From an uncultured delta proteobacterium (GTDB taxonomy: Bacteria > Myxococcota > Myxococcia > Myxococcales > Myxococcaceae): a DNA stretch of 64,000 nt. Below, one piece after another: positions 1-64,000 of this stretch. Each line of letters opens with the position of its first letter. The stretch's first letter is position 1. Where the stretch lies: the NCBI GenBank assembly GCA_963796055.1, contig CAWCKH010000004.1:2496001-2560000 (forward strand). Reading direction: 5' to 3'. The notes beneath the pieces were generated by a model. It searched no databases. It was not told where the DNA came from and saw nothing but the letters and a program-made list of their open reading frames with translations. Both the position numbers and the translations under genes were made by a program.

Positions 1-191
1 AGGCCATCCGGAGCCACGGGCACCGGGACGTGACCTACGTGGAACGCCGGGCCGACGCTGCCGCGGCGCTCCTTCCCCGGCTGCGCGAGGGAGACCTGGT
101 CCTGACGCTTGGCGCCGGAGACGTGACGCAGGTCGGCCCGGAGCTGCTCCAGCTGCTCGAGCCGGCTCACGGTGAGGCCGGCTCGGCGTGA
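1..191 (+). CDS. murC: UDP-N-acetylmuramate--L-alanine ligase, 3' end only
   Basis: Frame from nt 3 reads [16 protein letters not shown]...[17 protein letters not shown]...[11 protein letters not shown] is the typical MurC C-terminus; murB-ddl-ftsQAZ follow downstream. Confidence 0.85.
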
Positions 192-218
192 GCCGGGGAC
201 CGTCGATCGGCTGAACGC

Positions 219-278
219 GCAACCTTGGGGTTGCATACCGGCGGTCGGGTGTGCATATTGGGGCAACCAGGAGGTTGC
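219..278 (+). promoter_or_regulatory. Two GCAACC-N4-GGTTGC palindromes (219-234, 263-278) flanking a sigma70-like promoter; likely ArsR operators
   Basis: Both inverted repeats are perfect. TTGCAT (231-236)-N17-CATATT (254-259) overlaps the first; the second covers the SD of the SRPBCC gene. Confidence 0.75.
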
Positions 279-280
279 AC

Positions 281-757
281 ATGACAGACACCATCCCTGA
301 CCGCATCGAGAAGAAGATCGTCCTTCGCGCGCCCCGCTCCCGCGTCTGGAAGGCCCTGACCGACGCCCGGGAGTTCAACCAGTGGTTCCGCGTGGCCCTC
401 GCAGGGGAGTTCCGCGCCGGGCAGCGCATCGCTGGACCGGTCACCAAACCTGGCTACGAATACCTCACGATGGAGGCCTGGGTGGAGCGCATGGAGCCGG
501 AAGCACTGTTCTCCTTTCGCTGGCATCCGTTCGCCATCGAGCGCGGAGTGGACTACTCGAAGGAGCCGACCACCACCGTCGAGTTCCGGCTCGAGGAGGT
601 CCCGGAGGGAACGCTGCTCACGGTGACCGAGACGGGCTTCCAGCGACTCCCGGTGGCCCGGCGAGGCCCAGCGCACGAGGCGAACTCCGGTGGTTGGGAC
701 ATCCAGCTCAAGAACATCGAACGGCATGTCACTGAGCACCCGTCACCGCGGGCCTGA
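281..757 (+). CDS. SRPBCC/AHSA1 (START-like) domain protein
   Basis: IEKKIVLRAPRSRVWKALTD...FSFRWHP...GTLLTVTETGF...GWDIQL; GGAGG SD before ATG 281. Confidence 0.9.
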   Translation: MTDTIPDRIEKKIVLRAPRSRVWKALTDAREFNQWFRVALAGEFRAGQRIAGPVTKPGYEYLTMEAWVERMEPEALFSFRWHPFAIERGVDYSKEPTTTVEFRLEEVPEGTLLTVTETGFQRLPVARRGPAHEANSGGWDIQLKNIERHVTEHPSPRA

Positions 758-1061
758 CCCGAGCCCGGTCTTCGCCGCGCTGGGGGACCCGACCCGCATG
801 GCGCTCGTCCGGCGCCTGTCTGCCGAGGGGGCGCTCTCGGTCACCGCGCTCACCGTGGGCACGCGCATCTCGCGACAGGCCGTGACCAAGCACCTCGGCG
901 TGCTCGCCCGTGCCGGGCTGGTGGAGAGCGAGCGAGCCGGCCGTGAGCGACTCTGGGCGCTCGCACCCGGGCAGCTCGACGAGGCCCGGCGCGCCCTGGA
1001 GCAGATCTCCCGCGATTGGGATGCCGCCCTGGGTCGGCTCCGCAGGCTCGTCGAGCGCTGA
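726..1061 (+). CDS. ArsR/SmtB family transcriptional regulator
   Basis: VFAALGDPTR...ISRQAVTKHLGVLARAGLV...GRER winged-HTH signature; start uncertain. Confidence 0.88.
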   Translation: MSLSTRHRGPDPSPVFAALGDPTRMALVRRLSAEGALSVTALTVGTRISRQAVTKHLGVLARAGLVESERAGRERLWALAPGQLDEARRALEQISRDWDAALGRLRRLVER

Positions 1062-1168
1062 GCGGCCTTCCGGTCACGGCTGGACGCTGTCGCCAAGGCG
1101 GTGCTTGACCCTTCCGCCATCGGACGGCACAACACCCGCCCCCGCAGGAGGGGATGAAGGAGGGTGCC

Positions 1169-2371
1169 ATGAGCGAGAGGTCGAGGGTGACGCGAGTATT
1201 CGCCGGGTGCGCGATGCTGGCCCTGGCCAGCTGTGGCGCTGGCGCCGATTGGACGAGCGCGACGACGCACTCCGACGCGGTGGCCTCCGACCGGGAGGCC
1301 CTGAAGAGCAGCGCCACGCCGACGGTGACGCCGCAGACCAGCGGGACCACCGCCGGGCTCATCGCCATCAGCGCGGTGAACGCGCGGGTGGCATGGGCGG
1401 TCGGGCGGTTCGGGACCTACGTGATCACCACCGACGGCGGGAAGACCTGGCACCCCGGCGTGGTGCCCGGAGCCGAGGCGCTCCAGTTCCGGGACGTGGA
1501 GGCGGTGAGCGAGAAGGTGGCGTACCTCCTCTCGCTGCCGACTGCGACGGTCGCGCCTCGCATCTACAAGACGGTCGACGGCGGGAAGACGTGGAAGATC
1601 CAGTTCGAGGCGCCAGACGTCAGCTATTTCTACGACTGCTTCGCGTTCTGGGAGCCCTCGAGCGGCCTCACCATGGCCGACTCCCTCAATGGCGAGTTCC
1701 CGGTCATCCGGACATTCGACGGCGGCAAGACCTGGCGCGACATCGGTGACCGGGTGCCGGCTCCGCTCCCCGGAGAGGCCGGATTCGCTTCCAGCGGGAC
1801 CTGCGCCGCCACCCAGGGGCACCGGCGCGCCTGGCTCACCACCGGTGGCACCGGCATCACGCGGGTCTTCTACAGCACCGACCGCGGCCAGACCTGGGGC
1901 GCGACCACCGCGCCGATCACCGCCGGCACCCAGGCGGCAGGCGGGGGGTTCAGCATCGCCTTCCGGGATGCGCGGCACGGGATCCTCGGCGGCGGGGATC
2001 TCGCCGCGGGCGACGGAGTCATCGTGGACAACATCGCCCGCTCGAGCGACGGCGGACGGACCTGGGTGGCCGGGACGAGCGCCCCCATCCCCGGCGCGAT
2101 CTACGGGCTGGCCTACGCTGGCAACGGGAAGGGCGAGGGCGGCGGGCACGACGACGACGAAGGCGAGAACGAGCATGGCAAGGGACACGGCGGCAGCGGG
2201 TCCATCCGCGTGGTCGCCACCGCGCCCACCGGAACCGCCTGGTCGCCCGACGAGGGCCGGAGCTGGACGACCATCGCTGGCCTCGCCGGGCTGTGGGCCG
2301 TGGACTTCGGCAGCGAGCGGACGGGCTGGCTGGTCGGGACCAACGGGCAGATCGTCCGCATTGACTTCTGA
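1169..2371 (+). CDS. Secreted/lipoprotein beta-propeller with BNR/Asp-box repeats (YCF48/sialidase-like fold)
   Basis: Lipobox-like LASC; repeated Asp-boxes TTDGGKTW, TVDGGKTW, TFDGGKTW, STDRGQTW, SSDGGRTW, SPDEGRSW. Confidence 0.85.
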   Translation: MSERSRVTRVFAGCAMLALASCGAGADWTSATTHSDAVASDREALKSSATPTVTPQTSGTTAGLIAISAVNARVAWAVGRFGTYVITTDGGKTWHPGVVPGAEALQFRDVEAVSEKVAYLLSLPTATVAPRIYKTVDGGKTWKIQFEAPDVSYFYDCFAFWEPSSGLTMADSLNGEFPVIRTFDGGKTWRDIGDRVPAPLPGEAGFASSGTCAATQGHRRAWLTTGGTGITRVFYSTDRGQTWGATTAPITAGTQAAGGGFSIAFRDARHGILGGGDLAAGDGVIVDNIARSSDGGRTWVAGTSAPIPGAIYGLAYAGNGKGEGGGHDDDEGENEHGKGHGGSGSIRVVATAPTGTAWSPDEGRSWTTIAGLAGLWAVDFGSERTGWLVGTNGQIVRIDF

Positions 2372-2497
2372 GCGCGGTCGACGGCGGCGCTGCGCTTCAC
2401 GCCCGCTCGGGACGAGAACGCGGACGAGTTCGGCTGGCCGGGCATTGTCGACGCCCTGGCGGGGGCGTCGGCGCGGCTCACCCCGGAGGAGCGAGCG

Positions 2498-3124
2498 TCA
2501 CTTGACGATCGACCTCGCCGCCGCGAGTCCGAGCAGCATCGCCGCGGCCAGGAGGAGCAAGCCTCCCAGCCCTCGCAAGGTGCGGAGGGTCGCCGCGCGC
2601 TCGGCCCGGACCCGCCGGCCGGCGACCATGGCCGCCGAGGTCGTGACCCCGAGCTCGAGGGTGATGAACGTCGATGCCAGGATGCCAAGCTGCACTGGCA
2701 CCGAGCGGCCCGGATGGACGAACTGCGGAAGCACCGCACCGAAGAAGAGGATCGCCTTCGGATTCGTCCAGACCAGGAGGAACCCCCGGCCGAACGGGCC
2801 GACCCTGGGCGGTCCGGCGCTGGCATGCGGCGCGGTGGCTCTCTCGCGCCAGAGCTGGACGCCGCTCCAGCCCAGGTAGACGGCTCCGGCGAGCTGCATC
2901 CCGACCAGGAGCGCGGGTGCCCGGGACAGTGCGCTGCCGACCCCGGCCATCGCCGTGGCCACCATCGCCGCGATGCCCAGGGCGTTGCCGAGCACCATCG
3001 GAAGGGTGGCCCGCACGCCGCGCGCGATGGCGTGCCCGACGATGGCGAGCATGGTGGGGCCGGGAGTGAGGACGGCGATCGCGGAGAGAGCGACGAAGGC
3101 CAGCCAGGGACCGAGGGCGATCAT
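2498..3124 (-). CDS. LysE/RhtB family translocator
   Basis: TPGPTMLAIV...GAVYLGWSG...NPKAILFFGAVLPQFV motifs; ATG overlaps the nitroreductase stop. Confidence 0.9.
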   Translation of the reverse strand: MIALGPWLAFVALSAIAVLTPGPTMLAIVGHAIARGVRATLPMVLGNALGIAAMVATAMAGVGSALSRAPALLVGMQLAGAVYLGWSGVQLWRERATAPHASAGPPRVGPFGRGFLLVWTNPKAILFFGAVLPQFVHPGRSVPVQLGILASTFITLELGVTTSAAMVAGRRVRAERAATLRTLRGLGGLLLLAAAMLLGLAAARSIVK

Positions 3125-3672
3125 CGCTCGGCGTCTCGACGCCAGCCGCCGCGGAAGGCCGTCTCCTCGAGTGGGCGGCGGGTCTGTGGCGGGAGAGGCT
3201 CCTCCAGCGGCCAGCCCACCGCGGTCACCGTCATGGGCTCGAGACCGGGGGGAGCGGCGAGGGCATCGCGGAGCCGTCCGGGGTCGAAGCCCGCCATCGA
3301 GTGGACGGCGAGGCCGGAGAAGACGGCCTGGAGCGCCAGCTGGGCGGTCGCCAGGCCGAGGTCGTGCTCCGCCCAGCGGTTCGGCCGGCCGCCACGGCCG
3401 TGGCGCGTGAAGAATCCGACCACCAGCCCCGAGGCGTCCTTCGCCCAGGCCGCGTTGGGGGGATCGAGCGCCTCGAGGATCCGCGGGAAGGCGGCGTCCC
3501 CTCGCAGCGCCCAGGCGAAGCGCCAGGGCTGCAGGTTGTAGCTGGAGGGGGCCAGCTGGGCGGCTCCGAGGAGAGCGAGGGCCTGCTCGGGGGAGAGGTG
3601 ACGCGCGGAGTCGAACCGTTCGTGGCTCCGCCGGGCCAGGATGGCGGGGAGGAGGGGAGGGAGGGGTGTCAT
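3121..3672 (-). CDS. Nitroreductase family protein
   Basis: RRSHERF...AAQLAPSSYNLQPWRF...LQAVFSGLAVHSMAGFD. Confidence 0.9.
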   Translation of the reverse strand: MTPLPPLLPAILARRSHERFDSARHLSPEQALALLGAAQLAPSSYNLQPWRFAWALRGDAAFPRILEALDPPNAAWAKDASGLVVGFFTRHGRGGRPNRWAEHDLGLATAQLALQAVFSGLAVHSMAGFDPGRLRDALAAPPGLEPMTVTAVGWPLEEPLPPQTRRPLEETAFRGGWRRDAER

Positions 3673-3725
3673 GTCCTTTCCCTGTGCGCTGGACGGCCGA
3701 GCGTCGAGGTCGTACTTCTCCCGTG

Positions 3726-3744
3726 CTGTGAGCTCCTCTCACAG
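3726..3744. promoter_or_regulatory. LysR-type T-N11-A box, CTGTGAG-N5-CTCACAG
   Basis: Perfect 7-bp inverted repeat with T3729-N11-A3741, between the divergent nitroreductase and LysR genes. Confidence 0.7.
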
Positions 3745-4666
3745 GACGACCCGCCGGCGGCGCCTCCCTCCGCTCAATGCAGCGCGGGCCTTCGAGGCCT
3801 GCGCCCGTCTCGGCTCGACCGTGGCGGCCGCGGCCGAGCTGGGAGTGACGCACGGCGCGGTGAGCAAGCAGATTGCGGTGCTGGAGAGCTGGCTCGGCGT
3901 TCCGCTCTTCGAGCGGGGTGGGGCCCGTCTCCTCCCGACGCCCGCGGCTGCGCGGTACGCGTTCGCCCTCTCCGCGGCGCTGGACGCCGTCGAGCGAGGC
4001 ACGGAGGCCATGCAGGCGACGGATTCGGAGAGCCCGGACCTGGTGCGGGTGAGCACCACCGGGTCGGTCGCGGCGCTGTGGCTCATCCCCCGGCTGGCCT
4101 CGTTCCGCGCCCAGCACCCGGGCATCGAGGTGTGGGTCTCCGAGAGCCGGGAGCTCGTCCCCCTCGGACAGCCCGGCGGGCCGGAGCTGGCGATCCGCCT
4201 CGGGCGCGGGCCGTGGCCCGGGGCTCGGGCCGAGCCGCTGATGGACGACGCGGTGGTCGCGGTGTGCGCGCCCTCGGTCGCCGCCCGGCTCCGCGCTCCG
4301 GAGGACCTGGCGCAGGTGACCCTGCTCCATGACGAGGACCCGCGCGTGTCCTGGCCCGCCTGGCTGGAGGTCGCGGGACTGGGACATCCGCGCTGGGCCT
4401 CCCGCGGTCCCCGGCTCGCCGACGGCGCCCTGGTGCTCCAGGCTGCACGCGCGGGACAGGGCGTGGCGCTGAGCCGGCGCCGTCTCGCCGCGGGCCAGCT
4501 GCGGACCGGGGCGCTGGTCCAGCCCTTTCCGACCCGCCTGCCTCTCGGGTCGAGCTACTGGCTGGTGCGTCCCCCCCGGGGGGTACGCCTCAGCACGGCC
4601 GCGGAGAAGTTCGCCCGCTGGATGCGGGAGATCGCCCGAGCCGAGGACCCGGGTGGTGAGGGCTGA
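3728..4666 (+). CDS. LysR family regulator (GcvA/TrpI-like)
   Basis: RLPPLNAARAFEACARLGSTVAAAAELGVTHGAVSKQIAVLE; start codon uncertain (GTG 3728 chosen). Confidence 0.9.
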   Translation: MSSSHRTTRRRRLPPLNAARAFEACARLGSTVAAAAELGVTHGAVSKQIAVLESWLGVPLFERGGARLLPTPAAARYAFALSAALDAVERGTEAMQATDSESPDLVRVSTTGSVAALWLIPRLASFRAQHPGIEVWVSESRELVPLGQPGGPELAIRLGRGPWPGARAEPLMDDAVVAVCAPSVAARLRAPEDLAQVTLLHDEDPRVSWPAWLEVAGLGHPRWASRGPRLADGALVLQAARAGQGVALSRRRLAAGQLRTGALVQPFPTRLPLGSSYWLVRPPRGVRLSTAAEKFARWMREIARAEDPGGEG

Positions 4667-4670
4667 TGCC

Positions 4671-5030
4671 TCACGCGGCGAGGCTCACGCCGAGGGCGAG
4701 CAGCGCGGGCAGTCCCTGGACGACCAGGATCCGGCGGGAGGCCGTCGCCGCTCCGAACACCGCGGCGATGAGGACGCAGACGAGGAAGAAGAGCCGCAGC
4801 TGTCCAGCCAGCGACTCGGCGGCCACCAGGCTCCAGACGAGCCCCGCGGCGAGAAACCCGTTGTACAGCCCCTGGTTCGCAGCGAGCGGCGCGGCCTGGG
4901 CCGCGAACTCGGGGGTGGTCCCGAAGATGCGCCGGCCGGCAGGGCTCTTGAAGAGGAACATCTCCAGGATCAGGAACCCCACGTGCTCGAGCGCGACGAA
5001 CGCCACCAGGACGCTTCGGAGGAGGGGCAC
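4671..5030 (-). CDS. DUF1304 family membrane protein
   Basis: VALEHVGFLILEMF...AANQGLYNGFLAAGL...ILVVQGLPA. Confidence 0.85.
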   Translation of the reverse strand: MPLLRSVLVAFVALEHVGFLILEMFLFKSPAGRRIFGTTPEFAAQAAPLAANQGLYNGFLAAGLVWSLVAAESLAGQLRLFFLVCVLIAAVFGAATASRRILVVQGLPALLALGVSLAA

Positions 5031-5123
5031 GGAGGCATGCTGGTCCCACCCCGGCGCACCCGTCCAGGAGAACCCGCCGGGATTCTGCGTCCGGCGCCTC
5101 CATCTGGTTCTCAGAAGGGGCTC

Positions 5124-6056
5124 TTGACCGCCCCTTCCACCCCGTCGGCCGGCGCCGCCCTCCTCACCGGCCTCGCCGCGGATGCGACGCCGGGGGAGTC
5201 CCTCGCGCCGTGGACCAGCCTGCGGGTGGGCGGCCCGGCCGAGCTGCTGGTCCGACCCCGCACCCCCGACGCGCTCCTGGCCCTGCTCGCCCGCGCCCGG
5301 GCGGAGGGGGTTCCGGTCCACGTGCTCGGCGGTGGCGCCAACACCCTGGTCGGCGACCTCGGCATCCCCGGCATCACCCTCAAGCTGCCGGGCGACCTCT
5401 TCGCCGAGGAGGTCCAGCCCGCCCGCTCCGGCGGTGGGCTGGTGACGCTCGGGGCCGGTGCGGCCATCGTCCGGCTGGTCAACGCGATGCGGGCCCGCGG
5501 GTGGGTGGGCGCGGAGTTCCTCGCCGGCATCCCGGGGACCATCGGCGGTGCGGTGGCGATGAACGCCGGGACCAAGCATGGCGAGTGCGAGCGGGTCCTG
5601 GACGCCGTCGAGCTCGCCACCGCAGACGGCATCGGCTGGGTTCCTCGGGCCGCGCTCACCATCCGTTACCGGTACACCGAGCTCCCCGGCGGGGCGGTGC
5701 TCACCCGGGCGCGCTTTCGCCTCCCTGCGGGCGACATCGAGACCTCGCGCGCGGCGATGGACGCCGACCTGGCGTACCGGAAGCGCACCCAGCCGCTCAG
5801 CCAGCCGAACTGCGGCAGCGTCTTCCAGAATCCCCCTGGAGACCACGCCGGCCGCCTCATCGAGTCGGTCGGCCTCAAGGGGAGCGTCCTCGGCGGGGCG
5901 CAGATCTCGACGCTTCACGCCAACTGGATCGTCAACCTCGGCGGGGCCCGGGCCGCGGACGTGGTGGGGCTGATCGAGCGCGCGCGAGCGCGGGTGCGCG
6001 AGGCGACGGGCATCGTGCTCGTCCCGGAGGTGAAGCGGGTGGGAGTCTTCGCATGA
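5124..6056 (+). CDS. murB: UDP-N-acetylenolpyruvoylglucosamine reductase
   Basis: LRVGGPA, LGGGANTLV, GIPGTIGGAVAMNAG, QPLSQPNCGSVFQNP, HANWIVN; TTG start inferred. Confidence 0.95.
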   Translation: MTAPSTPSAGAALLTGLAADATPGESLAPWTSLRVGGPAELLVRPRTPDALLALLARARAEGVPVHVLGGGANTLVGDLGIPGITLKLPGDLFAEEVQPARSGGGLVTLGAGAAIVRLVNAMRARGWVGAEFLAGIPGTIGGAVAMNAGTKHGECERVLDAVELATADGIGWVPRAALTIRYRYTELPGGAVLTRARFRLPAGDIETSRAAMDADLAYRKRTQPLSQPNCGSVFQNPPGDHAGRLIESVGLKGSVLGGAQISTLHANWIVNLGGARAADVVGLIERARARVREATGIVLVPEVKRVGVFA

Positions 6057-6973
6057 AGGACAAGCGGATCGGGGTGCTGATGGGCGGCCTCTCCGTCGAG
6101 CGGGAGGTCAGTCTACGCACCGGGGCCGGCGTCGCCGCCGCGCTCCGGAGCCTCGGCTACACCGTGGTGGAGGTCGACGTGCAGAAGGACGTGGCCGAGC
6201 GGCTCCGCGCCGAGCGTGTCGAGGTGGCCTTCATCGCCCTGCACGGCCGCTACGGCGAGGACGGGTGCATCCAGGGGCTGCTGGAGTCGATGTTCATCCC
6301 CTACACCGGCTCGGGCGTGCTCGCCTCCTCGGTGGGGATGGAGAAGGTCTTCGCCAAGCAGGTCTTCCTCGCCCACGGCATTCCCACGCCGGCCTACCGT
6401 GCATTCGACGGCGCCGAGCACGCGCTCGCCGGCGTGGAGTCGCTTCCCTTCCCCTTCCCGGTGGTGGTGAAGCCCTCGCGGGAGGGCTCGAGCGTCGGGG
6501 TCCACATCGTGCGCACCGAGGACGCGTATCCCGCGGCGGTCGAGGACGCGGCGACGCTCGCCGGCTCCATCCTGGTGGAACAATTCGTTCCCGGGCGGGA
6601 GGTGCAGGGCGCGGTGCTCGATGATGCCTCGCTCGGGGCGATCGAGATCGTCCCCGCGCACGAATTCTACGACTACGAGGCGAAGTACGCGGCCGGCAGC
6701 GGGACGAAGTACCTCTTCCCCGCGCCGCTGCCGCCGGACCAGTACGCCCGGGTGAACGAGGTCTGTCTGGCGGCGCACCGGGCCCTGGGGTGCCGCGGCG
6801 CGACCCGCTCCGACGTCATCGTCACCCCGGAGGGCGGAGTGCAGCTGCTGGAGCTGAACACCATTCCCGGGATGACGCCCACCAGCCTGCTCCCGAAGAT
6901 CGCCGCGGGCAGGGGCATCGACTACCCCCAGCTGTGCGAGCGCATCTTGCTTGGCGCGCTGCTGCAGGCGTGA
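6053..6973 (+). CDS. ddl: D-alanine--D-alanine ligase
   Basis: LMGGLSVEREVSL, LHGRYGEDG, KPSREGSSVG, FYDYEAKY, ELNTIPGMT. Confidence 0.97.
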   Translation: MKDKRIGVLMGGLSVEREVSLRTGAGVAAALRSLGYTVVEVDVQKDVAERLRAERVEVAFIALHGRYGEDGCIQGLLESMFIPYTGSGVLASSVGMEKVFAKQVFLAHGIPTPAYRAFDGAEHALAGVESLPFPFPVVVKPSREGSSVGVHIVRTEDAYPAAVEDAATLAGSILVEQFVPGREVQGAVLDDASLGAIEIVPAHEFYDYEAKYAAGSGTKYLFPAPLPPDQYARVNEVCLAAHRALGCRGATRSDVIVTPEGGVQLLELNTIPGMTPTSLLPKIAAGRGIDYPQLCERILLGALLQA

Positions 6974-7091
6974 CCTCGCCCAGCGCGACCGCAGGCCTCT
7001 ACCTCACCCCGGGCAACGGCTGGCCGATGGCAGCCAGCACGCTGATGGCGCTGGCCGGGGCCCGTTGCCGCACTCGACCCGGGCAGAGGCG

Positions 7092-7157
7092 CCGTTACAG
7101 GCCTGTGGCCGAAAACTGGCGCGGGCGCTGATCCGGGTCGAGCATGCGCCGGATCAG
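7092..7157 (+). repeat. Copy 1 of a ~65-bp element shared with the ftsZ upstream region
   Basis: Aligns by hand with 9245-9307 at 52/66 positions; ends immediately before the ftsQ ATG. Confidence 0.8.
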
Positions 7158-7973
7158 ATGCCCGGAGTCCTCGCCTCCAGGAACCGGCGCCGCCGCGCCG
7201 ACGGCGCAGCTTCCCGTGCCCCCGGTGGACGGGCGGTCCTGCGCGGCCTGGGGCTGCTGGCGATCTTCGCCTCGCTGGCCTGGGTCGGGCTCCAGCTCGA
7301 CGGCTGGGCCGCCAGCTCGCCCCGGTTCGCGCTGCGGACGGTGAGGGTCCAGGGGCTCCGGCGGGCCACCGAGAAGGAGCTGCTCCGGCTCGCAGGCGTG
7401 GCCCCGGGGATGAACCTCTGGTCGCTCGATGCGGCCGCCGTCGCCCAGGCGATGGGCGCCCATCCCTGGGTCCGGACCGTCGAGGTCAGCCGGAGCCTGC
7501 CGGACACCCTCCAGCTACGTGTGGAGGAGCGTGCCCCCGTGGCCCTCGCCTCGCTGGGGGACCTGTACGTGGTCGACGCCAACGGCGCCCCGTTCAAGCG
7601 CCTCTCGCCCGCCGATGCGCTCGATCTCCCGCTGCTCACCGGGCTCGCCCGCGAGGCCGCAGAGAAGGACCCCGCCGGTACCGCCGCCCGCCTCCGCGAG
7701 GGCCTCGGCGTCCTCGAGGCCTATCAGCGCGCCTTCGAGCGGCCATGGCTGTCCGAGGTCCAGCTCGGCGAGGCGGGCTTCGACCTGGTCACCGCCGACG
7801 GCGTCCGGGTGGTGCTCGGGCGTGACGATCTGGACGGCCAGCTCCGCCGGCTTCGCCGCGTCAAGGACGAGCTACAGCAGCGGGGCCTGCTCGCCGCCGC
7901 CATTCACCTCGAGAACCGCGTCCGGCCCGGCTGGGTCGCGGTGAAGGTCCAGCCCGGCGCGAAGGCGCCTTAG
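7158..7973 (+). CDS. ftsQ: Cell division protein FtsQ
   Basis: Basic N-terminus, one TM, POTRA (HPWVRTVEVSRSLPDTLQLRVEERAP); lies between ddl and ftsA. Confidence 0.9.
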   Translation: MPGVLASRNRRRRADGAASRAPGGRAVLRGLGLLAIFASLAWVGLQLDGWAASSPRFALRTVRVQGLRRATEKELLRLAGVAPGMNLWSLDAAAVAQAMGAHPWVRTVEVSRSLPDTLQLRVEERAPVALASLGDLYVVDANGAPFKRLSPADALDLPLLTGLAREAAEKDPAGTAARLREGLGVLEAYQRAFERPWLSEVQLGEAGFDLVTADGVRVVLGRDDLDGQLRRLRRVKDELQQRGLLAAAIHLENRVRPGWVAVKVQPGAKAP

Positions 7974-7998
7974 CCACGAGCGAGAAGGGACGGAAGTC

Positions 7999-9231
7999 AT
8001 GGCCAAGCAGAAGGGTGGAGAGATCGTCGTCGGCCTGGACATCGGCACGACGAAGATCTGCGCCATCGTGGGCGAGCTCACCGAGAACGGCATCGACATC
8101 ATCGGCATCGGCAGCCATCCCTCGAAGGGCCTGCGCAAGGGCGTGGTGGTGAACATCGAGGCCACCGTGGCCTCCATTCGCCGCGCGGTCGAGGAAGCCG
8201 AGCTGATGGCCGGCTGCGAGATCACCACCGTCTACACCGGCATCGCCGGTGGCCACATCAAGGGCTTCAACAGCCAGGGGATCGTGGCGGTGAAGGACAA
8301 GGAGGTCCGCGAGGCGGACATCACCCGGGTCATCGACGCGGCCAAGGCAGTGGCCATCCCCATGGACCGGGAGGTGATCCACGTCCTTCCTCAGGAGTTC
8401 ATCATCGACGACCAGGGCGGCATCAAGGAGCCGCTGGGGATGGCCGGCGTGCGGCTGGAGGCCAAGGTCCACATCGTGACCGGCGCGGTGTCCAGCGCCC
8501 AGAACATCGTCAAGTGCGCCAACCGCACCGGGCTCAACGTCGCGGACATCGTGCTCCAGCCCCTCGCTTCCAGCGAGGCGGTGCTGGGGGAGGACGAGAA
8601 GGAGCTGGGCGTCTGCCTGGTGGACATCGGCGGCGGCACCACCGACATCGCCATCTTCTCCGGGGGAAGCATCGCCCATACCGCGGTCATCGCCCTGGGC
8701 GGGAACAACCTCACCTCGGACATCGCCATCGGGCTCCGTACCCCGGCCCACGAGGCCGAGCGCATCAAGCAGCGCTACGGCTGCGCAATGGCCTCGATGG
8801 TGGACAAGGACGAGACCATCGAGGTGCCCTCGGTGGGCGGACGGCAACCCCGGGTCATCGGCCGGCAGATCCTCTGCGAGATTCTCGAGCCGCGGGTGGA
8901 GGAGATCTTCCAGCTCGTGCACCGCGAGATCCAGAAGTGCGGCTTCGAGGACCTGCTCGCCAGCGGGGTGGTGATCACCGGCGGCTCCACCTTGCTCGCC
9001 GGCATGCCCGAGCTGGCCGAGGAGGTGCTCGGGCTTCCGGTCCGCCGCGGGATGCCGCGGGGCATCGGAGGTCTGGTCGACGTGGTGAAGAGCCCGATGT
9101 ACGCCACCGGTGTGGGCCTGGTGGTCTACGGCGCCCGCCACACCGATCGACGCCTGTTCCGGATCCGCGAGGACAACGTCTACCGGAAGGTCCGCGGCCG
9201 GATGCGGGAGTGGCTGGAGGAGATCTTCTAG
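7999..9231 (+). CDS. ftsA: Cell division protein FtsA
   Basis: GLDIGTTKI, DIGGGTTD, VITGGST. Confidence 0.98.
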   Translation: MAKQKGGEIVVGLDIGTTKICAIVGELTENGIDIIGIGSHPSKGLRKGVVVNIEATVASIRRAVEEAELMAGCEITTVYTGIAGGHIKGFNSQGIVAVKDKEVREADITRVIDAAKAVAIPMDREVIHVLPQEFIIDDQGGIKEPLGMAGVRLEAKVHIVTGAVSSAQNIVKCANRTGLNVADIVLQPLASSEAVLGEDEKELGVCLVDIGGGTTDIAIFSGGSIAHTAVIALGGNNLTSDIAIGLRTPAHEAERIKQRYGCAMASMVDKDETIEVPSVGGRQPRVIGRQILCEILEPRVEEIFQLVHREIQKCGFEDLLASGVVITGGSTLLAGMPELAEEVLGLPVRRGMPRGIGGLVDVVKSPMYATGVGLVVYGARHTDRRLFRIREDNVYRKVRGRMREWLEEIF

Positions 9232-9244
9232 GGGAAACACGCCC

Positions 9245-9307
9245 CCGCTACAGGGGTGTGTCGAAAACTTGCGAGGGCGGGGTCCGGGCCGATGATGCCC
9301 GGATCAG
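9245..9307 (+). repeat. Copy 2 of the ftsQ/ftsZ upstream element (contains TTGCGA-N16-GATGAT promoter-like core)
   Basis: Aligns with 7092-7157; located in the ftsA-ftsZ spacer. Confidence 0.8.
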
Positions 9308-9332
9308 GCCGTGAGGCCGCGGACGAGGGCGA

Positions 9333-10511
9333 ATGGACAACTTCGATTCGAGCAAGCAGACCGCGAAGATCCGGGTGGTGGGCGTGGGTGGGGCGGGCTG
9401 CAACGCGATCAACACCATGATCGCCGCCGCGCTCGACCGGGTGAACTTCGTCGCCGCCAACACCGACATCCAGGCGCTGGCGGCGAGCCACGCGGCGATC
9501 AAGATCCAGATCGGCGAGACCCTGACCAAGGGGCTCGGCGCCGGCGCCAATCCCGAGGTGGGACGCCAGGCGGCGCTGGAGAGCAAGGACGAGATCGCCC
9601 ACGCGCTGGAGGGCGCGGACATGGTGTTCGTCACCGCGGGGATGGGCGGCGGGACGGGCACCGGTGCCGCCCCGGTGATCGCCGAAATCGCCCGCTCGCT
9701 CGGGGCGCTCACCGTGGCGGTGGTGACGAAACCCTTCCATTTCGAGGGAAACAAGCGGCGGAAGCAGGCCGAGGCGGGGCTGATCGACCTCAAGGCCTCG
9801 GTGGACACGCTGATCACCATCCCCAACCAGCGGCTTCTCGGGCTGAGCGGTCAGTCCATGCCGCTGCTGGAGACCTTCAAGCTCGCCGACGAGGTGCTGC
9901 TCAACGCGGTGCAGGGCATCAGCGACCTCATCCAGTACCACGGGTACATCAACGTCGACTTCGCAGACGTGAAGACCATCATGAGTGACCGCGGCCACGC
10001 GCTCATGGGTACCGGCCGGGCCTCGGGCGAGAAGCGAGCGGTGACCGCGATGCAGCAGGCGATCAGCTCGCCGCTGCTCGAGGACGTGCAGATCGACGGG
10101 GCCACCGGCCTGCTGATCAACATCACCGGCGGCCGTGACATGACCCTCCAGGAGGTCAACGAGGCGTTGACCCTGGTGCACGACGCCGCCGACGAGGAGG
10201 CGGAGATCATCTTCGGCAGCCTGATCGACGAGAACGTCTCGGACGAGGTGAAGATCACCATCATCGCCACCGGCTTCCAGCACCGTGGCGCCGAGGCGCG
10301 CCGGCCCGGGGCCACACCGGGGCAGGTAGCGACCCGTCCGGCCACCGCTCCAGCCGAACCGGCCGTGCACGGCCCGGTCCGCGCCCGCAGCACAGCACCG
10401 GAGCCGCGGCCGCTCGCGCCCCGCCACCTCCAGGAAAAATCGCTCCCGCTGGACGAGGATCAGTTCGACATCCCCACCTTCCTCCGACGCCAGGGACAGG
10501 GCGACTTCTAG
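9333..10511 (+). CDS. ftsZ: Cell division protein FtsZ
   Basis: GGGTGTG tubulin motif, INVDFADV, C-terminal DIPTFLR. Confidence 0.99.
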
Positions 10512-10555
10512 GACGCCTCGGAGGCCGAGGGATCCACGTTGCAGGCGCCCGCGGC

Positions 10556-11275
10556 TCAGACCGTGCCGCTCGACCGCCAGCGGTACATCCGCTGTCGGTG
10601 GCTGGTGCCGTCCAGGGCAGCGAACAGGTGGCCGCGGAACACCATCACCAGGTGGACGAGGGCTCCTTCCACGACGTTGGTGATGATCGAACCCAGCAGC
10701 CCGAGTTCCGCCAGGGGATAGCGCGGGAGGTAGTACCAGGCGGCGAGCACCAGGAGATTCGGGATGCCCCACTCGATCCAGTTCGCCTGGAGGAAGCGGA
10801 CCGATCGCTGCACGGTCTCCAGCCCACCGTGGCTGCCGCGCTGGTAGATGACCTCGGGAGCGGCGTTGAGGAGGATGACCGCGGCGAGGAACAGCAGCTG
10901 CGAGAACACCGCCCGCTGGGGCCCGGGGACCATCAGCTCGATCACCAGCGAGGCGATCCAGTACACGAAGAAGAGATTGGCCACCGACCAGAAGTAGGCA
11001 CCGATGCTCCGACCGAACTCGTCCAGCTTCACCCGCGACTTCGAGACCACCTCCCCGAGGAAGTAGAGGTAGCAGCTCACCGCCGCGGCCCAGACCGCCC
11101 AGACGACGAACGAGCCGAGCCGCCCCAGCGCACCGAGGACCAGCCCGGTGGCGAGCTGGTTGGCCTCCAGCAGCCCGATGGGCAGCAGCAGCGTCCAGGC
11201 GTTCTTGCGGATGCCGGTCAGGGCCTGCCGGAACGCGTCGGCGTAGATGCGGAGGTAGACGGTCAGGACTTTCAT
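10556..11275 (-). CDS. Hypothetical integral membrane protein
   Basis: 239-aa ORF with several hydrophobic segments and GC3-biased codons. Confidence 0.75.
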   Translation of the reverse strand: MKVLTVYLRIYADAFRQALTGIRKNAWTLLLPIGLLEANQLATGLVLGALGRLGSFVVWAVWAAAVSCYLYFLGEVVSKSRVKLDEFGRSIGAYFWSVANLFFVYWIASLVIELMVPGPQRAVFSQLLFLAAVILLNAAPEVIYQRGSHGGLETVQRSVRFLQANWIEWGIPNLLVLAAWYYLPRYPLAELGLLGSIITNVVEGALVHLVMVFRGHLFAALDGTSHRQRMYRWRSSGTV

Positions 11276-11373
11276 TGCGCGGGGCGGACCATGTCATCCG
11301 GCGCCTCAGCGTGCCACCCTGATGCTTGCCCCGCCGCGGGCGGGCGTGGCAGCGTGCGCCGCCCGACGCCGAC

Positions 11374-12723
11374 ATGTTCCGCTCGCTGCTCATCGCCAAC
11401 CGGGGAGAGATCGCCCGCCGCATCGGAACCGTGGCGCGGTCGATGGGGCTGCGCACCGTCGCCGTGTACTCGGACGCCGACGCCCAGGCGCCCTTCGTCC
11501 AGGAGGCCGATCAGGCGGTGCGGCTCGGCCCCCCACCTCCGAGAGAAAGCTATCTGAACGTGGAGGCGCTGGTCCGGGCGGCGAAGGAGACCGGCGCCGA
11601 GGCGGTCCATCCTGGCTACGGCTTCGTCTCCGAGAATGCCGAGTTCGCCCGCGCCTGCACCGAGGCGGGCATCGTCTTCGTCGGCCCTCCGCCCGAGTCG
11701 ATGGCGCGAATGAAGGACAAGGCCCAGGCCCGGGCGCTCGCCGCCGGAGCCGGCGTGCCCGTGGTGCCGGGGAGCGATGGGGTGGTTGCCGACCTTCGCG
11801 GGGCGAGCGAGGCCGCCGAGCGCATCGGCTTCCCCGTCCTGGTGAAGGCGGCGGGCGGCGGTGGCGGCATCGGGATGGCGGTCGCCGGTTCCCAGGCCGA
11901 GCTGGAGAAGGCGTTCCGCGCCTGCGCCGACCGGGCCCGCGCCGCGTTCGGACGCGACGCGGTCTACCTCGAGCGCTACTTCCCGGCGCCGCGGCACATC
12001 GAGGTGCAGATCCTGGGGGACACCCACGGCACGCTCCTCCACGTGCTGGAGCGGGAGTGCAGCATCCAGAGGCGCCATCAAAAGGTCCTCGAGGAGGCCG
12101 GAAGCCCGCTGTTCCTCGAAGGGAGGAGCCCCGAGCTGTTGCAGCGGATGAACCAGGCAGCGCTCGCCGCCGCGCACGCCTTCGGCTACGCCAACGCCGG
12201 GACGGTGGAGTTCCTGGTGTCCGACGGCGAGTTCTTCTTCATCGAGATGAACGCCCGGCTCCAGGTGGAGCACCCGGTGACCGAGCTGACGACCGGCGTG
12301 GACCTCATCGGCTGGCAGCTGCGCATCGCCGCCGGTGAGCGCCTCAGCGTGAGGCAGCAGGACATCCACCGCCATGGGCATGCGCTCGAGTTCCGCATCT
12401 ACGCCGAGGACCCGGTCCGCTTCCTCCCCAGCCCGGGGCCGCTGAATGTCTTCCGCCCGCCCGAGGGTGAAGGCATCCGGGTCGACGCGGGCTACGCCGA
12501 GGGCGGGGTGGTCACGCCCTACTACGACCCGCTCCTGGCCAAGCTCATCGTCTCCGGCGAGGACCGGAACCAGGCCATCCAGCGCGCCGAGGAGGCGCTG
12601 CAGCGGTTCGACATCCAGGGGCTCAAGAGCAACCTGCCCCTGCACCTGCGGATCGTGCGCGATCGCGCGTTCCAGGACGGCGCGCTCGACACCCACTTCC
12701 TGGAGCACCACGCCAAACCCTGA
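11374..12723 (+). CDS. accC: Biotin carboxylase subunit of an acyl-CoA carboxylase
   Basis: LIANRGEIA, HPGYGFVSEN, KAAGGGGGIGM, RECSIQRRHQK, EMNARLQVEHPVTE. Confidence 0.93.
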   Translation: MFRSLLIANRGEIARRIGTVARSMGLRTVAVYSDADAQAPFVQEADQAVRLGPPPPRESYLNVEALVRAAKETGAEAVHPGYGFVSENAEFARACTEAGIVFVGPPPESMARMKDKAQARALAAGAGVPVVPGSDGVVADLRGASEAAERIGFPVLVKAAGGGGGIGMAVAGSQAELEKAFRACADRARAAFGRDAVYLERYFPAPRHIEVQILGDTHGTLLHVLERECSIQRRHQKVLEEAGSPLFLEGRSPELLQRMNQAALAAAHAFGYANAGTVEFLVSDGEFFFIEMNARLQVEHPVTELTTGVDLIGWQLRIAAGERLSVRQQDIHRHGHALEFRIYAEDPVRFLPSPGPLNVFRPPEGEGIRVDAGYAEGGVVTPYYDPLLAKLIVSGEDRNQAIQRAEEALQRFDIQGLKSNLPLHLRIVRDRAFQDGALDTHFLEHHAKP

Positions 12724-12744
12724 TGGCATGAGGAGCGCCCCACG

Positions 12745-12957
12745 ATGGACGTCCCCGCCCACATCACCGGCACCGTGTGGAAGGTCGAGGTCTCGGTCGG
12801 CCAGGTCGTGCAGGCCGGCGAGGTGCTGGTCATCCTCGAGTCGATGAAGATGGAGATGCCCGTCGAGGCGCCGGAGGCCGGCACGGTGAAGGAGGTCCGC
12901 TGCCAGCCAAACCAGCCGGTGAACGAGGGCGACGTGCTGGTCGTGCTCGCGCCGTGA
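12745..12957 (+). CDS. Small biotin carboxyl carrier protein
   Basis: LESMKME biotinylation motif, 70 aa. Confidence 0.92.
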   Translation: MDVPAHITGTVWKVEVSVGQVVQAGEVLVILESMKMEMPVEAPEAGTVKEVRCQPNQPVNEGDVLVVLAP

Positions 12958-13724
12958 CCTCCGACGGCCGGCTCGAGCGCTCGTGGCTGCCCGGAGGCGT
13001 CCGGGTGCTCACGCTGGAACGGCCGCACCGTCGCAACGCGCTCACACCGTTCCTCCTCGACGCGCTGGCCGAGGCGCTGGCCCCGGACACGGAGGTGCGG
13101 GCACTGGTGATCGAGGCGCGGGGTCCGGCCTTCTGCGCCGGCTACGACCTGGCGCAGCTCGGGGAGGACGCCGCCGCGGCTCGCTCGCCCGATGCCCGCA
13201 TCCAGGAGGTCCTGGCCATGCTCGAGGCCCATCCGGCCCCGAGCGTGGCGGTGGTGCACGGCGCGGCGTTCGGCGCCGGCTGCGAGCTGGCCTGCGCCTG
13301 CGACTTCCGCATCGGGACTCCGGACACGGTGGTCTGCATGCCGCCGGTGCGGCTCGGCGTGGTGTACGCGCCCGAAGGCGTGTGGCGGGTGGCCCGGCTC
13401 GCCGGCCTCCAGCATGCCCGGTGGATGTTCCTCACTGCGGCCGAGGTCGGCGCCGAGGAGGCCCTGGGCTGGGGGCTGCTGGACGCCGTGGCCGAGGACG
13501 CGACGGCACGGGCGCATGCGCTGGCGGCGACCCTCGCCTCGGGCGCCCCGCTGGCGATGGCCGGGCTGCGCCGGACCCTGCGGGCTCTCGGACACGCGCC
13601 GATCGATCCGGCCGAGCGCGAGCAGCTCGAGGCGCTCCGCTCCGAGGCCTTCGCCTCCGAGGATGCAAACGAGGCGCGCACGGCCCTCCGCGAGAAGCGC
13701 CCCCCGCGCTGGCGAGGTTGCTGA
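12954..13724 (+). CDS. Enoyl-CoA hydratase/isomerase family protein
   Basis: LTLERPHRRNAL, AFCAGYDL, AFGAGCELACACDFRI; GTGA overlap with BCCP. Confidence 0.9.
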   Translation: MTSDGRLERSWLPGGVRVLTLERPHRRNALTPFLLDALAEALAPDTEVRALVIEARGPAFCAGYDLAQLGEDAAAARSPDARIQEVLAMLEAHPAPSVAVVHGAAFGAGCELACACDFRIGTPDTVVCMPPVRLGVVYAPEGVWRVARLAGLQHARWMFLTAAEVGAEEALGWGLLDAVAEDATARAHALAATLASGAPLAMAGLRRTLRALGHAPIDPAEREQLEALRSEAFASEDANEARTALREKRPPRWRGC

Positions 13725-13980
13725 GACCCGGCTACCGGCGAAACCGCGCTCCGGGGCTCCGGCGGACGGGGGTCTCCCCCAGCCCTCCCCCCGGGAGCTC
13801 CTCGTCTGGTTCAAGGCCCGCGTTTCCCGGGAGCGCTCGAGGTCCGCGCAGGCCGCCGCGATGAGGGCACAGCACCCGTCTCCCCGCGCGCCGCCGTCCC
13901 CTCGGGGCTGCATCACCAGCGCTCACCCGGCGCCTGCTGGACTCTGCGCTTGACCGCCGCCGGGTCCCGCCGCACCCCTC

Positions 13981-14805
13981 CTACCGTCTTCGCGCACGGA
14001 TGCAGGTGAACGGTACCTGGAGACGGAGCGCCTCCGGGTCCAGCAACCCGACCAGCGCCCGGAACACCGCCTGCCGCGCCTCGTCCGGGACCACCGCCCG
14101 CCAGGCCTCGAGGAATCCCAGCCGGATGAAGTGGTGCCGGAACAGCGCCTCTGCGCTGGTGAACGGCCAGCGGAACATGTGGATGCCTTCGTCCTCGAGC
14201 TCGAACCCGGCGGCGCGGGTCAGCTCGACCAGCTCCGCCGCTGGCCGTCGCCGGACCCGGATGTGCTCCGCGATGCGGCGCTGACCGTCCTCTACGCCCG
14301 TCTCGTCCAGCGCACGGCCGAGCGCCTCGTAGAACCCGGCCATCGTCCCGGGCAGGTTGGCGGTGAACACCAGCTGGGCGCCGGGGCGGGCCAGGCGCGC
14401 ACAGACGTCGAGCGCCGCGGGCAGGTCCGCGACGTTGTTCAGTCCGTTGTTGGAGACGATCAGGTCCACCGAGGCAGGCGGCAGCCGGAGCGCCTCCACG
14501 GTCGTCACGTGCAGGGTGACCGATTGCTCGAGACCCCACGCCGAGACCTTGCTGCGGAGTCGCTCCATCGCCGGCGCCCACGGGTCCACGCCGTGCAGGC
14601 GCGCACCCGGTCCGAGCCGCTCGGCCAGCTCGAGCAGCGGGAACCCCGTCCCGCAACCCACGTCCAGGACCGTCATCCCGGGGCGGAGCTCCACCGCGTT
14701 CAGCAGCGCCAGCCCGAACGGGGCGGACCACAGCGGCAGCTCGTCGTAGAGCGCCACCACCGCCGGATCCGTCAGGTCCGGGGTCGGTCCCTCCCAGGGC
14801 TCCAC
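13981..14805 (-). CDS. Class I SAM-dependent methyltransferase
   Basis: VLDVGCGTG, GVDPW, VDLIVSNNG. Confidence 0.88.
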   Translation of the reverse strand: MEPWEGPTPDLTDPAVVALYDELPLWSAPFGLALLNAVELRPGMTVLDVGCGTGFPLLELAERLGPGARLHGVDPWAPAMERLRSKVSAWGLEQSVTLHVTTVEALRLPPASVDLIVSNNGLNNVADLPAALDVCARLARPGAQLVFTANLPGTMAGFYEALGRALDETGVEDGQRRIAEHIRVRRRPAAELVELTRAAGFELEDEGIHMFRWPFTSAEALFRHHFIRLGFLEAWRAVVPDEARQAVFRALVGLLDPEALRLQVPFTCIRARRR

Positions 14806-14823
14806 CCTCCACCTCCCCGGCGT

Positions 14824-15417
14824 TCAGGCGCCGCCGAACAGCTCGGCCATCCGCAGCCGCAGCGCCGAGGCGATCTTGTACAGCGAGCTGATCGAAGCGC
14901 TCGACTCCGCCCGCTCGATCTGGCTCAGGAGCGACACCGAGAGGCCTGTCCGGCGGGCGAGCTGCTTCAGGGTCAGCTCCTGCGACTTGCGGGCCTCGCG
15001 GATGGTGCGCCCGATGGCGCGGTGCAGCTCGGCCTCCGGGTCCTTGGAGAGCCCCTTCTTCGCCAGCGCCGACTCCACCGCCGCCAGCAGTTCCTCGGGC
15101 TCGACCGGCTTCTTCACGTAGTCCGACGCCTGCGCCTTGAGCGAGGCGACGGCGGTCTCCACCGCCGGGTGCGCCGTGGCCACGATGACCGCGATGTCCG
15201 AGTCGTAGCCGCGGATCTTTTCCAGCAGCTCGGTGCCGGACATCTGCGGCATCATCATGTCCAGGATGACCAGGTGGAAGTCCTCCGCGCGCAGCCGATC
15301 CATCACCTGTGTCGGGTCGGTCAGCGCCACGACCTCGTACCCGGCCTTGGTGAGCAACAGCTGGAGGTAGTCGCCGGTCTCCTTCTCGTCGTCGACCACC
15401 AGGATGCGGATTTGCAT
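14824..15417 (-). CDS. digR: Response regulator with REC plus C-terminal Xre/HTH_3 domain (DigR-like)
   Basis: ILVVDDE...ILDMMMP...KKP receiver plus IREARKSQELTLKQLARRTGLSVSLLSQIERAE. Architecture and position near ftsZ match myxobacterial DigR as I recall it. Confidence 0.8.
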   Translation of the reverse strand: MQIRILVVDDEKETGDYLQLLLTKAGYEVVALTDPTQVMDRLRAEDFHLVILDMMMPQMSGTELLEKIRGYDSDIAVIVATAHPAVETAVASLKAQASDYVKKPVEPEELLAAVESALAKKGLSKDPEAELHRAIGRTIREARKSQELTLKQLARRTGLSVSLLSQIERAESSASISSLYKIASALRLRMAELFGGA

Positions 15418-15425
15418 CGCCCCTC

Positions 15426-16721
15426 CTAGCGCTGCGGCATCGCGCTGGAGGCCCTAGCCTTCTTCTGGGCGTCCGAATCCTCAAGGAATTTCTTCACCCT
15501 GGGCACGGCCGGGTCGTCGGCCGAGGCCAGCTCGAGGAACCGTCGGTAGTGGGTTTCGGCCCGGCCGGTGTCCCCGCCCCGGGCGTAGGAGGTGGCCAGC
15601 ATCAGGTGGCACCGGGGGTGGTTGCGGTCCAGCGCGAGGCAGCGCTCGAATCGCCCTGCGGCTTCGCCCACGTTCCCACCGTCGTAGAGCGTCTTCCCCT
15701 CCCGGTAGACGCGCTCCACGTCCGCGGCGCTCGCAGCCCGAAGCTGCTGCGCCTTGCGCGGGTTCTTGAGGGCGGCGGCGATGGCCACCCGGAGCTCGGC
15801 CACCTCCGGAGCCCAGGCCCGGCTGCTCCGTGCCGCCTCCAGTTTCCTGAGCGCCGCGGACGGTCTGCCCTGGTCGAGCTCCCTCCGCGCGCTCTTCACC
15901 GCCCGGCCGGCCGCCGCCTCCACCCGCCAGGTCCGCCGCAAACCTTGCGCCTCCGCCTGGAAGGCGCGGTCGCGCACCGAGGCGAGGAGCCGCAGGGCTC
16001 GCTCGAACTCACGGGCCTCGGCGGCCGCGCGCGCCGCGGCCATCCACTCGGTGGCAGTGCTCGGTCGGGTCGCGGGCACGGTGGGCGGCGTCAGCTCCAG
16101 GGGGGGTGGCTCGGCCGGTGAGGGCGGGGGAACCTCGCCCACCACCTCGGGAGTGGGCGGGGGCGGAACCGCGCTCCGGGCCCGGGACGCGTCGCCGTCG
16201 CGCACGCGGAGCAGGAGCGCGCCGCCGAGCCCCAGCACCAGTCCCATCACCACCACGCCCAGCGCCCGACGGGAACGTCGGACGGGAGCTTCGAGCTCGG
16301 CGACCGGCCCCCCGGCCTGCTCCCCCGTGGCGAGCAGCAGCGGATGGGGTGCGGTGTCGGCCAGGACGTCTCCGATGAGAACGGCTGCAGGCTCGGGTAC
16401 CGTGGTCCGGGGCAGGGGGACGTCGAGCGGCACCTCGTCCGGGCGGAGGGCCACCCCGTAGTCGCCGATCGCCACCAGATCTCCGTCGCCGAGCGGGACC
16501 GGCTCGGTGATGCGGATCCCGTTCACCCGGGTGCCGTTGGCGCTGCGCAGGTCCTCGAGGAGCACCCCCCCGTCCCTGCGGAGTAGCCGGGCGTGCAGGC
16601 GAGAGACGTTTCTCTCCGGGAGATGGACCAGGTTGTCCTGTCCCCGACCGATGGTGATCTCGTCGCGGTCGAGGGGAACCTCCCGCCGGTGCCCCTCGTC
16701 GTCTTCGATCACCAGCTTCAT
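15426..16721 (-). CDS. FHA domain / TM / TPR protein
   Basis: TIGRG...VSRLHA...DLRSANGTRVNG FHA motif; central TM; C-terminal TPRs. Confidence 0.88.
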   Translation of the reverse strand: MKLVIEDDEGHRREVPLDRDEITIGRGQDNLVHLPERNVSRLHARLLRRDGGVLLEDLRSANGTRVNGIRITEPVPLGDGDLVAIGDYGVALRPDEVPLDVPLPRTTVPEPAAVLIGDVLADTAPHPLLLATGEQAGGPVAELEAPVRRSRRALGVVVMGLVLGLGGALLLRVRDGDASRARSAVPPPPTPEVVGEVPPPSPAEPPPLELTPPTVPATRPSTATEWMAAARAAAEAREFERALRLLASVRDRAFQAEAQGLRRTWRVEAAAGRAVKSARRELDQGRPSAALRKLEAARSSRAWAPEVAELRVAIAAALKNPRKAQQLRAASAADVERVYREGKTLYDGGNVGEAAGRFERCLALDRNHPRCHLMLATSYARGGDTGRAETHYRRFLELASADDPAVPRVKKFLEDSDAQKKARASSAMPQR

Positions 16722-16774
16722 GGGTCCACCAGGCCCCTCCCCGGCGCCAGGCCCATGCTACAAGGCGCGGCCGC

Positions 16775-19066
16775 ATGAACGTGAGGGAAGGTGAGGCGCT
16801 CCGGCCGGGCATCGCCGAGGCTCTGTTCGGAGACCGCGTCGTCCGCAATCCGCTGGTCCGCCGTCTGCTCGCACTCGACGCCGAGCTCCGCCTGGTCGCG
16901 ATGTCGTTGCTGGTCGGAGCACTGGTGTTCGTTCCCTACGTCGGCGCCGTCGGGCTCTGGGACCCCTGGGAGTCCCACTATGCCGAGGTCGCCCGGGAGA
17001 TGATCGCCCGGAACGACTACGTGCATCCCTACTGGGAGAGCAGCTGGTTCTTCTCCAAGCCACCGCTCACCATGTGGATGGACGTGCTGGGCATGGCCCT
17101 GGTCGGGACCAACCGAACCAGCGGCAAGCTGGCCCTGTACACCGAGTGGGGCATGCGGATGCCCATCGTGCTCCTGGTGCTCGCCTCGCTGGCGCTCCTC
17201 GCCCTGGCGCTGGGCCGGACGGTGAACCGCCGGGTGGGGATGGCCAGCACCGTGGTGCTCGCCACCATGCCCCTCTTCTTCCTCATCACCCGACAGGCGG
17301 TCACCGACACGCCGTTCGTCGCCACCCTCATCGCGGCGATGGCCTGCGCGATCATCGGTCTGTTCGACGAGAAGACGACGCACCGCACCGCCTGGTGGAT
17401 GGCGTTCTACGTCTTCTGCGGCCTGTCCACCCTGGCGAAGGGGCTCCTGGGCGTTGGGTTGCCCGCCGTCATCCTCCTCTGCTACGCGCTGGCCTGCGTC
17501 TTTCCGTGGGACGAGGCCGGACGCACCGCCCACTGGCGCTGGTTGACCAGCCCGGCGTACCGGAAGGAGGTCGCCCTCGGGAAGGAGCCGATGCCCGTGC
17601 TCTTCGCCGAGATGGCGCGCATGCGGCTCCTCACCGGGATCGCGGTGTTCCTCGCGGTCGCCGGGCCCTGGTTCGCCGTGATGTGCGCCTTCCCGGCGGT
17701 GGACAACGAAGGGAAGACGTTCTTCTACCGGTTCTTCATCCACGACCACCTGAACCGGCTCTTCGAGGGCGTTCACACCACCACTCCGGGGGGTAGCTTC
17801 GTCTACTTCATCGAGCAGGGGGGCTACGCCGTCTTCCCCTGGGTGGCGCTCTTGCCTGGAGCCCTGGCGGTGGTGTCGCCGCTCCGCCTCCGCAAGCTCG
17901 ACGTCCGGAGCAGGGTGGCGTTCATTGCCCTGGTGTGGGCCCTCTTCAGCTTCCTGCTGATGGACGCCTCGGCGACCAAGTTCCACCACTACGTGCTGCC
18001 CGTTCTGCCCGGGGTGGCGATCCTGGTCGCGCTGTTCCTCGACCGGCTCTGGGAGGACGGACCGGCCGCGCACGCCGTTCCGCTGCTGCTGGGCGCGGTG
18101 CTCTTCTTCCTGGTGGGCAAGGACCTCGCCACCACCCCCAAGGACTTCACCGACCTCTTCGTCTACAACTACGAGCGCGCCTATCCGCACGAGCTGGACA
18201 CGCGGGCCGTGGTCTTCGGCTGGTCGCGCCGGCCGCTGATGACCGGTGACCTGGTCGCGGCGGTGCTGCTGGCGGTCGGCGCCTGGATGACGGTGGGCGC
18301 GGGAGGACAGGACCGTGCCGACCGTCTCCGGACCCGGATGCCCGGCCTCCTGGTGGCAGCGGTGGGGCTGGCCGCGCTCGCCACCACCAGCATTCCATCC
18401 CTGACCAGCCCGCTGACCTTGCTCGGCTTCCTGGTCCTCGGGGCCGCGGCGCTGGTGCTCTGGGGGGCGCTGAGCGCTCCGAGCCCGCACCGACGCTCGG
18501 CCATCGAGGTCGCGGCGGTCGGGGCCGTCGTCGGCGCGGTGCTGATCGCCGTTGCGGTGCTGGTTCCTCGGGCGAGCGCGCTGGCGCTCAACCTCCGAAC
18601 CCCGGTCAACGTGAAGATGGGGATGATCTGGGCCTTCACCATCGGTGGGGTGGCGGCAGCGCTCGGCGCCCTGCGGGGATCCCGGACGGGCCTGGTGGGG
18701 AGCCTCGGTGCGCTGGCGCTCGGATTCGCGCTGTGGTTCAGCTGGAGCCACTGGGTGGACCTGAGCCACCACTGGACGCAGCGCGACCTCTTCTGGCGCT
18801 ACTACGATCGGCGAGCCCCCGGTGAGCCCATCGTCGCCTATATGATGGACTGGAAGGGAGAGACCTTCTACAGCAAGAACACCGTCAAGCAGATCAAGGA
18901 CAGCCCCGCCCGCATGGCCGCGTTCGCCAACCTGCCGGGCCGCAAGTGGGCGCTGGTCGAGCACCCGCGCCTCGGACTGCTCCGCCAGGCGATTGGCCCG
19001 GAGCACCGCATCGAGCAGATTGACCGGGATCTCAACGTGAAGTTCGTGCTGGTCACCATCGATTGA
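16775..19066 (+). CDS. GT-C fold ArnT/PMT-like glycosyltransferase
   Basis: LWDPWESHYAEVAREM, FFSKPPL, LAKGLLG, TKFHHYVLP; many TM helices. Confidence 0.88.
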   Translation: MNVREGEALRPGIAEALFGDRVVRNPLVRRLLALDAELRLVAMSLLVGALVFVPYVGAVGLWDPWESHYAEVAREMIARNDYVHPYWESSWFFSKPPLTMWMDVLGMALVGTNRTSGKLALYTEWGMRMPIVLLVLASLALLALALGRTVNRRVGMASTVVLATMPLFFLITRQAVTDTPFVATLIAAMACAIIGLFDEKTTHRTAWWMAFYVFCGLSTLAKGLLGVGLPAVILLCYALACVFPWDEAGRTAHWRWLTSPAYRKEVALGKEPMPVLFAEMARMRLLTGIAVFLAVAGPWFAVMCAFPAVDNEGKTFFYRFFIHDHLNRLFEGVHTTTPGGSFVYFIEQGGYAVFPWVALLPGALAVVSPLRLRKLDVRSRVAFIALVWALFSFLLMDASATKFHHYVLPVLPGVAILVALFLDRLWEDGPAAHAVPLLLGAVLFFLVGKDLATTPKDFTDLFVYNYERAYPHELDTRAVVFGWSRRPLMTGDLVAAVLLAVGAWMTVGAGGQDRADRLRTRMPGLLVAAVGLAALATTSIPSLTSPLTLLGFLVLGAAALVLWGALSAPSPHRRSAIEVAAVGAVVGAVLIAVAVLVPRASALALNLRTPVNVKMGMIWAFTIGGVAAALGALRGSRTGLVGSLGALALGFALWFSWSHWVDLSHHWTQRDLFWRYYDRRAPGEPIVAYMMDWKGETFYSKNTVKQIKDSPARMAAFANLPGRKWALVEHPRLGLLRQAIGPEHRIEQIDRDLNVKFVLVTID

Positions 19067-19989
19067 GCCGCATCGAGGTCCGCTCGCTCTCCAAGCAATT
19101 CGGTCCGCGCACCGCGGTGGAGGGGCTCGACTTCGACGTCGCCGCGGGAGAGGTCTTCGGCCTCCTCGGCCCCAACGGAGCGGGAAAGACCACCACGGTG
19201 CGCATGCTGACCGGGCTGCTGCGCCCCTCGTCCGGTGGAGCGACGGTGTGCGGCGTTCCCCTGGACGGCGACGGCGAGGCGCTCCGCTCCCGGGTGGGGT
19301 TGCTCACCGAGCAGCCGGGTCTGTACGACCGGCTCACCGCCCGCGAGAACCTGCGCTTCTTTCTCAAGCTGCACCACCGGGACACCCCCGAGGCCTGGGA
19401 CGCGGCACGCCGCTGGATGCAGCGCTTCGGGCTGGGTGGCAGGGAGGAGGACCGCTGCGGCACCTTCAGCAAGGGGATGCGGCAGAAGCTGGCCCTGATC
19501 CGGGCGCTGCTCCACGACCCACAGGCGCTGTTCCTCGACGAGCCCACCAGCGGGCTCGACCCCGAGTCGGCACGGGCGGTCCGCGAGGCGGTGGGCGAGC
19601 TCGCCGCCGAGGGCCGCACGGTGGTGCTCTGCTCGCACAACATGTCCGAGGTGGAGCGGCTCTGTGCCCGGGTGGCGGTGGTGAAGGGGCGGCTCCTGGC
19701 GGTGGGCACCGTGCCCGAGCTCCGGCGTCAGACCGGGGTGGTGGAGATCCACGTCGAGGGAAGCGCGGGGGCGGCAGGCGAGGCGCTGGGCTCCATCGTC
19801 CCCCCGTGCGTCTGGGTCGCCGAGGGCCATGCGCTGCGGGTCACCCTCGCCGCCGGGGTGGGCATTCCCGATGTGGTCGCCCTGCTGGCCCAGGCCCGGG
19901 TCCGCATCCATGCGGTGCTCCCGGCCCAGCGCGCGCTGGAGGACGTGTACCTCGAGCTCACCCGCGGCACCGAGACCGAGGTCACGTGA
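19063..19989 (+). CDS. ABC transporter ATP-binding protein
   Basis: GPNGAGKTT, FSKGMRQK, LFLDEPTSGLDP, CSH. Confidence 0.95.
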   Translation: MSRIEVRSLSKQFGPRTAVEGLDFDVAAGEVFGLLGPNGAGKTTTVRMLTGLLRPSSGGATVCGVPLDGDGEALRSRVGLLTEQPGLYDRLTARENLRFFLKLHHRDTPEAWDAARRWMQRFGLGGREEDRCGTFSKGMRQKLALIRALLHDPQALFLDEPTSGLDPESARAVREAVGELAAEGRTVVLCSHNMSEVERLCARVAVVKGRLLAVGTVPELRRQTGVVEIHVEGSAGAAGEALGSIVPPCVWVAEGHALRVTLAAGVGIPDVVALLAQARVRIHAVLPAQRALEDVYLELTRGTETEVT

Positions 19990-20786
19990 GCTTCCGGCTC
20001 CACCGCGCGCTGGCAGTCACCTGGAAGGAGGCGCTCGACCTCCGGAAGAACCCGGGGCTGCTGGCGAGCATGCTCGCGCTCCCGGCGGTGCTGGTTCTCG
20101 TCCCCACCGGGGTGGTGTGGGCGTGGCTCGGCCATCCGGACGAGGTCTCGTTCCGGACGATGGCGCAGTACTACGACCCCACGCTCCCCCTGAACGTGAA
20201 CCCGGTGCGCTTCATGGTCGACAAGCTGGTGGCGGACTGGTTCGGCATCTTCCTCCTGATGCCGGTATTCGTGCCGATCCTCATCTCCTCGCAGAGCGTG
20301 GCCGGGGAGAAGGAGCGGCGCACGCTCGAGCCGCTCCTCGCCGCGCCGGTGAGCGCCGCCGAGCTGGTGCTGGGCAAGAGCCTGGCCTCGGTGGTCCCGG
20401 CGGTGGCGATCACCTGGCTGTCGTTCGCGGTGTTCGTCGGCGCGGTGGACGCCGTGGCCTGGCCGCTGGTGCAGGGGCCGGTGCTCCCCAACGGCATGTG
20501 GCTGTTCGGCGTCGGCGTGGTGGCGCCACTGTTCGCCTTCCTCGGCAACGGGCTGGCGGTCCTGGTGTCGGCACGGGTCGGAGAGGCGCGTCTGGCGCAG
20601 CAGCTTTCGGCACTGGTGGTGCTTCCCCTGATGGGGCTGGTCGGCGGGCAGCTCGCGGGATGGATCCGCGCGGGCACGGGCTACTACGCCGTGCAGGGCG
20701 CGGTGGTGCTGGTGCTCGACATCCTGCTCGTCCGGGCGAGCGTCCGCCTCTTCGACCGCGAGCGCCTCGTCAGCCGCTGGATCTGA
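19986..20786 (+). CDS. ABC-2 type permease
   Basis: SVAGEKERRTLEPLLAAPVS...LVLGK; multiple TMs; GTGA overlap. Confidence 0.9.
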   Translation: MSFRLHRALAVTWKEALDLRKNPGLLASMLALPAVLVLVPTGVVWAWLGHPDEVSFRTMAQYYDPTLPLNVNPVRFMVDKLVADWFGIFLLMPVFVPILISSQSVAGEKERRTLEPLLAAPVSAAELVLGKSLASVVPAVAITWLSFAVFVGAVDAVAWPLVQGPVLPNGMWLFGVGVVAPLFAFLGNGLAVLVSARVGEARLAQQLSALVVLPLMGLVGGQLAGWIRAGTGYYAVQGAVVLVLDILLVRASVRLFDRERLVSRWI

Positions 20787-20930
20787 AATTCCTGCCCGGG
20801 GCGGTGCGCACCCCTGGACTCGCAACGCCGCGTGCTCCTGTGCGATCCTCGTGGCACGGAAGGCGCAAGGAGCAATCCTGCCGCCGTTGCCCCGTGATCA
20901 GCGACGAAAGCCCCTCCCGGGAGGTTCGCC

Positions 20931-22019
20931 TTGGGTCTGTTCGACGGTCTGAAGGGTGAAGCGCAGCGCAACTTCATCGCCCGCTCCGACGCGGCGAAGA
21001 ACGACATCCTCTACGCCTATCCGGAGCGAAACGTCCGGATGATGACCCAGCTCACGGTCGGCGCGGACGAGGTGGCCATCTTCGTCAAGGACGGCCAGGT
21101 GCAGGGGAAGCTCGGGCCGGGGCGCCACACCCTGGACACGCAGAACATCCCCTTCCTCGGCCGGTTCATCGAGGCCTTCACCGGGGGGAACCTCTTCGTT
21201 GCCGAGATCTACTTCGTCGGCCTGCGCGAGTTCCCCGGGGTGAAGTTCGGCGGACCGATCGGCGACGTGCGGGATCCAGAAACCGGCCTGGGCATCGGGA
21301 CCATGGTCTACGGCGACTTCTCGGTGAAGGTGACCGAGCCCGAGAAGCTCATCCTCGGCCTGGTCGGTCTGCGGCGGACGAGCAACGAGGAGTTCCTGGC
21401 CTGGTTCAAGAGCCAGGTGCTCAAGGTGGTGCGCGACCAGATCGCCGAGCTGCTGGTGAAGAAGAAGTGGCCGCTGCTCGACGTGACCTCGGGGGCGTAC
21501 ACCGAGGAGATTGAGCAGGACGTGATCGCCGGGTTCAAGCCGCACGTCGACGGCTACGGCCTCACCATCGTCCGGATGGGCAACTTCACCGTGTCCATCA
21601 AGGACGAGGACGAGGCGACCCTGAAGCGGCTGACCAAGGACACCGCGTACAGCAAGCTCGCCGGCGGCTTCCAGCAGTACGCGCAAGGACAGGCGATGCT
21701 CGGCGCGGCCGAGGGCATGGCCAAGGGCGGGGAGGGCGGCGGGAGCGCACTCCAGGGTGCGGGGCTGGGCATCGGATTCGGGATGGCGCAGGCGTTCCAG
21801 CAGGGGCAGCAGCGTCCCCCGGCGGCGCCTGTCGCTCCGGCGCCGATGGCAGCAGCGGGGACCCCGTGCCCGAAGTGCGGAACGGTCGGGACCGGGAAGT
21901 TCTGTGGCAACTGTGGCGAGCCGCTGGCGCCGGTGGTGCGCAAGTGCACCGAGTGCGGCTCGGACCTGGGCCCGAGCGCGAAGTTCTGCGGGAACTGCGG
22001 GAAGCCGGTCACGGGCTGA
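20931..22019 (+). CDS. SPFH/band-7 domain protein with C-terminal double zinc ribbon (YdjI-like)
   Basis: QLTVGADEVAIFVKDG...LGPGRHTLDTQNIPFL; four CxxC pairs at the C-terminus; TTG start with GGAGG SD. Confidence 0.88.
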   Translation: MGLFDGLKGEAQRNFIARSDAAKNDILYAYPERNVRMMTQLTVGADEVAIFVKDGQVQGKLGPGRHTLDTQNIPFLGRFIEAFTGGNLFVAEIYFVGLREFPGVKFGGPIGDVRDPETGLGIGTMVYGDFSVKVTEPEKLILGLVGLRRTSNEEFLAWFKSQVLKVVRDQIAELLVKKKWPLLDVTSGAYTEEIEQDVIAGFKPHVDGYGLTIVRMGNFTVSIKDEDEATLKRLTKDTAYSKLAGGFQQYAQGQAMLGAAEGMAKGGEGGGSALQGAGLGIGFGMAQAFQQGQQRPPAAPVAPAPMAAAGTPCPKCGTVGTGKFCGNCGEPLAPVVRKCTECGSDLGPSAKFCGNCGKPVTG

Positions 22020-22059
22020 CCGCGGCCGAGGCGTTCCTCGAGGCGCACGTCGGCGACCC

Positions 22060-23895
22060 TCACTTCGTCGCCGCACCGGTCCCCGGGGCCGAGGGTGCAG
22101 CCGCCGCCGTCCCCGCGTCGGGAGCTCCCTCGACTCGTGCTGCGGCCGGGGTCACGGCCGGAGCGGCCGCGGGAGCAATGCCCACCGGAGCCGTGTCGGC
22201 GCTGGCTGCGCTCACTGGCGGGGCGGGCGCAGGGGGAGACGGCGCCGCCGGCGGCTTCGCCGAGGGCCCCGAGCCCGGCGCCTCGGCTCCCGTCCCCGAC
22301 AAGCGCGGCAGCACCGTGGCGACGAACGCGTCCGGGGCCACCCCTGGGTCCCCGAGAGCCCGGGCGAGCCCATCCGGGTCGAGCCCGTTCCCCGGGGCGA
22401 GCAGCGGCTTCAGGAACGCGCCGGCGGCCGGGTCCCGCCACCAGCTCGGGCCGAACTTCCGGACCAGGGCCGCGCGGAGCTGCGCCCCCAGCAGCCACCC
22501 CCGCAGGTAGTCCGCCGCCCCCAGCGTCGCCTCCTCGTCCAGGGTGATGCGGGCCTCGTCCTGCGCGGTCCCGGGCAGGCCGTAGGCCCGGTCCATCGTC
22601 GTCCGGTACGTGGCGTGGGGGTCGGCTCCGGGTCGGCTCGCCGCGATGTTGAACAGCACCTTCCCCGCCGCACGGCGGACCAGGAACAGCTCCTGCACCG
22701 CGACCCCCTGGACCCAGGTCCGGCTCGCGTCGGGCGAGAGCCCGGCCTGCTCGAGCCATGCCGGCTCGGTGGTGAGCGACTCGAGCAGCGCGGCGAAGGC
22801 CTCGGCGTTGGTGCGGTTGCCGAGCTTCGCCAGCTCGAACCGGCGCTCCTCGGTGAATGCATCGTGCACCGCGTGGCCGAACTCGTGGAGGGCGCTGCGC
22901 TGATCCCGGGCGCCGCCCACCGGCTTGAGCGAGATGCGCACGTCGGTGGGGATCACCACCCCCAGCACCAGGCCGCGCGGGTTCTTCTTCGGAGAATCTC
23001 CCGCGTCGAGGGTGACCGACTTCAGCGCCGCCGGGTCGAGCTGCAACGGTTCGAGAGTGGCCCGGATTCGCCACACCACCTCGGCGCGCTTGAAGCCCTC
23101 GGTCGGGGGAAGCCGTACCAGCCGCGGGAGGTCCTGCCGCCCGACGCGGTCCAGAGGCACCTGGAGCTCACGCTGGGCCAGCCGGGTCAAGGTGGCGGTC
23201 CAGGCGTCCTGGGTCCGGCTCAGCACCGCGTCGGCGAGCGCGCCGAGCTGGTCGGGCGTCGCCTCGCGCAGCTCCGTGGCCCAGGCACCGGGCTCGAGGT
23301 TGAGCGTGGGGAGAAGCTCGGCAGCCCTCGCCCCGCGGCGCTCCAGCAGCGCGGACACCTTCACCACCGCCGGGGTGGCTGCCTCGTAGATCTGTCTCCT
23401 CCGGAGCGCGCTCTTCTCTGCGGCGAGAATGGACTCGAGGTTCCGGTAGGGCCGATCGGTGCCCGCGACCTTGAAGGTCAGCGACTGCTCGAGGGTGGCG
23501 ATGGCGTCGGACACGTCCGCGAGCTGCTGCGCCATCCACTCCCCGGCGAGGTAGGCGTGGAGGTGGTCGAGCGCCCGGCGCTCGCGGCCGTCGGTGGTCA
23601 GCGCACGCATCCGGGTCACCTTGGCCACCGCGTCGGGGGTGAGCCAGGCCTCGGTCCCCACGTAGCTCTTCGCCAGGTCCGCCGGCACACCCTCGATCCA
23701 GTACTTCCACACCACCTCGTCCTGACCCCGGAGGAGCGCCTCCGCCTTCGAGGAGAGGTCGGCCACCGCCGGCGCCAGCGCATCGCGCTCCGAGGTGACG
23801 GTCGGAGAGGCGGCCGGAGCATCCGGAGCGACGGGCTGGCCTGCACAGGCGGAGAGGAAGAGCGCGGGGAGGACGTGCGAGAGCCGTGGACGCAT
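22060..23895 (-). CDS. Lipoprotein zinc metallopeptidase (gluzincin, M2/M3-like)
   Basis: Lipobox LSAC; HEFGH plus downstream NAEAF glutamate; Ala/Pro-rich tail. Confidence 0.72.
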   Translation of the reverse strand: MRPRLSHVLPALFLSACAGQPVAPDAPAASPTVTSERDALAPAVADLSSKAEALLRGQDEVVWKYWIEGVPADLAKSYVGTEAWLTPDAVAKVTRMRALTTDGRERRALDHLHAYLAGEWMAQQLADVSDAIATLEQSLTFKVAGTDRPYRNLESILAAEKSALRRRQIYEAATPAVVKVSALLERRGARAAELLPTLNLEPGAWATELREATPDQLGALADAVLSRTQDAWTATLTRLAQRELQVPLDRVGRQDLPRLVRLPPTEGFKRAEVVWRIRATLEPLQLDPAALKSVTLDAGDSPKKNPRGLVLGVVIPTDVRISLKPVGGARDQRSALHEFGHAVHDAFTEERRFELAKLGNRTNAEAFAALLESLTTEPAWLEQAGLSPDASRTWVQGVAVQELFLVRRAAGKVLFNIAASRPGADPHATYRTTMDRAYGLPGTAQDEARITLDEEATLGAADYLRGWLLGAQLRAALVRKFGPSWWRDPAAGAFLKPLLAPGNGLDPDGLARALGDPGVAPDAFVATVLPRLSGTGAEAPGSGPSAKPPAAPSPPAPAPPVSAASADTAPVGIAPAAAPAVTPAAARVEGAPDAGTAAAAPSAPGTGAATK

Positions 23896-23926
23896 GAAGG
23901 GGCGAACTGTACCGTCGCAGGCCGGG

Positions 23927-24913
23927 ATGCCCAATCCTTCGCAGTGGGCCGCGGCACGTGCCCGCCAGCTCCTCCAGCGCGCGATCCGCCAGCAGCTCGA
24001 GGCGCTGGGGTACCACGAGGTGGAGACGCCGCTGCTCGTGCCCGCGCCGGGGATGGAGCCCCACATCCGGGCCTTCGAGGTGCCGTTCGTACCCGAGACC
24101 GACCTCGGCCGGCCGCGTACCCTGTACCTGCACACCAGCCCCGAGTACGCGATGAAGCGGCTCCTCGCGGATGGGTCGGGGCCCATCTTCCAGATCTGCA
24201 AGGTGTTCCGGAACGGGGAGGTCAGCCCGACGCATAACCCCGAGTTCACGATGCTCGAGCTGTACCACCCCCACACCGACTACCGGGGGATCATGGACGA
24301 CCTCGAGGCGACCCTCGCCGCGGCGGCGACCGCGCTCGGCCGGTCCGACCCCTTCGCGCTACGACCTTACGAGCGGGTCACGGTGCGCGAGGCGCTGCTC
24401 CGCGAGACCGGCATCGATCTCCGCGCGGCGCCGGACGCCCCGGCGCTCGCCGAGGCCGCCCTCCGGGCCGGAGTGCGGACCGAGCCCGGGGACGGGTTCG
24501 ACGACGTCTTCTTTCGCCTTTTTCTGGAACGGCTGGAACCGCGACTTGGACGTGACCGGCCGGCGTTCCTGATCGACTATCCGGCGTCGATGGCCGCCCT
24601 CGCCCGGCTCAGCCCTCAGGACCCCTCGGTCGCCGAGCGCTTCGAGCTCTATGCCCACGGGCTCGAGCTGGCCAACGGGTTCTCCGAGCTGACCGACGCG
24701 GTGGAGCAGCGGCGCCGGCTGGAGGAGGAGCGCGCCTTCCGCCTCGCCCGGGGCCGACCCGCCTATCCGCTGGACGAGCCGTTCCTCGAGGCGGTGGGCC
24801 GGATGCCCCCGTCGGGCGGGGTGGCGATCGGCCTGGACCGGGTCCTGATGCTCCTCCTCGGGGCCGAGCGCATCGAGGACGTGCTGCTCTTCCCGGTGCA
24901 CGCGTTCCCATGA
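23927..24913 (+). CDS. epmA: EF-P lysine aminoacylase
   Basis: YLHTSPEYAMKRLLA, FRNGE...HNPEFTMLELY, ELANGFSEL, GVAIGLDR; no anticodon-binding domain. Confidence 0.93.
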   Translation: MPNPSQWAAARARQLLQRAIRQQLEALGYHEVETPLLVPAPGMEPHIRAFEVPFVPETDLGRPRTLYLHTSPEYAMKRLLADGSGPIFQICKVFRNGEVSPTHNPEFTMLELYHPHTDYRGIMDDLEATLAAAATALGRSDPFALRPYERVTVREALLRETGIDLRAAPDAPALAEAALRAGVRTEPGDGFDDVFFRLFLERLEPRLGRDRPAFLIDYPASMAALARLSPQDPSVAERFELYAHGLELANGFSELTDAVEQRRRLEEERAFRLARGRPAYPLDEPFLEAVGRMPPSGGVAIGLDRVLMLLLGAERIEDVLLFPVHAFP

Positions 24914-25653
24914 GAGGGCGAGAGCTTCTGCACACGGTGGTGACGTACACGGCAGTGGGGAGCAGCGCCCTCGTGGGCCCGGTGGTCATCGCTCTCTCGC
25001 CGGGGCATCCCGAGCGCGCCGATCCGGTCATCCGTGCCTGGTGCAACGCCGTGCTCGGCGCAGCGAGGGTGCGGGAGGACATCCGGGGGCTGGAGAATCT
25101 CCCCTCGGGGACGTGCGTGTTCGTCTGCAACCACCAGTCGAACTTCGACGCGCCGTTCGTCTTCGCCCGGCTGCCGAAGCACATCCGCTTCGTCGCCAAG
25201 CAAGAGCTGTACCGGATCCCCATCTTCGGCGCGGCGGTGAAGGCGATGGGCAACATCCGGGTCGAGCGCACCGGGGGGAGCGACGCCGACCATCAGGCCA
25301 TCCGGGCCGCAGTCGAGCAGGTCCGGACCCGGACCAGCATCCTCTTCTTCGCCGAGGGGACGCGCAGCATCGACGGGAAGCTCCGGCCCTTCAAGAAGGG
25401 GGCGGCGATCCTGGCCATCGACGCCCAGGTGCCGATCGTCCCGCTGGCGGTGGCCGGCGCGCACGAGATCACTCCCAAGGGCGGGTTGTTGGTGCACTCC
25501 GGCCGGCCGCTGGTGCTCCGCGTTGGAAAGCCAATTCCCACCACCGGGCTGACCCGCGCCGACCGTGACACCCTCACCCAGCAGGCGCACGATGCGGTGG
25601 CCGCGCTCCTCGAGGACGGGAACCAGCGGGTGGAGGCGATGCTTCGGTCATGA
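24910..25653 (+). CDS. plsC: 1-acyl-sn-glycerol-3-phosphate acyltransferase
   Basis: NHQSNFD, FAEGTRS, FKKGA. Confidence 0.9.
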   Translation: MRGRELLHTVVTYTAVGSSALVGPVVIALSPGHPERADPVIRAWCNAVLGAARVREDIRGLENLPSGTCVFVCNHQSNFDAPFVFARLPKHIRFVAKQELYRIPIFGAAVKAMGNIRVERTGGSDADHQAIRAAVEQVRTRTSILFFAEGTRSIDGKLRPFKKGAAILAIDAQVPIVPLAVAGAHEITPKGGLLVHSGRPLVLRVGKPIPTTGLTRADRDTLTQQAHDAVAALLEDGNQRVEAMLRS

Positions 25654-26351
25654 GCACCGGCAAGGACAGAGAGACCCTCGAGCGGCTGCTGGAGATGCGG
25701 TTCGCCGCGCACCCCTGGCACGGAGTTCCCATCGGCAAGGGCGCGCCGGAGGAGGTGACGGTCTACGTGGAGATCGTCCCCACCGACGCGATCAAGTACG
25801 AGCTGGACAAGGCCAGCGGGCATCTCCGCATCGACCGTCCACAGCTGTACTCCAGCTTCTCCCCCACGCTGTACGGCTTCATCCCCCAGACGTTCTGCGG
25901 CGAGTCGGTGGGCGCGCGCTGCGCCGAGCGCACCGGCCGCGCGCACGTGGAGGGCGACGGCGATCCGATGGACATCTGCGTGCTGAGCGAGCGCGACGTC
26001 AGCCACTCCGGCGTGCTGCTCCGGGCGCGCCCCATCGGCGGACTGCGGATGATCGACGGCAACCAGGCCGACGACAAGATCATCGCCGTGCTCGCAGGGG
26101 ACACCGCCTTCGGCCACCTCGGCGACGTGAGCGAGCTGCCGCACGGCATGCTCGACCGGTTCCGCCACTACTTCCTCACCTACAAGCAGATGCCGGGGGA
26201 GAAGCGCCCGGTGGAGATCCCCGAGGTCTACGATCGCGCCGAGGCCCAGGAGATGGTCCGCCGGAGCCAGGCCGATTACGCGAAGGAGTTCGGAGACCCG
26301 TCCGAGCGGGTGAACACCATGCTCTCGCTCCTCGGCCTGCGAGCGCGCTAG
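25650..26351 (+). CDS. ppa: Family I inorganic pyrophosphatase
   Basis: HPWHG, KYELDK, YGFIPQT, GDGDPMD, DDKIIAV. Confidence 0.92.
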   Translation: MSTGKDRETLERLLEMRFAAHPWHGVPIGKGAPEEVTVYVEIVPTDAIKYELDKASGHLRIDRPQLYSSFSPTLYGFIPQTFCGESVGARCAERTGRAHVEGDGDPMDICVLSERDVSHSGVLLRARPIGGLRMIDGNQADDKIIAVLAGDTAFGHLGDVSELPHGMLDRFRHYFLTYKQMPGEKRPVEIPEVYDRAEAQEMVRRSQADYAKEFGDPSERVNTMLSLLGLRAR

Positions 26352-27484
26352 GAGCTGCCCGCCGTGCGGCGGGCCCACTGCTCGACCGCGGAGGTGAGCG
26401 TGGCCGCCGCCCCGGCGCGGTGCGCCGGATCCGACTCGCTCCACCCGGGCGCGCTGACCTGGATGGCTTCCTCGAAGGGGTGGTCGGCGGCGAGCGCCTG
26501 GGAATCGATCCGTCCGGCGAAGGCCACCACCCGGGCGCCGGAGAGCCGCGCCCGCCGCGCCAGCTCGAGCGGTCCCTTCCCGCTCAGGGTCTGGGTGTCG
26601 AGCCGTCCCTCGCCGGTGAGGACCCAGTCGACGCCCTGCAGCTTTGCGTCGAGCCCCAGCAGCTTGGCCAGGTGCTCGAACCCGCGGCGGATCCGCGCGC
26701 CGCAGCCGACCAGCAGCCCGTAGGAGAGGCCTCCCGCGGCTCCGGTGCCGGGAAGGTGGGCCGCGTCGATCCCCAGGTCCCGCTCCACCATCTCGGCGAA
26801 GTGCGCCAGCGCCGCGTCGAGGATCTCCACGTCCTCGGGCGAGGCGCCCTTCTGCGGCCCGTAGACATGGCTTGCCCCGGTCGGACCGCAGAGCGGGTTG
26901 AGCACGTCGGTCATCACCGTCAGCTCGGCCTCGCGCACCGCGGGGAGCACGCCGTCGGCCACGATGCGGGCCAGCTTCCGGAGCGCTGCACCCCCGGGCG
27001 GCAGCGAGCGGCCGGAGGCGTCGAGGAACCGGTACCCCAGCGCCTGGAGCGCCCCGGCGCCGCCGTCGTTCGTCGCGCTCCCCCCGACACCCACCAGGAG
27101 CGTGCGGAAGCCGGACTCGAGCGCGTCGGCGATGAGCTCGCCCGTTCCCACGGTGGTGGCGACCCGCGCATCGCGCTCCGAGGGGTCCAGGAGCGAGAGC
27201 CCCGAGGCGCGCGCCATCTCCACCACCCCACCCCCGGCCCAGCTCGCCCACTGGGCCTGGAGCGGGCGCCCGAGCGCGTCGTGCGCCCAGGCCGTGCGCC
27301 AGGTGCCGCCGAGCGCGTCCACCAGTGCGTCGGCAGTCCCCGGTCCCCCGTCGGCCAGCGGAAGGACGCGGAGATCAGCCTCCGGCCAGCCGGCCCGGAC
27401 GCCGGCCTCCATCGCGCGGGCGGCCTGGCCGGCGGTGAGACTGCCCTTGAACTCCAGTGGGGCGACGAGGATGCGAACGGTCAC
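26348..27484 (-). CDS. glxK: Glycerate kinase
   Basis: VAPLEFKGSL, PLADGGPGT, GVGGSATNDGG, GPQKGA, GAAGG, TGEGRLD. Confidence 0.93.
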   Translation of the reverse strand: MTVRILVAPLEFKGSLTAGQAARAMEAGVRAGWPEADLRVLPLADGGPGTADALVDALGGTWRTAWAHDALGRPLQAQWASWAGGGVVEMARASGLSLLDPSERDARVATTVGTGELIADALESGFRTLLVGVGGSATNDGGAGALQALGYRFLDASGRSLPPGGAALRKLARIVADGVLPAVREAELTVMTDVLNPLCGPTGASHVYGPQKGASPEDVEILDAALAHFAEMVERDLGIDAAHLPGTGAAGGLSYGLLVGCGARIRRGFEHLAKLLGLDAKLQGVDWVLTGEGRLDTQTLSGKGPLELARRARLSGARVVAFAGRIDSQALAADHPFEEAIQVSAPGWSESDPAHRAGAAATLTSAVEQWARRTAGSS

Positions 27485-27831
27485 GGGGCAGGTGCGATGA
27501 CGGGCAGGCTGGGCGGCGGCGGGGGTGGCCGGTAGAGGTCGGCCGGGACCGAGTCCTCCACGCAGCGTGGCACCGGGCCGCGAGTGTCGCAATGACGGCT
27601 CGATCCACAACCCGGCCCGCAGGGGTTGTGCTCGCAGAAGCCGGTGTCGGGGTTGCACACCTGGTTGATGCCCTCGCACACCGCGAAGCAGCCCCCGGCG
27701 GCGCGGCTGAAGAGCGAGCCGATCATCCCGTAGAGGGCGAGGGCCAGCGCGCCGTCGGCCTTGGAGCTCGAGCACCCCAGGGTCGAGCCGACCAGCGCAG
27801 CCACGACGAGGAGGGACACGGGCCGGGTCAT
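27481..27831 (-). CDS. Small Cys-rich putative lipoprotein
   Basis: Signal peptide ending TLGC; 8 further Cys; 4-nt overlaps with both neighbours. Confidence 0.7.
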   Translation of the reverse strand: MTRPVSLLVVAALVGSTLGCSSSKADGALALALYGMIGSLFSRAAGGCFAVCEGINQVCNPDTGFCEHNPCGPGCGSSRHCDTRGPVPRCVEDSVPADLYRPPPPPPSLPVIAPAP

Positions 27832-28289
27832 CGCTCGGCCTCCTCGAGCCACGTGCTGAGCGGCCGCGGTCCGCGCTCGTCGGGGCGGACCGAACGGGCG
27901 ATCGCCTCCAGCCGCCGCTGCAGACGGTCCATCTCCTCCGCCGGCTCCCGCCCGGGGCCAGTGGCGCGATGACAGAAGTAGGTCCGGCAGCCGAGCGGTC
28001 GCGAGGCGTACGCCGTGCACCGCCGTCCCGCGGCGTCGAGGAACCGGCAGCCTCCGTCCGGCCTCGGCTGGGGGAGCGCCGGCACCGCGCGCCGGATCGC
28101 CTCCCACTCCACGCCCCACAGCCAGGGCTCGCGTCCGCGCTTCGCAAGCTGGCAGCACCCGGCGGTGGCCGGGCAGCGGAAGCCCGACCAGGCACCGTCC
28201 GCCTGCCGGTAGACCGTCTCCAGCGACCGCGCGGCGGTGCGCTCCGCATGGGCCTGCCGGGCGCGCTCTGGACTCCAGTCCCCGGTCAT
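27828..28289 (-). CDS. YkgJ family cysteine-cluster (CxxxCC) protein
   Basis: CPATAGCC...CRFLD...CTAYASRPLGCRTYFC. Confidence 0.85.
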   Translation of the reverse strand: MTGDWSPERARQAHAERTAARSLETVYRQADGAWSGFRCPATAGCCQLAKRGREPWLWGVEWEAIRRAVPALPQPRPDGGCRFLDAAGRRCTAYASRPLGCRTYFCHRATGPGREPAEEMDRLQRRLEAIARSVRPDERGPRPLSTWLEEAER

Positions 28290-28525
28290 GGCGAGCCTCC
28301 ATCGGGAGCGATGCCGCTGCAGAAGGGCCTCCCCGAGGGGCACTGGCCCGGCGCGACCGAACCAGCCGGACAGGTCCAGCCCCCGGGCCCACAGAGAGCG
28401 GGGGTGAAGACGTCTCCGATGCATCCACCTTCGCAACAGGAAAGGGGCGCAGGCGACTCGCACGGACTGCCGCAGCCGGCGCCAGCGATTCCGAGCAACC
28501 ACACAGCCATCAGCCAGCTCCGCAC
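28286..28525 (-). CDS. Small Cys-rich putative lipoprotein
   Basis: WLLGIAGAGC lipobox then CESPAPLSCCEGGC...C...C...C...C; stop overlaps the YkgJ start. Confidence 0.6.
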   Translation of the reverse strand: MRSWLMAVWLLGIAGAGCGSPCESPAPLSCCEGGCIGDVFTPALCGPGGWTCPAGSVAPGQCPSGRPFCSGIAPDGGSP

Positions 28526-28577
28526 GGGTCCCCCGCGGCCAGGGCGCTCGCCCGGATCGATAGCGCTCCGTGGGGCG

Positions 28578-29846
28578 TCAGTCCACAACCCGCAGCACGT
28601 AGAGCTTGAGGTATCGGGTCTCGCGCAGCGCGGTGAGGACCGGATGGTCCCGGGCGGCCCCCCGGCGCTCGACGATCTGCACCCGTCGTCGCGCGTCCGC
28701 CGCTGCGGACGCCAGCATCGCCTCGAAGCGCTCCTCGTCCACGTGGTAGGTGCAGCTCGCGGTCATGAGGATGCCCCCGCGGGCGAGCAGCTGGAGCGCG
28801 CGGAGGTTGATCTCCTTGTAGCCGCGGACCGCGGACTCGATGGCGTCCTTGTTCTTCGCGAACGAAGGTGGGTCGAGCACGATGGTGTCGAAGCGGCGCC
28901 CCTCGTCCACCGCGTCGCGGAGGAAGTCGAAGGCGTTGGCGGTCACCACCTCGACGTTCTGGAACCCGTTCCGCTCCACGTTGTGGCGCAGCGCCGCGCA
29001 GGCTTGCTCGGAGATCTCCACCGCGGTGACCCGGGTGGCCCGGGTGGCGAGCTGCAGCGCAAAGCCGCCGAGGTACGAGAAGCAGTCCAGCGCCTCTCCG
29101 CGGGCGTACGTCGCCGCGAGCTGGTGGTTCTCTCGCTGGTCCAGGAATGCGCCGGTCTTCTGCCCGGCCTGCACGTCGGCGGACACGCGTACCAGGCCCT
29201 CGGAGTACTCCACCCGCTCGGGGACCTCGCCCCGCAGCACTGCCCGCCGGGGCTCGAGCCCCTCCAGGGTGCGGACGTTCACGTCGGAGCGATCCATCAC
29301 CCCACGGGGCCGGAAGTGCGCGACCAGGAGGTCGGTCAACAGCTCCCGCCGCGCCTCGGTGGCCTGGACGAGGAACTGAACCGAGAGGATGTCGCCATAG
29401 CGGTCCACCACCAGGCCGGGGAGCAGATCCGCCTCGCCGTGCACGACGCGGTAGGTGGTCTCGTCCGGGTAGAGGGCCCGCCGGAGCGCATCGGCCTGCG
29501 CGATGCGGGCAGCGAGCAGCTCGGGACCCACCGCGACGTCCTCGAACGACATCCAGCGCAGCGCGATCTTCGACGTCGACGAGTAGAACGCCTTGCCCAC
29601 AAACCAGCCGCGCGGGTCCACCACCCGGACCGCCTCGCCGCCCGCGAGCTCGGGAACCGCCGCGAGATCTGCCCGGTAGATCCACGGGTGGCCCGACTGC
29701 CAGCGCTCGGTTCCGCGCGGGGAAAGCCCGACTTGTGGCGTGCCGTCCGGCCCGATGGCCGGCGGAGGCGGCAGCGGGCGCTGGGGGCGTGGACCGCGGC
29801 GGGGCGGGCGCTGGGCGGCGCGGTGGGGACGGCTCGGCGGCGGCAT
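28578..29846 (-). CDS. rlmI: 23S rRNA m5C1962 methyltransferase RlmI-like
   Basis: GHPWIY PUA domain, HGEADLLPGLVVDRY, GQKTGAFLDQREN, VLDPPSFAK. Confidence 0.88.
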   Translation of the reverse strand: MPPPSRPHRAAQRPPRRGPRPQRPLPPPPAIGPDGTPQVGLSPRGTERWQSGHPWIYRADLAAVPELAGGEAVRVVDPRGWFVGKAFYSSTSKIALRWMSFEDVAVGPELLAARIAQADALRRALYPDETTYRVVHGEADLLPGLVVDRYGDILSVQFLVQATEARRELLTDLLVAHFRPRGVMDRSDVNVRTLEGLEPRRAVLRGEVPERVEYSEGLVRVSADVQAGQKTGAFLDQRENHQLAATYARGEALDCFSYLGGFALQLATRATRVTAVEISEQACAALRHNVERNGFQNVEVVTANAFDFLRDAVDEGRRFDTIVLDPPSFAKNKDAIESAVRGYKEINLRALQLLARGGILMTASCTYHVDEERFEAMLASAAADARRRVQIVERRGAARDHPVLTALRETRYLKLYVLRVVD

Positions 29847-29849
29847 GTC

Positions 29850-30776
29850 TCAGGTACCCTCGATGCGCCAGCAGCGGTGGGCGTCGTGCTGGTGGAAGTC
29901 CGGTGGAAGGCTGCGCGGGGTCAGCTCCTCGAAGCGGGCCGGCAGACCCTCCGGCTCCAGCCGGAATCCCTTGTAGTTGGTCGAGAAGTACAGCACTCCG
30001 CCCGGGGCGAGAAGGGCCAGGGCGCGCCCGAGCAGTCGCCGCTGGTCCCGCTGGACGTTGAAGTCGCCCCGCATGCCCTTGCTGGTGGAGTGCGGCGGCG
30101 GGTCGAGCACCACCAGGTCCCATTGCCCGTGGGCGTCGTCCATCCAGCGCAGACAGTCGGCCCGCAGGAGCTGGTGGTCGCCGCCCGGCACTCCGTTCAG
30201 CGCGAGGTTGCGTCCAGCCCAGTCCAGATAGGTCGCCGAGAGGTCCACGCTGGTCGTGCTCCTGGCCCCCCCGGTCGCCGCCGCCACGCTGAAGCTGCCG
30301 GTGTAGGCGAAGAGGTTGAGCATGCGCTGGCCACTGCTCTCGGCGCGCACCCGGGCCCGGCTGTTCCGGTGATCGAGGAAGAGCCCGGTGTCCAGGCGGT
30401 CCGAGAGGTTGACGATGAAGCGCATCGCCCCCTCCTGGACCTCGAACTCGGCGCCGGTATCGGCGAGCCGCGCGTAACGCGGCCGGCCCCAGGGCTGGGG
30501 GGCATGGGTCTTGGTGAAGACCAGGCCGGGGTCCACCTCGAGCACCTCCACCACCGCGGCGAGCACCGCCTCTCGATCGGGATGCCCACCGGCAGCACGC
30601 TGGGCGCGGCGCGGGTATTCCACCAGGTGAACTGCCGGCCCGTAGCGCTCGACGACGAACGGAAATTCCGGGATGTCGCGGTCGTAGACCCGCCAGGCCG
30701 TCACCCCGGCGCGTGCTGCCCACCGGCCGAGATGCCGAGCGTTCTTGCGCAGGCGGTCACGAAAGGCCGAGGACAT
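29850..30776 (-). CDS. rlmK: Stand-alone RlmK-like (m7G2069) methyltransferase
   Basis: FRDRLRKN...RVYDRDIPE, DTGLFLDHR, LNLFAYTG, DPP, FSTN match the C-terminal half of RlmKL. Confidence 0.8.
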   Translation of the reverse strand: MSSAFRDRLRKNARHLGRWAARAGVTAWRVYDRDIPEFPFVVERYGPAVHLVEYPRRAQRAAGGHPDREAVLAAVVEVLEVDPGLVFTKTHAPQPWGRPRYARLADTGAEFEVQEGAMRFIVNLSDRLDTGLFLDHRNSRARVRAESSGQRMLNLFAYTGSFSVAAATGGARSTTSVDLSATYLDWAGRNLALNGVPGGDHQLLRADCLRWMDDAHGQWDLVVLDPPPHSTSKGMRGDFNVQRDQRRLLGRALALLAPGGVLYFSTNYKGFRLEPEGLPARFEELTPRSLPPDFHQHDAHRCWRIEGT

Positions 30777-30803
30777 GGGCGCCGCAGTGCTTATCCTTCG
30801 AGC

Positions 30804-31475
30804 ATGCCGCCGCGCACGCCCAAGACGACCGCTGCACCCTGGGTGCCCGACCACGGCGGGCTGGCCGCGCTCCAGCAGGCCGCCCGCGCGTGCCGCGGAT
30901 GCGACCTCTGGCGAAACGCCACCCAGACCGTCTTCGGCGAGGGCCCTCCGCGCGCCGACGTGGTGCTGGTCGGGGAGCAGCCCGGGGACAAGGAGGATCT
31001 CGCCGGGCACCCGTTCGTCGGACCGGCGGGGCGGGTCCTGGACGAGGCGCTGGAGGCTGTGGGGATCGACCGCCACCACGTCTACGTCACCAACGCGGTG
31101 AAGCACTTCAAGTGGGAGCGCGGCTCTGGAAAGCGCCGGATCCACGCCAAGCCGAACCAGCTGGAGATCCAGGCCTGCCGGCCCTGGCTCGAAGCGGAGC
31201 TCTCGGTGCTTCAGCCCAGGGTGCTGGTGTGCCTCGGCTCCACCGCGGCCCAGGCGCTGCTCGGCCGCAGCTTCCGGGTGACGGTGCACCGGGGGGAGTG
31301 GGTCCCCTCGCCGCTGGCGCCGCACGTGCTCGCCACCGTGCACCCATCCTTTATCCTCAGGGCGCCCGACGAGGCGGCGCGCGCGGAGGCGATGGAGGCG
31401 TTCATCCGCGACCTCCGGCCCGTGGCCCGCCTCCTCGCTTCAGCGGAGACGCGCTCAGCAGCACCTGGGTCCTGA
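30804..31475 (+). CDS. udgX: UdgX-type uracil-DNA glycosylase (family 4-like, Fe-S)
   Basis: CRGCDL, GEQPG, TNAVKHFKW, KRRIH loop, HPS. Confidence 0.9.
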   Translation: MPPRTPKTTAAPWVPDHGGLAALQQAARACRGCDLWRNATQTVFGEGPPRADVVLVGEQPGDKEDLAGHPFVGPAGRVLDEALEAVGIDRHHVYVTNAVKHFKWERGSGKRRIHAKPNQLEIQACRPWLEAELSVLQPRVLVCLGSTAAQALLGRSFRVTVHRGEWVPSPLAPHVLATVHPSFILRAPDEAARAEAMEAFIRDLRPVARLLASAETRSAAPGS

Positions 31476-32325
31476 GGGCGACTGCCTCGTCCTCCCAGGC
31501 CTCGAGTGCTCGCAGGACGTCCTGCGCCTGCCGGTCGCGATCCGCCCGGAGCCGCTGGAGGACCGTGTCCGTGCCTTGCGTGCTCGCATCCCCGTGGCTG
31601 TCCACCAGCTGGATACGCACGTCGGTGTCGTGCAGGGTTCCGATCGCTTCCTGGAGTGGGACGAGGCTCTCGAGGATCTGCTTCACCTCGGCCGGCATGG
31701 CAGGCTCGAGCAGCTCGAGCGCGTAGCGAAACCGCTTCACCGATTTCCGGAGCTCGTGCATCGGGGTGGGGGAGGGGTCCTGCTGGGCGTCGATGACCCG
31801 CGCCTCGAGCTCCTCGAGGTCGGAGACGAGCCGATCACGGAGACGGTGCCCTCCGAGCTTCCCCCGGGGTTCGAGCCCGACCAGCCGGCCGAGGGCCTCC
31901 GGCCCGCGCTTCTTCCACCGGTCGAGGGCGGCGCGCAGCGCCTCCACCTTCTCGGGGAGGCCACCGGCAATCCGTTCCCGGACGTGCCGGAGGGCGGTGC
32001 GCTCGAGCGGCGCGGCCTCGTCGCCCAGCTTGGCGAGCCCGTCGAGCTGGACGTGCAGGTCTCGCACTTCCCCGAGGGCATCTTGCAGCGCGCGGACCTC
32101 GCGATCGGCCCGTCTTGCCCGCTTCTCCTCGCCGAAGAGCGTCAGCGCCGCCCGGAGCCGCCGGCTCGCCACCCGCGCATCGTGCACCTGCTCGGAGCCG
32201 AGGCGCGGCCCGAGCTTTCCGAGATACCGCCGGAGGTCGGCCACCCGCCCGGCGACGAGCGCCCGCGCCGCCTTCGGCATGGGAGTGGAGGCCTGGAGAC
32301 CGCGGACGGGGGTGGGCTTGGCCAT
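31402..32325 (-). CDS. CHAD domain protein (polyphosphate-binding)
   Basis: VHDARVASRRLRA, LGEVRDLHV, HELRKSVKRFRYALE, QEAIGTLHD. Confidence 0.9.
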   Translation of the reverse strand: MAKPTPVRGLQASTPMPKAARALVAGRVADLRRYLGKLGPRLGSEQVHDARVASRRLRAALTLFGEEKRARRADREVRALQDALGEVRDLHVQLDGLAKLGDEAAPLERTALRHVRERIAGGLPEKVEALRAALDRWKKRGPEALGRLVGLEPRGKLGGHRLRDRLVSDLEELEARVIDAQQDPSPTPMHELRKSVKRFRYALELLEPAMPAEVKQILESLVPLQEAIGTLHDTDVRIQLVDSHGDASTQGTDTVLQRLRADRDRQAQDVLRALEAWEDEAVALRTQVLLSASPLKRGGGPRAGGRG

Positions 32326-32344
32326 CGGCAGCCGCTTCCTTACC

Positions 32345-33205
32345 TCAACCCCTTTCGAGGGCGAGCATCTCCGCGTCGTCCAGGGCGAGCGCCGCCGCTG
32401 CCACGTTCTCCTCCAGGTGCTGCACCGACGAGGTCCCGGGGATGGGGAGCATCACCGGCGAGTGGAGCAGCAGCCACGCCAGCGCCACCTGGGCGGCGGT
32501 CACCGCGTGCGCCTTCGCCACTCGGTCCAGCGGCCCCCCCGGCCTGGCCAGCTCTCCGGCCGCCACCGGGTACCAGGGCAGGAACCCCAGACCCTCGCGC
32601 CCGCAGAGCTGCAGGACGTCCTCGGAGCCGCGGTCGCTCAGGTTGTAGCGGTTCTGCACGGAGACGATGGGGACCAGCTTCCTGGCCCGCTGCAGCTGCT
32701 CGACACTGACGTTGGACAGGCCGAGGTGGCGAATCTTCCCCTCCGCCCGGAGCTTGATCAGCTCGCCGAGCGACTCCTCCATCGGCACGCTGGGGTCGAT
32801 GGCGTGCAGCTGGTACAGGTCGATCCGCTCCACCCGCAACCGCCGCAGGCTCCCCTCGCAAGCCTTGCGCAGATGCTCCGGCCGGCCATTCCGGTGCCAC
32901 TGGCCCGGCCCGCTGCGGGTCAGCCCACCCTTGGTGGCGATGACCAGCCCGGCGGGGTAGGGATGCAGGGCCTCGGCGATGATGTTCTCGCTCACCTCGG
33001 GCCCGTAGGAATCCGCGGTGTCGATGAGGTTGACCCCGAGCTCGACGGCCCGACGGAGCACAGCGTGCGCCCGGGCGCGATCGGGAGGGTCGCCCCAGAT
33101 GCCCTGGCCGGTGAGCCGCATCGCGCCGAACCCCATCCGGCGGACGACGAGATCACCTCCGAGGGTCATCGAGCCTGCTGCGGCGGCGGGGAGTTCGCTG
33201 GGCAT
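32345..33205 (-). CDS. Aldo/keto reductase
   Basis: [33 protein letters not shown]. Confidence 0.95.
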
Positions 33206-33223
33206 CGCGGGTGTCCTTTCAGG

Positions 33224-33754
33224 TCAGCCGCGGGCGGTGCGCTCGGCGGCGGAGAGAATCGCCTCCGCCTCGTCGATGCCGCCCCACCCGAGGAATCGCA
33301 AGTCCTTCTTCTCCCAGCGCGTGGACCAGACGAAGAAATCCTCCAGCTCGGACCGGAGCCGCTCCGGGAAGGCGAAGACGTCCGTCGGGTCGTCGCCGTG
33401 CGCGGCCTCGACTGGAATCAGGAACAGCCGGTCATTCCGTTGCCGGCCCGGGCCCTCCTTCCGGTTCTGCTCCACCTTCAGGGCCCCGAGCAGGCGGGCC
33501 GGAACCACGATGCCTGGCTGCCCCGGTCCCGTGCCGTAGAGCATCGCGTCCAGGGGGTCTCCGTCCTCCGCCCGGGTGGAGGGGACGAATCCCCAGTCGA
33601 ATGGGTAGTGGAGCCCGAGCGGGAGCGGCCGGCTCACCGACATGTGCCTCAGCTGCGGGTCGAACTTGAGCTTCACCTTCGCGCCGGCCGGAGTTTCCAC
33701 CACCACCAGCACAGCGTCGCCGGCCCGGGCCGGCAGACTGACCAGGTCTTTCAT
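33224..33754 (-). CDS. Second family I inorganic diphosphatase-like protein
   Basis: VVETPAG, YPFDWGFVPST, EDGDPLDA, RNDRL. Confidence 0.85.
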   Translation of the reverse strand: MKDLVSLPARAGDAVLVVVETPAGAKVKLKFDPQLRHMSVSRPLPLGLHYPFDWGFVPSTRAEDGDPLDAMLYGTGPGQPGIVVPARLLGALKVEQNRKEGPGRQRNDRLFLIPVEAAHGDDPTDVFAFPERLRSELEDFFVWSTRWEKKDLRFLGWGGIDEAEAILSAAERTARG

Positions 33755-33772
33755 GCAATGGTCCTCGCCGCC

Positions 33773-34915
33773 ATGCGCTTCGACACCCTCGCCATCCACG
33801 CCGGCCAGGAGCCGGACCCGACCACCGGCGCGATCATGACGCCGGTCTATCTCTCGTCGACCTACGTGCAGGCCGGTCCCGGCGAGCACAAGGGCTACGA
33901 ATACAGCCGTACCAGGAACCCCACCCGCACCGCGCTCGAGGCCTGCCTCGCGGCGTTGGAAGGTGCACGGTTCGGCGCGGCCTTCGCCTCGGGCTGCGCG
34001 GCCACCGACGCTCTGATCCACCTGCTCGACAGCGGAGACCACGTCGTCTGCTCGGACGACGTCTACGGCGGCACCTTCCGGCTCTTCGACAAGGTGTTCA
34101 AGCGGCTGGGTCTGTCCTTCAGCTTCGTGGACCTGTCGAAGCCCGGGACCCTCGAGGCGGCGCTCACCCCCCGGACGAGGATGGTGTGGCTGGAGACGCC
34201 CACCAACCCGACCTTGAAGCTGGTGGACCTCGCCCGGTGCGCCGAGACCTGCCGGGCCCGGAAGATCGTCACCGTCTGCGACAACACCTTCCTCTCGCCG
34301 TACTTCCAGCGCCCGCTCGAGCACGGCATCGACGTGGTGGTGCACTCCACCACCAAGTACATCAACGGGCACAGCGACACGGTGGGCGGCTTCATCGCCA
34401 CCAGCAACGAGGAGCTCGCCCAGCGCATCTACTTCCTCCAGAACGCGGTGGGCGGTGTGCCCTCGGCGATGGACAGCTTTCTCGTCCTGCGGGGGGTGAA
34501 GACGCTCGGCGTCCGGATGGCGCGCCACGAGCAGAACGCGATGAAGGTCGCCGAGTTCCTGATGCAGCACCCCAAGGCCGGCCACGTCGTCTACCCGGGC
34601 CTGCCGAGCCACCCGCAGCACGCGCTCGCCCGGAAGCAGATGAAGGGCTTCGGCGGGATGCTCACCTTCGAGATCCAGGGCGGTCTTCCGGCGGCAAGGA
34701 AGTTCCTCAAGGCGACCAAGGTCTTCGCCTGCGCCGAGTCGCTCGGCGGCGTGGAGAGCCTCATCGAGCATCCGGCGATCATGACCCACGCCTCGGTGCC
34801 TCCCGAGACCCGTGCGGCGCTGGGCATCTCCGACGGGTTCATCCGCCTCTCGGTGGGCATCGAGGACGTCGCGGACCTGATCGAGGACCTGTCCCAGGCG
34901 TTCGCCCAGGCCTGA
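33773..34915 (+). CDS. metB: Cystathionine gamma-lyase/synthase (PLP)
   Basis: FDTLAIHAGQEPD, YSRTRNPTR, ETPTNP, HSTTKYINGHSD, ESLGGVESL. Confidence 0.88.
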   Translation: MRFDTLAIHAGQEPDPTTGAIMTPVYLSSTYVQAGPGEHKGYEYSRTRNPTRTALEACLAALEGARFGAAFASGCAATDALIHLLDSGDHVVCSDDVYGGTFRLFDKVFKRLGLSFSFVDLSKPGTLEAALTPRTRMVWLETPTNPTLKLVDLARCAETCRARKIVTVCDNTFLSPYFQRPLEHGIDVVVHSTTKYINGHSDTVGGFIATSNEELAQRIYFLQNAVGGVPSAMDSFLVLRGVKTLGVRMARHEQNAMKVAEFLMQHPKAGHVVYPGLPSHPQHALARKQMKGFGGMLTFEIQGGLPAARKFLKATKVFACAESLGGVESLIEHPAIMTHASVPPETRAALGISDGFIRLSVGIEDVADLIEDLSQAFAQA

Positions 34916-34986
34916 TTCCAGGAACTTCCGCCGGCGACCCGCCGATGGCTTGCGCGGCGCCCCCCGACTGGACTACCTCTCCAGTC

Positions 34987-35073
34987 GTGGTCGTCCAGCT
35001 CCATCACCATGCGCACCATCCGCACGGGCCCGTCGGGTCGGTGCACGCGCATGGCGGTGTGTCCTTGAGCTGA
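34987..35073 (+). CDS. Putative his operon leader peptide (28 aa, 8 His)
   Basis: GTG-VVQLHHHAHHPHGPVGSVHAHGGVSLS*; ends 101 nt before hisG; an alternative in-frame ATG lies at 34945. Confidence 0.75.
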   Translation: MVVQLHHHAHHPHGPVGSVHAHGGVSLS

Positions 35074-35105
35074 CCCGCCCCCGCTGACACCGAAAGTTCC
35101 CGACC

Positions 35106-35160
35106 GGGCCCTCCAGGGCGCCGCATCCTTGCGGCGTGCCTCGAGGGCCCACTTCCCGTT
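35106..35160 (+). terminator. Attenuator (3:4) hairpin upstream of hisG
   Basis: GGGCCCTC(35106-13)/GAGGGCCC(35143-50) enclose GCGCCGCA-TCCT-TGCGGCGT; only a weak pyrimidine tail follows. Confidence 0.55.
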
Positions 35161-35174
35161 TCTGGAGGCCGTTC

Positions 35175-36032
35175 ATGCTGCGCATCGCACTACCGAACAA
35201 GGGCAGGCTGGCCGAGGACGTCCGAGGCGTCTTCGCCGACGCGGGCCTGGAGATCCGCGCCCGCGGCGAGCGGGCCCTCACCGCGTCCCTGGGAGGCGAG
35301 TTCGAGGCCATCTTCGTCCGGAGCCAGGACATCCCCGAGCTGGTCTCCGATGGCGTGGCCGACGCCGGCGTCACCGGGTGGGACCTGGTCTGCGAGACCG
35401 GCAAGCCCGTGGACGTCCGGCTGGATCTCGAGTTCGGCCGGTGCCGGCTGGTGCTCGCCGCGCGCGAGGACTCGGGCATCGAGCGCCCGGAGCAGCTTCC
35501 GGCCGGCTCCCGGGCGGCGACGGTCTTTCCCCGGCTCGCCCGGTCCTTCTTCGCCGAGAAGGGGCTCGCGGTGGAGGTGGTTCCCGTCTCCGGCGCGGCG
35601 GAGGTCGCGCCTCACCTCGGCATCGCCGACGTGGTGATCGACCTGACGACCACCGGAAGCACGCTCCGCACCAACGGGCTCAAGGAGGTCTGCACCCTCC
35701 TCGAGTCCAGCGCGCGGCTCATCGCCCGGCCTGGGCTGGGGCCCGACCGGACACGGGCCCTGTGCGAGCTCGAGGACGCGCTCGGCTCGGTGCTCCGGGC
35801 GCGTGGCAAGCGCTACCTCATGGCCAACGTGCCGCGGGCGAAGCTGGAGGCGGTCCGCGAGGTGCTCCCCGGGCTCAGCGGGCCCACCGTCATCGAGCTG
35901 TACGGCGCCGGTCCGCTGGTCGCCGTGCACGCGGTGGTGGCCGAGGCCTCGCTCTACCGGACGGTGGCCGCGCTGAAGGCACTCGGCGCCGAGGGCATCC
36001 TGGTCACCCGCATCGAGAGGCTCCTGCCATGA
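35175..36032 (+). CDS. hisG: ATP phosphoribosyltransferase (long form)
   Basis: MLRIALPNKGRL, DLTTTGSTLRTNGL, C-terminal regulatory domain LPGLSGPTV. Confidence 0.96.
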   Translation: MLRIALPNKGRLAEDVRGVFADAGLEIRARGERALTASLGGEFEAIFVRSQDIPELVSDGVADAGVTGWDLVCETGKPVDVRLDLEFGRCRLVLAAREDSGIERPEQLPAGSRAATVFPRLARSFFAEKGLAVEVVPVSGAAEVAPHLGIADVVIDLTTTGSTLRTNGLKEVCTLLESSARLIARPGLGPDRTRALCELEDALGSVLRARGKRYLMANVPRAKLEAVREVLPGLSGPTVIELYGAGPLVAVHAVVAEASLYRTVAALKALGAEGILVTRIERLLP

Positions 36033-37333
36033 CCGCGCCGGTGCGCTGGACCGGCTCGCTGTCCGCGCTCGGCCCGGAGGCGTTGCGCGCCCTGCTCTCG
36101 CGCGGCCAGGCCGACTCGGGGGCGCGGGAGCTGCGGGAGGAGGTCGCCGAGCTGGTGGCCGAGGTGAGGACGCGCGGCGATGCGGCCCTGCGAGACTTCG
36201 CGCGCCGGTTCGACCGCGTCATCCTGAGCACGCTGGAGGTGCCGCGGGAGACGGTGCGCGCCGCGCTGGACCGCCAGCCGCCGGCGCTGCGCCGGACCAT
36301 GGAGCGGTCGGCCCGGAACGTGGCCCGCGTCCACTCCGCGTTCCGTCCGCAGGCGAGCCGGGTGGAGGTCGAGCCCGGGGTCGTCGTGGAGCGGCGCCCC
36401 GATCCGCTGGGCCGCGTTGGTGTCTACGCGCCGGGCGGGCGTGCCGCGTACCCGAGCAGCGTCCTCATGGGCGCGGTGCCGGCGCGGGTGGCCGGCGTGC
36501 GGGAGGTGGTCCTCTGCTCGCCGCCGGGGCCGGAAGGCCTTCCCTCCGACGTGGTGCTCGCCGCGGCCGCAGTGGCCGAGGTGGACCGGGTGTTCGCGCT
36601 CGGCGGCGCCGGCGCCATCGCCGCGCTGGCGTACGGGACGGAGTCGGTGCCGGCCGTGGACCGCATCGTCGGCCCGGGCAACGCCTGGGTCGCGGAGGCG
36701 AAGCTCCAGATCTCCTCGCGCGTTCCCATCGACTCCCCGGCCGGGCCCTCCGAGCTGCTGGTCCTGCTCGACGGCACCTCGGACGTGGAGGCGGTGGCCC
36801 GCGAGCTGCTCGCCCAGGCCGAGCACGACCCCGAGGCGGCGGTGGTGGCGGTGGCCCTCGACGACGCGACCGCGCGGCGCCTGCTCGAGCGCGTGGCGGC
36901 GCTGGTGCCCACGGCAGCGCGGGCGGACATCATCCGCGCGGCGCTCGCCAGCCGCGGGGCGGTGGTGGTGGCGCGCACGCAGAAGGAGGCGGTCGACTTC
37001 GCCGAGCGGTGGGCCCCCGAGCACCTCATGGTGGCCGTCAAGGGGGCGCCCGAGCTCGCCCGCCGGGTGCGCAGCGCGGGGACCATCTTCGTCGGCACCT
37101 CCAGCTCGGGCGCCTTCGGTGACTACCTCACCGGCGCCAACCACGTGCTCCCCACCGCCGGAGCGGCGCGGGCCTGGTCGGGCCTGTCCACCCTGGACTT
37201 CGTGCGCTGGACCACCGTCCAGACGGTTTCGCGCGAGGGCGCGGCCGGGCTGTCCGCCGACACCGACGTGTTCGCCACCGCCGAGGGGCTGCACGCGCAC
37301 GCCGCCGCTGCCCGGGCCTGGAGCGCGCCGTGA
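36029..37333 (+). CDS. hisD: Histidinol dehydrogenase
   Basis: YAPGG...YPSSVLM, GPGNAWV, PAGPSE, QAEHD, APEHL, GDYLTGANHVLPT. Confidence 0.97.
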   Translation: MTAPVRWTGSLSALGPEALRALLSRGQADSGARELREEVAELVAEVRTRGDAALRDFARRFDRVILSTLEVPRETVRAALDRQPPALRRTMERSARNVARVHSAFRPQASRVEVEPGVVVERRPDPLGRVGVYAPGGRAAYPSSVLMGAVPARVAGVREVVLCSPPGPEGLPSDVVLAAAAVAEVDRVFALGGAGAIAALAYGTESVPAVDRIVGPGNAWVAEAKLQISSRVPIDSPAGPSELLVLLDGTSDVEAVARELLAQAEHDPEAAVVAVALDDATARRLLERVAALVPTAARADIIRAALASRGAVVVARTQKEAVDFAERWAPEHLMVAVKGAPELARRVRSAGTIFVGTSSSGAFGDYLTGANHVLPTAGAARAWSGLSTLDFVRWTTVQTVSREGAAGLSADTDVFATAEGLHAHAAAARAWSAP

Positions 37334-38373
37334 GCCCGGCCCGCCCCCGGCCGGTCCTGGCCACCGTGCCACTGTACGCGCCGGACCCGAGCCCGGTGGA
37401 GCTCGACCTCAGCGACAACGTGAACCTGTGGGGCGTGCCGCCCGCCGCGGAACGGGCGCTCCGGGACCCGCTCGCCGCCCACCCCAGCGTCTATCCCCAC
37501 TCGGATCCGGTGGAGCTCCGCGAGGCGCTGGCCCGCTACGCAGGGGTGAGCCCGGCGCAGGTCATCACCGGCTGCGGCTCGGACGACGTCATCGACGGCG
37601 CGCTCCGGGCCTTCGCCGCGCCCGGCGAGAAGGTGGCCTACTCGGCCCCGAGCTTCTCGATGCTGGTCAACTTCACCCGGGTGAACGGGCTGGAGCCCGC
37701 GCCCGTTCCGTTCCGCACCGGGGGGGACATCGACCCGGACACGCTCCTCGCCGAGCGCGCGGCCATCACCTACGTCTGCAGCCCCAACAACCCCACCGGG
37801 GCCGGCGCCTCTCCCGCGGCGATCGAGCGGGTCGTCTCCCGCGCCGAGGGGCTGGTGCTGGTCGACGAGGCATACGGCGAGTACGCAGGGCAGACCGCCG
37901 TCCCGCTTCTCGGCAGGGCCCCGCAGCTGCTCGTCACCCGCACGCTGTCCAAGGCGTTCGGCCTCGCCGGCCTCCGCGTCGGGTACGGTCTGGCCGCGCC
38001 GGAGGTGGTGCAGGTGCTGGAGAAGGTCCGGGGTCCCTACAAGGTGAACGCCCTCGGCGAGCGGGTGGCGCTGGCCGCGCTCCGCGAGGACCTCGGCTGG
38101 GTGCGTCGCCACGTCGAGGAGGCGCTGGGAATCCGTGACCGGCTCCGCACCGCGCTCGAGGCGGTCGGCCTTCGCCCGCTGCCGTCGGCGGCGAACTTCC
38201 TCTGCGTCCCGGTGCCCGACTCGGCGGCGCTGGGGAAGGCGCTGCTCTGCCGCGGCATCAAGGTCCGGGTGCTCCGCGCGCTGCCCGGGGTCGGCGACGC
38301 GATCCGCATGGGCGTGGGACCGTGGGAGCAGATGGAGCGGCTGCTGAGCGCGCTGCGCGAGGTGCTGCGGTGA
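37330..38373 (+). CDS. hisC: Histidinol-phosphate aminotransferase
   Basis: GSDDVI, CSPNNPTG, VDEAY, RTLSKAFGLAGLRVGY. Confidence 0.95.
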   Translation: MSPARPRPVLATVPLYAPDPSPVELDLSDNVNLWGVPPAAERALRDPLAAHPSVYPHSDPVELREALARYAGVSPAQVITGCGSDDVIDGALRAFAAPGEKVAYSAPSFSMLVNFTRVNGLEPAPVPFRTGGDIDPDTLLAERAAITYVCSPNNPTGAGASPAAIERVVSRAEGLVLVDEAYGEYAGQTAVPLLGRAPQLLVTRTLSKAFGLAGLRVGYGLAAPEVVQVLEKVRGPYKVNALGERVALAALREDLGWVRRHVEEALGIRDRLRTALEAVGLRPLPSAANFLCVPVPDSAALGKALLCRGIKVRVLRALPGVGDAIRMGVGPWEQMERLLSALREVLR

Positions 38374-38963
38374 GGGTGGCGGTCCTCGACACCCGGGTGG
38401 GGAACGTCCACTCCCTGCTCAAGGCGCTGACTGCAGCAGGGGGAGCGCCGCGCCTCGAGTCGCGTCCGGAGGCCTGCCTGGACGCCCCCCTGCTGGTCCT
38501 CCCGGGCGTCGGGGCATACCCGGCCGCCACCACCCTCTTCCGGGAAGCCCGGCAGGCGGTCCGCGAACGCCTGCTCGGGGGGGCTCCTTGCCTGGGCATC
38601 TGCCTCGGGATGCAGCTGCTGCTGGACGACAGCGAGGAGGGCCCCGGGGCCGGGCTGGGGGTCGTTCCAGGCCGGGTGGTGAGACTGGAGGCTCCCCGCG
38701 TCCCTCACATGGGATGGAACCAGCTCGAGGGGGACGACCCCCTCCTGACCCGTTCCGGCCTCCGGACGGCCTACTACGCCCACAGCTTCGTCTGCCGACC
38801 AGTGAATCCTGAGGCAGTCCGGGCCACGACGGAGCACGCAGGCGTCAGGTTTCCGGCGATGATTCGGTCCAGGGGGATGGTGGGCGTGCAGTTCCACCCC
38901 GAGAAGAGCGGTGCACCCGGTCTGGCCTTCCTGGCCGCGGTGCTCGAGGAGGTCGGCACATGA
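38370..38963 (+). CDS. hisH: Imidazole glycerol phosphate synthase glutaminase subunit
   Basis: LPGVGA, GICLGMQ, PHMGWN, QFHPEKS. Confidence 0.95.
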   Translation: MRVAVLDTRVGNVHSLLKALTAAGGAPRLESRPEACLDAPLLVLPGVGAYPAATTLFREARQAVRERLLGGAPCLGICLGMQLLLDDSEEGPGAGLGVVPGRVVRLEAPRVPHMGWNQLEGDDPLLTRSGLRTAYYAHSFVCRPVNPEAVRATTEHAGVRFPAMIRSRGMVGVQFHPEKSGAPGLAFLAAVLEEVGT

Positions 38964-39670
38964 GGGTCTTTCCGGCGATCGACCTGCGCGGGGGCGCCTG
39001 CGTCCAGTGGGTGGGCGGCGTGCCCGATGCGGAGAAGATCCGCCTCCCCGACCCGGTGGAGGTGGCGAACCGCTGGAAGGCGGCGGGATTCAAGGTGCTT
39101 CACCTGGTGGACCTCGACGCCGCCCTGGGCACCGGCTCGAACGCCTCGGTCATCGAGGCCATCCTCGATGCCACCGGGCTCGAGGCCGAGGTGGGGGGCG
39201 GCGTGCGCGACGAGGAGGGGATCCAGCGCGTGCTCGACCTCGGCGCCAACCGGGTCATCGTGGGCACCCGGGCGCTCGAGGACCCCCGCTGGCTCGAGGA
39301 GGTGGCCTTCAAGTTCCCGGGGAGGCTGGTGCTCGCCGCCGACGCGCGCGGGCGGCAGGTGGTGACCCGGGGCTGGACCCGTACCCTGACCCAGGACGTG
39401 GGGGCGCTGATCGCCGGGGTGGATGCCCTGCCGCTGGCTGCGGTGATGGTCACCGCGGTGCACGTCGAGGGCCTGGAGGGCGGCACGGATCTGAAATTGA
39501 TGTCCGAGCTGGTGGAGACCACCAGCCATCCGCTCCTGGCCTCGGGCGGCATCGCCTCGATGGACGAGCTGCGCAAGCTGGCCGGCGCCGGGGTGGCCGG
39601 GGCCATCCTGGGGATGGCGCTCTACACCGGGAAGATCGACGCCAGGGCCGCGGCGAAAGAGTTCCCGTGA
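38960..39670 (+). CDS. hisA: ProFAR isomerase
   Basis: FPAIDLRGG, LHLVDLD, VGGGVR, ASGGI. Confidence 0.95.
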   Translation: MRVFPAIDLRGGACVQWVGGVPDAEKIRLPDPVEVANRWKAAGFKVLHLVDLDAALGTGSNASVIEAILDATGLEAEVGGGVRDEEGIQRVLDLGANRVIVGTRALEDPRWLEEVAFKFPGRLVLAADARGRQVVTRGWTRTLTQDVGALIAGVDALPLAAVMVTAVHVEGLEGGTDLKLMSELVETTSHPLLASGGIASMDELRKLAGAGVAGAILGMALYTGKIDARAAAKEFP

Positions 39671-40206
39671 CCGTCCGGCTGGTGCGAGAGACGAAGGAAT
39701 CCCGGGTCGAGGTGGAGATCGGCCCGGGGACGGATCCGGCGCGGATCGAGACCGGGAAGCCGTTCTTCGACCACATGCTCTTTACGTTCGCCAGGTACGC
39801 GGGCCTGAGCCTGGGGGTGCGCGCCCGGGGCGACCTGACGCACCACCTGATGGAGGACGTGGCGATCACCGTGGGCCTGGCGTTCCGGAGGATGGTTCCG
39901 GCGACCGCAGCCCGCTTCGGCGAGCGTACCGTGCCGATGGACGATGCGCTGGTGCAGGCAGCGGTGGACCTGGGCGGGCGCTCCTACTACCGGGGCAAGC
40001 TCCCCAACGCGCTCTACGAGCACTGGATGCGCAGCTTCGCCGAGAACGCCGGGGCCACGCTGCACCTGCGCGTACTGCGCGGCCGCAACCGCCACCACGT
40101 CGTCGAGTGCGCCTTCAAGGCGCTGGGCCTGGCGATCCGCGACGCGCTGGCCGAGGGCGGCTCGGTGTTCAGCCTCAAGGGCTCGGTGAAGGTCACGGAG
40201 GGCTGA
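39667..40206 (+). CDS. hisB: Imidazoleglycerol-phosphate dehydratase (monofunctional, short)
   Basis: RETKES, FFDHML, HHLMED, PMDDA, NRHHVVECAFKA, KGSV. Confidence 0.93.
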   Translation: MTVRLVRETKESRVEVEIGPGTDPARIETGKPFFDHMLFTFARYAGLSLGVRARGDLTHHLMEDVAITVGLAFRRMVPATAARFGERTVPMDDALVQAAVDLGGRSYYRGKLPNALYEHWMRSFAENAGATLHLRVLRGRNRHHVVECAFKALGLAIRDALAEGGSVFSLKGSVKVTEG

Positions 40207-40967
40207 TGCTGGCGCCGCGCATCGTGGCCTGCCTCGACGTCACCGCGGGCCGGGTGGTGAAGGGGACGAAGTTCGTCGACCTCCGCGACCAGGGAGACCC
40301 GGTGGAGCTGGCCGAGGCCTACGGGCGGGACGGGGCGGACGAGGTCACGTTCCTCGACATCTCGGCCACGCCCGAGCAGCGGGCGCCGCTGCTGGACGTG
40401 GTCCGGCGTACCGCGGAGCGGCTCTTCGTCCCCCTGACGGTGGGTGGCGGGATGCGCGCGGCCGAGGACGTGGAGCGGGCCCTGCGGGCGGGGGCGGACA
40501 AGGTGGCGCTCAACTCGGCGCCGGTGCGTGCGCCGGAGCTGTTCTCCGAGTGCGCCCGCCGCTTCGGGGCCCAGTGTGTGGTGGCGAGCATCGATGCGCG
40601 GCGCTCGGGAGACCGGTGGCAGGTGGTGGTCGGCGGGGGGCGGCACGCCGTGGATCTGGATGCCGTGGAGTGGGCGCGCGAGGCCGAGCGGCGGGGGGCG
40701 GGGGAGATCCTCCTCACCAGCATCGACCGCGACGGGGCCCGGACCGGGTACGACCTCGCGCTGACCCGGGCGGTTGTCAGCGCGGTGAAGGTGCCGGTGG
40801 TGGCCTCGGGCGGGGCGGGGGAGGCGGAGCACCTCCGGGCCGTGCTCCAGGACGCCGGGGCGGATGCGGCGCTGGTGGCGGGAATCCTTCATGACGGCAC
40901 GACCACGGTCCGGGCGCTGAAGCAGGCGCTCTCCCGGGCCGGGGTGCCGGTGCGTGGCGAGGCGTGA
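40206..40967 (+). CDS. hisF: Imidazole glycerol phosphate synthase cyclase subunit
   Basis: CLDV...VVKG, GDPVELA, LTVGGG, LTSIDRDG, ASGGAG. Confidence 0.97.
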   Translation: MLAPRIVACLDVTAGRVVKGTKFVDLRDQGDPVELAEAYGRDGADEVTFLDISATPEQRAPLLDVVRRTAERLFVPLTVGGGMRAAEDVERALRAGADKVALNSAPVRAPELFSECARRFGAQCVVASIDARRSGDRWQVVVGGGRHAVDLDAVEWAREAERRGAGEILLTSIDRDGARTGYDLALTRAVVSAVKVPVVASGGAGEAEHLRAVLQDAGADAALVAGILHDGTTTVRALKQALSRAGVPVRGEA

Positions 40968-41737
40968 TGAGCGAGGTACGGTCGTGGATGGAGGCGGCGG
41001 AGGCGGTGGCCCGGGTGGCGGGAGAGGTGGCGCTGCGCCACTACCACCGAGGGGTCACGGTGGAGACCAAGGGCGACGGGACTCCGGTCTCGGTGGCGGA
41101 CCGGGAGGCGGAGGAGGCCGCTCGCCGCTGGCTGGAGAAGCGCTGCCCCGAGGACGGCATCCTCGGCGAGGAGCTGGGGACCACCCGGCCCGAGGCCCGA
41201 CGCCGGTGGATCCTCGACCCGATCGACGGGACGAAGACCTTCGTCCGCCGGGTGCCACTGTGGGGGACGCTGGTGGCGCTCGCCGAGGGCGAGACGGTGC
41301 TCGCCGGAGCGGCGTACTTTCCCGCGGTGGACGAGCTGGTCGTCGCCGCCCAGGGCGGGGGCTGCTTCTGGAATGGCAAGCCGGCGCGCGTCTCGAGCGT
41401 GTCGCGGCTGTCCGAGGCGGTGGTGCTGACCACCGACGCGCGGATGGGCACAGCGGAGCAAGTGCGCGCCCTCGACGGGCTCTGCGCCCGGGCGGGGCTC
41501 GTCCGGACCTGGGGGGACTGCTACGGCTATCTGCTCATCGCCACCGGACGCGCAGAGGCGATGGCCGATGCGCTGATGGCGCCGTGGGATGCGGCGGCGC
41601 TGCAGCCGATCATCGAGGAGGCCGGCGGAGTGTTCACCGACTGGAGCGGCCGGCGCACGGCGTTCGGAGGCAACGCGGTGGCGAGCAACGCGGCGCTGGC
41701 GGCCGAGGTGCGCGCGGCGCTCGGAGGCCCGGGATGA
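40967..41737 (+). CDS. hisN: Histidinol-phosphatase, inositol-monophosphatase family
   Basis: TPVSVADR, GEE, WILDPIDGTKTF, WGDCYGY, WDAAA; located inside the his operon. Confidence 0.9.
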   Translation: MSEVRSWMEAAEAVARVAGEVALRHYHRGVTVETKGDGTPVSVADREAEEAARRWLEKRCPEDGILGEELGTTRPEARRRWILDPIDGTKTFVRRVPLWGTLVALAEGETVLAGAAYFPAVDELVVAAQGGGCFWNGKPARVSSVSRLSEAVVLTTDARMGTAEQVRALDGLCARAGLVRTWGDCYGYLLIATGRAEAMADALMAPWDAAALQPIIEEAGGVFTDWSGRRTAFGGNAVASNAALAAEVRAALGGPG

Positions 41738-42318
41738 CCCTCGACTTCGAGAAGGGCGGCGGCCGGGTCACGGTGGTGACGCGCGACGCGCGGACCGGTG
41801 CGGTGCTGATGGTGGCCCACGCCGACCGCGAGGCCATCGCCCGGACCGAGGCGACGGGCGAGATGCACTACACCTCGCGGACCCGGGGGCTGTGGCGGAA
41901 GGGCGAGACCAGCGGGAACGTGCAGAAGGTGGTGCGGCTCACGGCGGACTGCGACTCGGACGCGGTGCTCGCCGATGTGATTTCCGCGGGACCCGCCTGT
42001 CACAACGGAACGGTGTCGTGCTTTCGCGAGCCGGGCGAGGCCTCGGGTGCGTTCGCGCGGCTCGACGCGGTGGTGCGCTCCAGGGCGGAGTCGGGCGACG
42101 AGAAGAGCTACACCCGGAAGCTGCTCGTGGACCGGAATCTTCGCCTCAAGAAGCTGGGGGAGGAGATGGCCGAGCTGGTGACTGCCTGTGCCGATGGAGA
42201 TCGTGAGCGCGCCACGGAGGAGGCGGCGGACGTCGTCTACCACCTCACCGTGGCGCTTCGGGCGCTCGGCCTCGGTCTCGGCGAAGTCGCGACGGCGCTC
42301 GATCGACGCGCCCGCTGA
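41734..42318 (+). CDS. hisIE: Bifunctional PR-AMP cyclohydrolase / PR-ATP pyrophosphatase
   Basis: LWRKGETSGN, DCDSD, PACHNG...CF, SYT, KKLGEE, EAADVVYH. Confidence 0.95.
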   Translation: MTLDFEKGGGRVTVVTRDARTGAVLMVAHADREAIARTEATGEMHYTSRTRGLWRKGETSGNVQKVVRLTADCDSDAVLADVISAGPACHNGTVSCFREPGEASGAFARLDAVVRSRAESGDEKSYTRKLLVDRNLRLKKLGEEMAELVTACADGDRERATEEAADVVYHLTVALRALGLGLGEVATALDRRAR

Positions 42319-42508
42319 GACGGGTCGTCTCGCGGCGCTGCGGGCGCTCGGCGACGGTCTCCGCGACCTGGCGCGCTGTGGTCGCGCACGGGGCTTGCTT
42401 CGCGAACCCGGAAGCGGATCGGGAGGGTACGGATGCAAGGCGGAGATCGGATGCGGGGCCGTGTGGTGCTTGCAGGCGCACCCCGGCGTCTGAAAGAACC
42501 GCCGCCCA

Positions 42509-43351
42509 GTGACGCACCAGGAGTTCCTCGATCAGGTCGACGCGTATGCCCTCGGTGCGCTCGAGCCCGCCGAGGCGCGCGCCCTCGAGTCCCATCTGGC
42601 CAGCGAGGGTCCGCATCCCCTGTGCGAGGCGGCGCTCGCCCGCGCGCGCGAAGCCGTCGCCACACTCGCCACCGATCTGACGCCTGTAGCTCCACCGCCG
42701 CGCGTCTGGGAGGCGGTCGCCCGTTCCATCTCCCAGCCGGCGGACCCCGCCCCGCGCGAAGCGGCGAAAACCGCCCCCATCCAGCCGCCGAAGCCGCCAC
42801 CCGGCCGCCGGGTGGCGGCCTGGGCCTCCGCGCTCGCCGCGGCCGCAGTCCTCGTCCTCATCGTGAGCGGGCTCAACGTCCGGGAGGCGCGCCGCTCCGC
42901 CGCGCTGGCCACCGCTTCCTCCGCCGAGTGCGCGCGCGATCTCGCCGAGGCCCGCGTCGACCTGCTCCGGAAGGAGGACGCTCTCAAGCTCCTCACCGAG
43001 CCGGGGACGCAGCTCGTCTCCCTCAAGCCATCGCCCGCGGCGCAGGGCCCGCTGGCCGCGGGCTCGGGCGTCGTGCTCTTCAATGCGCGCGGCCGGGCCC
43101 TGTTCCTCGGCCGGAGCCTCCCCGCGCAGCCCACGCGCGACTACGAGCTGTGGCTGATCCGGGGCGGGAAGCCGGTCGCGGCCGGCCTGCTGCCGCCCGG
43201 CCCTGACGGGAGCATCCTGGCTGACATCCGGCCCGAGCTCCTCGCGGGCGGCCGACCGGCGGCCTTCGCCGTCTCGGTCGAGCAGAAGGGTGGGGAGCGT
43301 GACGCCCCGAAGGGTCCCGTCATCCTCACCGGAGCGCTCGCCTCCCCATGA
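42509..43351 (+). CDS. Anti-sigma factor, RskA-like
   Basis: AYALGALEP...HL, TM, DYELWLI, FAVSVEQKGG. Confidence 0.87.
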   Translation: MTHQEFLDQVDAYALGALEPAEARALESHLASEGPHPLCEAALARAREAVATLATDLTPVAPPPRVWEAVARSISQPADPAPREAAKTAPIQPPKPPPGRRVAAWASALAAAAVLVLIVSGLNVREARRSAALATASSAECARDLAEARVDLLRKEDALKLLTEPGTQLVSLKPSPAAQGPLAAGSGVVLFNARGRALFLGRSLPAQPTRDYELWLIRGGKPVAAGLLPPGPDGSILADIRPELLAGGRPAAFAVSVEQKGGERDAPKGPVILTGALASP

Positions 43352-43887
43352 GCCGCCCCGCCGAGGACGGAACCGTGCTCGATTCGGTCCGGCGCGGTGA
43401 TGCGCGGGCCCTCGAGGAGCTGTACCGCCGGCACTCGCCGAGACTCTACGCGCTCCTGCTCCGGATGCTCCGGGAGACCGCCGACTCCGAGGAGATCCTC
43501 CAGGAGACCTTCGTCGACGTCTGGAAGCGCGCGGCGGAGTACGCGCCGTCCCGCGGCTCCGTCGAGGCCTGGCTCATCACCATCGCCCGAAGCAGGGCCA
43601 TCGACCGCATCCGGACTCGCGGGGCGCGACTCCGGCTGGTGAAGCAGGCCGAGCAGCTCGCCCCCGCCGCCGCTCCGCCGTCTGATCCTCCGGACGTCCA
43701 CGCCCAGACCCGTCTCCGCCGGGCGCTGGGGACGTTGCCGCCCGAGCAGCGCCGGGCCCTCGAGCTCGCCTACTGGGAGGGGCTCTCCCAGAGCGAGATC
43801 TCCCGCGAGACCGGCGACCCGCTGGGCACGGTGAAGACCCGCGTCCGTCTCGGCCTGCAGCGGCTGGCCGAGCTCCTCGCCGGCTGA
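43348..43887 (+). CDS. ECF sigma factor (SigK-like)
   Basis: EEILQETFVDVW, WLITIARSRAID, LAYWEGLSQSEI, LGTVKTR. Confidence 0.93.
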   Translation: MSRPAEDGTVLDSVRRGDARALEELYRRHSPRLYALLLRMLRETADSEEILQETFVDVWKRAAEYAPSRGSVEAWLITIARSRAIDRIRTRGARLRLVKQAEQLAPAAAPPSDPPDVHAQTRLRRALGTLPPEQRRALELAYWEGLSQSEISRETGDPLGTVKTRVRLGLQRLAELLAG

Positions 43888-43963
43888 GCCCGAGGGCTGA
43901 CATCCAGTCTGCGACCTCGTCCGTAGTGGGGGCAGCTGGAGTACCCACACGGGAGGAAGCTGG

Positions 43964-44290
43964 ATGTCACGCATCAGTTCCGGCCGGGCCACGTGGCTCG
44001 CGGCCGCGCTCATCGCCACCGCGGCGCTCGCCGCCGACCACCAGGACGGGGCGGCCGTGCTCACCGACCCCGCCACCGACATCAACGACGTCTTTGCCTG
44101 GACCTCGACCGACGGCACCAGGCTGAACCTCGTCATGGACGTGTTCCCCGCGGCCACCAGCGGGGCGAAGTTCTCCAACGTCGCCCAGTACGTGTTCCAC
44201 ACCACCAGCAGCGGCGGCTACGGGATGGCGGCGGGGGCGAGTGAGGACATCCTCTGCACCTTCGACACCACCCAGGTGATCAGCTGGCGG
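43964..44290 (+). pseudogene. Truncated secreted DUF4331-family protein
   Basis: Signal peptide, then ADHQDG...DPATDINDVFAW...RLNLVMDV...FSNVAQYVFH; protein-like quality is lost after about aa 108. Confidence 0.65.
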
Positions 44291-44490
44291 CGCTTCGGGC
44301 TGACGAAGGCGATGCACGCTGCGTGCTCGCCCGGCGAGCCGGCGTGCCCCGGACCGGGACGCCCAGGCTGGAACGGCTCGTCGCCGACGCTCTCCTGGCG
44401 TGCGGAACGAGGGCGAGGCAGCCCGGAGGCGGTCTCGGCGGCGGAGGGCGCTGAGGACGCACCCGGCCTGGGACCCGCATGCGCAGAGCC

Positions 44491-44832
44491 TCAGCGTTCC
44501 GGTCCGACGAAGATCGGCTCGGCGAGCAACGACCGGGTGAGGCGGGTCACCGTCCCGTAGCGGGCGGTGTGAGCGTCCCGGATGCGCACGGCCTCGGCCG
44601 AGCTCTGGTACGCCTCGATCGCCGCCACGCTCTCCGCCCGGTAGTGGGCCACGTACCGTGCCCACCCGTCGGCCGAGCGCTCCCGGTCCTTCCACCGCGT
44701 TGCGCCCAGAAAACCGGGCTGCCGGAGCACGTCCGGCATGTGCTCGGCCGCGTGCCAGCCTGCCCAGGCCTGCTCGGCCTCGGGCGCCACCTCGATCGTC
44801 ACCCGGTACACCGCGTTGGCCCGGCCGCTCAC
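44491..44832 (-). CDS. DUF4286-like (dimeric alpha+beta barrel) protein
   Basis: YRVTIEV...W...EHMPDVLRQPGF...YVAHY. Confidence 0.7.
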   Translation of the reverse strand: MSGRANAVYRVTIEVAPEAEQAWAGWHAAEHMPDVLRQPGFLGATRWKDRERSADGWARYVAHYRAESVAAIEAYQSSAEAVRIRDAHTARYGTVTRLTRSLLAEPIFVGPER

Positions 44833-46196
44833 ATGCGCCCCGCGAGGTACTCGATGAGGTCGATCTTGGTGACGATGCCGATGACCTGCTCGTGCTCCTT
44901 CACCACCGCGACGTTGTCCTGGGCGAAGACCTCCCGCAGCCGGTTCAGGGTGGCCTCCGGGCTCACCACGCCTTGCAGCGGGGCGATCAGCGGGTCGATC
45001 GGGTCATGGAACCCTTGCTTCTTCGAGACCAGCGCGTTGAGCAGGTCGTACTCGTGAATCATCCCCACCGTGCTGCCGTGCGGGTCACGGACCGGCATCT
45101 GGCTGATGCCGTGCTTGCGCATCTGCTCCACCACCGCGTCGATGCGCTGGCCCTTGTCGGCGAAGAGCACGTGCTGCTTGCGCGAGCCGATGAGGTCCTT
45201 CACCCGGCCGGGCGACTTCTCGTCCACCGCGAAGCCGTTGTCCTTCATCCACTCGTCGCTGAAGAACTTGCTGATGTAGCTGTTGCCGGTGTCGGTCAGG
45301 ACCACCACCACCACCTTGCCCTTGCCCAGCTCACGCGCGATTTCCACCGCGATGTGCGCCGCGCCTCCGGAGCTGCCGCCGCCGAAGAGGCCCTCCTCGC
45401 GCGCCAGCCGCCGGGCGACGTTGAAGCACTGCTGGTCGTCCACCTGGCGGATCTCGTCGATCACCGAGAAGTCGAGCGCCTTGCAGAGCATGTCCTCGCC
45501 GATGCCCTCGACCTTGTAGACGTGCGGCTCGGGGAGCTTCCCGGTCTGGAAATAGCCCTGGTACACGCTGCCCACCGGGTCGACGCCCACGTTGCGGATG
45601 GCGGGGTTCTTCTCCTTCAGGAACTTGCCGACGCCGGTCATCGTCCCGCCGGTGCCGAGCCCGGTGATGAAGACGTCCAGCCGTCCCTCGAGCTGCTCCC
45701 AGATCTCCGGCGCGGTGGTGAGGTAGTGCGCCTCGCCGTTGTCGGGGTTGTGGTACTGGTTCAGGTAGAAGCTGCCCGGGGTCTCGCGGGCGATGCGCTT
45801 CGCCGTCTCGTAGTAGCTCTGCGGCGAGTCCGCCGGGACGTTGGTCGGCGTCACCACCACCTGCGCTCCGAGCGCCTTCAGGCGGTTGATCTTCTCCGCC
45901 GACATCTTGTCCGGCATGGTGAAGATGCAGCGGTAGCCCTTCACCGCCGCGGCGAGTGCCACCCCCATGCCGGTGTTGCCGGAGGTGTTCTCGACGATGG
46001 TTCCGCCCGGCCTCAGCTTCCCCTCGCGCTCCGCCTTCTCGATGATGTGCAGCGCCATCCGGTCCTTGATCGACCCGCCGGGGTTCATGAACTCGCACTT
46101 CGCGTAGACGGTGGCGTCGTTCGGGCCGACCAGCTTGTTGAGACGGACCAGCGGGGTGTGGCCGATGGCCGAGAGGATGGTGGAGTGCACGTTCAT
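44829..46196 (-). CDS. cbs: Cystathionine beta-synthase with C-terminal CBS domains
   Basis: IGHTPLVRL, NPGGSIKDR, TSGNTG, GTGGT, YKVEGIG; C-terminal CBS pair (GISQMPV). Confidence 0.9.
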   Translation of the reverse strand: MNVHSTILSAIGHTPLVRLNKLVGPNDATVYAKCEFMNPGGSIKDRMALHIIEKAEREGKLRPGGTIVENTSGNTGMGVALAAAVKGYRCIFTMPDKMSAEKINRLKALGAQVVVTPTNVPADSPQSYYETAKRIARETPGSFYLNQYHNPDNGEAHYLTTAPEIWEQLEGRLDVFITGLGTGGTMTGVGKFLKEKNPAIRNVGVDPVGSVYQGYFQTGKLPEPHVYKVEGIGEDMLCKALDFSVIDEIRQVDDQQCFNVARRLAREEGLFGGGSSGGAAHIAVEIARELGKGKVVVVVLTDTGNSYISKFFSDEWMKDNGFAVDEKSPGRVKDLIGSRKQHVLFADKGQRIDAVVEQMRKHGISQMPVRDPHGSTVGMIHEYDLLNALVSKKQGFHDPIDPLIAPLQGVVSPEATLNRLREVFAQDNVAVVKEHEQVIGIVTKIDLIEYLAGRM

Positions 46197-46251
46197 GGCG
46201 CTCTCGCTCATAGCACCGCCGGCGCCCGGGGCGCCCGCCCGCACCGCGGGG

Positions 46252-47538
46252 TCACCCGCCCGAGTGCTCCAGGAGCCACCGCCGGAGCGCGACCGGGTCG
46301 GCGGCAACGGCCTCGGCGTGTGAGGGCCGGGCCAGAAGCTCGGCCAGGGGCGCCGGTACCGCGACCGAGTGGCCGACCAGCGGCTCGACGACGCTCTCGA
46401 ACTTCGCCGGGTGCGCCGTCGCCGCGACCGCCCAGCTGCCCCCGGTTCCCTCGGTGCGGAGCTGCTCCAGAACGTGAATCCCCGCCGCCGTGTGCGGACA
46501 GAACACCTGTCCGTGCCGGCGCTCGCCCTGCTGGATGGTCCGGGAGATGTGCGCGTCCGAGACCGCCCGGACACGGAGTCGCCTCCGCAGCATCTCCGGG
46601 TCCTGGAACGTCCAGACCAGCCGCTCGAAGTTGCTCGGGTCCCCGACGTCCATCGCGTTGGCCAGCGTCGCCACGCTCGGACGCCCCCGGTACAGACCGG
46701 ACTCGAAGAACTCGACCAGGGTCCGGTTGGCGTTGGTCGCCAGCACGATCTCGCCGATCGGCGCGCCGAGCTCGCGGGCCCACACCGCAGCGAGCGCATT
46801 GCCCAGGTTCCCGGTGGGGACCACTAGACTTAGCGTCCCCCCGGAGCTCCACGCTGCGTGGGCGTGGTAGGCCAGCTGCGGCAGGAGCCGGCCGAGGCTG
46901 ATGCTGTTCGCCGAGGTGAGCCGGAGCCCTTCGAGCTCGGGATCGGCAAACGCTGCCTTCACCATTCTCTGGCAATCGTCGAACGCGCCGGGGACCCGAA
47001 GGGCCGACACGTTGTCGCCGAAGGCTCCGAGCTGGTGTGCCTGCCGCGGGGAGACCCGTCCGTCCGGGTAGAGCAGCACCACCCGCACCCCCGGCATCCG
47101 GTGAAACGCCGCGGCCACCGCGCCACCGGTGTCGCCCGACGTGGCCACCAGCACCGTCCGCTGCCCGTCGCCGGCAGGATGCAGCCGCCGGACGCAGGCT
47201 GCGAGGAAGCCAGCCCCGAAGTCCTTGAAGGCCGCGGTCGGACCATGGAACAGCTCCAGCACGAAGTCGCCGCGGCCGCGCAGCGGGACGAGCGGTGCCG
47301 GAAAGGTGAAGGCCTCGGTCACCATCGCCTGCAGCTCGGGCTCCAGCCGGTCCCCGCCGAAGAACGGTGCGAGCACCGCCAGCGCCGACCCGGGCAGGGA
47401 AGGGCCTCGTGGCCCGCCCACCTCTCCTCGCGGGAGCCGCGCCGGGACGAACAGCCCGCCGTCCGGCGCGGTGCCGCGGAGAAGAGCATCGGCGAGCGGC
47501 AGGTCCGGCGCGCCGCCCCGCGTGCTGCCGACGTTCAC
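46252..47538 (-). CDS. thrC: Threonine synthase
   Basis: APDGGLF, ELFHGPTAAFKDFG, ATSGDTG, SANSI, PTGNLGN, TAHPAKF. Confidence 0.95.
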   Translation of the reverse strand: MNVGSTRGGAPDLPLADALLRGTAPDGGLFVPARLPRGEVGGPRGPSLPGSALAVLAPFFGGDRLEPELQAMVTEAFTFPAPLVPLRGRGDFVLELFHGPTAAFKDFGAGFLAACVRRLHPAGDGQRTVLVATSGDTGGAVAAAFHRMPGVRVVLLYPDGRVSPRQAHQLGAFGDNVSALRVPGAFDDCQRMVKAAFADPELEGLRLTSANSISLGRLLPQLAYHAHAAWSSGGTLSLVVPTGNLGNALAAVWARELGAPIGEIVLATNANRTLVEFFESGLYRGRPSVATLANAMDVGDPSNFERLVWTFQDPEMLRRRLRVRAVSDAHISRTIQQGERRHGQVFCPHTAAGIHVLEQLRTEGTGGSWAVAATAHPAKFESVVEPLVGHSVAVPAPLAELLARPSHAEAVAADPVALRRWLLEHSGG

Positions 47539-48461
47539 CCCACCACCTTCGCCGCCGGTGCAGCCACCGGCGAGATCCACACGTCGCACCCGATGTACTC
47601 GGCGCGGAAGGCCTCCTCCATCGCCCGGGCGATCCGGTCCGCCCGGTCCCGCGTACACCAGGCGAAGACGCTCGGGCCGCCCCCGGAGATGCTCGCCCCC
47701 AGCGCCCCCTGCTCGAGCGCGGCGGCCTTCACCGGCGCGAAGCCGCCCACCAGGGGCGCACGCAGCGGCTCGACCAGCACGTCGCGCAAACCGGCGCGGA
47801 TGAGATCGAGATCGCTCCGGTAGCAGCCGGCGATCACCTTGGCCAGGTTCGCGGTCTGCTCCACGATCTGGGGCAGCTCGAAAGGGAGTCTCAGCACCGC
47901 GCGCGCGGTCTTGGTCTCCAGGATCTGATGGGGATGGACGAGGACGCAGGTCAGCCCCTCCGGAACCGGGATGGCGATCAGGCGGTCGTGCGTGGCCAGC
48001 GCCAGGCCCCCGAGGAGCATCGGCCCGACGTTGTCGCCGTGCTCGGCCCCGCTCGCCGCCGACTCGCCGATCATCGCGCAGTGGTAGAGGACGTCCATCG
48101 GTGCGGGCCGGTCGATCACCGCGTTCGCCGCGACCAGGGCCGCGACGCACGAGGCCGCCGAGCCGCCCATCCCCGAGCCGAGCGGGATTCCCTTGTCGAT
48201 CCGCACCTCGAAGCCGTGGGTGAGCCCCAGCCGTCCCCGGAGCGCGAGCAGCCCCCGGCCGGCAGTGTTCTTCTCCGCCTCCAGCGGCAGTCCCGTCACC
48301 ACGCCCTCGATGGCGGCGATGCGGACCTCGTGCGCTTCGATCCGTTGCACGGTGACCCGATCGACCGGCCCCACGATGGCGTGACCGAGGATGTCGAAGC
48401 CCACGCCCACATTGCCCACGGAGGCAGGGGCGGCGGCGGTCGCGACGCTGGACCGGCTCAT
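47535..48461 (-). CDS. thrB: Homoserine kinase
   Basis: APASVGNVGVGFD, GIPLGSGMGGSAAS, HGDNV, ISGGGPS. Confidence 0.95.
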   Translation of the reverse strand: MSRSSVATAAAPASVGNVGVGFDILGHAIVGPVDRVTVQRIEAHEVRIAAIEGVVTGLPLEAEKNTAGRGLLALRGRLGLTHGFEVRIDKGIPLGSGMGGSAASCVAALVAANAVIDRPAPMDVLYHCAMIGESAASGAEHGDNVGPMLLGGLALATHDRLIAIPVPEGLTCVLVHPHQILETKTARAVLRLPFELPQIVEQTANLAKVIAGCYRSDLDLIRAGLRDVLVEPLRAPLVGGFAPVKAAALEQGALGASISGGGPSVFAWCTRDRADRIARAMEEAFRAEYIGCDVWISPVAAPAAKVVG

Positions 48462-48513
48462 CCCCGGGACCCTAACGCGCCGGGCCACGACGGGTCTGCT
48501 ACCCTTCGGAGCA

Positions 48514-49554
48514 ATGCACAGCGAGCAGGCCCTGCGCGACCAGGTGGCTCTGGCCACCGGTCGTCCCCAGGACGGCGCCCCAATCCTCCAGCTGAAGGGT
48601 GACGCGAGCAACCGCTCCTACCTCCGGGTCGGACGCTGGCCGGACAGCCACGTGGTGATGGTGATGCCGCCGGGGGCCCCGAAGAGCGAGGAGGCCAGCA
48701 AGGGTGGTCCGCCGGTCGAGCTGCCGTTCGTGAACGTGCACCGCTACCTCGACGGGCTGGGCGTCCGTGTCCCGCGCATCCTCCGCTACGATCCGGGGGC
48801 GGCGATGATGGTCCTCGAGGACCTGGGTGACCTCACCTTCGAGCGGGCCCTCGACGGCGCTCCGCGCGAGGCGCTCTACGGACGCGCCATCGACCTGCTC
48901 GCCCGGATGCGGGCGACGGCGGAGGCCCGGCCCGATCCTCACTGCCTCGCCTTCTCCCGCGCGTTCGACGAGGAGCTCTACGTCTGGGAGCTCCACCACT
49001 TCCGCGAGTACGGCCTCGAGGCCTGGAGCGGGAGGGTCCCGACCGAGGTCGAGCGCGCGCAGCTCGAGCGTGCCTTCGCCGGAATTGCCGGCCGGCTGGC
49101 CGCTGCGCCGCGAGGCTTCACCCACCGCGACTACCAGAGCCGGAATCTCATGGTGGCGCACGGCGACCTGGTCCTCATCGACTTCCAGGACGCGCTCCAG
49201 GGACCGTGGCAGTACGATCTGGTGGCCCTGCTGCGCGACAGCTACGTCGAGCTCGAGCCCGGGCTGGTGGAGGCGATGATCGACCGCTGGCTCGCCACCT
49301 ATGCCCGGGCGTCGGGACGCACCCCGGAGCCCCGCGAGTTCCGGCGCTTCTTCGACCTGCTCACCGTGCAGCGGAAGCTGAAGGACGCCGCGCGGTTCGA
49401 GTTCATCCACCGGGTGAAGAAGAACAAGAGCTTCCTCCCCTCCATCCCCGCCTCGCTTCGCTACGCACGGGCGGCGATGGAGCGGCTCGCGGACGACCCG
49501 GACGTGGTCGCGCTCCGCGAGGTGGCGGTGCGCTACGTCCCCGAGCTGCGCTGA
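48514..49554 (+). CDS. amgK: MurNAc/GlcNAc anomeric kinase (APH fold)
   Basis: LKGDASNRSY, LEDLGD, HRDYQSRNLM, IDFQDA; coupled to murU. Confidence 0.85.
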   Translation: MHSEQALRDQVALATGRPQDGAPILQLKGDASNRSYLRVGRWPDSHVVMVMPPGAPKSEEASKGGPPVELPFVNVHRYLDGLGVRVPRILRYDPGAAMMVLEDLGDLTFERALDGAPREALYGRAIDLLARMRATAEARPDPHCLAFSRAFDEELYVWELHHFREYGLEAWSGRVPTEVERAQLERAFAGIAGRLAAAPRGFTHRDYQSRNLMVAHGDLVLIDFQDALQGPWQYDLVALLRDSYVELEPGLVEAMIDRWLATYARASGRTPEPREFRRFFDLLTVQRKLKDAARFEFIHRVKKNKSFLPSIPASLRYARAAMERLADDPDVVALREVAVRYVPELR

Positions 49555-50528
49555 TGCCGCCGGGCCACCGAGCCTTCGTCCTCGCCGCGGGGCTGGGCAC
49601 GCGCCTGCGCCCGCTGACCGACACCTACCCGAAGCCGGCGGTGCCCCTGCTCGGCGCGCCGCTACTCCGGCGCACCTTCGCGGTGCTCGCCCGGGCCGGG
49701 GTGGACCGCGTCGCGCTGAACACCCACCACCTGCCGGAGCACATGGGGCGGGTGGCCCACGAGGAGGGCGCAGGTCGGGGCCTCGCCGTGACCACGGTGC
49801 ACGAGCCCGTCATCCAGGGGACCGCCGGCGGGCTGCGGGGCCTCGCCCGGGCGCTCCCGGGTGAGGACGTGGTCATCGCCTGGAACGGCGACATCCTCTT
49901 CGCCCCTGACCTGGCGTCGCTGCTCGAGGCGCACCGGGCCTCGGGCGCCGCGGCCACCCTGGTGCTCCTGCCGATGCCTCCGGGCCGGAGCTACGGGGTG
50001 GTGGAGGTCGACGCGTCGGGCCGGGTCCAGCGCATCGGCCCCGCGAACCGCGCGCCGCTGCCCGGCTGCAGCGCGTGGCACTTCAGCGGGGTGCACCTGC
50101 TCTCTCCACGGGTCTTCGAACTGATGACGCCGGAGGGGCCCGAGGACATCAACCACGACGTCTACCCGCGCCTGTTCGCCTCCGGTGCGGTGCGAGGCAT
50201 CGCAGTGAACGCGCCCTGGTCGGACCTCGGCTCGCCGGCGACGTACCTCGAGGCGCAGTCCGACCTGCTCCTCGGCCACGTTCCGGACCCGCTCGGCCCG
50301 GGCTCGCCGCTCGCCGGAAGGACGGATCCGGAGGCGCTGGTCGAGCCCGGCGCGCACGTCCACGCCGGCGCCGACCTCGCTCCCGACGTGTTCGTGGCCG
50401 CCGGTGTCGAGGTTCCGGCCGGGGCGCACGTCCGCCGGAGCGCGCTGCTCGCCGGGGCCGTCATCCGGCCGGGCGAGAAGGTGGTGGACGAGATCCGCTG
50501 GTCCGGGCAGGCGCTCAGGGCGAGCTGA
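49554..50528 (+). CDS. murU: Nucleotidyltransferase, MurU-like
   Basis: LAAGLGTRLRPLT...PKP, NGDI, WSDLGSP. Confidence 0.8.
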   Translation: MPPGHRAFVLAAGLGTRLRPLTDTYPKPAVPLLGAPLLRRTFAVLARAGVDRVALNTHHLPEHMGRVAHEEGAGRGLAVTTVHEPVIQGTAGGLRGLARALPGEDVVIAWNGDILFAPDLASLLEAHRASGAAATLVLLPMPPGRSYGVVEVDASGRVQRIGPANRAPLPGCSAWHFSGVHLLSPRVFELMTPEGPEDINHDVYPRLFASGAVRGIAVNAPWSDLGSPATYLEAQSDLLLGHVPDPLGPGSPLAGRTDPEALVEPGAHVHAGADLAPDVFVAAGVEVPAGAHVRRSALLAGAVIRPGEKVVDEIRWSGQALRAS

Positions 50529-50666
50529 GGAGGGCGCTACACCTACCGCTTCCACCGCGACGACCGTTACGCGTTCTCGATCCAGAACTCGTTCGACGGC
50601 GGCAAGAGCTGGGTCAAGTTCATGGAGGGTGTGTACCGGCGGACTGCCGGCGCATCGGAGCCGTGA
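50529..50666 (+). pseudogene. Start-less C-terminal fragment resembling DUF1579 proteins
   Basis: GGRYTYRFHRDDRYAFSIQNSFDGGKSWVKFMEGVYRR...*; strong GC3 bias; no upstream start codon. Confidence 0.55.
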
Positions 50667-50747
50667 CGCGGCGGTAACATTCACGACGTACCGGTCTCCA
50701 TTTGGTTGCCGGCGTCGGATCGCGGACCCATTGTCTGCAGTGCAGCC

Positions 50748-51587
50748 GTGCTACGCCTCGCCCACCTCAGCGACCTCCATCACCAGATCGACTGGCGGAG
50801 GCGCTCGCTCTGGAGCTCGGGGTGGCGCGGAGTCCCGGGACGCTTCGAGCTGCACGCGCTCGGCCGCCTCCGGCGCTTCCTCGGCGTCGAGCAGCGCATC
50901 CAGCGACTGGTCGAGCAGGTGCTCACGCTCGCCCCCGACCGGGTCATCCTCACCGGCGACCTGACCGCCCTGGGCGACGTGTCCGAGCTGCGCCACGCCC
51001 GGGCGCTGCTCGAGCCGTTCATCGCCGCAGGCCTGCTGGTGGTCGTCCCTGGCAACCACGACCGCTACACCGATGCCCGCTCGAGCGCGTTCGAGCTGGT
51101 CTTCGCCGACCTCCTGACCAGCGACCTCCCCGAGCTCGCCGATGCCCGTGGCTATCCATTCGTGAAGCTGGTGGGCGAGCGCCACGCCCTGGTGGGCCTG
51201 GACAGCACCCGGGTCCAGGGCTGGAGCCACTACGTCGTCGGCCGCCTCGGCCAGAGCCAGCTCCGCGCGCTGGCCCGGGTCCTGGAGCATCCGGCACTCG
51301 ACAGGCGCACGGTGCTCCTGCTGGCGCACCACGGGCCCGCCGGGCCTTCGGGCGCCTTCGACTGGAACGAGTCGGGGCTGATCGACGCCGGGGCCCTGCT
51401 GCGCGCCATCCGCCACCGCCCGGTGGTGCTCCTCCACGGGCATTCGCACCACCGCTTCTGGCACCGGGCCCGGTACGGCCGGCCGCACCTCATCGCCGGC
51501 GGCAGCTCCACCGAGCGCCCGGGCTTCTGGGAAGTTCAGGTGGACGATCATCGCGTGCTGGAGGCAGTGGCCCACCCGCTCCGCTAG
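50748..51587 (+). CDS. Metallophosphoesterase
   Basis: HLSDLH, LTGDLT, PGNHD, HGHSH. Confidence 0.9.
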   Translation: MLRLAHLSDLHHQIDWRRRSLWSSGWRGVPGRFELHALGRLRRFLGVEQRIQRLVEQVLTLAPDRVILTGDLTALGDVSELRHARALLEPFIAAGLLVVVPGNHDRYTDARSSAFELVFADLLTSDLPELADARGYPFVKLVGERHALVGLDSTRVQGWSHYVVGRLGQSQLRALARVLEHPALDRRTVLLLAHHGPAGPSGAFDWNESGLIDAGALLRAIRHRPVVLLHGHSHHRFWHRARYGRPHLIAGGSSTERPGFWEVQVDDHRVLEAVAHPLR

Positions 51588-51627
51588 GTCAGGGCGGCCG
51601 CAGTCACCTATGGCCGACAGGGCGCAG

Positions 51628-52308
51628 TCAGCGCATTCGAGGGGCGGCGGGCAGGCCCCAGCCGTTGCGCGGACCTCCGCGGTATTCGGGAATCCAGAAG
51701 AACACCCCGGTCAGCGCCACGGCCAGACCGAGCCCGGAGACCACGTCCACCAGGTAGTGCTGCTTGGTGGTGAGCGTGGACACCGCCACCGCGGTCGCCC
51801 ACGCCACGTAGCCCGCGAAGAGCGATCGCCGGCGATGCCAGAGCGAGAACGCCGCCAGGTACGAGCCTGCGACGTGCATGCTGGGGAGGCAGCTGGTGGG
51901 CGCGTCCACCCCGCGGAGCGAGGACAGGGCCCTCCCGCTCAGCCCGTGCCCGCTGATGGGAAAGGCGTCCCGCGGGAACACCGTGGGCCAGGCGAAGTGG
52001 ATGGCCGCGCCGATCGCCAGCAGGACGAAGTAGGCGCGGACGAACCGCTTCACCTCGTCCCAGCTCTCCGAGACCAGAAAGGCCAGGGACACCAGCAGGT
52101 AGTCGGTGAAGTAGATCCACACCGTCTCCGGCAGGAATGGCACCGAGGCGTCCACCCGCGTCCACCAGAGCTGGCGCGGCTCGACGAGCTGGAGATGGTT
52201 GGGAACCAGGTACAGCACCGCGTTGATGCACATCGCTGCGGCGGCGATGCCCAGCTTCTCCAGCAGTCCGGGCCCCGTCTGCGCACGGGCGGCGGCGAGG
52301 TCGTTCAC
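51628..52308 (-). CDS. PAP2-family membrane phosphatase
   Basis: CLPSMHV, STLTTKQHYLVDV. Confidence 0.85.
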   Translation of the reverse strand: MNDLAAARAQTGPGLLEKLGIAAAAMCINAVLYLVPNHLQLVEPRQLWWTRVDASVPFLPETVWIYFTDYLLVSLAFLVSESWDEVKRFVRAYFVLLAIGAAIHFAWPTVFPRDAFPISGHGLSGRALSSLRGVDAPTSCLPSMHVAGSYLAAFSLWHRRRSLFAGYVAWATAVAVSTLTTKQHYLVDVVSGLGLAVALTGVFFWIPEYRGGPRNGWGLPAAPRMR

Positions 52309-53069
52309 TCGAGCCGGCAGCGGGCCAGGATGCAGGTGACGTTGTCGTTGCCGCCGGCGGCGTTGGCTCGCTCGATGAGCTTGGTGCAGGCCTCCTCCAG
52401 ATCTGCGGTCTCACCGAGCAGCTGCTCCATCTCGGTGTCGGCCACCATGCCCGACAGCCCGTCGGAGCAGAGCAGGAACAGGTCGCCGTCCTGGAGCTCG
52501 AACCGCCCCACGTCCACCTGAACCGTGTCCTTCATTCCCAGCGCACGGACGATGACGTTCTTGTGCGGGAAGGCCTCGATCTCCTCCGGCGACAGCTTCT
52601 TGGCCTTCAGGTAGTCGTTGAGCAGCGAGTGGTCCTCGGTGACCAGCTCCAGCTTCCCCGCCCGGAAGCGGTACACCCGGCTATCCCCCACGTGACCCAC
52701 GTAGACGGACGCCGCTGCAAAGTGCACCGTGGCGATGGTGGTCCCCATCCCCCGATAGTTCGGGTCACCGCTCGCGGCCTCGTAGATGCGGGCGTTGGCG
52801 AGCTTGATTCCGGTGGCCAGCCGGTTCTCGTCGTAGTTCCGGGTCTTGTCCATCTTGAACGGCCAGGTCACGTCCCGGTCGGTGGAGGTGAGGCGGAAGA
52901 ACTCCGCCAGCTCGTCGATGGCGATCCGGCTGGCGATCTCGCCGGCGAAGTGCCCGCCCATGCCGTCGGCCACGCAGTAGAGCTGCTGCTCCGGCATCAC
53001 GAGGAAGCTGTCCTCGTTGATGTTGCGCTTCATGCCGACGTGGCTCTTGCCTGCGACCTCGATGCGCAT
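52305..53069 (-). CDS. pph1: PP2C Ser/Thr phosphatase (Pph1/Stp1-like)
   Basis: VGMKRNINED, VADGMGGH, TWPFKMDKTRNYDENRLATG (myxobacterial Pph1-like, from memory), LCSDGL, GGNDN. Confidence 0.85.
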   Translation of the reverse strand: MRIEVAGKSHVGMKRNINEDSFLVMPEQQLYCVADGMGGHFAGEIASRIAIDELAEFFRLTSTDRDVTWPFKMDKTRNYDENRLATGIKLANARIYEAASGDPNYRGMGTTIATVHFAAASVYVGHVGDSRVYRFRAGKLELVTEDHSLLNDYLKAKKLSPEEIEAFPHKNVIVRALGMKDTVQVDVGRFELQDGDLFLLCSDGLSGMVADTEMEQLLGETADLEEACTKLIERANAAGGNDNVTCILARCRLE

Positions 53070-53136
53070 CACGGGAGAATCGTGGACGCTAGCAAAGCCC
53101 GGAGCGATGGATCAAAAACTCATCGAGGCACGACGC

Positions 53137-53616
53137 ATGGCGCTGCTCCGCTCTGTCGATCCTCCATTGCACGTGGTGCTGGTCTCGCCACGCATCCCGC
53201 CGAACACCGGGAACGTCGCCCGGCTGTGCGCGGTCACCGGCTGCCGGCTCGAGCTGGTGGAGCCGCTGGGCTTCTCCATCGCCGACCGCGACCTCAGGCG
53301 CGCCGGGCTCGACTACTGGGACAGGGTGTTCCTGGCCCTGCACGCCGACTGGGAGGCCTACCTCGCCTCGAGCGTCGGCGCCCGGCGCTGGCTCTTCACC
53401 GGCCACGCGGACCTGATGCACTGGGGCGCGCCCTTCACTCCCGGTGACCACCTGGTGTTCGGGTCGGAGCCGGGGGGCCTGCCGCCCTACATCCTCGGGG
53501 GAGGTGAGGGGACCCCGGTGGCCATCCCCATGGTGTCGGGCGTCCGCTCGCTCAACCTCTCGACCGCCGTGGGGATCGGGGTCTACGAAGCGCTCCGGCG
53601 GATCCGGGTAGAGTAG
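53137..53616 (+). CDS. trmL: tRNA (cytidine/uridine-2'-O)-methyltransferase
   Basis: PRIPPNTGN, LRRAGLDYW, FGSEPGGLP, RSLNLS. Confidence 0.92.
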   Translation: MALLRSVDPPLHVVLVSPRIPPNTGNVARLCAVTGCRLELVEPLGFSIADRDLRRAGLDYWDRVFLALHADWEAYLASSVGARRWLFTGHADLMHWGAPFTPGDHLVFGSEPGGLPPYILGGGEGTPVAIPMVSGVRSLNLSTAVGIGVYEALRRIRVE

Positions 53617-53630
53617 AGGGCCCACCGACG

Positions 53631-56432
53631 ATGGCTCGCCCTTCCCTCCCGCCAGCGGCCGAGGCGCTCTTCCGCGCGCACCAGGACAGGAGCACCGGCT
53701 GGCTCACGCTCCTCTGCAGAGGGCGGGAGGCGAAGCTCTACCTCCAGCACGGAGACCTGGTCGGCGCCCGCCTCGGCTTCGGCCACCAGACCGACGCCCA
53801 GGCCCTGCTCGCCTCGGGCGCGCTCGTTCCTCCGGCGCTCGATCTCCTCTGGTCGCGGAGTCAGCTTGGCGACCCGGCGCGGGTCTGCGAGGCCTCTGGG
53901 GTGGATCCCACCGTCCTCTCGGAGACCCGGGCGCTGGCCTCGGTGCGCCGGGTGGCGACCCTCGCCGAGGAGGCGAGCTTCATGCCCGCGCTGGTGGAGG
54001 TCACCTTCCCCCGCGTCCGGGGAGCTCGGGCGGTGCGGGCCGCCTTCGAGGCGCTGCCGCCGGTGCCGCCGACGTCGTGGGTGCGATGCCGCGACCTGTC
54101 CGCCGCCGAGCCCTTCCTCGCCACGGCCGACGAGCGCACCTTCCTCGCCTCGTTCGCCGAGTTCCGCAGCGCCGACGGGCTGCCGACCGCGCAGTCGGCG
54201 CTGCTCCGCGCGCTGGAACAGGCGGGCCTGGTGGAGATCCTCTCTCCCGAGGAATGGGAAGCGCGCGAGGACGCCGAGCGGGCCGAGGCCGCGCGCCGGG
54301 CCGAGGAGGAGTCTCGCCGGGAGGCGGCGCGCCACGCGCTCGAGGCAGCCCGCGCGGCGGAGGACCGCCGCCAGGCAGAGATGCGCGAGCGCGCCGACGC
54401 GGCCCGCCGCGCCCTCGAGGCGGCGAAGGCGGCGGAGGCCTCGTGGCGCCGGGCCCGCGACGAGAACGGCAGCGGCGAGACCGGCGGGCCGGTGGTGCAC
54501 ACCACCGAGCGCGAGTTCCCCGGCCCTCCGGTGCTCGGCACTCCTCACGAGTTCCCATTTGGGGAGCCCCCCGCCCGGACCACCGCGGTGGAGTTCCACG
54601 CGCTCTCCGAGGACATGCCTCCGCTCGAGCCGCCCCCGGAGGCCGTCGACGAGCCGGCGGTTCCGGTGCTCACCCGCACCACGCTCGCGCCCTTCGAGTC
54701 GCCGGTGCCGAGCACCGACCCGATGGGACTGCCGCCGGTGGCCTCCTCGTTCGGGGACGAGGACACCCTGGTCCGGGCGATGGAGCAGGCGCGCGGTCAC
54801 ACCGACCCGTTCGCGCCGATGCCGCCCGCCCCGCCACCCGGCCGTGGCGAGCCGCCGCCTCCGCCCCCGCCCCGGTCGGGGACCGACCCGTACGCGCCGG
54901 GCGTCCCGCCGGAGGTCCGCCAGACGGACCCCTACGCCCAAGCGTTGCCGCGCCACACGCCGGCGCAGGGCACCGATGAGCTGCCCACGCCTCCCTCGCA
55001 GCCGTTCGCCTTCCCTCCGGCGGCGGCGACGCCCACCCCGCCGGCGGGCACCGACGAGGCCAGGACCCCGCCCGGTGGCATCATGCTCGAGTCCGAGGAG
55101 CTGGTGCTCGAGCCCGAGGCGCTCATCCTCTCCGAGGCGGAGCACGCGCCCACCCCGGCCGCGGGGACGCTGGTCGCCGAGCTCAGCGAGGCGCTCCGGC
55201 GCGCCGGTTCGGATGCGCCCCCGGACCTCTTCCAGGCGCCGAGCACCGAGGCGGTGGGGAGCAAGCCCGCGGAGCGAACCCCGCTGCGGCTCGGCCCCGA
55301 GTCGAGCGAGTCCGACGCCGATCTCTGGAAGCTGATGAGCGGTGCGCGGGCCGAGCAGCCTGGCTCGTTCGAGGCGGCGCTCCGCCAGGTCGACGGGCAG
55401 CTCGAGGCGCTGGCCGGCCTGCGCGCGCCGACCGACCCCGACAACCCCAGCACCGTCCCCCTCGCCACCACCGACCTCGACGCCCTGGTCAGGGCCTCGT
55501 TCGAGTCCGGCGAGTGGACGATGGCGCCGCCGATCCCGGACAAGGACACCAACCGGGACACCGGCCGCATCGGGCTGGCCGCGCTGAGCGGGACGCCGCT
55601 GCCGGGGCCCCCTCCCCCCACCGCGGTGAGCCCCGAGCCGCCGGAGCTGTCCGCCGCCCGCCGCCAGGAGCTGCTCCGCCAGGCCCGGGCCGCGGCCGAG
55701 CGGGAGCCGGTGGCCAGCATCCCCACCCCCCCGCCCCGCTCGCTGGAGGACGCCGAGCTCGCCGATGCAATCGAGGCCCGTCACGCGGCGCTGACGCGCG
55801 ACCCCGACCGGTTCGCGGTGCTGGGTCTGTCGCCCGGGGCCGGCCGCGATGACGTGAAGCGCGCCTTCATCGAGCTGGCGAAGGCGTTCCACCCCGACCG
55901 GCTCCCGCGCTCGCTGCACATGCTCCAGCCCAAGGCGGCGCGGGTGTTCGACGCCATCCGCGAGGCGCAGGAGTTCCTGCTGGACGACGTGCGGCGCGCC
56001 GAGCACGCCGCCGTCCATGCCCAGGGCGGCCCGGCGTACGCGAGCGATCCGGCCGCCGCCGCCGAGGCCCTGGTGGCCGGGGAGATGGCGATGCGCCGGC
56101 GGGAGTACGCCCAGGCCGAGGCCCTCTTCCGCCAGGCCCACGAGGCCGATCCGCGCCCGGCCACGCTCGCCGCCGCGGCCTGGGCGATCTACATGGATCC
56201 CTCGCGGCGGGCCGAGGCCGCGCAGGCCCGGGCGATGATGGTGGACGCGCTCAAGGCCGACCCGGACTGCGATCGCGCCCACTACCAGCTCGGGGTCATC
56301 GCCCGGGTGGAAGGGGACGCGGACCGCGCCGAGAAGCACTTCCGCGAGGCGGTGCGCAGCAACCCCCGCCATCCCGAGGCCGCCCAGGAGCTGCGGTTGC
56401 TAGAGATGCGGCGCCGCCCGCGCAAGCGGTAG
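53631..56432 (+). CDS. Large Pro-rich protein with J domain and C-terminal TPRs
   Basis: FAVLGL...VKRAFIELAKAFHPDR J-domain HPD motif, followed by TPRs. Confidence 0.82.
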   Translation: MARPSLPPAAEALFRAHQDRSTGWLTLLCRGREAKLYLQHGDLVGARLGFGHQTDAQALLASGALVPPALDLLWSRSQLGDPARVCEASGVDPTVLSETRALASVRRVATLAEEASFMPALVEVTFPRVRGARAVRAAFEALPPVPPTSWVRCRDLSAAEPFLATADERTFLASFAEFRSADGLPTAQSALLRALEQAGLVEILSPEEWEAREDAERAEAARRAEEESRREAARHALEAARAAEDRRQAEMRERADAARRALEAAKAAEASWRRARDENGSGETGGPVVHTTEREFPGPPVLGTPHEFPFGEPPARTTAVEFHALSEDMPPLEPPPEAVDEPAVPVLTRTTLAPFESPVPSTDPMGLPPVASSFGDEDTLVRAMEQARGHTDPFAPMPPAPPPGRGEPPPPPPPRSGTDPYAPGVPPEVRQTDPYAQALPRHTPAQGTDELPTPPSQPFAFPPAAATPTPPAGTDEARTPPGGIMLESEELVLEPEALILSEAEHAPTPAAGTLVAELSEALRRAGSDAPPDLFQAPSTEAVGSKPAERTPLRLGPESSESDADLWKLMSGARAEQPGSFEAALRQVDGQLEALAGLRAPTDPDNPSTVPLATTDLDALVRASFESGEWTMAPPIPDKDTNRDTGRIGLAALSGTPLPGPPPPTAVSPEPPELSAARRQELLRQARAAAEREPVASIPTPPPRSLEDAELADAIEARHAALTRDPDRFAVLGLSPGAGRDDVKRAFIELAKAFHPDRLPRSLHMLQPKAARVFDAIREAQEFLLDDVRRAEHAAVHAQGGPAYASDPAAAAEALVAGEMAMRRREYAQAEALFRQAHEADPRPATLAAAAWAIYMDPSRRAEAAQARAMMVDALKADPDCDRAHYQLGVIARVEGDADRAEKHFREAVRSNPRHPEAAQELRLLEMRRRPRKR

Positions 56433-56774
56433 TCAGGGCGCTTCGCGGACCCAGGCGTCGAGCGCCGCGCGCTCCTCTTTGCCCAGGCGCACGAACTCGA
56501 TCCCCATCCCCGCCGGCTGCTCGGGCCCGGGGAAGCGCCGGACCCAGGCCACCCGGGCCTGTGCCTGCACCGGCGTGGAGCGTCCGGCGATCTGGAACTC
56601 CAGCGACAGCGTCTCGCCCGGCTCGAGCAACAGGTCTGATACGAGGAACGCGCCGCCCGCGGACAGGTCCGCGCCGGACAGATCCAGCGCGCCCAGCCCA
56701 TCCATCCCACCGGCGCGGAACTCCACCGAGAGTGTCCGACGCGCGTGTCGGCGCTTGTCCTCGTGGGTGAGCAC
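56433..56774 (-). CDS. PilZ domain protein (myxobacterial type)
   Basis: KRRHAR (RxxxR), DLSAGG (DxSxxG), ARVAWVR, GMGIEF. Confidence 0.88.
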   Translation of the reverse strand: MLTHEDKRRHARRTLSVEFRAGGMDGLGALDLSGADLSAGGAFLVSDLLLEPGETLSLEFQIAGRSTPVQAQARVAWVRRFPGPEQPAGMGIEFVRLGKEERAALDAWVREAP

Positions 56775-56810
56775 GGAAAGGTAGCTTACTGATAGCCTTT
56801 GCCGGAGCCC

Positions 56811-59088
56811 ATGGCCAAGCAGCATCTCCTGCTCGTCGACGGCGACCCGAAGAGTCTCCGCGTGATGGAGGTCAGCCTGAAGAAGGCGGGCTTCTCCGTC
56901 ACCACTGCCACGGACGGCAAGGATGCGATCGAGAAGATCCAGATCAGCCCCCCGGACCTGGTGCTTTCGGACACCAGGCTCTCGGAGCTGGATGGGTTCG
57001 AGCTCTGTCGCCGGCTGAAGTCCGACGAGCGGCTGAAGCACATCCCCTTCGTCTTCCTCACCAGCCAGAAAGCCGTGGAATTCAAGGTCCGCGGCCTGGA
57101 GATGGGCGGCGAGGACTACCTGACCAAGCCGATCTACATCAAGGAGATCGTCACCCGGGCGCGGATGATTCTCCAGAAGGCGGAGAAGGAGCGCTTCGAG
57201 CGGCGCGAGACGCGGGGCGGCTTTTCCGGAAGTTTGAGCGACCTCGGGGTGGTGGACCTGGTGCAGACCTTCGAGGTGGGCCGGAAGACGGGGCTGATCC
57301 ACCTCGATGGTGAGCGGTCGGGCACCATCTACTTCCGCGACGGCCGGGTCATCGACGCCGAGCTCGGTCGGCTCGCCGGCGAGAACGCGTTCTACCGGAT
57401 GCTCAACACCTTCGAGGGAAACTTCGAGGTGCAGTTCGTCCCCGTGGACCGCCCGGAGCGCATCGAGGTCTCCACCCAGGGCTTGCTGCTGGAGGGAATG
57501 CGCCGGCTGGACGAGTGGGGCCGGATGCTCGAGCAGCTCCCCCCGCTGGAGACGGTGTTCGAGATCGACTACCGGCAGCTGGCGGAGCGGCTGAGCGAGA
57601 TCCCCGACGAGGTGAACGGGCTGCTCCGGCTCTTCGACGGTCGCCGCTCGCTGGCGCGGGTGGTGGACGACTCCGATTTCGAGGACCTGGCCGCCCTGGG
57701 CATCATCTCCAAGCTGTACTTCGAGGGGCTGGTGCGCGAGGCCGGCGGGACGCCTCCGTTCGGCGCGCGCGAGTCGCGGGCCCTCGGCGGCTGGCTGGAC
57801 GGCACGCCACCGCCGGCGGTGTGGTCGGGGCCGGTCGCGGTCCAGGCGGAATCCGGCGGCGCACACTCCGCCTCCGGGCGCGGTGCCCACCGTGGCGCCG
57901 CTATCGGCCGAGGAGGCGGCGGCCCGCGCGGTGCCAGTGACCAATGGGGCGCCCCTCGCTCCGGCGGAGGCGGTGAACGGCACGGCCGCGCCGGGCAGCG
58001 CGGGCACTCCGGACGAGCCGCTCGCGCCCGCTCCGGACCCGGCCGAGACCCTGCATGCGGATGCCGCCGGCGTGCTGGCGCCGCTGCCAGCTGCCATCGC
58101 CGCGGAGGTGGCGAGCGCCGAGCCCGAGATGCATGCGCTCCTCGGCACCCCCCCGCCCGAGGGTGCGGTGGCGCTGCGGCCGGGCTCGGCGCCGGGCTCG
58201 GCGGACGTGCTCCTCTTCTCCCCGCGTCCGGACGCGATGCCGGCGCGGCTACCGGGCTCGGCGTTCCTCGTGGCGCCCCCTCCGGCGGCGCGGGCGGTGG
58301 AGCAGGCGCAGGCCAAGGCGCTGACCGACTGGGGTCACCCGCCGCCTCCTCCGCCCCCCGCCGTCGCGTCGCCGGCGAGCCCGCCGCTCCGGGAACCGCT
58401 GTTCGGCGGGGCCGCAGAGGAGCCCGATCCACCGGCGCAGGCCGACCCCGCGGAGTCCGAGTCTCCGGAGCCGACGCTCTTCGCCGCGCACACGCCGAGA
58501 CGGAGCGGCCGCTGGATGGTGGTCGCCGTTGCCGTCGCCGCAGTCATCGGGCTGGGCGTCTGGCTGCTGGGGTCCGTTGTGCCGGCGCCGGCCGAGCCCG
58601 CCCCGGTGGCAAGCGCCCCCGAGCCGACCGTGCCCCCGCTCGGGGGCTCTCCGCAGCAGGACACGCCGTCGGCGGAGGAGCCGGGCGAGGCGGATTACCA
58701 GGCCGCGGTTCAGGCCGCGCGCCAGGCGAACGCGGCGAGCAAGTGGGAGCTCGAGGCCGAGGAGTACCGTCGGGCGCTCGCGGTCCGTCCCGCCTCGCTG
58801 GAGGCGAAGGAGGGCCTGGGCGCGGCCATCGTGAAGAGCTCCGGCCGCACCGGCAGCTACCTCGAGGCCGAGCGGCTCCTGGCCGAGGTCGTCACCGCGG
58901 ACGCCGGGCGCTCCCGGGCCTGGCTGGTGCTGGGAATGGCCCGCCAGCTCGGCGCCCGACCCGGCCCGGCCGTCGAGGCCTACCGGCGCTACCTGGAGCT
59001 GGTACCGCAGGGCCCCGTCGCCTCCGACGTGCGGGCGGTGGTGCGCGAGCTGGACCGGAGCGTGGCGCAGCGGCGCCCGGGGCGGTAG
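56811..59088 (+). pseudogene. pglH: REC + DUF4388-like + Pro-rich + TM + TPR regulator (PglH-like), frameshifted near 57850
   Basis: Receiver and [16 protein letters not shown] domain in one frame; the Pro-rich/TM/TPR part continues in the +1 frame to 59088. Name assigned from remembered architecture and synteny. Confidence 0.65.
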
Positions 59089-59097
59089 AGCAGGGCG

Positions 59098-60096
59098 GTG
59101 CGCGTCCTCGGCCTCGAGACCTCGTGCGACGAGACGGCGGCTGCCGTGGTGGAGGACGGCCGCCGGGCGCTCTCCGACGTGGTCTCCACCCAGGTGGACA
59201 TCCACCGCCGCTGGGGCGGGGTGGTGCCCGAGCTCGCGAGCCGGAACCACGTGGTCCAGATCATCCCGGTGGTGGATGAGGCGCTCCGGCGCGCGGGGTG
59301 CACCCTGGAGGACCTGGATCTCATCGCCGTCACCCGCGGGCCCGGGCTGCTCGGAGCGCTGCTGGTGGGGGTGCAGCTCGGCAAGTCGCTGTCGGCCGCC
59401 ACTGGCGTTCCCCTGGTGGGGGTCAACCACCTCGAGGGGCACCTGCTCGCCGCGCGACTGCTGCCCACGCCGCCCGAGCCACCCTTCCTCGCCCTGGTCG
59501 TCTCGGGTGGGCACACCAGCCTCTATGCGGTCCGGGAGTTCGGGCAGTACGCACGGGTGGGCAGCACCCGGGACGATGCCGCCGGGGAGGCCTACGACAA
59601 GGTGGCCCGGCTCCTGGGGCTCCCGTACCCCGGCGGGCTCCCCATCGACCGGCTGGCGCAAACCGGTGACCCACGCGCCATCCGCTTCCCCCGCGCGCTG
59701 AACGTGCCCGGCGTCTACGACTGGAGCTTCAGCGGGCTGAAGACCGCGGTGCGAAACCACGTGCGCGTGCACGGGGTGCCACAGGGGCAGGCACTGGCGG
59801 ACACCTGTGCCTCGTTCCAGGAGGCGGTGGCGGACTCGCTCTCGCGCAAGCTGGTGACGGCAGCACGCGCGCTGGGGCAGAAGGACGTGGTGCTCTGTGG
59901 TGGGGTGGCGGCGAACTCGCGCCTCCGGGCGCTCACCCTCGAGCGCGCCGGCGAGCGGGACATCCGGGTGCACCTGCCCCCACCCGCGCTCTGCACCGAC
60001 AACGGGGCGATGATCGCCGTTGCCGGCACCGAGGCCTGGCGCCGCGGCGAGCGGGGCGACGGAGCTCCGGTCGTCGACGCGGGCTGGACGCCATAG
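59098..60096 (+). CDS. tsaD: t6A37 threonylcarbamoyltransferase
   Basis: [48 protein letters not shown]. Confidence 0.97.
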
Positions 60097-60108
60097 GAGT
60101 CGCTTCCG

Positions 60109-60945
60109 GTGGACTCGCCCCGGAGGATGCTGCAGCAGCACGGACTCCGGCCGAAGCACGCCTGGGGCCAGAACTTCCTCGACGACCCGGCGGTGCTGGC
60201 CGACATCGTCCATGCCGCCCGGCTCGGCCCGGACTCGGTGGTGGTCGAGCTCGGAGCGGGCCTGGGGCACCTCACCCGGGCGCTGCTCGACACCGGGGCG
60301 CGGGTGGTGGCCGTGGAGCGCGACCGAGATCTGCTGCAGATCCTCGAGGGCTGGAAGGCCGAGCGGCTCACGGTGCTCGCCGCCAACGCCGCCCGCCTGG
60401 ACCTCGCGAGGGTGGCGGGGACGCGTCCGCTGACCCTGGTGGGAAACCTGCCGTACCACCTGACCTCGTCCATCCTCTTCGAGGCGCTGGAGCAGCACGG
60501 GGATCTCCTGCGCTGCGTTTTCACCGTGCAGCGGGAGGTCGCCGAGCGGGTGGCGGCGGGGGAGGGCACGCGGAACGGAGGGCTGCTCACGGTCCTGCTC
60601 GGGGTCTGGTTCGACGCCTCCATCGTCCGGACGGTCCCGGCCGCCGCCTTCCATCCGCCGCCGAAGGTGGACTCGGCGGTGCTGCTGCTCGAGCACCGGG
60701 CGGTGCCGCGGGCGGAGGTGGCGGACGAGGCCTTCTTTCGCAAGGTGGTGAAGGCGGCGTTCTCGCAGCGACGGAAGACGCTCCTCAACGCGCTCCAGTC
60801 CGACCGCGAGCTGGGAGACGCTGCCCGCATTCGCGCCGCGCTCGCCGCCGCGGACATCGAGCCCGCGCGCCGCGCCGAGACGCTCGCCGTGGCCGAGTTC
60901 GCACGTCTGGCCGGGGCGTTGAGGCAGCCACCGGGGCGTGGTTGA
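60109..60945 (+). CDS. rsmA: 16S rRNA adenine dimethyltransferase
   Basis: GQNFL, ELGAGLG, GNLPY, QREVAER, FHPPPKVDS. Confidence 0.96.
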   Translation: MDSPRRMLQQHGLRPKHAWGQNFLDDPAVLADIVHAARLGPDSVVVELGAGLGHLTRALLDTGARVVAVERDRDLLQILEGWKAERLTVLAANAARLDLARVAGTRPLTLVGNLPYHLTSSILFEALEQHGDLLRCVFTVQREVAERVAAGEGTRNGGLLTVLLGVWFDASIVRTVPAAAFHPPPKVDSAVLLLEHRAVPRAEVADEAFFRKVVKAAFSQRRKTLLNALQSDRELGDAARIRAALAAADIEPARRAETLAVAEFARLAGALRQPPGRG

Positions 60946-61592
60946 CTGGCGCCGGCTTGGACCAGCGCTACATCGCCGTCGAGGGGCCCATCGGGGTGGG
61001 GAAGAGCAGCCTGGCGCGCCTCCTCGCCGAGCGCCTGGGGGGCCGTCTGGTGCTGGAAGAGGTGGAGGACAATCCTTTCCTCGCCCGCTTCTACCAGGAC
61101 CGGAGCAGCTGGGCCTTCCAGACCCAGCTCTTCTTCCTCCTGAGCCGCTGGCAGCAGCAGCAGAAGCTGCTCCAGACCGACCTGTTCGCCGCAGCCACGG
61201 TGAGCGACTACGTCTTCGCCAAGGACCGCATCTTCGCCACCCTGACCCTGCAGCCGGCGGAGCTGGCGCTGTACGACCGGGTCTACGACGCGCTGGGCCC
61301 CCGGGTGCCGCAGCCGGACCTGGTCATCTTCCTCCAGTGCCGGCTGGAGGTCCTGCTCCAGCGCATCAAGCGGCGGGGCCGGGACTTCGAGCGGCACTTC
61401 GACCCCGACTACCTCGAGGCGCTCTCCCGCGCGTACAACGACTTCTTCTTCCACTACGCCGACACGCCGCTGCTGGTCATCAACACCAGCGACATCGACT
61501 TCGTCCACAACGCCGCCGACCTGGACAACCTGGTCTCGGTGGTCCGGAAGATGCGCAAGGGCGTCCACCACTACCTGCCCCTGAAAAAGTAG
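60942..61592 (+). CDS. Deoxynucleoside kinase
   Basis: IAVEGPIGVGKS, NPFLARFY, RIKRRGRDFE. Confidence 0.92.
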   Translation: MTGAGLDQRYIAVEGPIGVGKSSLARLLAERLGGRLVLEEVEDNPFLARFYQDRSSWAFQTQLFFLLSRWQQQQKLLQTDLFAAATVSDYVFAKDRIFATLTLQPAELALYDRVYDALGPRVPQPDLVIFLQCRLEVLLQRIKRRGRDFERHFDPDYLEALSRAYNDFFFHYADTPLLVINTSDIDFVHNAADLDNLVSVVRKMRKGVHHYLPLKK

Positions 61593-61630
61593 TTTCCAGT
61601 GGCACGGGAGCCCTCCGGTGACGATAGATT

Positions 61631-61739
61631 ACCCGTCCCCCGGGGTCGCCGAGCCGTGAGGCCGGTGAACCGACGTCGAAGCAGGGGGAACACAGGTCGG
61701 AACGAACACAACCCGCAGTCCTCAGACGGAGGTGAACCC
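61631..61739 (+). promoter_or_regulatory. Possible structured panB leader (pan-motif-like)
   Basis: CCGTC (61633-37) can pair with GACGG (61725-29), which overlaps the GGAGG SD of panB. Confidence 0.4.
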
Positions 61740-62639
61740 GTGGACAAGGTCACCATCCACACGCTGAAGCGCCTGAAGCAGGCCGGCCAGAGAATCACCA
61801 TGGTCACGGCCTACGACGCCACCTTCGCCCGCATTGTGGACGACGCCGGAGCCGACGTGCTCCTGGTCGGGGACAGCCTGGGCATGGTGGTGCAGGGTCA
61901 CGAGTCGACCCTGCCCGTCACCATGGACCAGATGGTCTACCACTGCCGCGCTGTGAGCCGCGGGACGAAGCGGGCCCACGTGGTGGGCGACCTGCCGTTC
62001 CTCAGCTACCAGGCATCCGTGCCCGAGGCGGTGAAGAACGCCGGCCGGCTCCTCGCCGAGGGCGGAGTGAGCAGCGTGAAGCTCGAGGGCGGCGCGGAGT
62101 TCGCCGAGACCATCGAGGCCATCGTCCGTGCGGGCATCCCGGTCATGGGACACCTGGGGCTGACGCCGCAGTCGGTACACCGGATGGGCGGCTTCGTCGT
62201 GCAGGGTCGGGAGGAGGAGCAGGCGAAGGCCATCTTCCGCGACGCGCAGGCGCTGGAGCGGGCGGGCTGCTACGCGCTGGTGCTCGAGGGCATGCCGAAG
62301 GAGCTGGCGCGGGACATCACCGCCTCCCTGCGCATTCCCACCATCGGCATCGGCGCCGGCATCGACTGCGACGGCCAGGTGCTGGTCTGCTACGACCTCT
62401 TCGGCTTCAACCCCGACTTCAAGCCCAAGTTCGTGAAGCGGTTCGTCGATGGGTACGGCGTGCTCCGCGGGGCGGCCGAGGCGTTCTGCGCCGAGGTGCG
62501 AGGCGGGACGTTCCCCGGCGACGAGCACTCCTTCACCAGCAAGGTTCCGCTCCGCCTGCTACCTGGGCAGGGCCAGGCCTCATCGGGCCCGTCGGGTGAG
62601 CTGGAGAAGGTCGGGCCCATCTACGGTGTCCCGGTGTGA
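61740..62639 (+). CDS. panB: Ketopantoate hydroxymethyltransferase
   Basis: [37 protein letters not shown]. Confidence 0.97.
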
Positions 62640-63481
62640 TGCGCGTTCTCCGCACCCCGGCCGAGCTCGCCGAGTGGACGGAGACGGCGCGGCGCCACGG
62701 CCGGCGGGTGGGTCTGGTGCCGACGATGGGGTTCCTCCACCGGGGGCACCTGAGCCTGATGGAGGCCTCGGCTGAGCGCGCCGACAGCACGGTGGTGAGC
62801 ATCTTCGTGAATCCGACCCAGTTCGGGCCGAACGAGGACCTGGCGCGCTACCCCCGTGATCTCGAGGGCGACCTCCACCAGTGCCGGGAGGCGCGGATGG
62901 ACGCGATGTTCGCGCCCGACGCCGGGGCGATGTACCCCCCTGGGCACAGGACGTACGTCGAGGTGACGGGCCTTCAAGATGGTCTGTGCGGTGCACGGCG
63001 GCCAGGCCACTTCCGGGGTGTGGCCACGGTGGTGACCCAGCTCTTCACGCTGGCCCGGCCGCACCTGGCAGTGTTCGGCGAGAAGGACTGGCAGCAGCTG
63101 CAGATCGTCCGGCGCCTCGCGGTGGACTTGCACCTCGGGGTGGAGGTGGTGGGGATGCCCATCGTGCGCGAGGCGGACGGGCTGGCGATGAGCTCGCGGA
63201 ACGCCTACCTCTCCCCGTCCGAGCGGGCGCGGGCCCTGGCGCTGAGCCGCGGCCTGCTGGCGGCCCGGGGCCGGTGGTCGGCGGGCGAGCAGGGGGTGGA
63301 GGCGCTCCGGGACGCGGTCCGGGCCGAGCTCCGGGCGGCGGAGGTCCGCGAGGACTACGTCGAGCTGGTGGAACCCGCCACGCTCGAGCCCCTGAAGCGG
63401 GCGGAGCGGCCCGACGCCCGCCTCCTGGTCGCCGCCTTCGTGGGCGCCACCCGGCTGATCGACAACACCCCCGTCGGCTGA
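62639..63481 (+). CDS. panC: Pantoate--beta-alanine ligase
   Basis: [38 protein letters not shown]. Confidence 0.97.
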
Positions 63482-63498
63482 GAGGGGCCCGAACCCCC

Positions 63499-63965
63499 AT
63501 GGCGCACAAGGAAGCCCCCGGCGAGCTGGTGGTCGCCACGAACCGAAAGGCACGGGCTTCCTACACCGTCGAGGACACGCTCGAGGCAGGGCTGGCCCTG
63601 CTGGGCAGCGAGGTGAAGAGCCTCCGGGCAGGGGCGGTCCAGATGGCCGACGCCTTCGCCCAGCCGCGCGGGGGGAGCTGTACCTTCACTCCCTGCGGAT
63701 CGCCCCATACGGGGCCGCGGCGGCCTTTCCCCACGACCCGGTCCGCCCCCGCAAGCTTCTGCTGCACCGTGCCGAGCTGGACAGCTGGGGAGCCAAGGTG
63801 CGCGAACGGGGTTATTCCATCGTCCCGCTCGTGCTTTACTTCAAACACGGGAAGGCCAAGGTCCAGCTGGGGCTGGTCCGGGGTAAGACCCACGAGGACC
63901 GACGCGAGGACATCAAGGAGCGCGACACTCGACGGGAAATGGATCGCGCACTGCGCCGACGTTAG
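63499..63965 (+). CDS. smpB: SsrA-binding protein with an apparent 1-nt deletion in the G6 run at 63670-63675
   Basis: NRKARASY...[15 protein letters not shown] in one frame; ELYLH...RPRKLLLH...[22 protein letters not shown]...DRREDIKER in another. Confidence 0.92.
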
Positions 63966-64000
63966 ACGCTGGACGCTGGGACGGGCATGGACGATCGAGC

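Follow-up and report, generated by a model that had tools for sequence, protein, structure and literature searches.

The translated leader of the enterobacterial hisL attenuator lies behind a 5′ untranslated region. In two respects hisL (RF00514, His_leader) resembles the locus analyzed here: it has a run of His codons in a short ORF before long-form hisG, and it follows a protector/antiterminator/terminator logic, as outlined in PMC9413887. It differs in that the start of the present family is predicted to be leaderless or near-leaderless, and in that the U-tract is eroded in the genus of our locus. Predicted His leaders of Firmicutes and Bacteroidetes, as described in PMC9413887 and PMC2965389, likewise fall outside RF00514 and place a terminator and an antiterminator ahead of his genes; they belong to other phyla, and we liken them to the present family by description. 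Mycobacterial leaderless poly-Cys short ORFs (10.1101/834739) are also reported to act as amino-acid sensors at an operon head, but they sense Cys and their demonstrated output is masking of a Shine-Dalgarno (SD) sequence, which folding disfavors at our locus. For Myxococcus xanthus DK1622, row 9021 of supplementary Table S8 of Naville and Gautheret (2010; PMC2965389) labels the region before hisG "His_peptide_leader" and puts a terminator 36 nt ahead of that gene. Neither a structure nor a start site is given in the row, and the searched passages of the main text do not mention it. A first-pass annotation of our locus had known of no characterized his attenuator in Myxococcota. This stands for experiments, none being found for myxobacteria or Gemmatimonadota in a literature search that had most subscription journals outside its range, but not for predictions, the M. 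xanthus orthologue having been predicted in 2010. Lopatovskaya et al. 2010 reportedly covers delta-proteobacteria and may list a hisG leader element.

The leader lies in a window (the whole stretch of DNA analyzed, 64,000 nt) from an uncultured member of the Myxococcaceae. It belongs to the same family as the M. xanthus leader, with which it has the operon head, the His run and the antiterminator core in common; the terminator of M. xanthus is short and canonical, with 6 U, whereas the window has a rebuilt 45-nt hairpin followed by 2 U. The mechanism class is old and the M. xanthus copy has already been predicted; what is peculiar to the window's genus is the rebuilt hairpin and the eroded U-tract. 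Searches with RF00514 and the rest of Rfam gave no match at the window locus (to E 10) or at the M. xanthus (L035) and Gemmatimonadaceae (L032) loci (to E 1).

The short ORF, promoter motif, helices, hisG and SD sequence named by the first-pass annotation were all recovered in place (Table 1). The hisG gene starts with the ATG at 35175, encodes the long form with a C-terminal domain and is the only hisG of the genome; hisC, hisA, hisB and hisF were named by their best NCBIfam hits, some of them slightly under the cut-off. The upstream neighbor, a member of the cystathionine gamma-synthase family, is encoded on the same strand and ends at 34915, and read-through from it into the leader is possible. 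ARAGORN found three tRNA-His(GUG) genes within 15 kb (G000:C4:16390-31621 (-)) as well as nine clustered tRNA genes within 2.5 kb (C4:3118970-3121462 (+)); some tRNA genes in these clusters may be fragments from integrations.

Table 1. Elements of the his leader and operon, in window coordinates
Feature	Position	Strand	Remarks
Predicted sigma-A-type promoter	34950..34979	+	-35 TTGCGC at 34950-55, 18-nt spacer, -10 TACCTC at 34974-79
Leader ORF	34987..35073	+	28 codons; GTG start at 34987, no SD; TGA at 35071-73
Protector helix 1:2	35007..35054	+	35007-14 with 35047-54; closes around an inner hairpin in which segment 2 lies
Antiterminator domain 2:3	35026..35111	+	35026-37 with 35099-111; the inner helices extend across the stop codon and incorporate the C-rich spacer
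C-rich spacer	35074..35105	+	17 C and 6 G in 32 nt; mostly unpaired once 1:2 and 3:4 form
Hairpin 3:4	35106..35150	+	genus-specific, terminator-like; 45 nt, 19 bp
Eroded U-tract	35151..35163	+	2 U in first 8 nt; distal CGUUU kept
hisG Shine-Dalgarno, GGAGG	35164..35168	+	
his operon, hisG(long form)-hisD-hisC-hisH-hisA-hisB-hisF-hisN-hisIE	35175..42318	+	abutting genes; NCBIfam, ORFs

The leader ORF has His at codons 6, 7, 8, 10, 11 and 13 (six His in eight codons), which are predicted to be the sensor, and again at codons 20 and 22. We read the latter two as incidental, arising from the 3′ strand of helix 1:2; they are mostly missing in Gemmatimonadota leaders. The peptide had no match in Pfam or NCBIfam. 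Across the family it varies from 17 to 32 aa and is conserved only in the His run and a short GP motif. Runs of six His in eight codons occur at 16 places across the six frames of the genome, and a short ORF with at least five His in eight codons was present in 1 of 1918 gene-upstream regions (genes as called by our own script), namely as the leader before hisG. Within the genus, 37 of the 79 His codons of the cluster are CAU, compared with 1949 of 14893 in the genes of this genome.

A motif consisting of TTG, a gap of 17 or 18 nt and TA, searched for blind to reading frame, was present at 79 of 87 leader loci. At all 79, the first ATG or GTG lying 4-11 nt past the hexamer shares its reading frame with the His run, and the distance from start codon to His run varies between 4 and 10 codons. 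The motif ends 5-10 nt before the start (7 nt from the -10 hexamer to the GTG in the window), the -35 element is placed 35-39 nt ahead of the start codon, and only 2 of the chosen starts have an SD-like word in front of them. Myxococcaceae almost always use GTG as the start codon, and Gemmatimonadota almost always ATG. Because the first start behind the promoter motif is in frame at every one of these loci, the pattern points to leaderless or near-leaderless translation; promoter-start gaps of 9-10 nt in some copies would imply a 5′ UTR of a few bases. Most relatives have TTGACG at -35. The -10 element has the form TANNNT in Gemmatimonadota and lacks the last T in Myxococcaceae, and for this reason a stock sigma-70 scanner, which demands T at that position, called no promoter at the window leader. 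Promoter-proximal starts look common in the window's genome, since at 12-21 nt ahead of start codons TA is some two to three times as frequent as in the background. A leaderless mRNA has been proposed for the myxobacterial gene pexR (PMC12754779).

As to start-site data, the supplements of PMC8844925 hold no row for MXAN_4230, and those of PMC11980068 hold expression rows only. We examined 6 of 23 listed RNA runs for coverage at the M. xanthus leader; contig-based runs cannot reveal transcript ends, and the one raw-read run, at 40-80x on both strands, was flat, with no terminator step and no piled-up starts or ends, and hence uninformative.

The first-pass annotation had proposed looking for His-rich short ORFs upstream of hisG across Myxococcota. 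Such an ORF (at least four His in ten codons, ending before hisG) was present at 113 of 116 long-form loci of Myxococcaceae and Gemmatimonadota, the window included, and at 0 of 18 divergent hisG loci of other Myxococcales; the leader loci are kin and not independent, and the totals are pooled ones, less 10 identical duplicates and 7 loci with fewer than 200 nt upstream. One of the three exceptions, L044, has a 3-His leader and all the parts, and the other two, L048 and L138, are without a leader. In these two, both long-form hisG loci of Myxococcaceae, a promoter-like motif lies close before hisG in place of the leader. Wider upstream scans of the divergent loci, where several of the genes are operon-internal, yielded no convincing short His-rich ORF.

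A covariance model built from 14 leaders of the window's clade matched 44 of 74 long-form loci at the leader (E <= 0.01) and aligned with the M. xanthus leader (strain AM003, L035) over its full length at E 1.8e-10. It had a single match in the window's own genome, and none of 21 divergent loci fell below E 0.3. A degenerate His pattern, tried as a marker, proved too loose, matching 236 of 301 genomes, and was rejected. Because the leader ORF and the model matches are restricted to long-form hisG loci, leader and operon appear to travel together across two phyla. By HisG sequence, the genus is represented by a Myxococcaceae MAG and an uncultured deltaproteobacterial MAG, both matching at 93% identity. 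Among the best 80 of 149 matches, the next relatives (59-80%) come from Myxococcus, Corallococcus, Archangium, Cystobacter, Pyxidicoccus and many Gemmatimonadota, with one Eisenbacteria and one Acidobacteriota record. In a FastTree phylogeny of 120 sequences retained after thinning, Myxococcaceae HisG nested among Gemmatimonadota with weak support; a 48-taxon test allowed a single Gemmatimonadota clade (p-AU 0.50, 2000 replicates), and we therefore claim no donor lineage.

In the relatives, the terminator is a 9-bp GC hairpin with 94.5% of cells paired and double changes at 4 of 9 pairs (57 sequences), a level reached in 0 of 500 shuffles. Six of the 8 nt past it are U in 13 of 13 Myxococcus-type copies, and 5-8 are U in 48 of 48 Gemmatimonadota-type copies. 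As an alternative, the 5′ strand of this terminator can pair with a conserved segment lying immediately downstream of the His run (87% paired). The variable pair of the antiterminator core is A-U in 46 leaders, U-A in 14, G-U in 2 and mismatched in 13; all 14 U-A cases belong to the window's clade and represent one compensating event. These counts come from an anchored table of 75 leaders, which is the valid count; alignment A2 misregisters five rows of the window's clade, and 5 of its 6 double-change cells in the antiterminator are register artefacts. Covarying stems, another check suggested by the first-pass annotation, were thus obtained for the terminator helix but hardly for helix 1:2, which is 88% paired across the family with weak covariation, a two-column slide scoring 0.194 versus 0.188. 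When the comparison is restricted to the genus plus two sister loci, 97% of cells are paired in 1:2 and in 2:3, and the helices hardly vary. Because a conserved antiterminator is joined in the relatives by a canonical terminator with a U-tract, the leader family is likely a classical His attenuator. Conservation, retention of frame and the relatives' canonical terminators together lend strong support to the earlier proposal of a ribosome-mediated His attenuator with a leaderless-type start.

We computed folding energies of -32.7 kcal/mol for the 1:2 domain, -49.0 kcal/mol for the 2:3 domain and -38.1 kcal/mol for the 3:4 hairpin of the window. The whole leader folded with z = -2.84, and 0 of 200 shuffles were as stable. 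An equally strong duplex arose in 5 of 2000 base shuffles for 2:3 and in 0 of 2000 for 1:2, a test that flatters both helices, the target segments having been picked beforehand. The outer 2:3 pairing proposed earlier was retained, but its inner helix was not: in the minimum-energy domain 35038-43 pairs with 35088-93, in place of 35055-60 with 35087-92.

We conclude, with a probability of about 0.75, that the leader is a ribosome-mediated His attenuator, and that, because its U-tract is eroded, the stop in this genus probably needs Rho or NusG. Transcription would start at or a few nucleotides from the GTG, and the ribosome would load at the 5′ end. When charged tRNA-His is scarce, a stall at codons 6-11 would cover strand 1 and free 35026-65 for pairing with 35074-111; this pairing would sequester the base of the hairpin together with the C-rich spacer, and RNA polymerase would proceed into hisG. 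When His is plentiful, the ribosome would cross segment 2 to the stop codon and block the inner helices that nucleate 2:3. Helix 1:2 would then re-form behind the ribosome, 3:4 would form, the C-rich spacer would be exposed, and transcription would end near 35155-65. For copies of the Myxococcus and Gemmatimonadota types, this step would amount to ordinary intrinsic termination.

Folding of 76 leaders with a ribosome footprint at the second His gave the antiterminator in 12/12 leaders of the genus, 2/2 of the sister loci, 13/13 of the Myxococcus type and 48-49/49 of Gemmatimonadota. In the window, the antiterminator persisted for stalls at codons 1-10 and was lost at codons 14-21; the His cluster hence sits where a stall permits it to form. 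Moving a bounded footprint to the stop codon did not abolish the antiterminator at equilibrium in 11-12 of the 12 leaders of the genus, in 36-40 of the 49 from Gemmatimonadota and in 2-6 of the 13 of Myxococcus type, so that the OFF state was reproduced in 7-11 of those 13. Segment 2 was more locked behind the terminating ribosome than at the His stall in 10 of 13 Myxococcus-type, 32 of 50 Gemmatimonadota and 1 of 12 genus leaders; in the other 11 genus members it was no more locked. When the full-length window leader was folded at equilibrium, 3:4 won in every ribosome state. Equilibrium folds take no account of kinetics or of the space that a ribosome fills within the loop. Since they keep the antiterminator at the stop codon, the OFF state in this genus would have to be argued from kinetics and steric effects.

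In the window's genus, the old terminator strand persists as the antiterminator partner (35099-104), and the new 45-nt hairpin begins just past it, so placed that 2:3 overlaps the lowest 6 of the 19 pairs of 3:4. The hairpin is 96% paired in the genus and appears to be under selection, because double changes at 3 pairs keep the pairing. A terminator scan called none at the window leader. Behind the hairpin, the number of U in 8 nt is 2, 2, 3, 5, 5, 3, 5, 3, 5, 5, 6 and 5 in the 12 genomes of the genus; the sister genus has a shorter hairpin followed by 5 U of 8. That the genus can make use of U-tracts is indicated by its ilvB leader, where a run of five U is present in 8/8 loci. A crude scan found at least 5 U behind 2 of 285 gene-end hairpins of the window's own genome, which encodes a rho gene above the cut-off and a second, rho-like gene. 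This second gene (G000:C4:2732133-2733230 (-), locus L103) scores below the cut-offs of both TIGR00767 rho and the short-form Rho2 model.

Work on mycobacterial RNA polymerase reports that a U-tract is needed, with no termination in its absence even when NusA and NusG are present, and that NusG aids the enzyme at imperfect U-tracts (PMC3993855). For actinobacterial leaders that lack terminators, Rho-dependent attenuation has been proposed (PMC1262725). Given the eroded U-tract, the scarcity of U-tract terminators, the rho genes and these NusG and Rho precedents, our best guess for this genus is factor-assisted termination, by Rho or NusG. The C-rich spacer, whose pairing switches between the folds, would be a candidate Rho loading stretch, and attenuation would then be of the Rho-dependent, tna-like type. 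It is 30-38 nt long, which is short for a Rho site, and also C-rich in copies with a canonical terminator.

Some of these data could also be read as decay of the output behind an intact sensor, the hairpin then being a leaky terminator or a pause and the operon weakly regulated or near-constitutive. A U count that drifts from 2 to 6 of 8 over the 12 genus members, while the ilv leader keeps its five-U run in 8/8, would fit such decay, as would an antiterminator that covers little of the new hairpin, equilibrium models that show no clean switch, and the reported failure of mycobacterial RNA polymerase at sites without a U-tract even with NusA and NusG (PMC3993855). We nevertheless consider decay unlikely: the start, the His run and helices 1:2, 2:3 and 3:4 are kept in 12/12 genus members, and conservation of this kind, with 97% and 96% of cells paired and double changes in 3:4, is hardly expected of a dead switch.

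A translational output, in which the His-replete fold masks the ribosome-binding site of hisG as described for mycobacterial leaderless Cys attenuators (10.1101/834739), had been raised by the first-pass annotation through a pairing of 35107-16 with the SD sequence. The complementarity is real, strand 3 matching the SD region in 12/12 genus members (-8 to -16 kcal/mol); the hairpin ends 19-35 nt ahead of the ATG, and a weak hairpin between tail and SD is possible (-4.3 kcal/mol). Yet masking needs strand 3, which is occupied by 3:4 in that same state, and this pairing loses to 3:4. The polarity is wrong as well: in 11/12 genus members, the binding site is predicted to be cheaper to open when 3:4 has formed than when 2:3 has. 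SD masking was therefore rejected as the switch, and a translational output appears quite improbable. That the ORF is no sensor at all, and encodes a metal-binding His-rich micropeptide or is a by-product of conserved RNA structure, is very improbable, for although the peptide is His-rich and its His-Ala-His codons form a palindromic helix strand, so that some His codons are structure-driven, the peptide is unconserved outside the His run and GP motif, the ORF keeps to the his operon and, in relatives, has a canonical terminator behind it, and the frame is retained in 79/79 loci.

Other candidate leaders were seen in the genus. A GTG-initiated short ORF ending in 3-4 Cys codons (G000:C4:3434235-3434312 (+), L158) precedes a cysteine-synthase-like gene that scores below NCBIfam cut-offs and is followed by a gene that looks, by eye, like a sulfurtransferase. 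Together with its relatives (L179-L189), it has at least 3 Cys in 11/11 genus loci, a weak promoter-like motif just upstream and no U-tract; it resembles the mycobacterial poly-Cys leaderless attenuators and has no Rfam match. In another Myxococcales family, a short ORF with 5 Cys in 8 codons (L190, genome G032) is followed by a hairpin with a U-tract before a cysteine-synthase-like gene, and is possibly a classical Cys attenuator. A third short ORF (G000:C5:139476-139580 (+), L157), right after TTGACA-17-TA, contains Met codons and a C-terminal Cys cluster and lies about 215 nt before an O-acetylhomoserine sulfhydrylase gene. It is followed by a long, conserved, structured spacer, is present in 12/13 genus loci (relatives L159-L170) and is a candidate Met/Cys-sensing leader without an Rfam match. 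Finally, a Val/Leu/Ile-rich leader (G000:C4, minus strand, about 556081-555880, L156) that has a canonical terminator with a U-tract lies before ilvB, itself followed by genes that by eye resemble ilvN-leuA-leuC-leuD, and is conserved in 8/8 genus loci (relatives L199-L206).

The ribosome-mediated His attenuator proposed here extends His attenuation to a family that has no Rfam model and spans Myxococcaceae and Gemmatimonadota, with a leader predicted to be translated from the first bases of the transcript. M. xanthus offers a host for its study; starvation drives the development of this organism, and most of its his genes are reported to change in an mrpC mutant (PMC11980068). The canonical copies in close kin make a change from intrinsic to factor-assisted termination testable by part swapping. 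More speculatively, the attenuator may have been carried with its operon between Gemmatimonadota and Myxococcaceae and then rewired in this genus from intrinsic to Rho-dependent termination, the sensor and antiterminator being kept, a long pause hairpin taking the place of the terminator, and the switch now hiding or exposing a C-rich Rho site. We offer this as a tentative scenario; if the rewiring to Rho is true, the sister genera would show the intermediate step and provide a natural series for a change of attenuator output.
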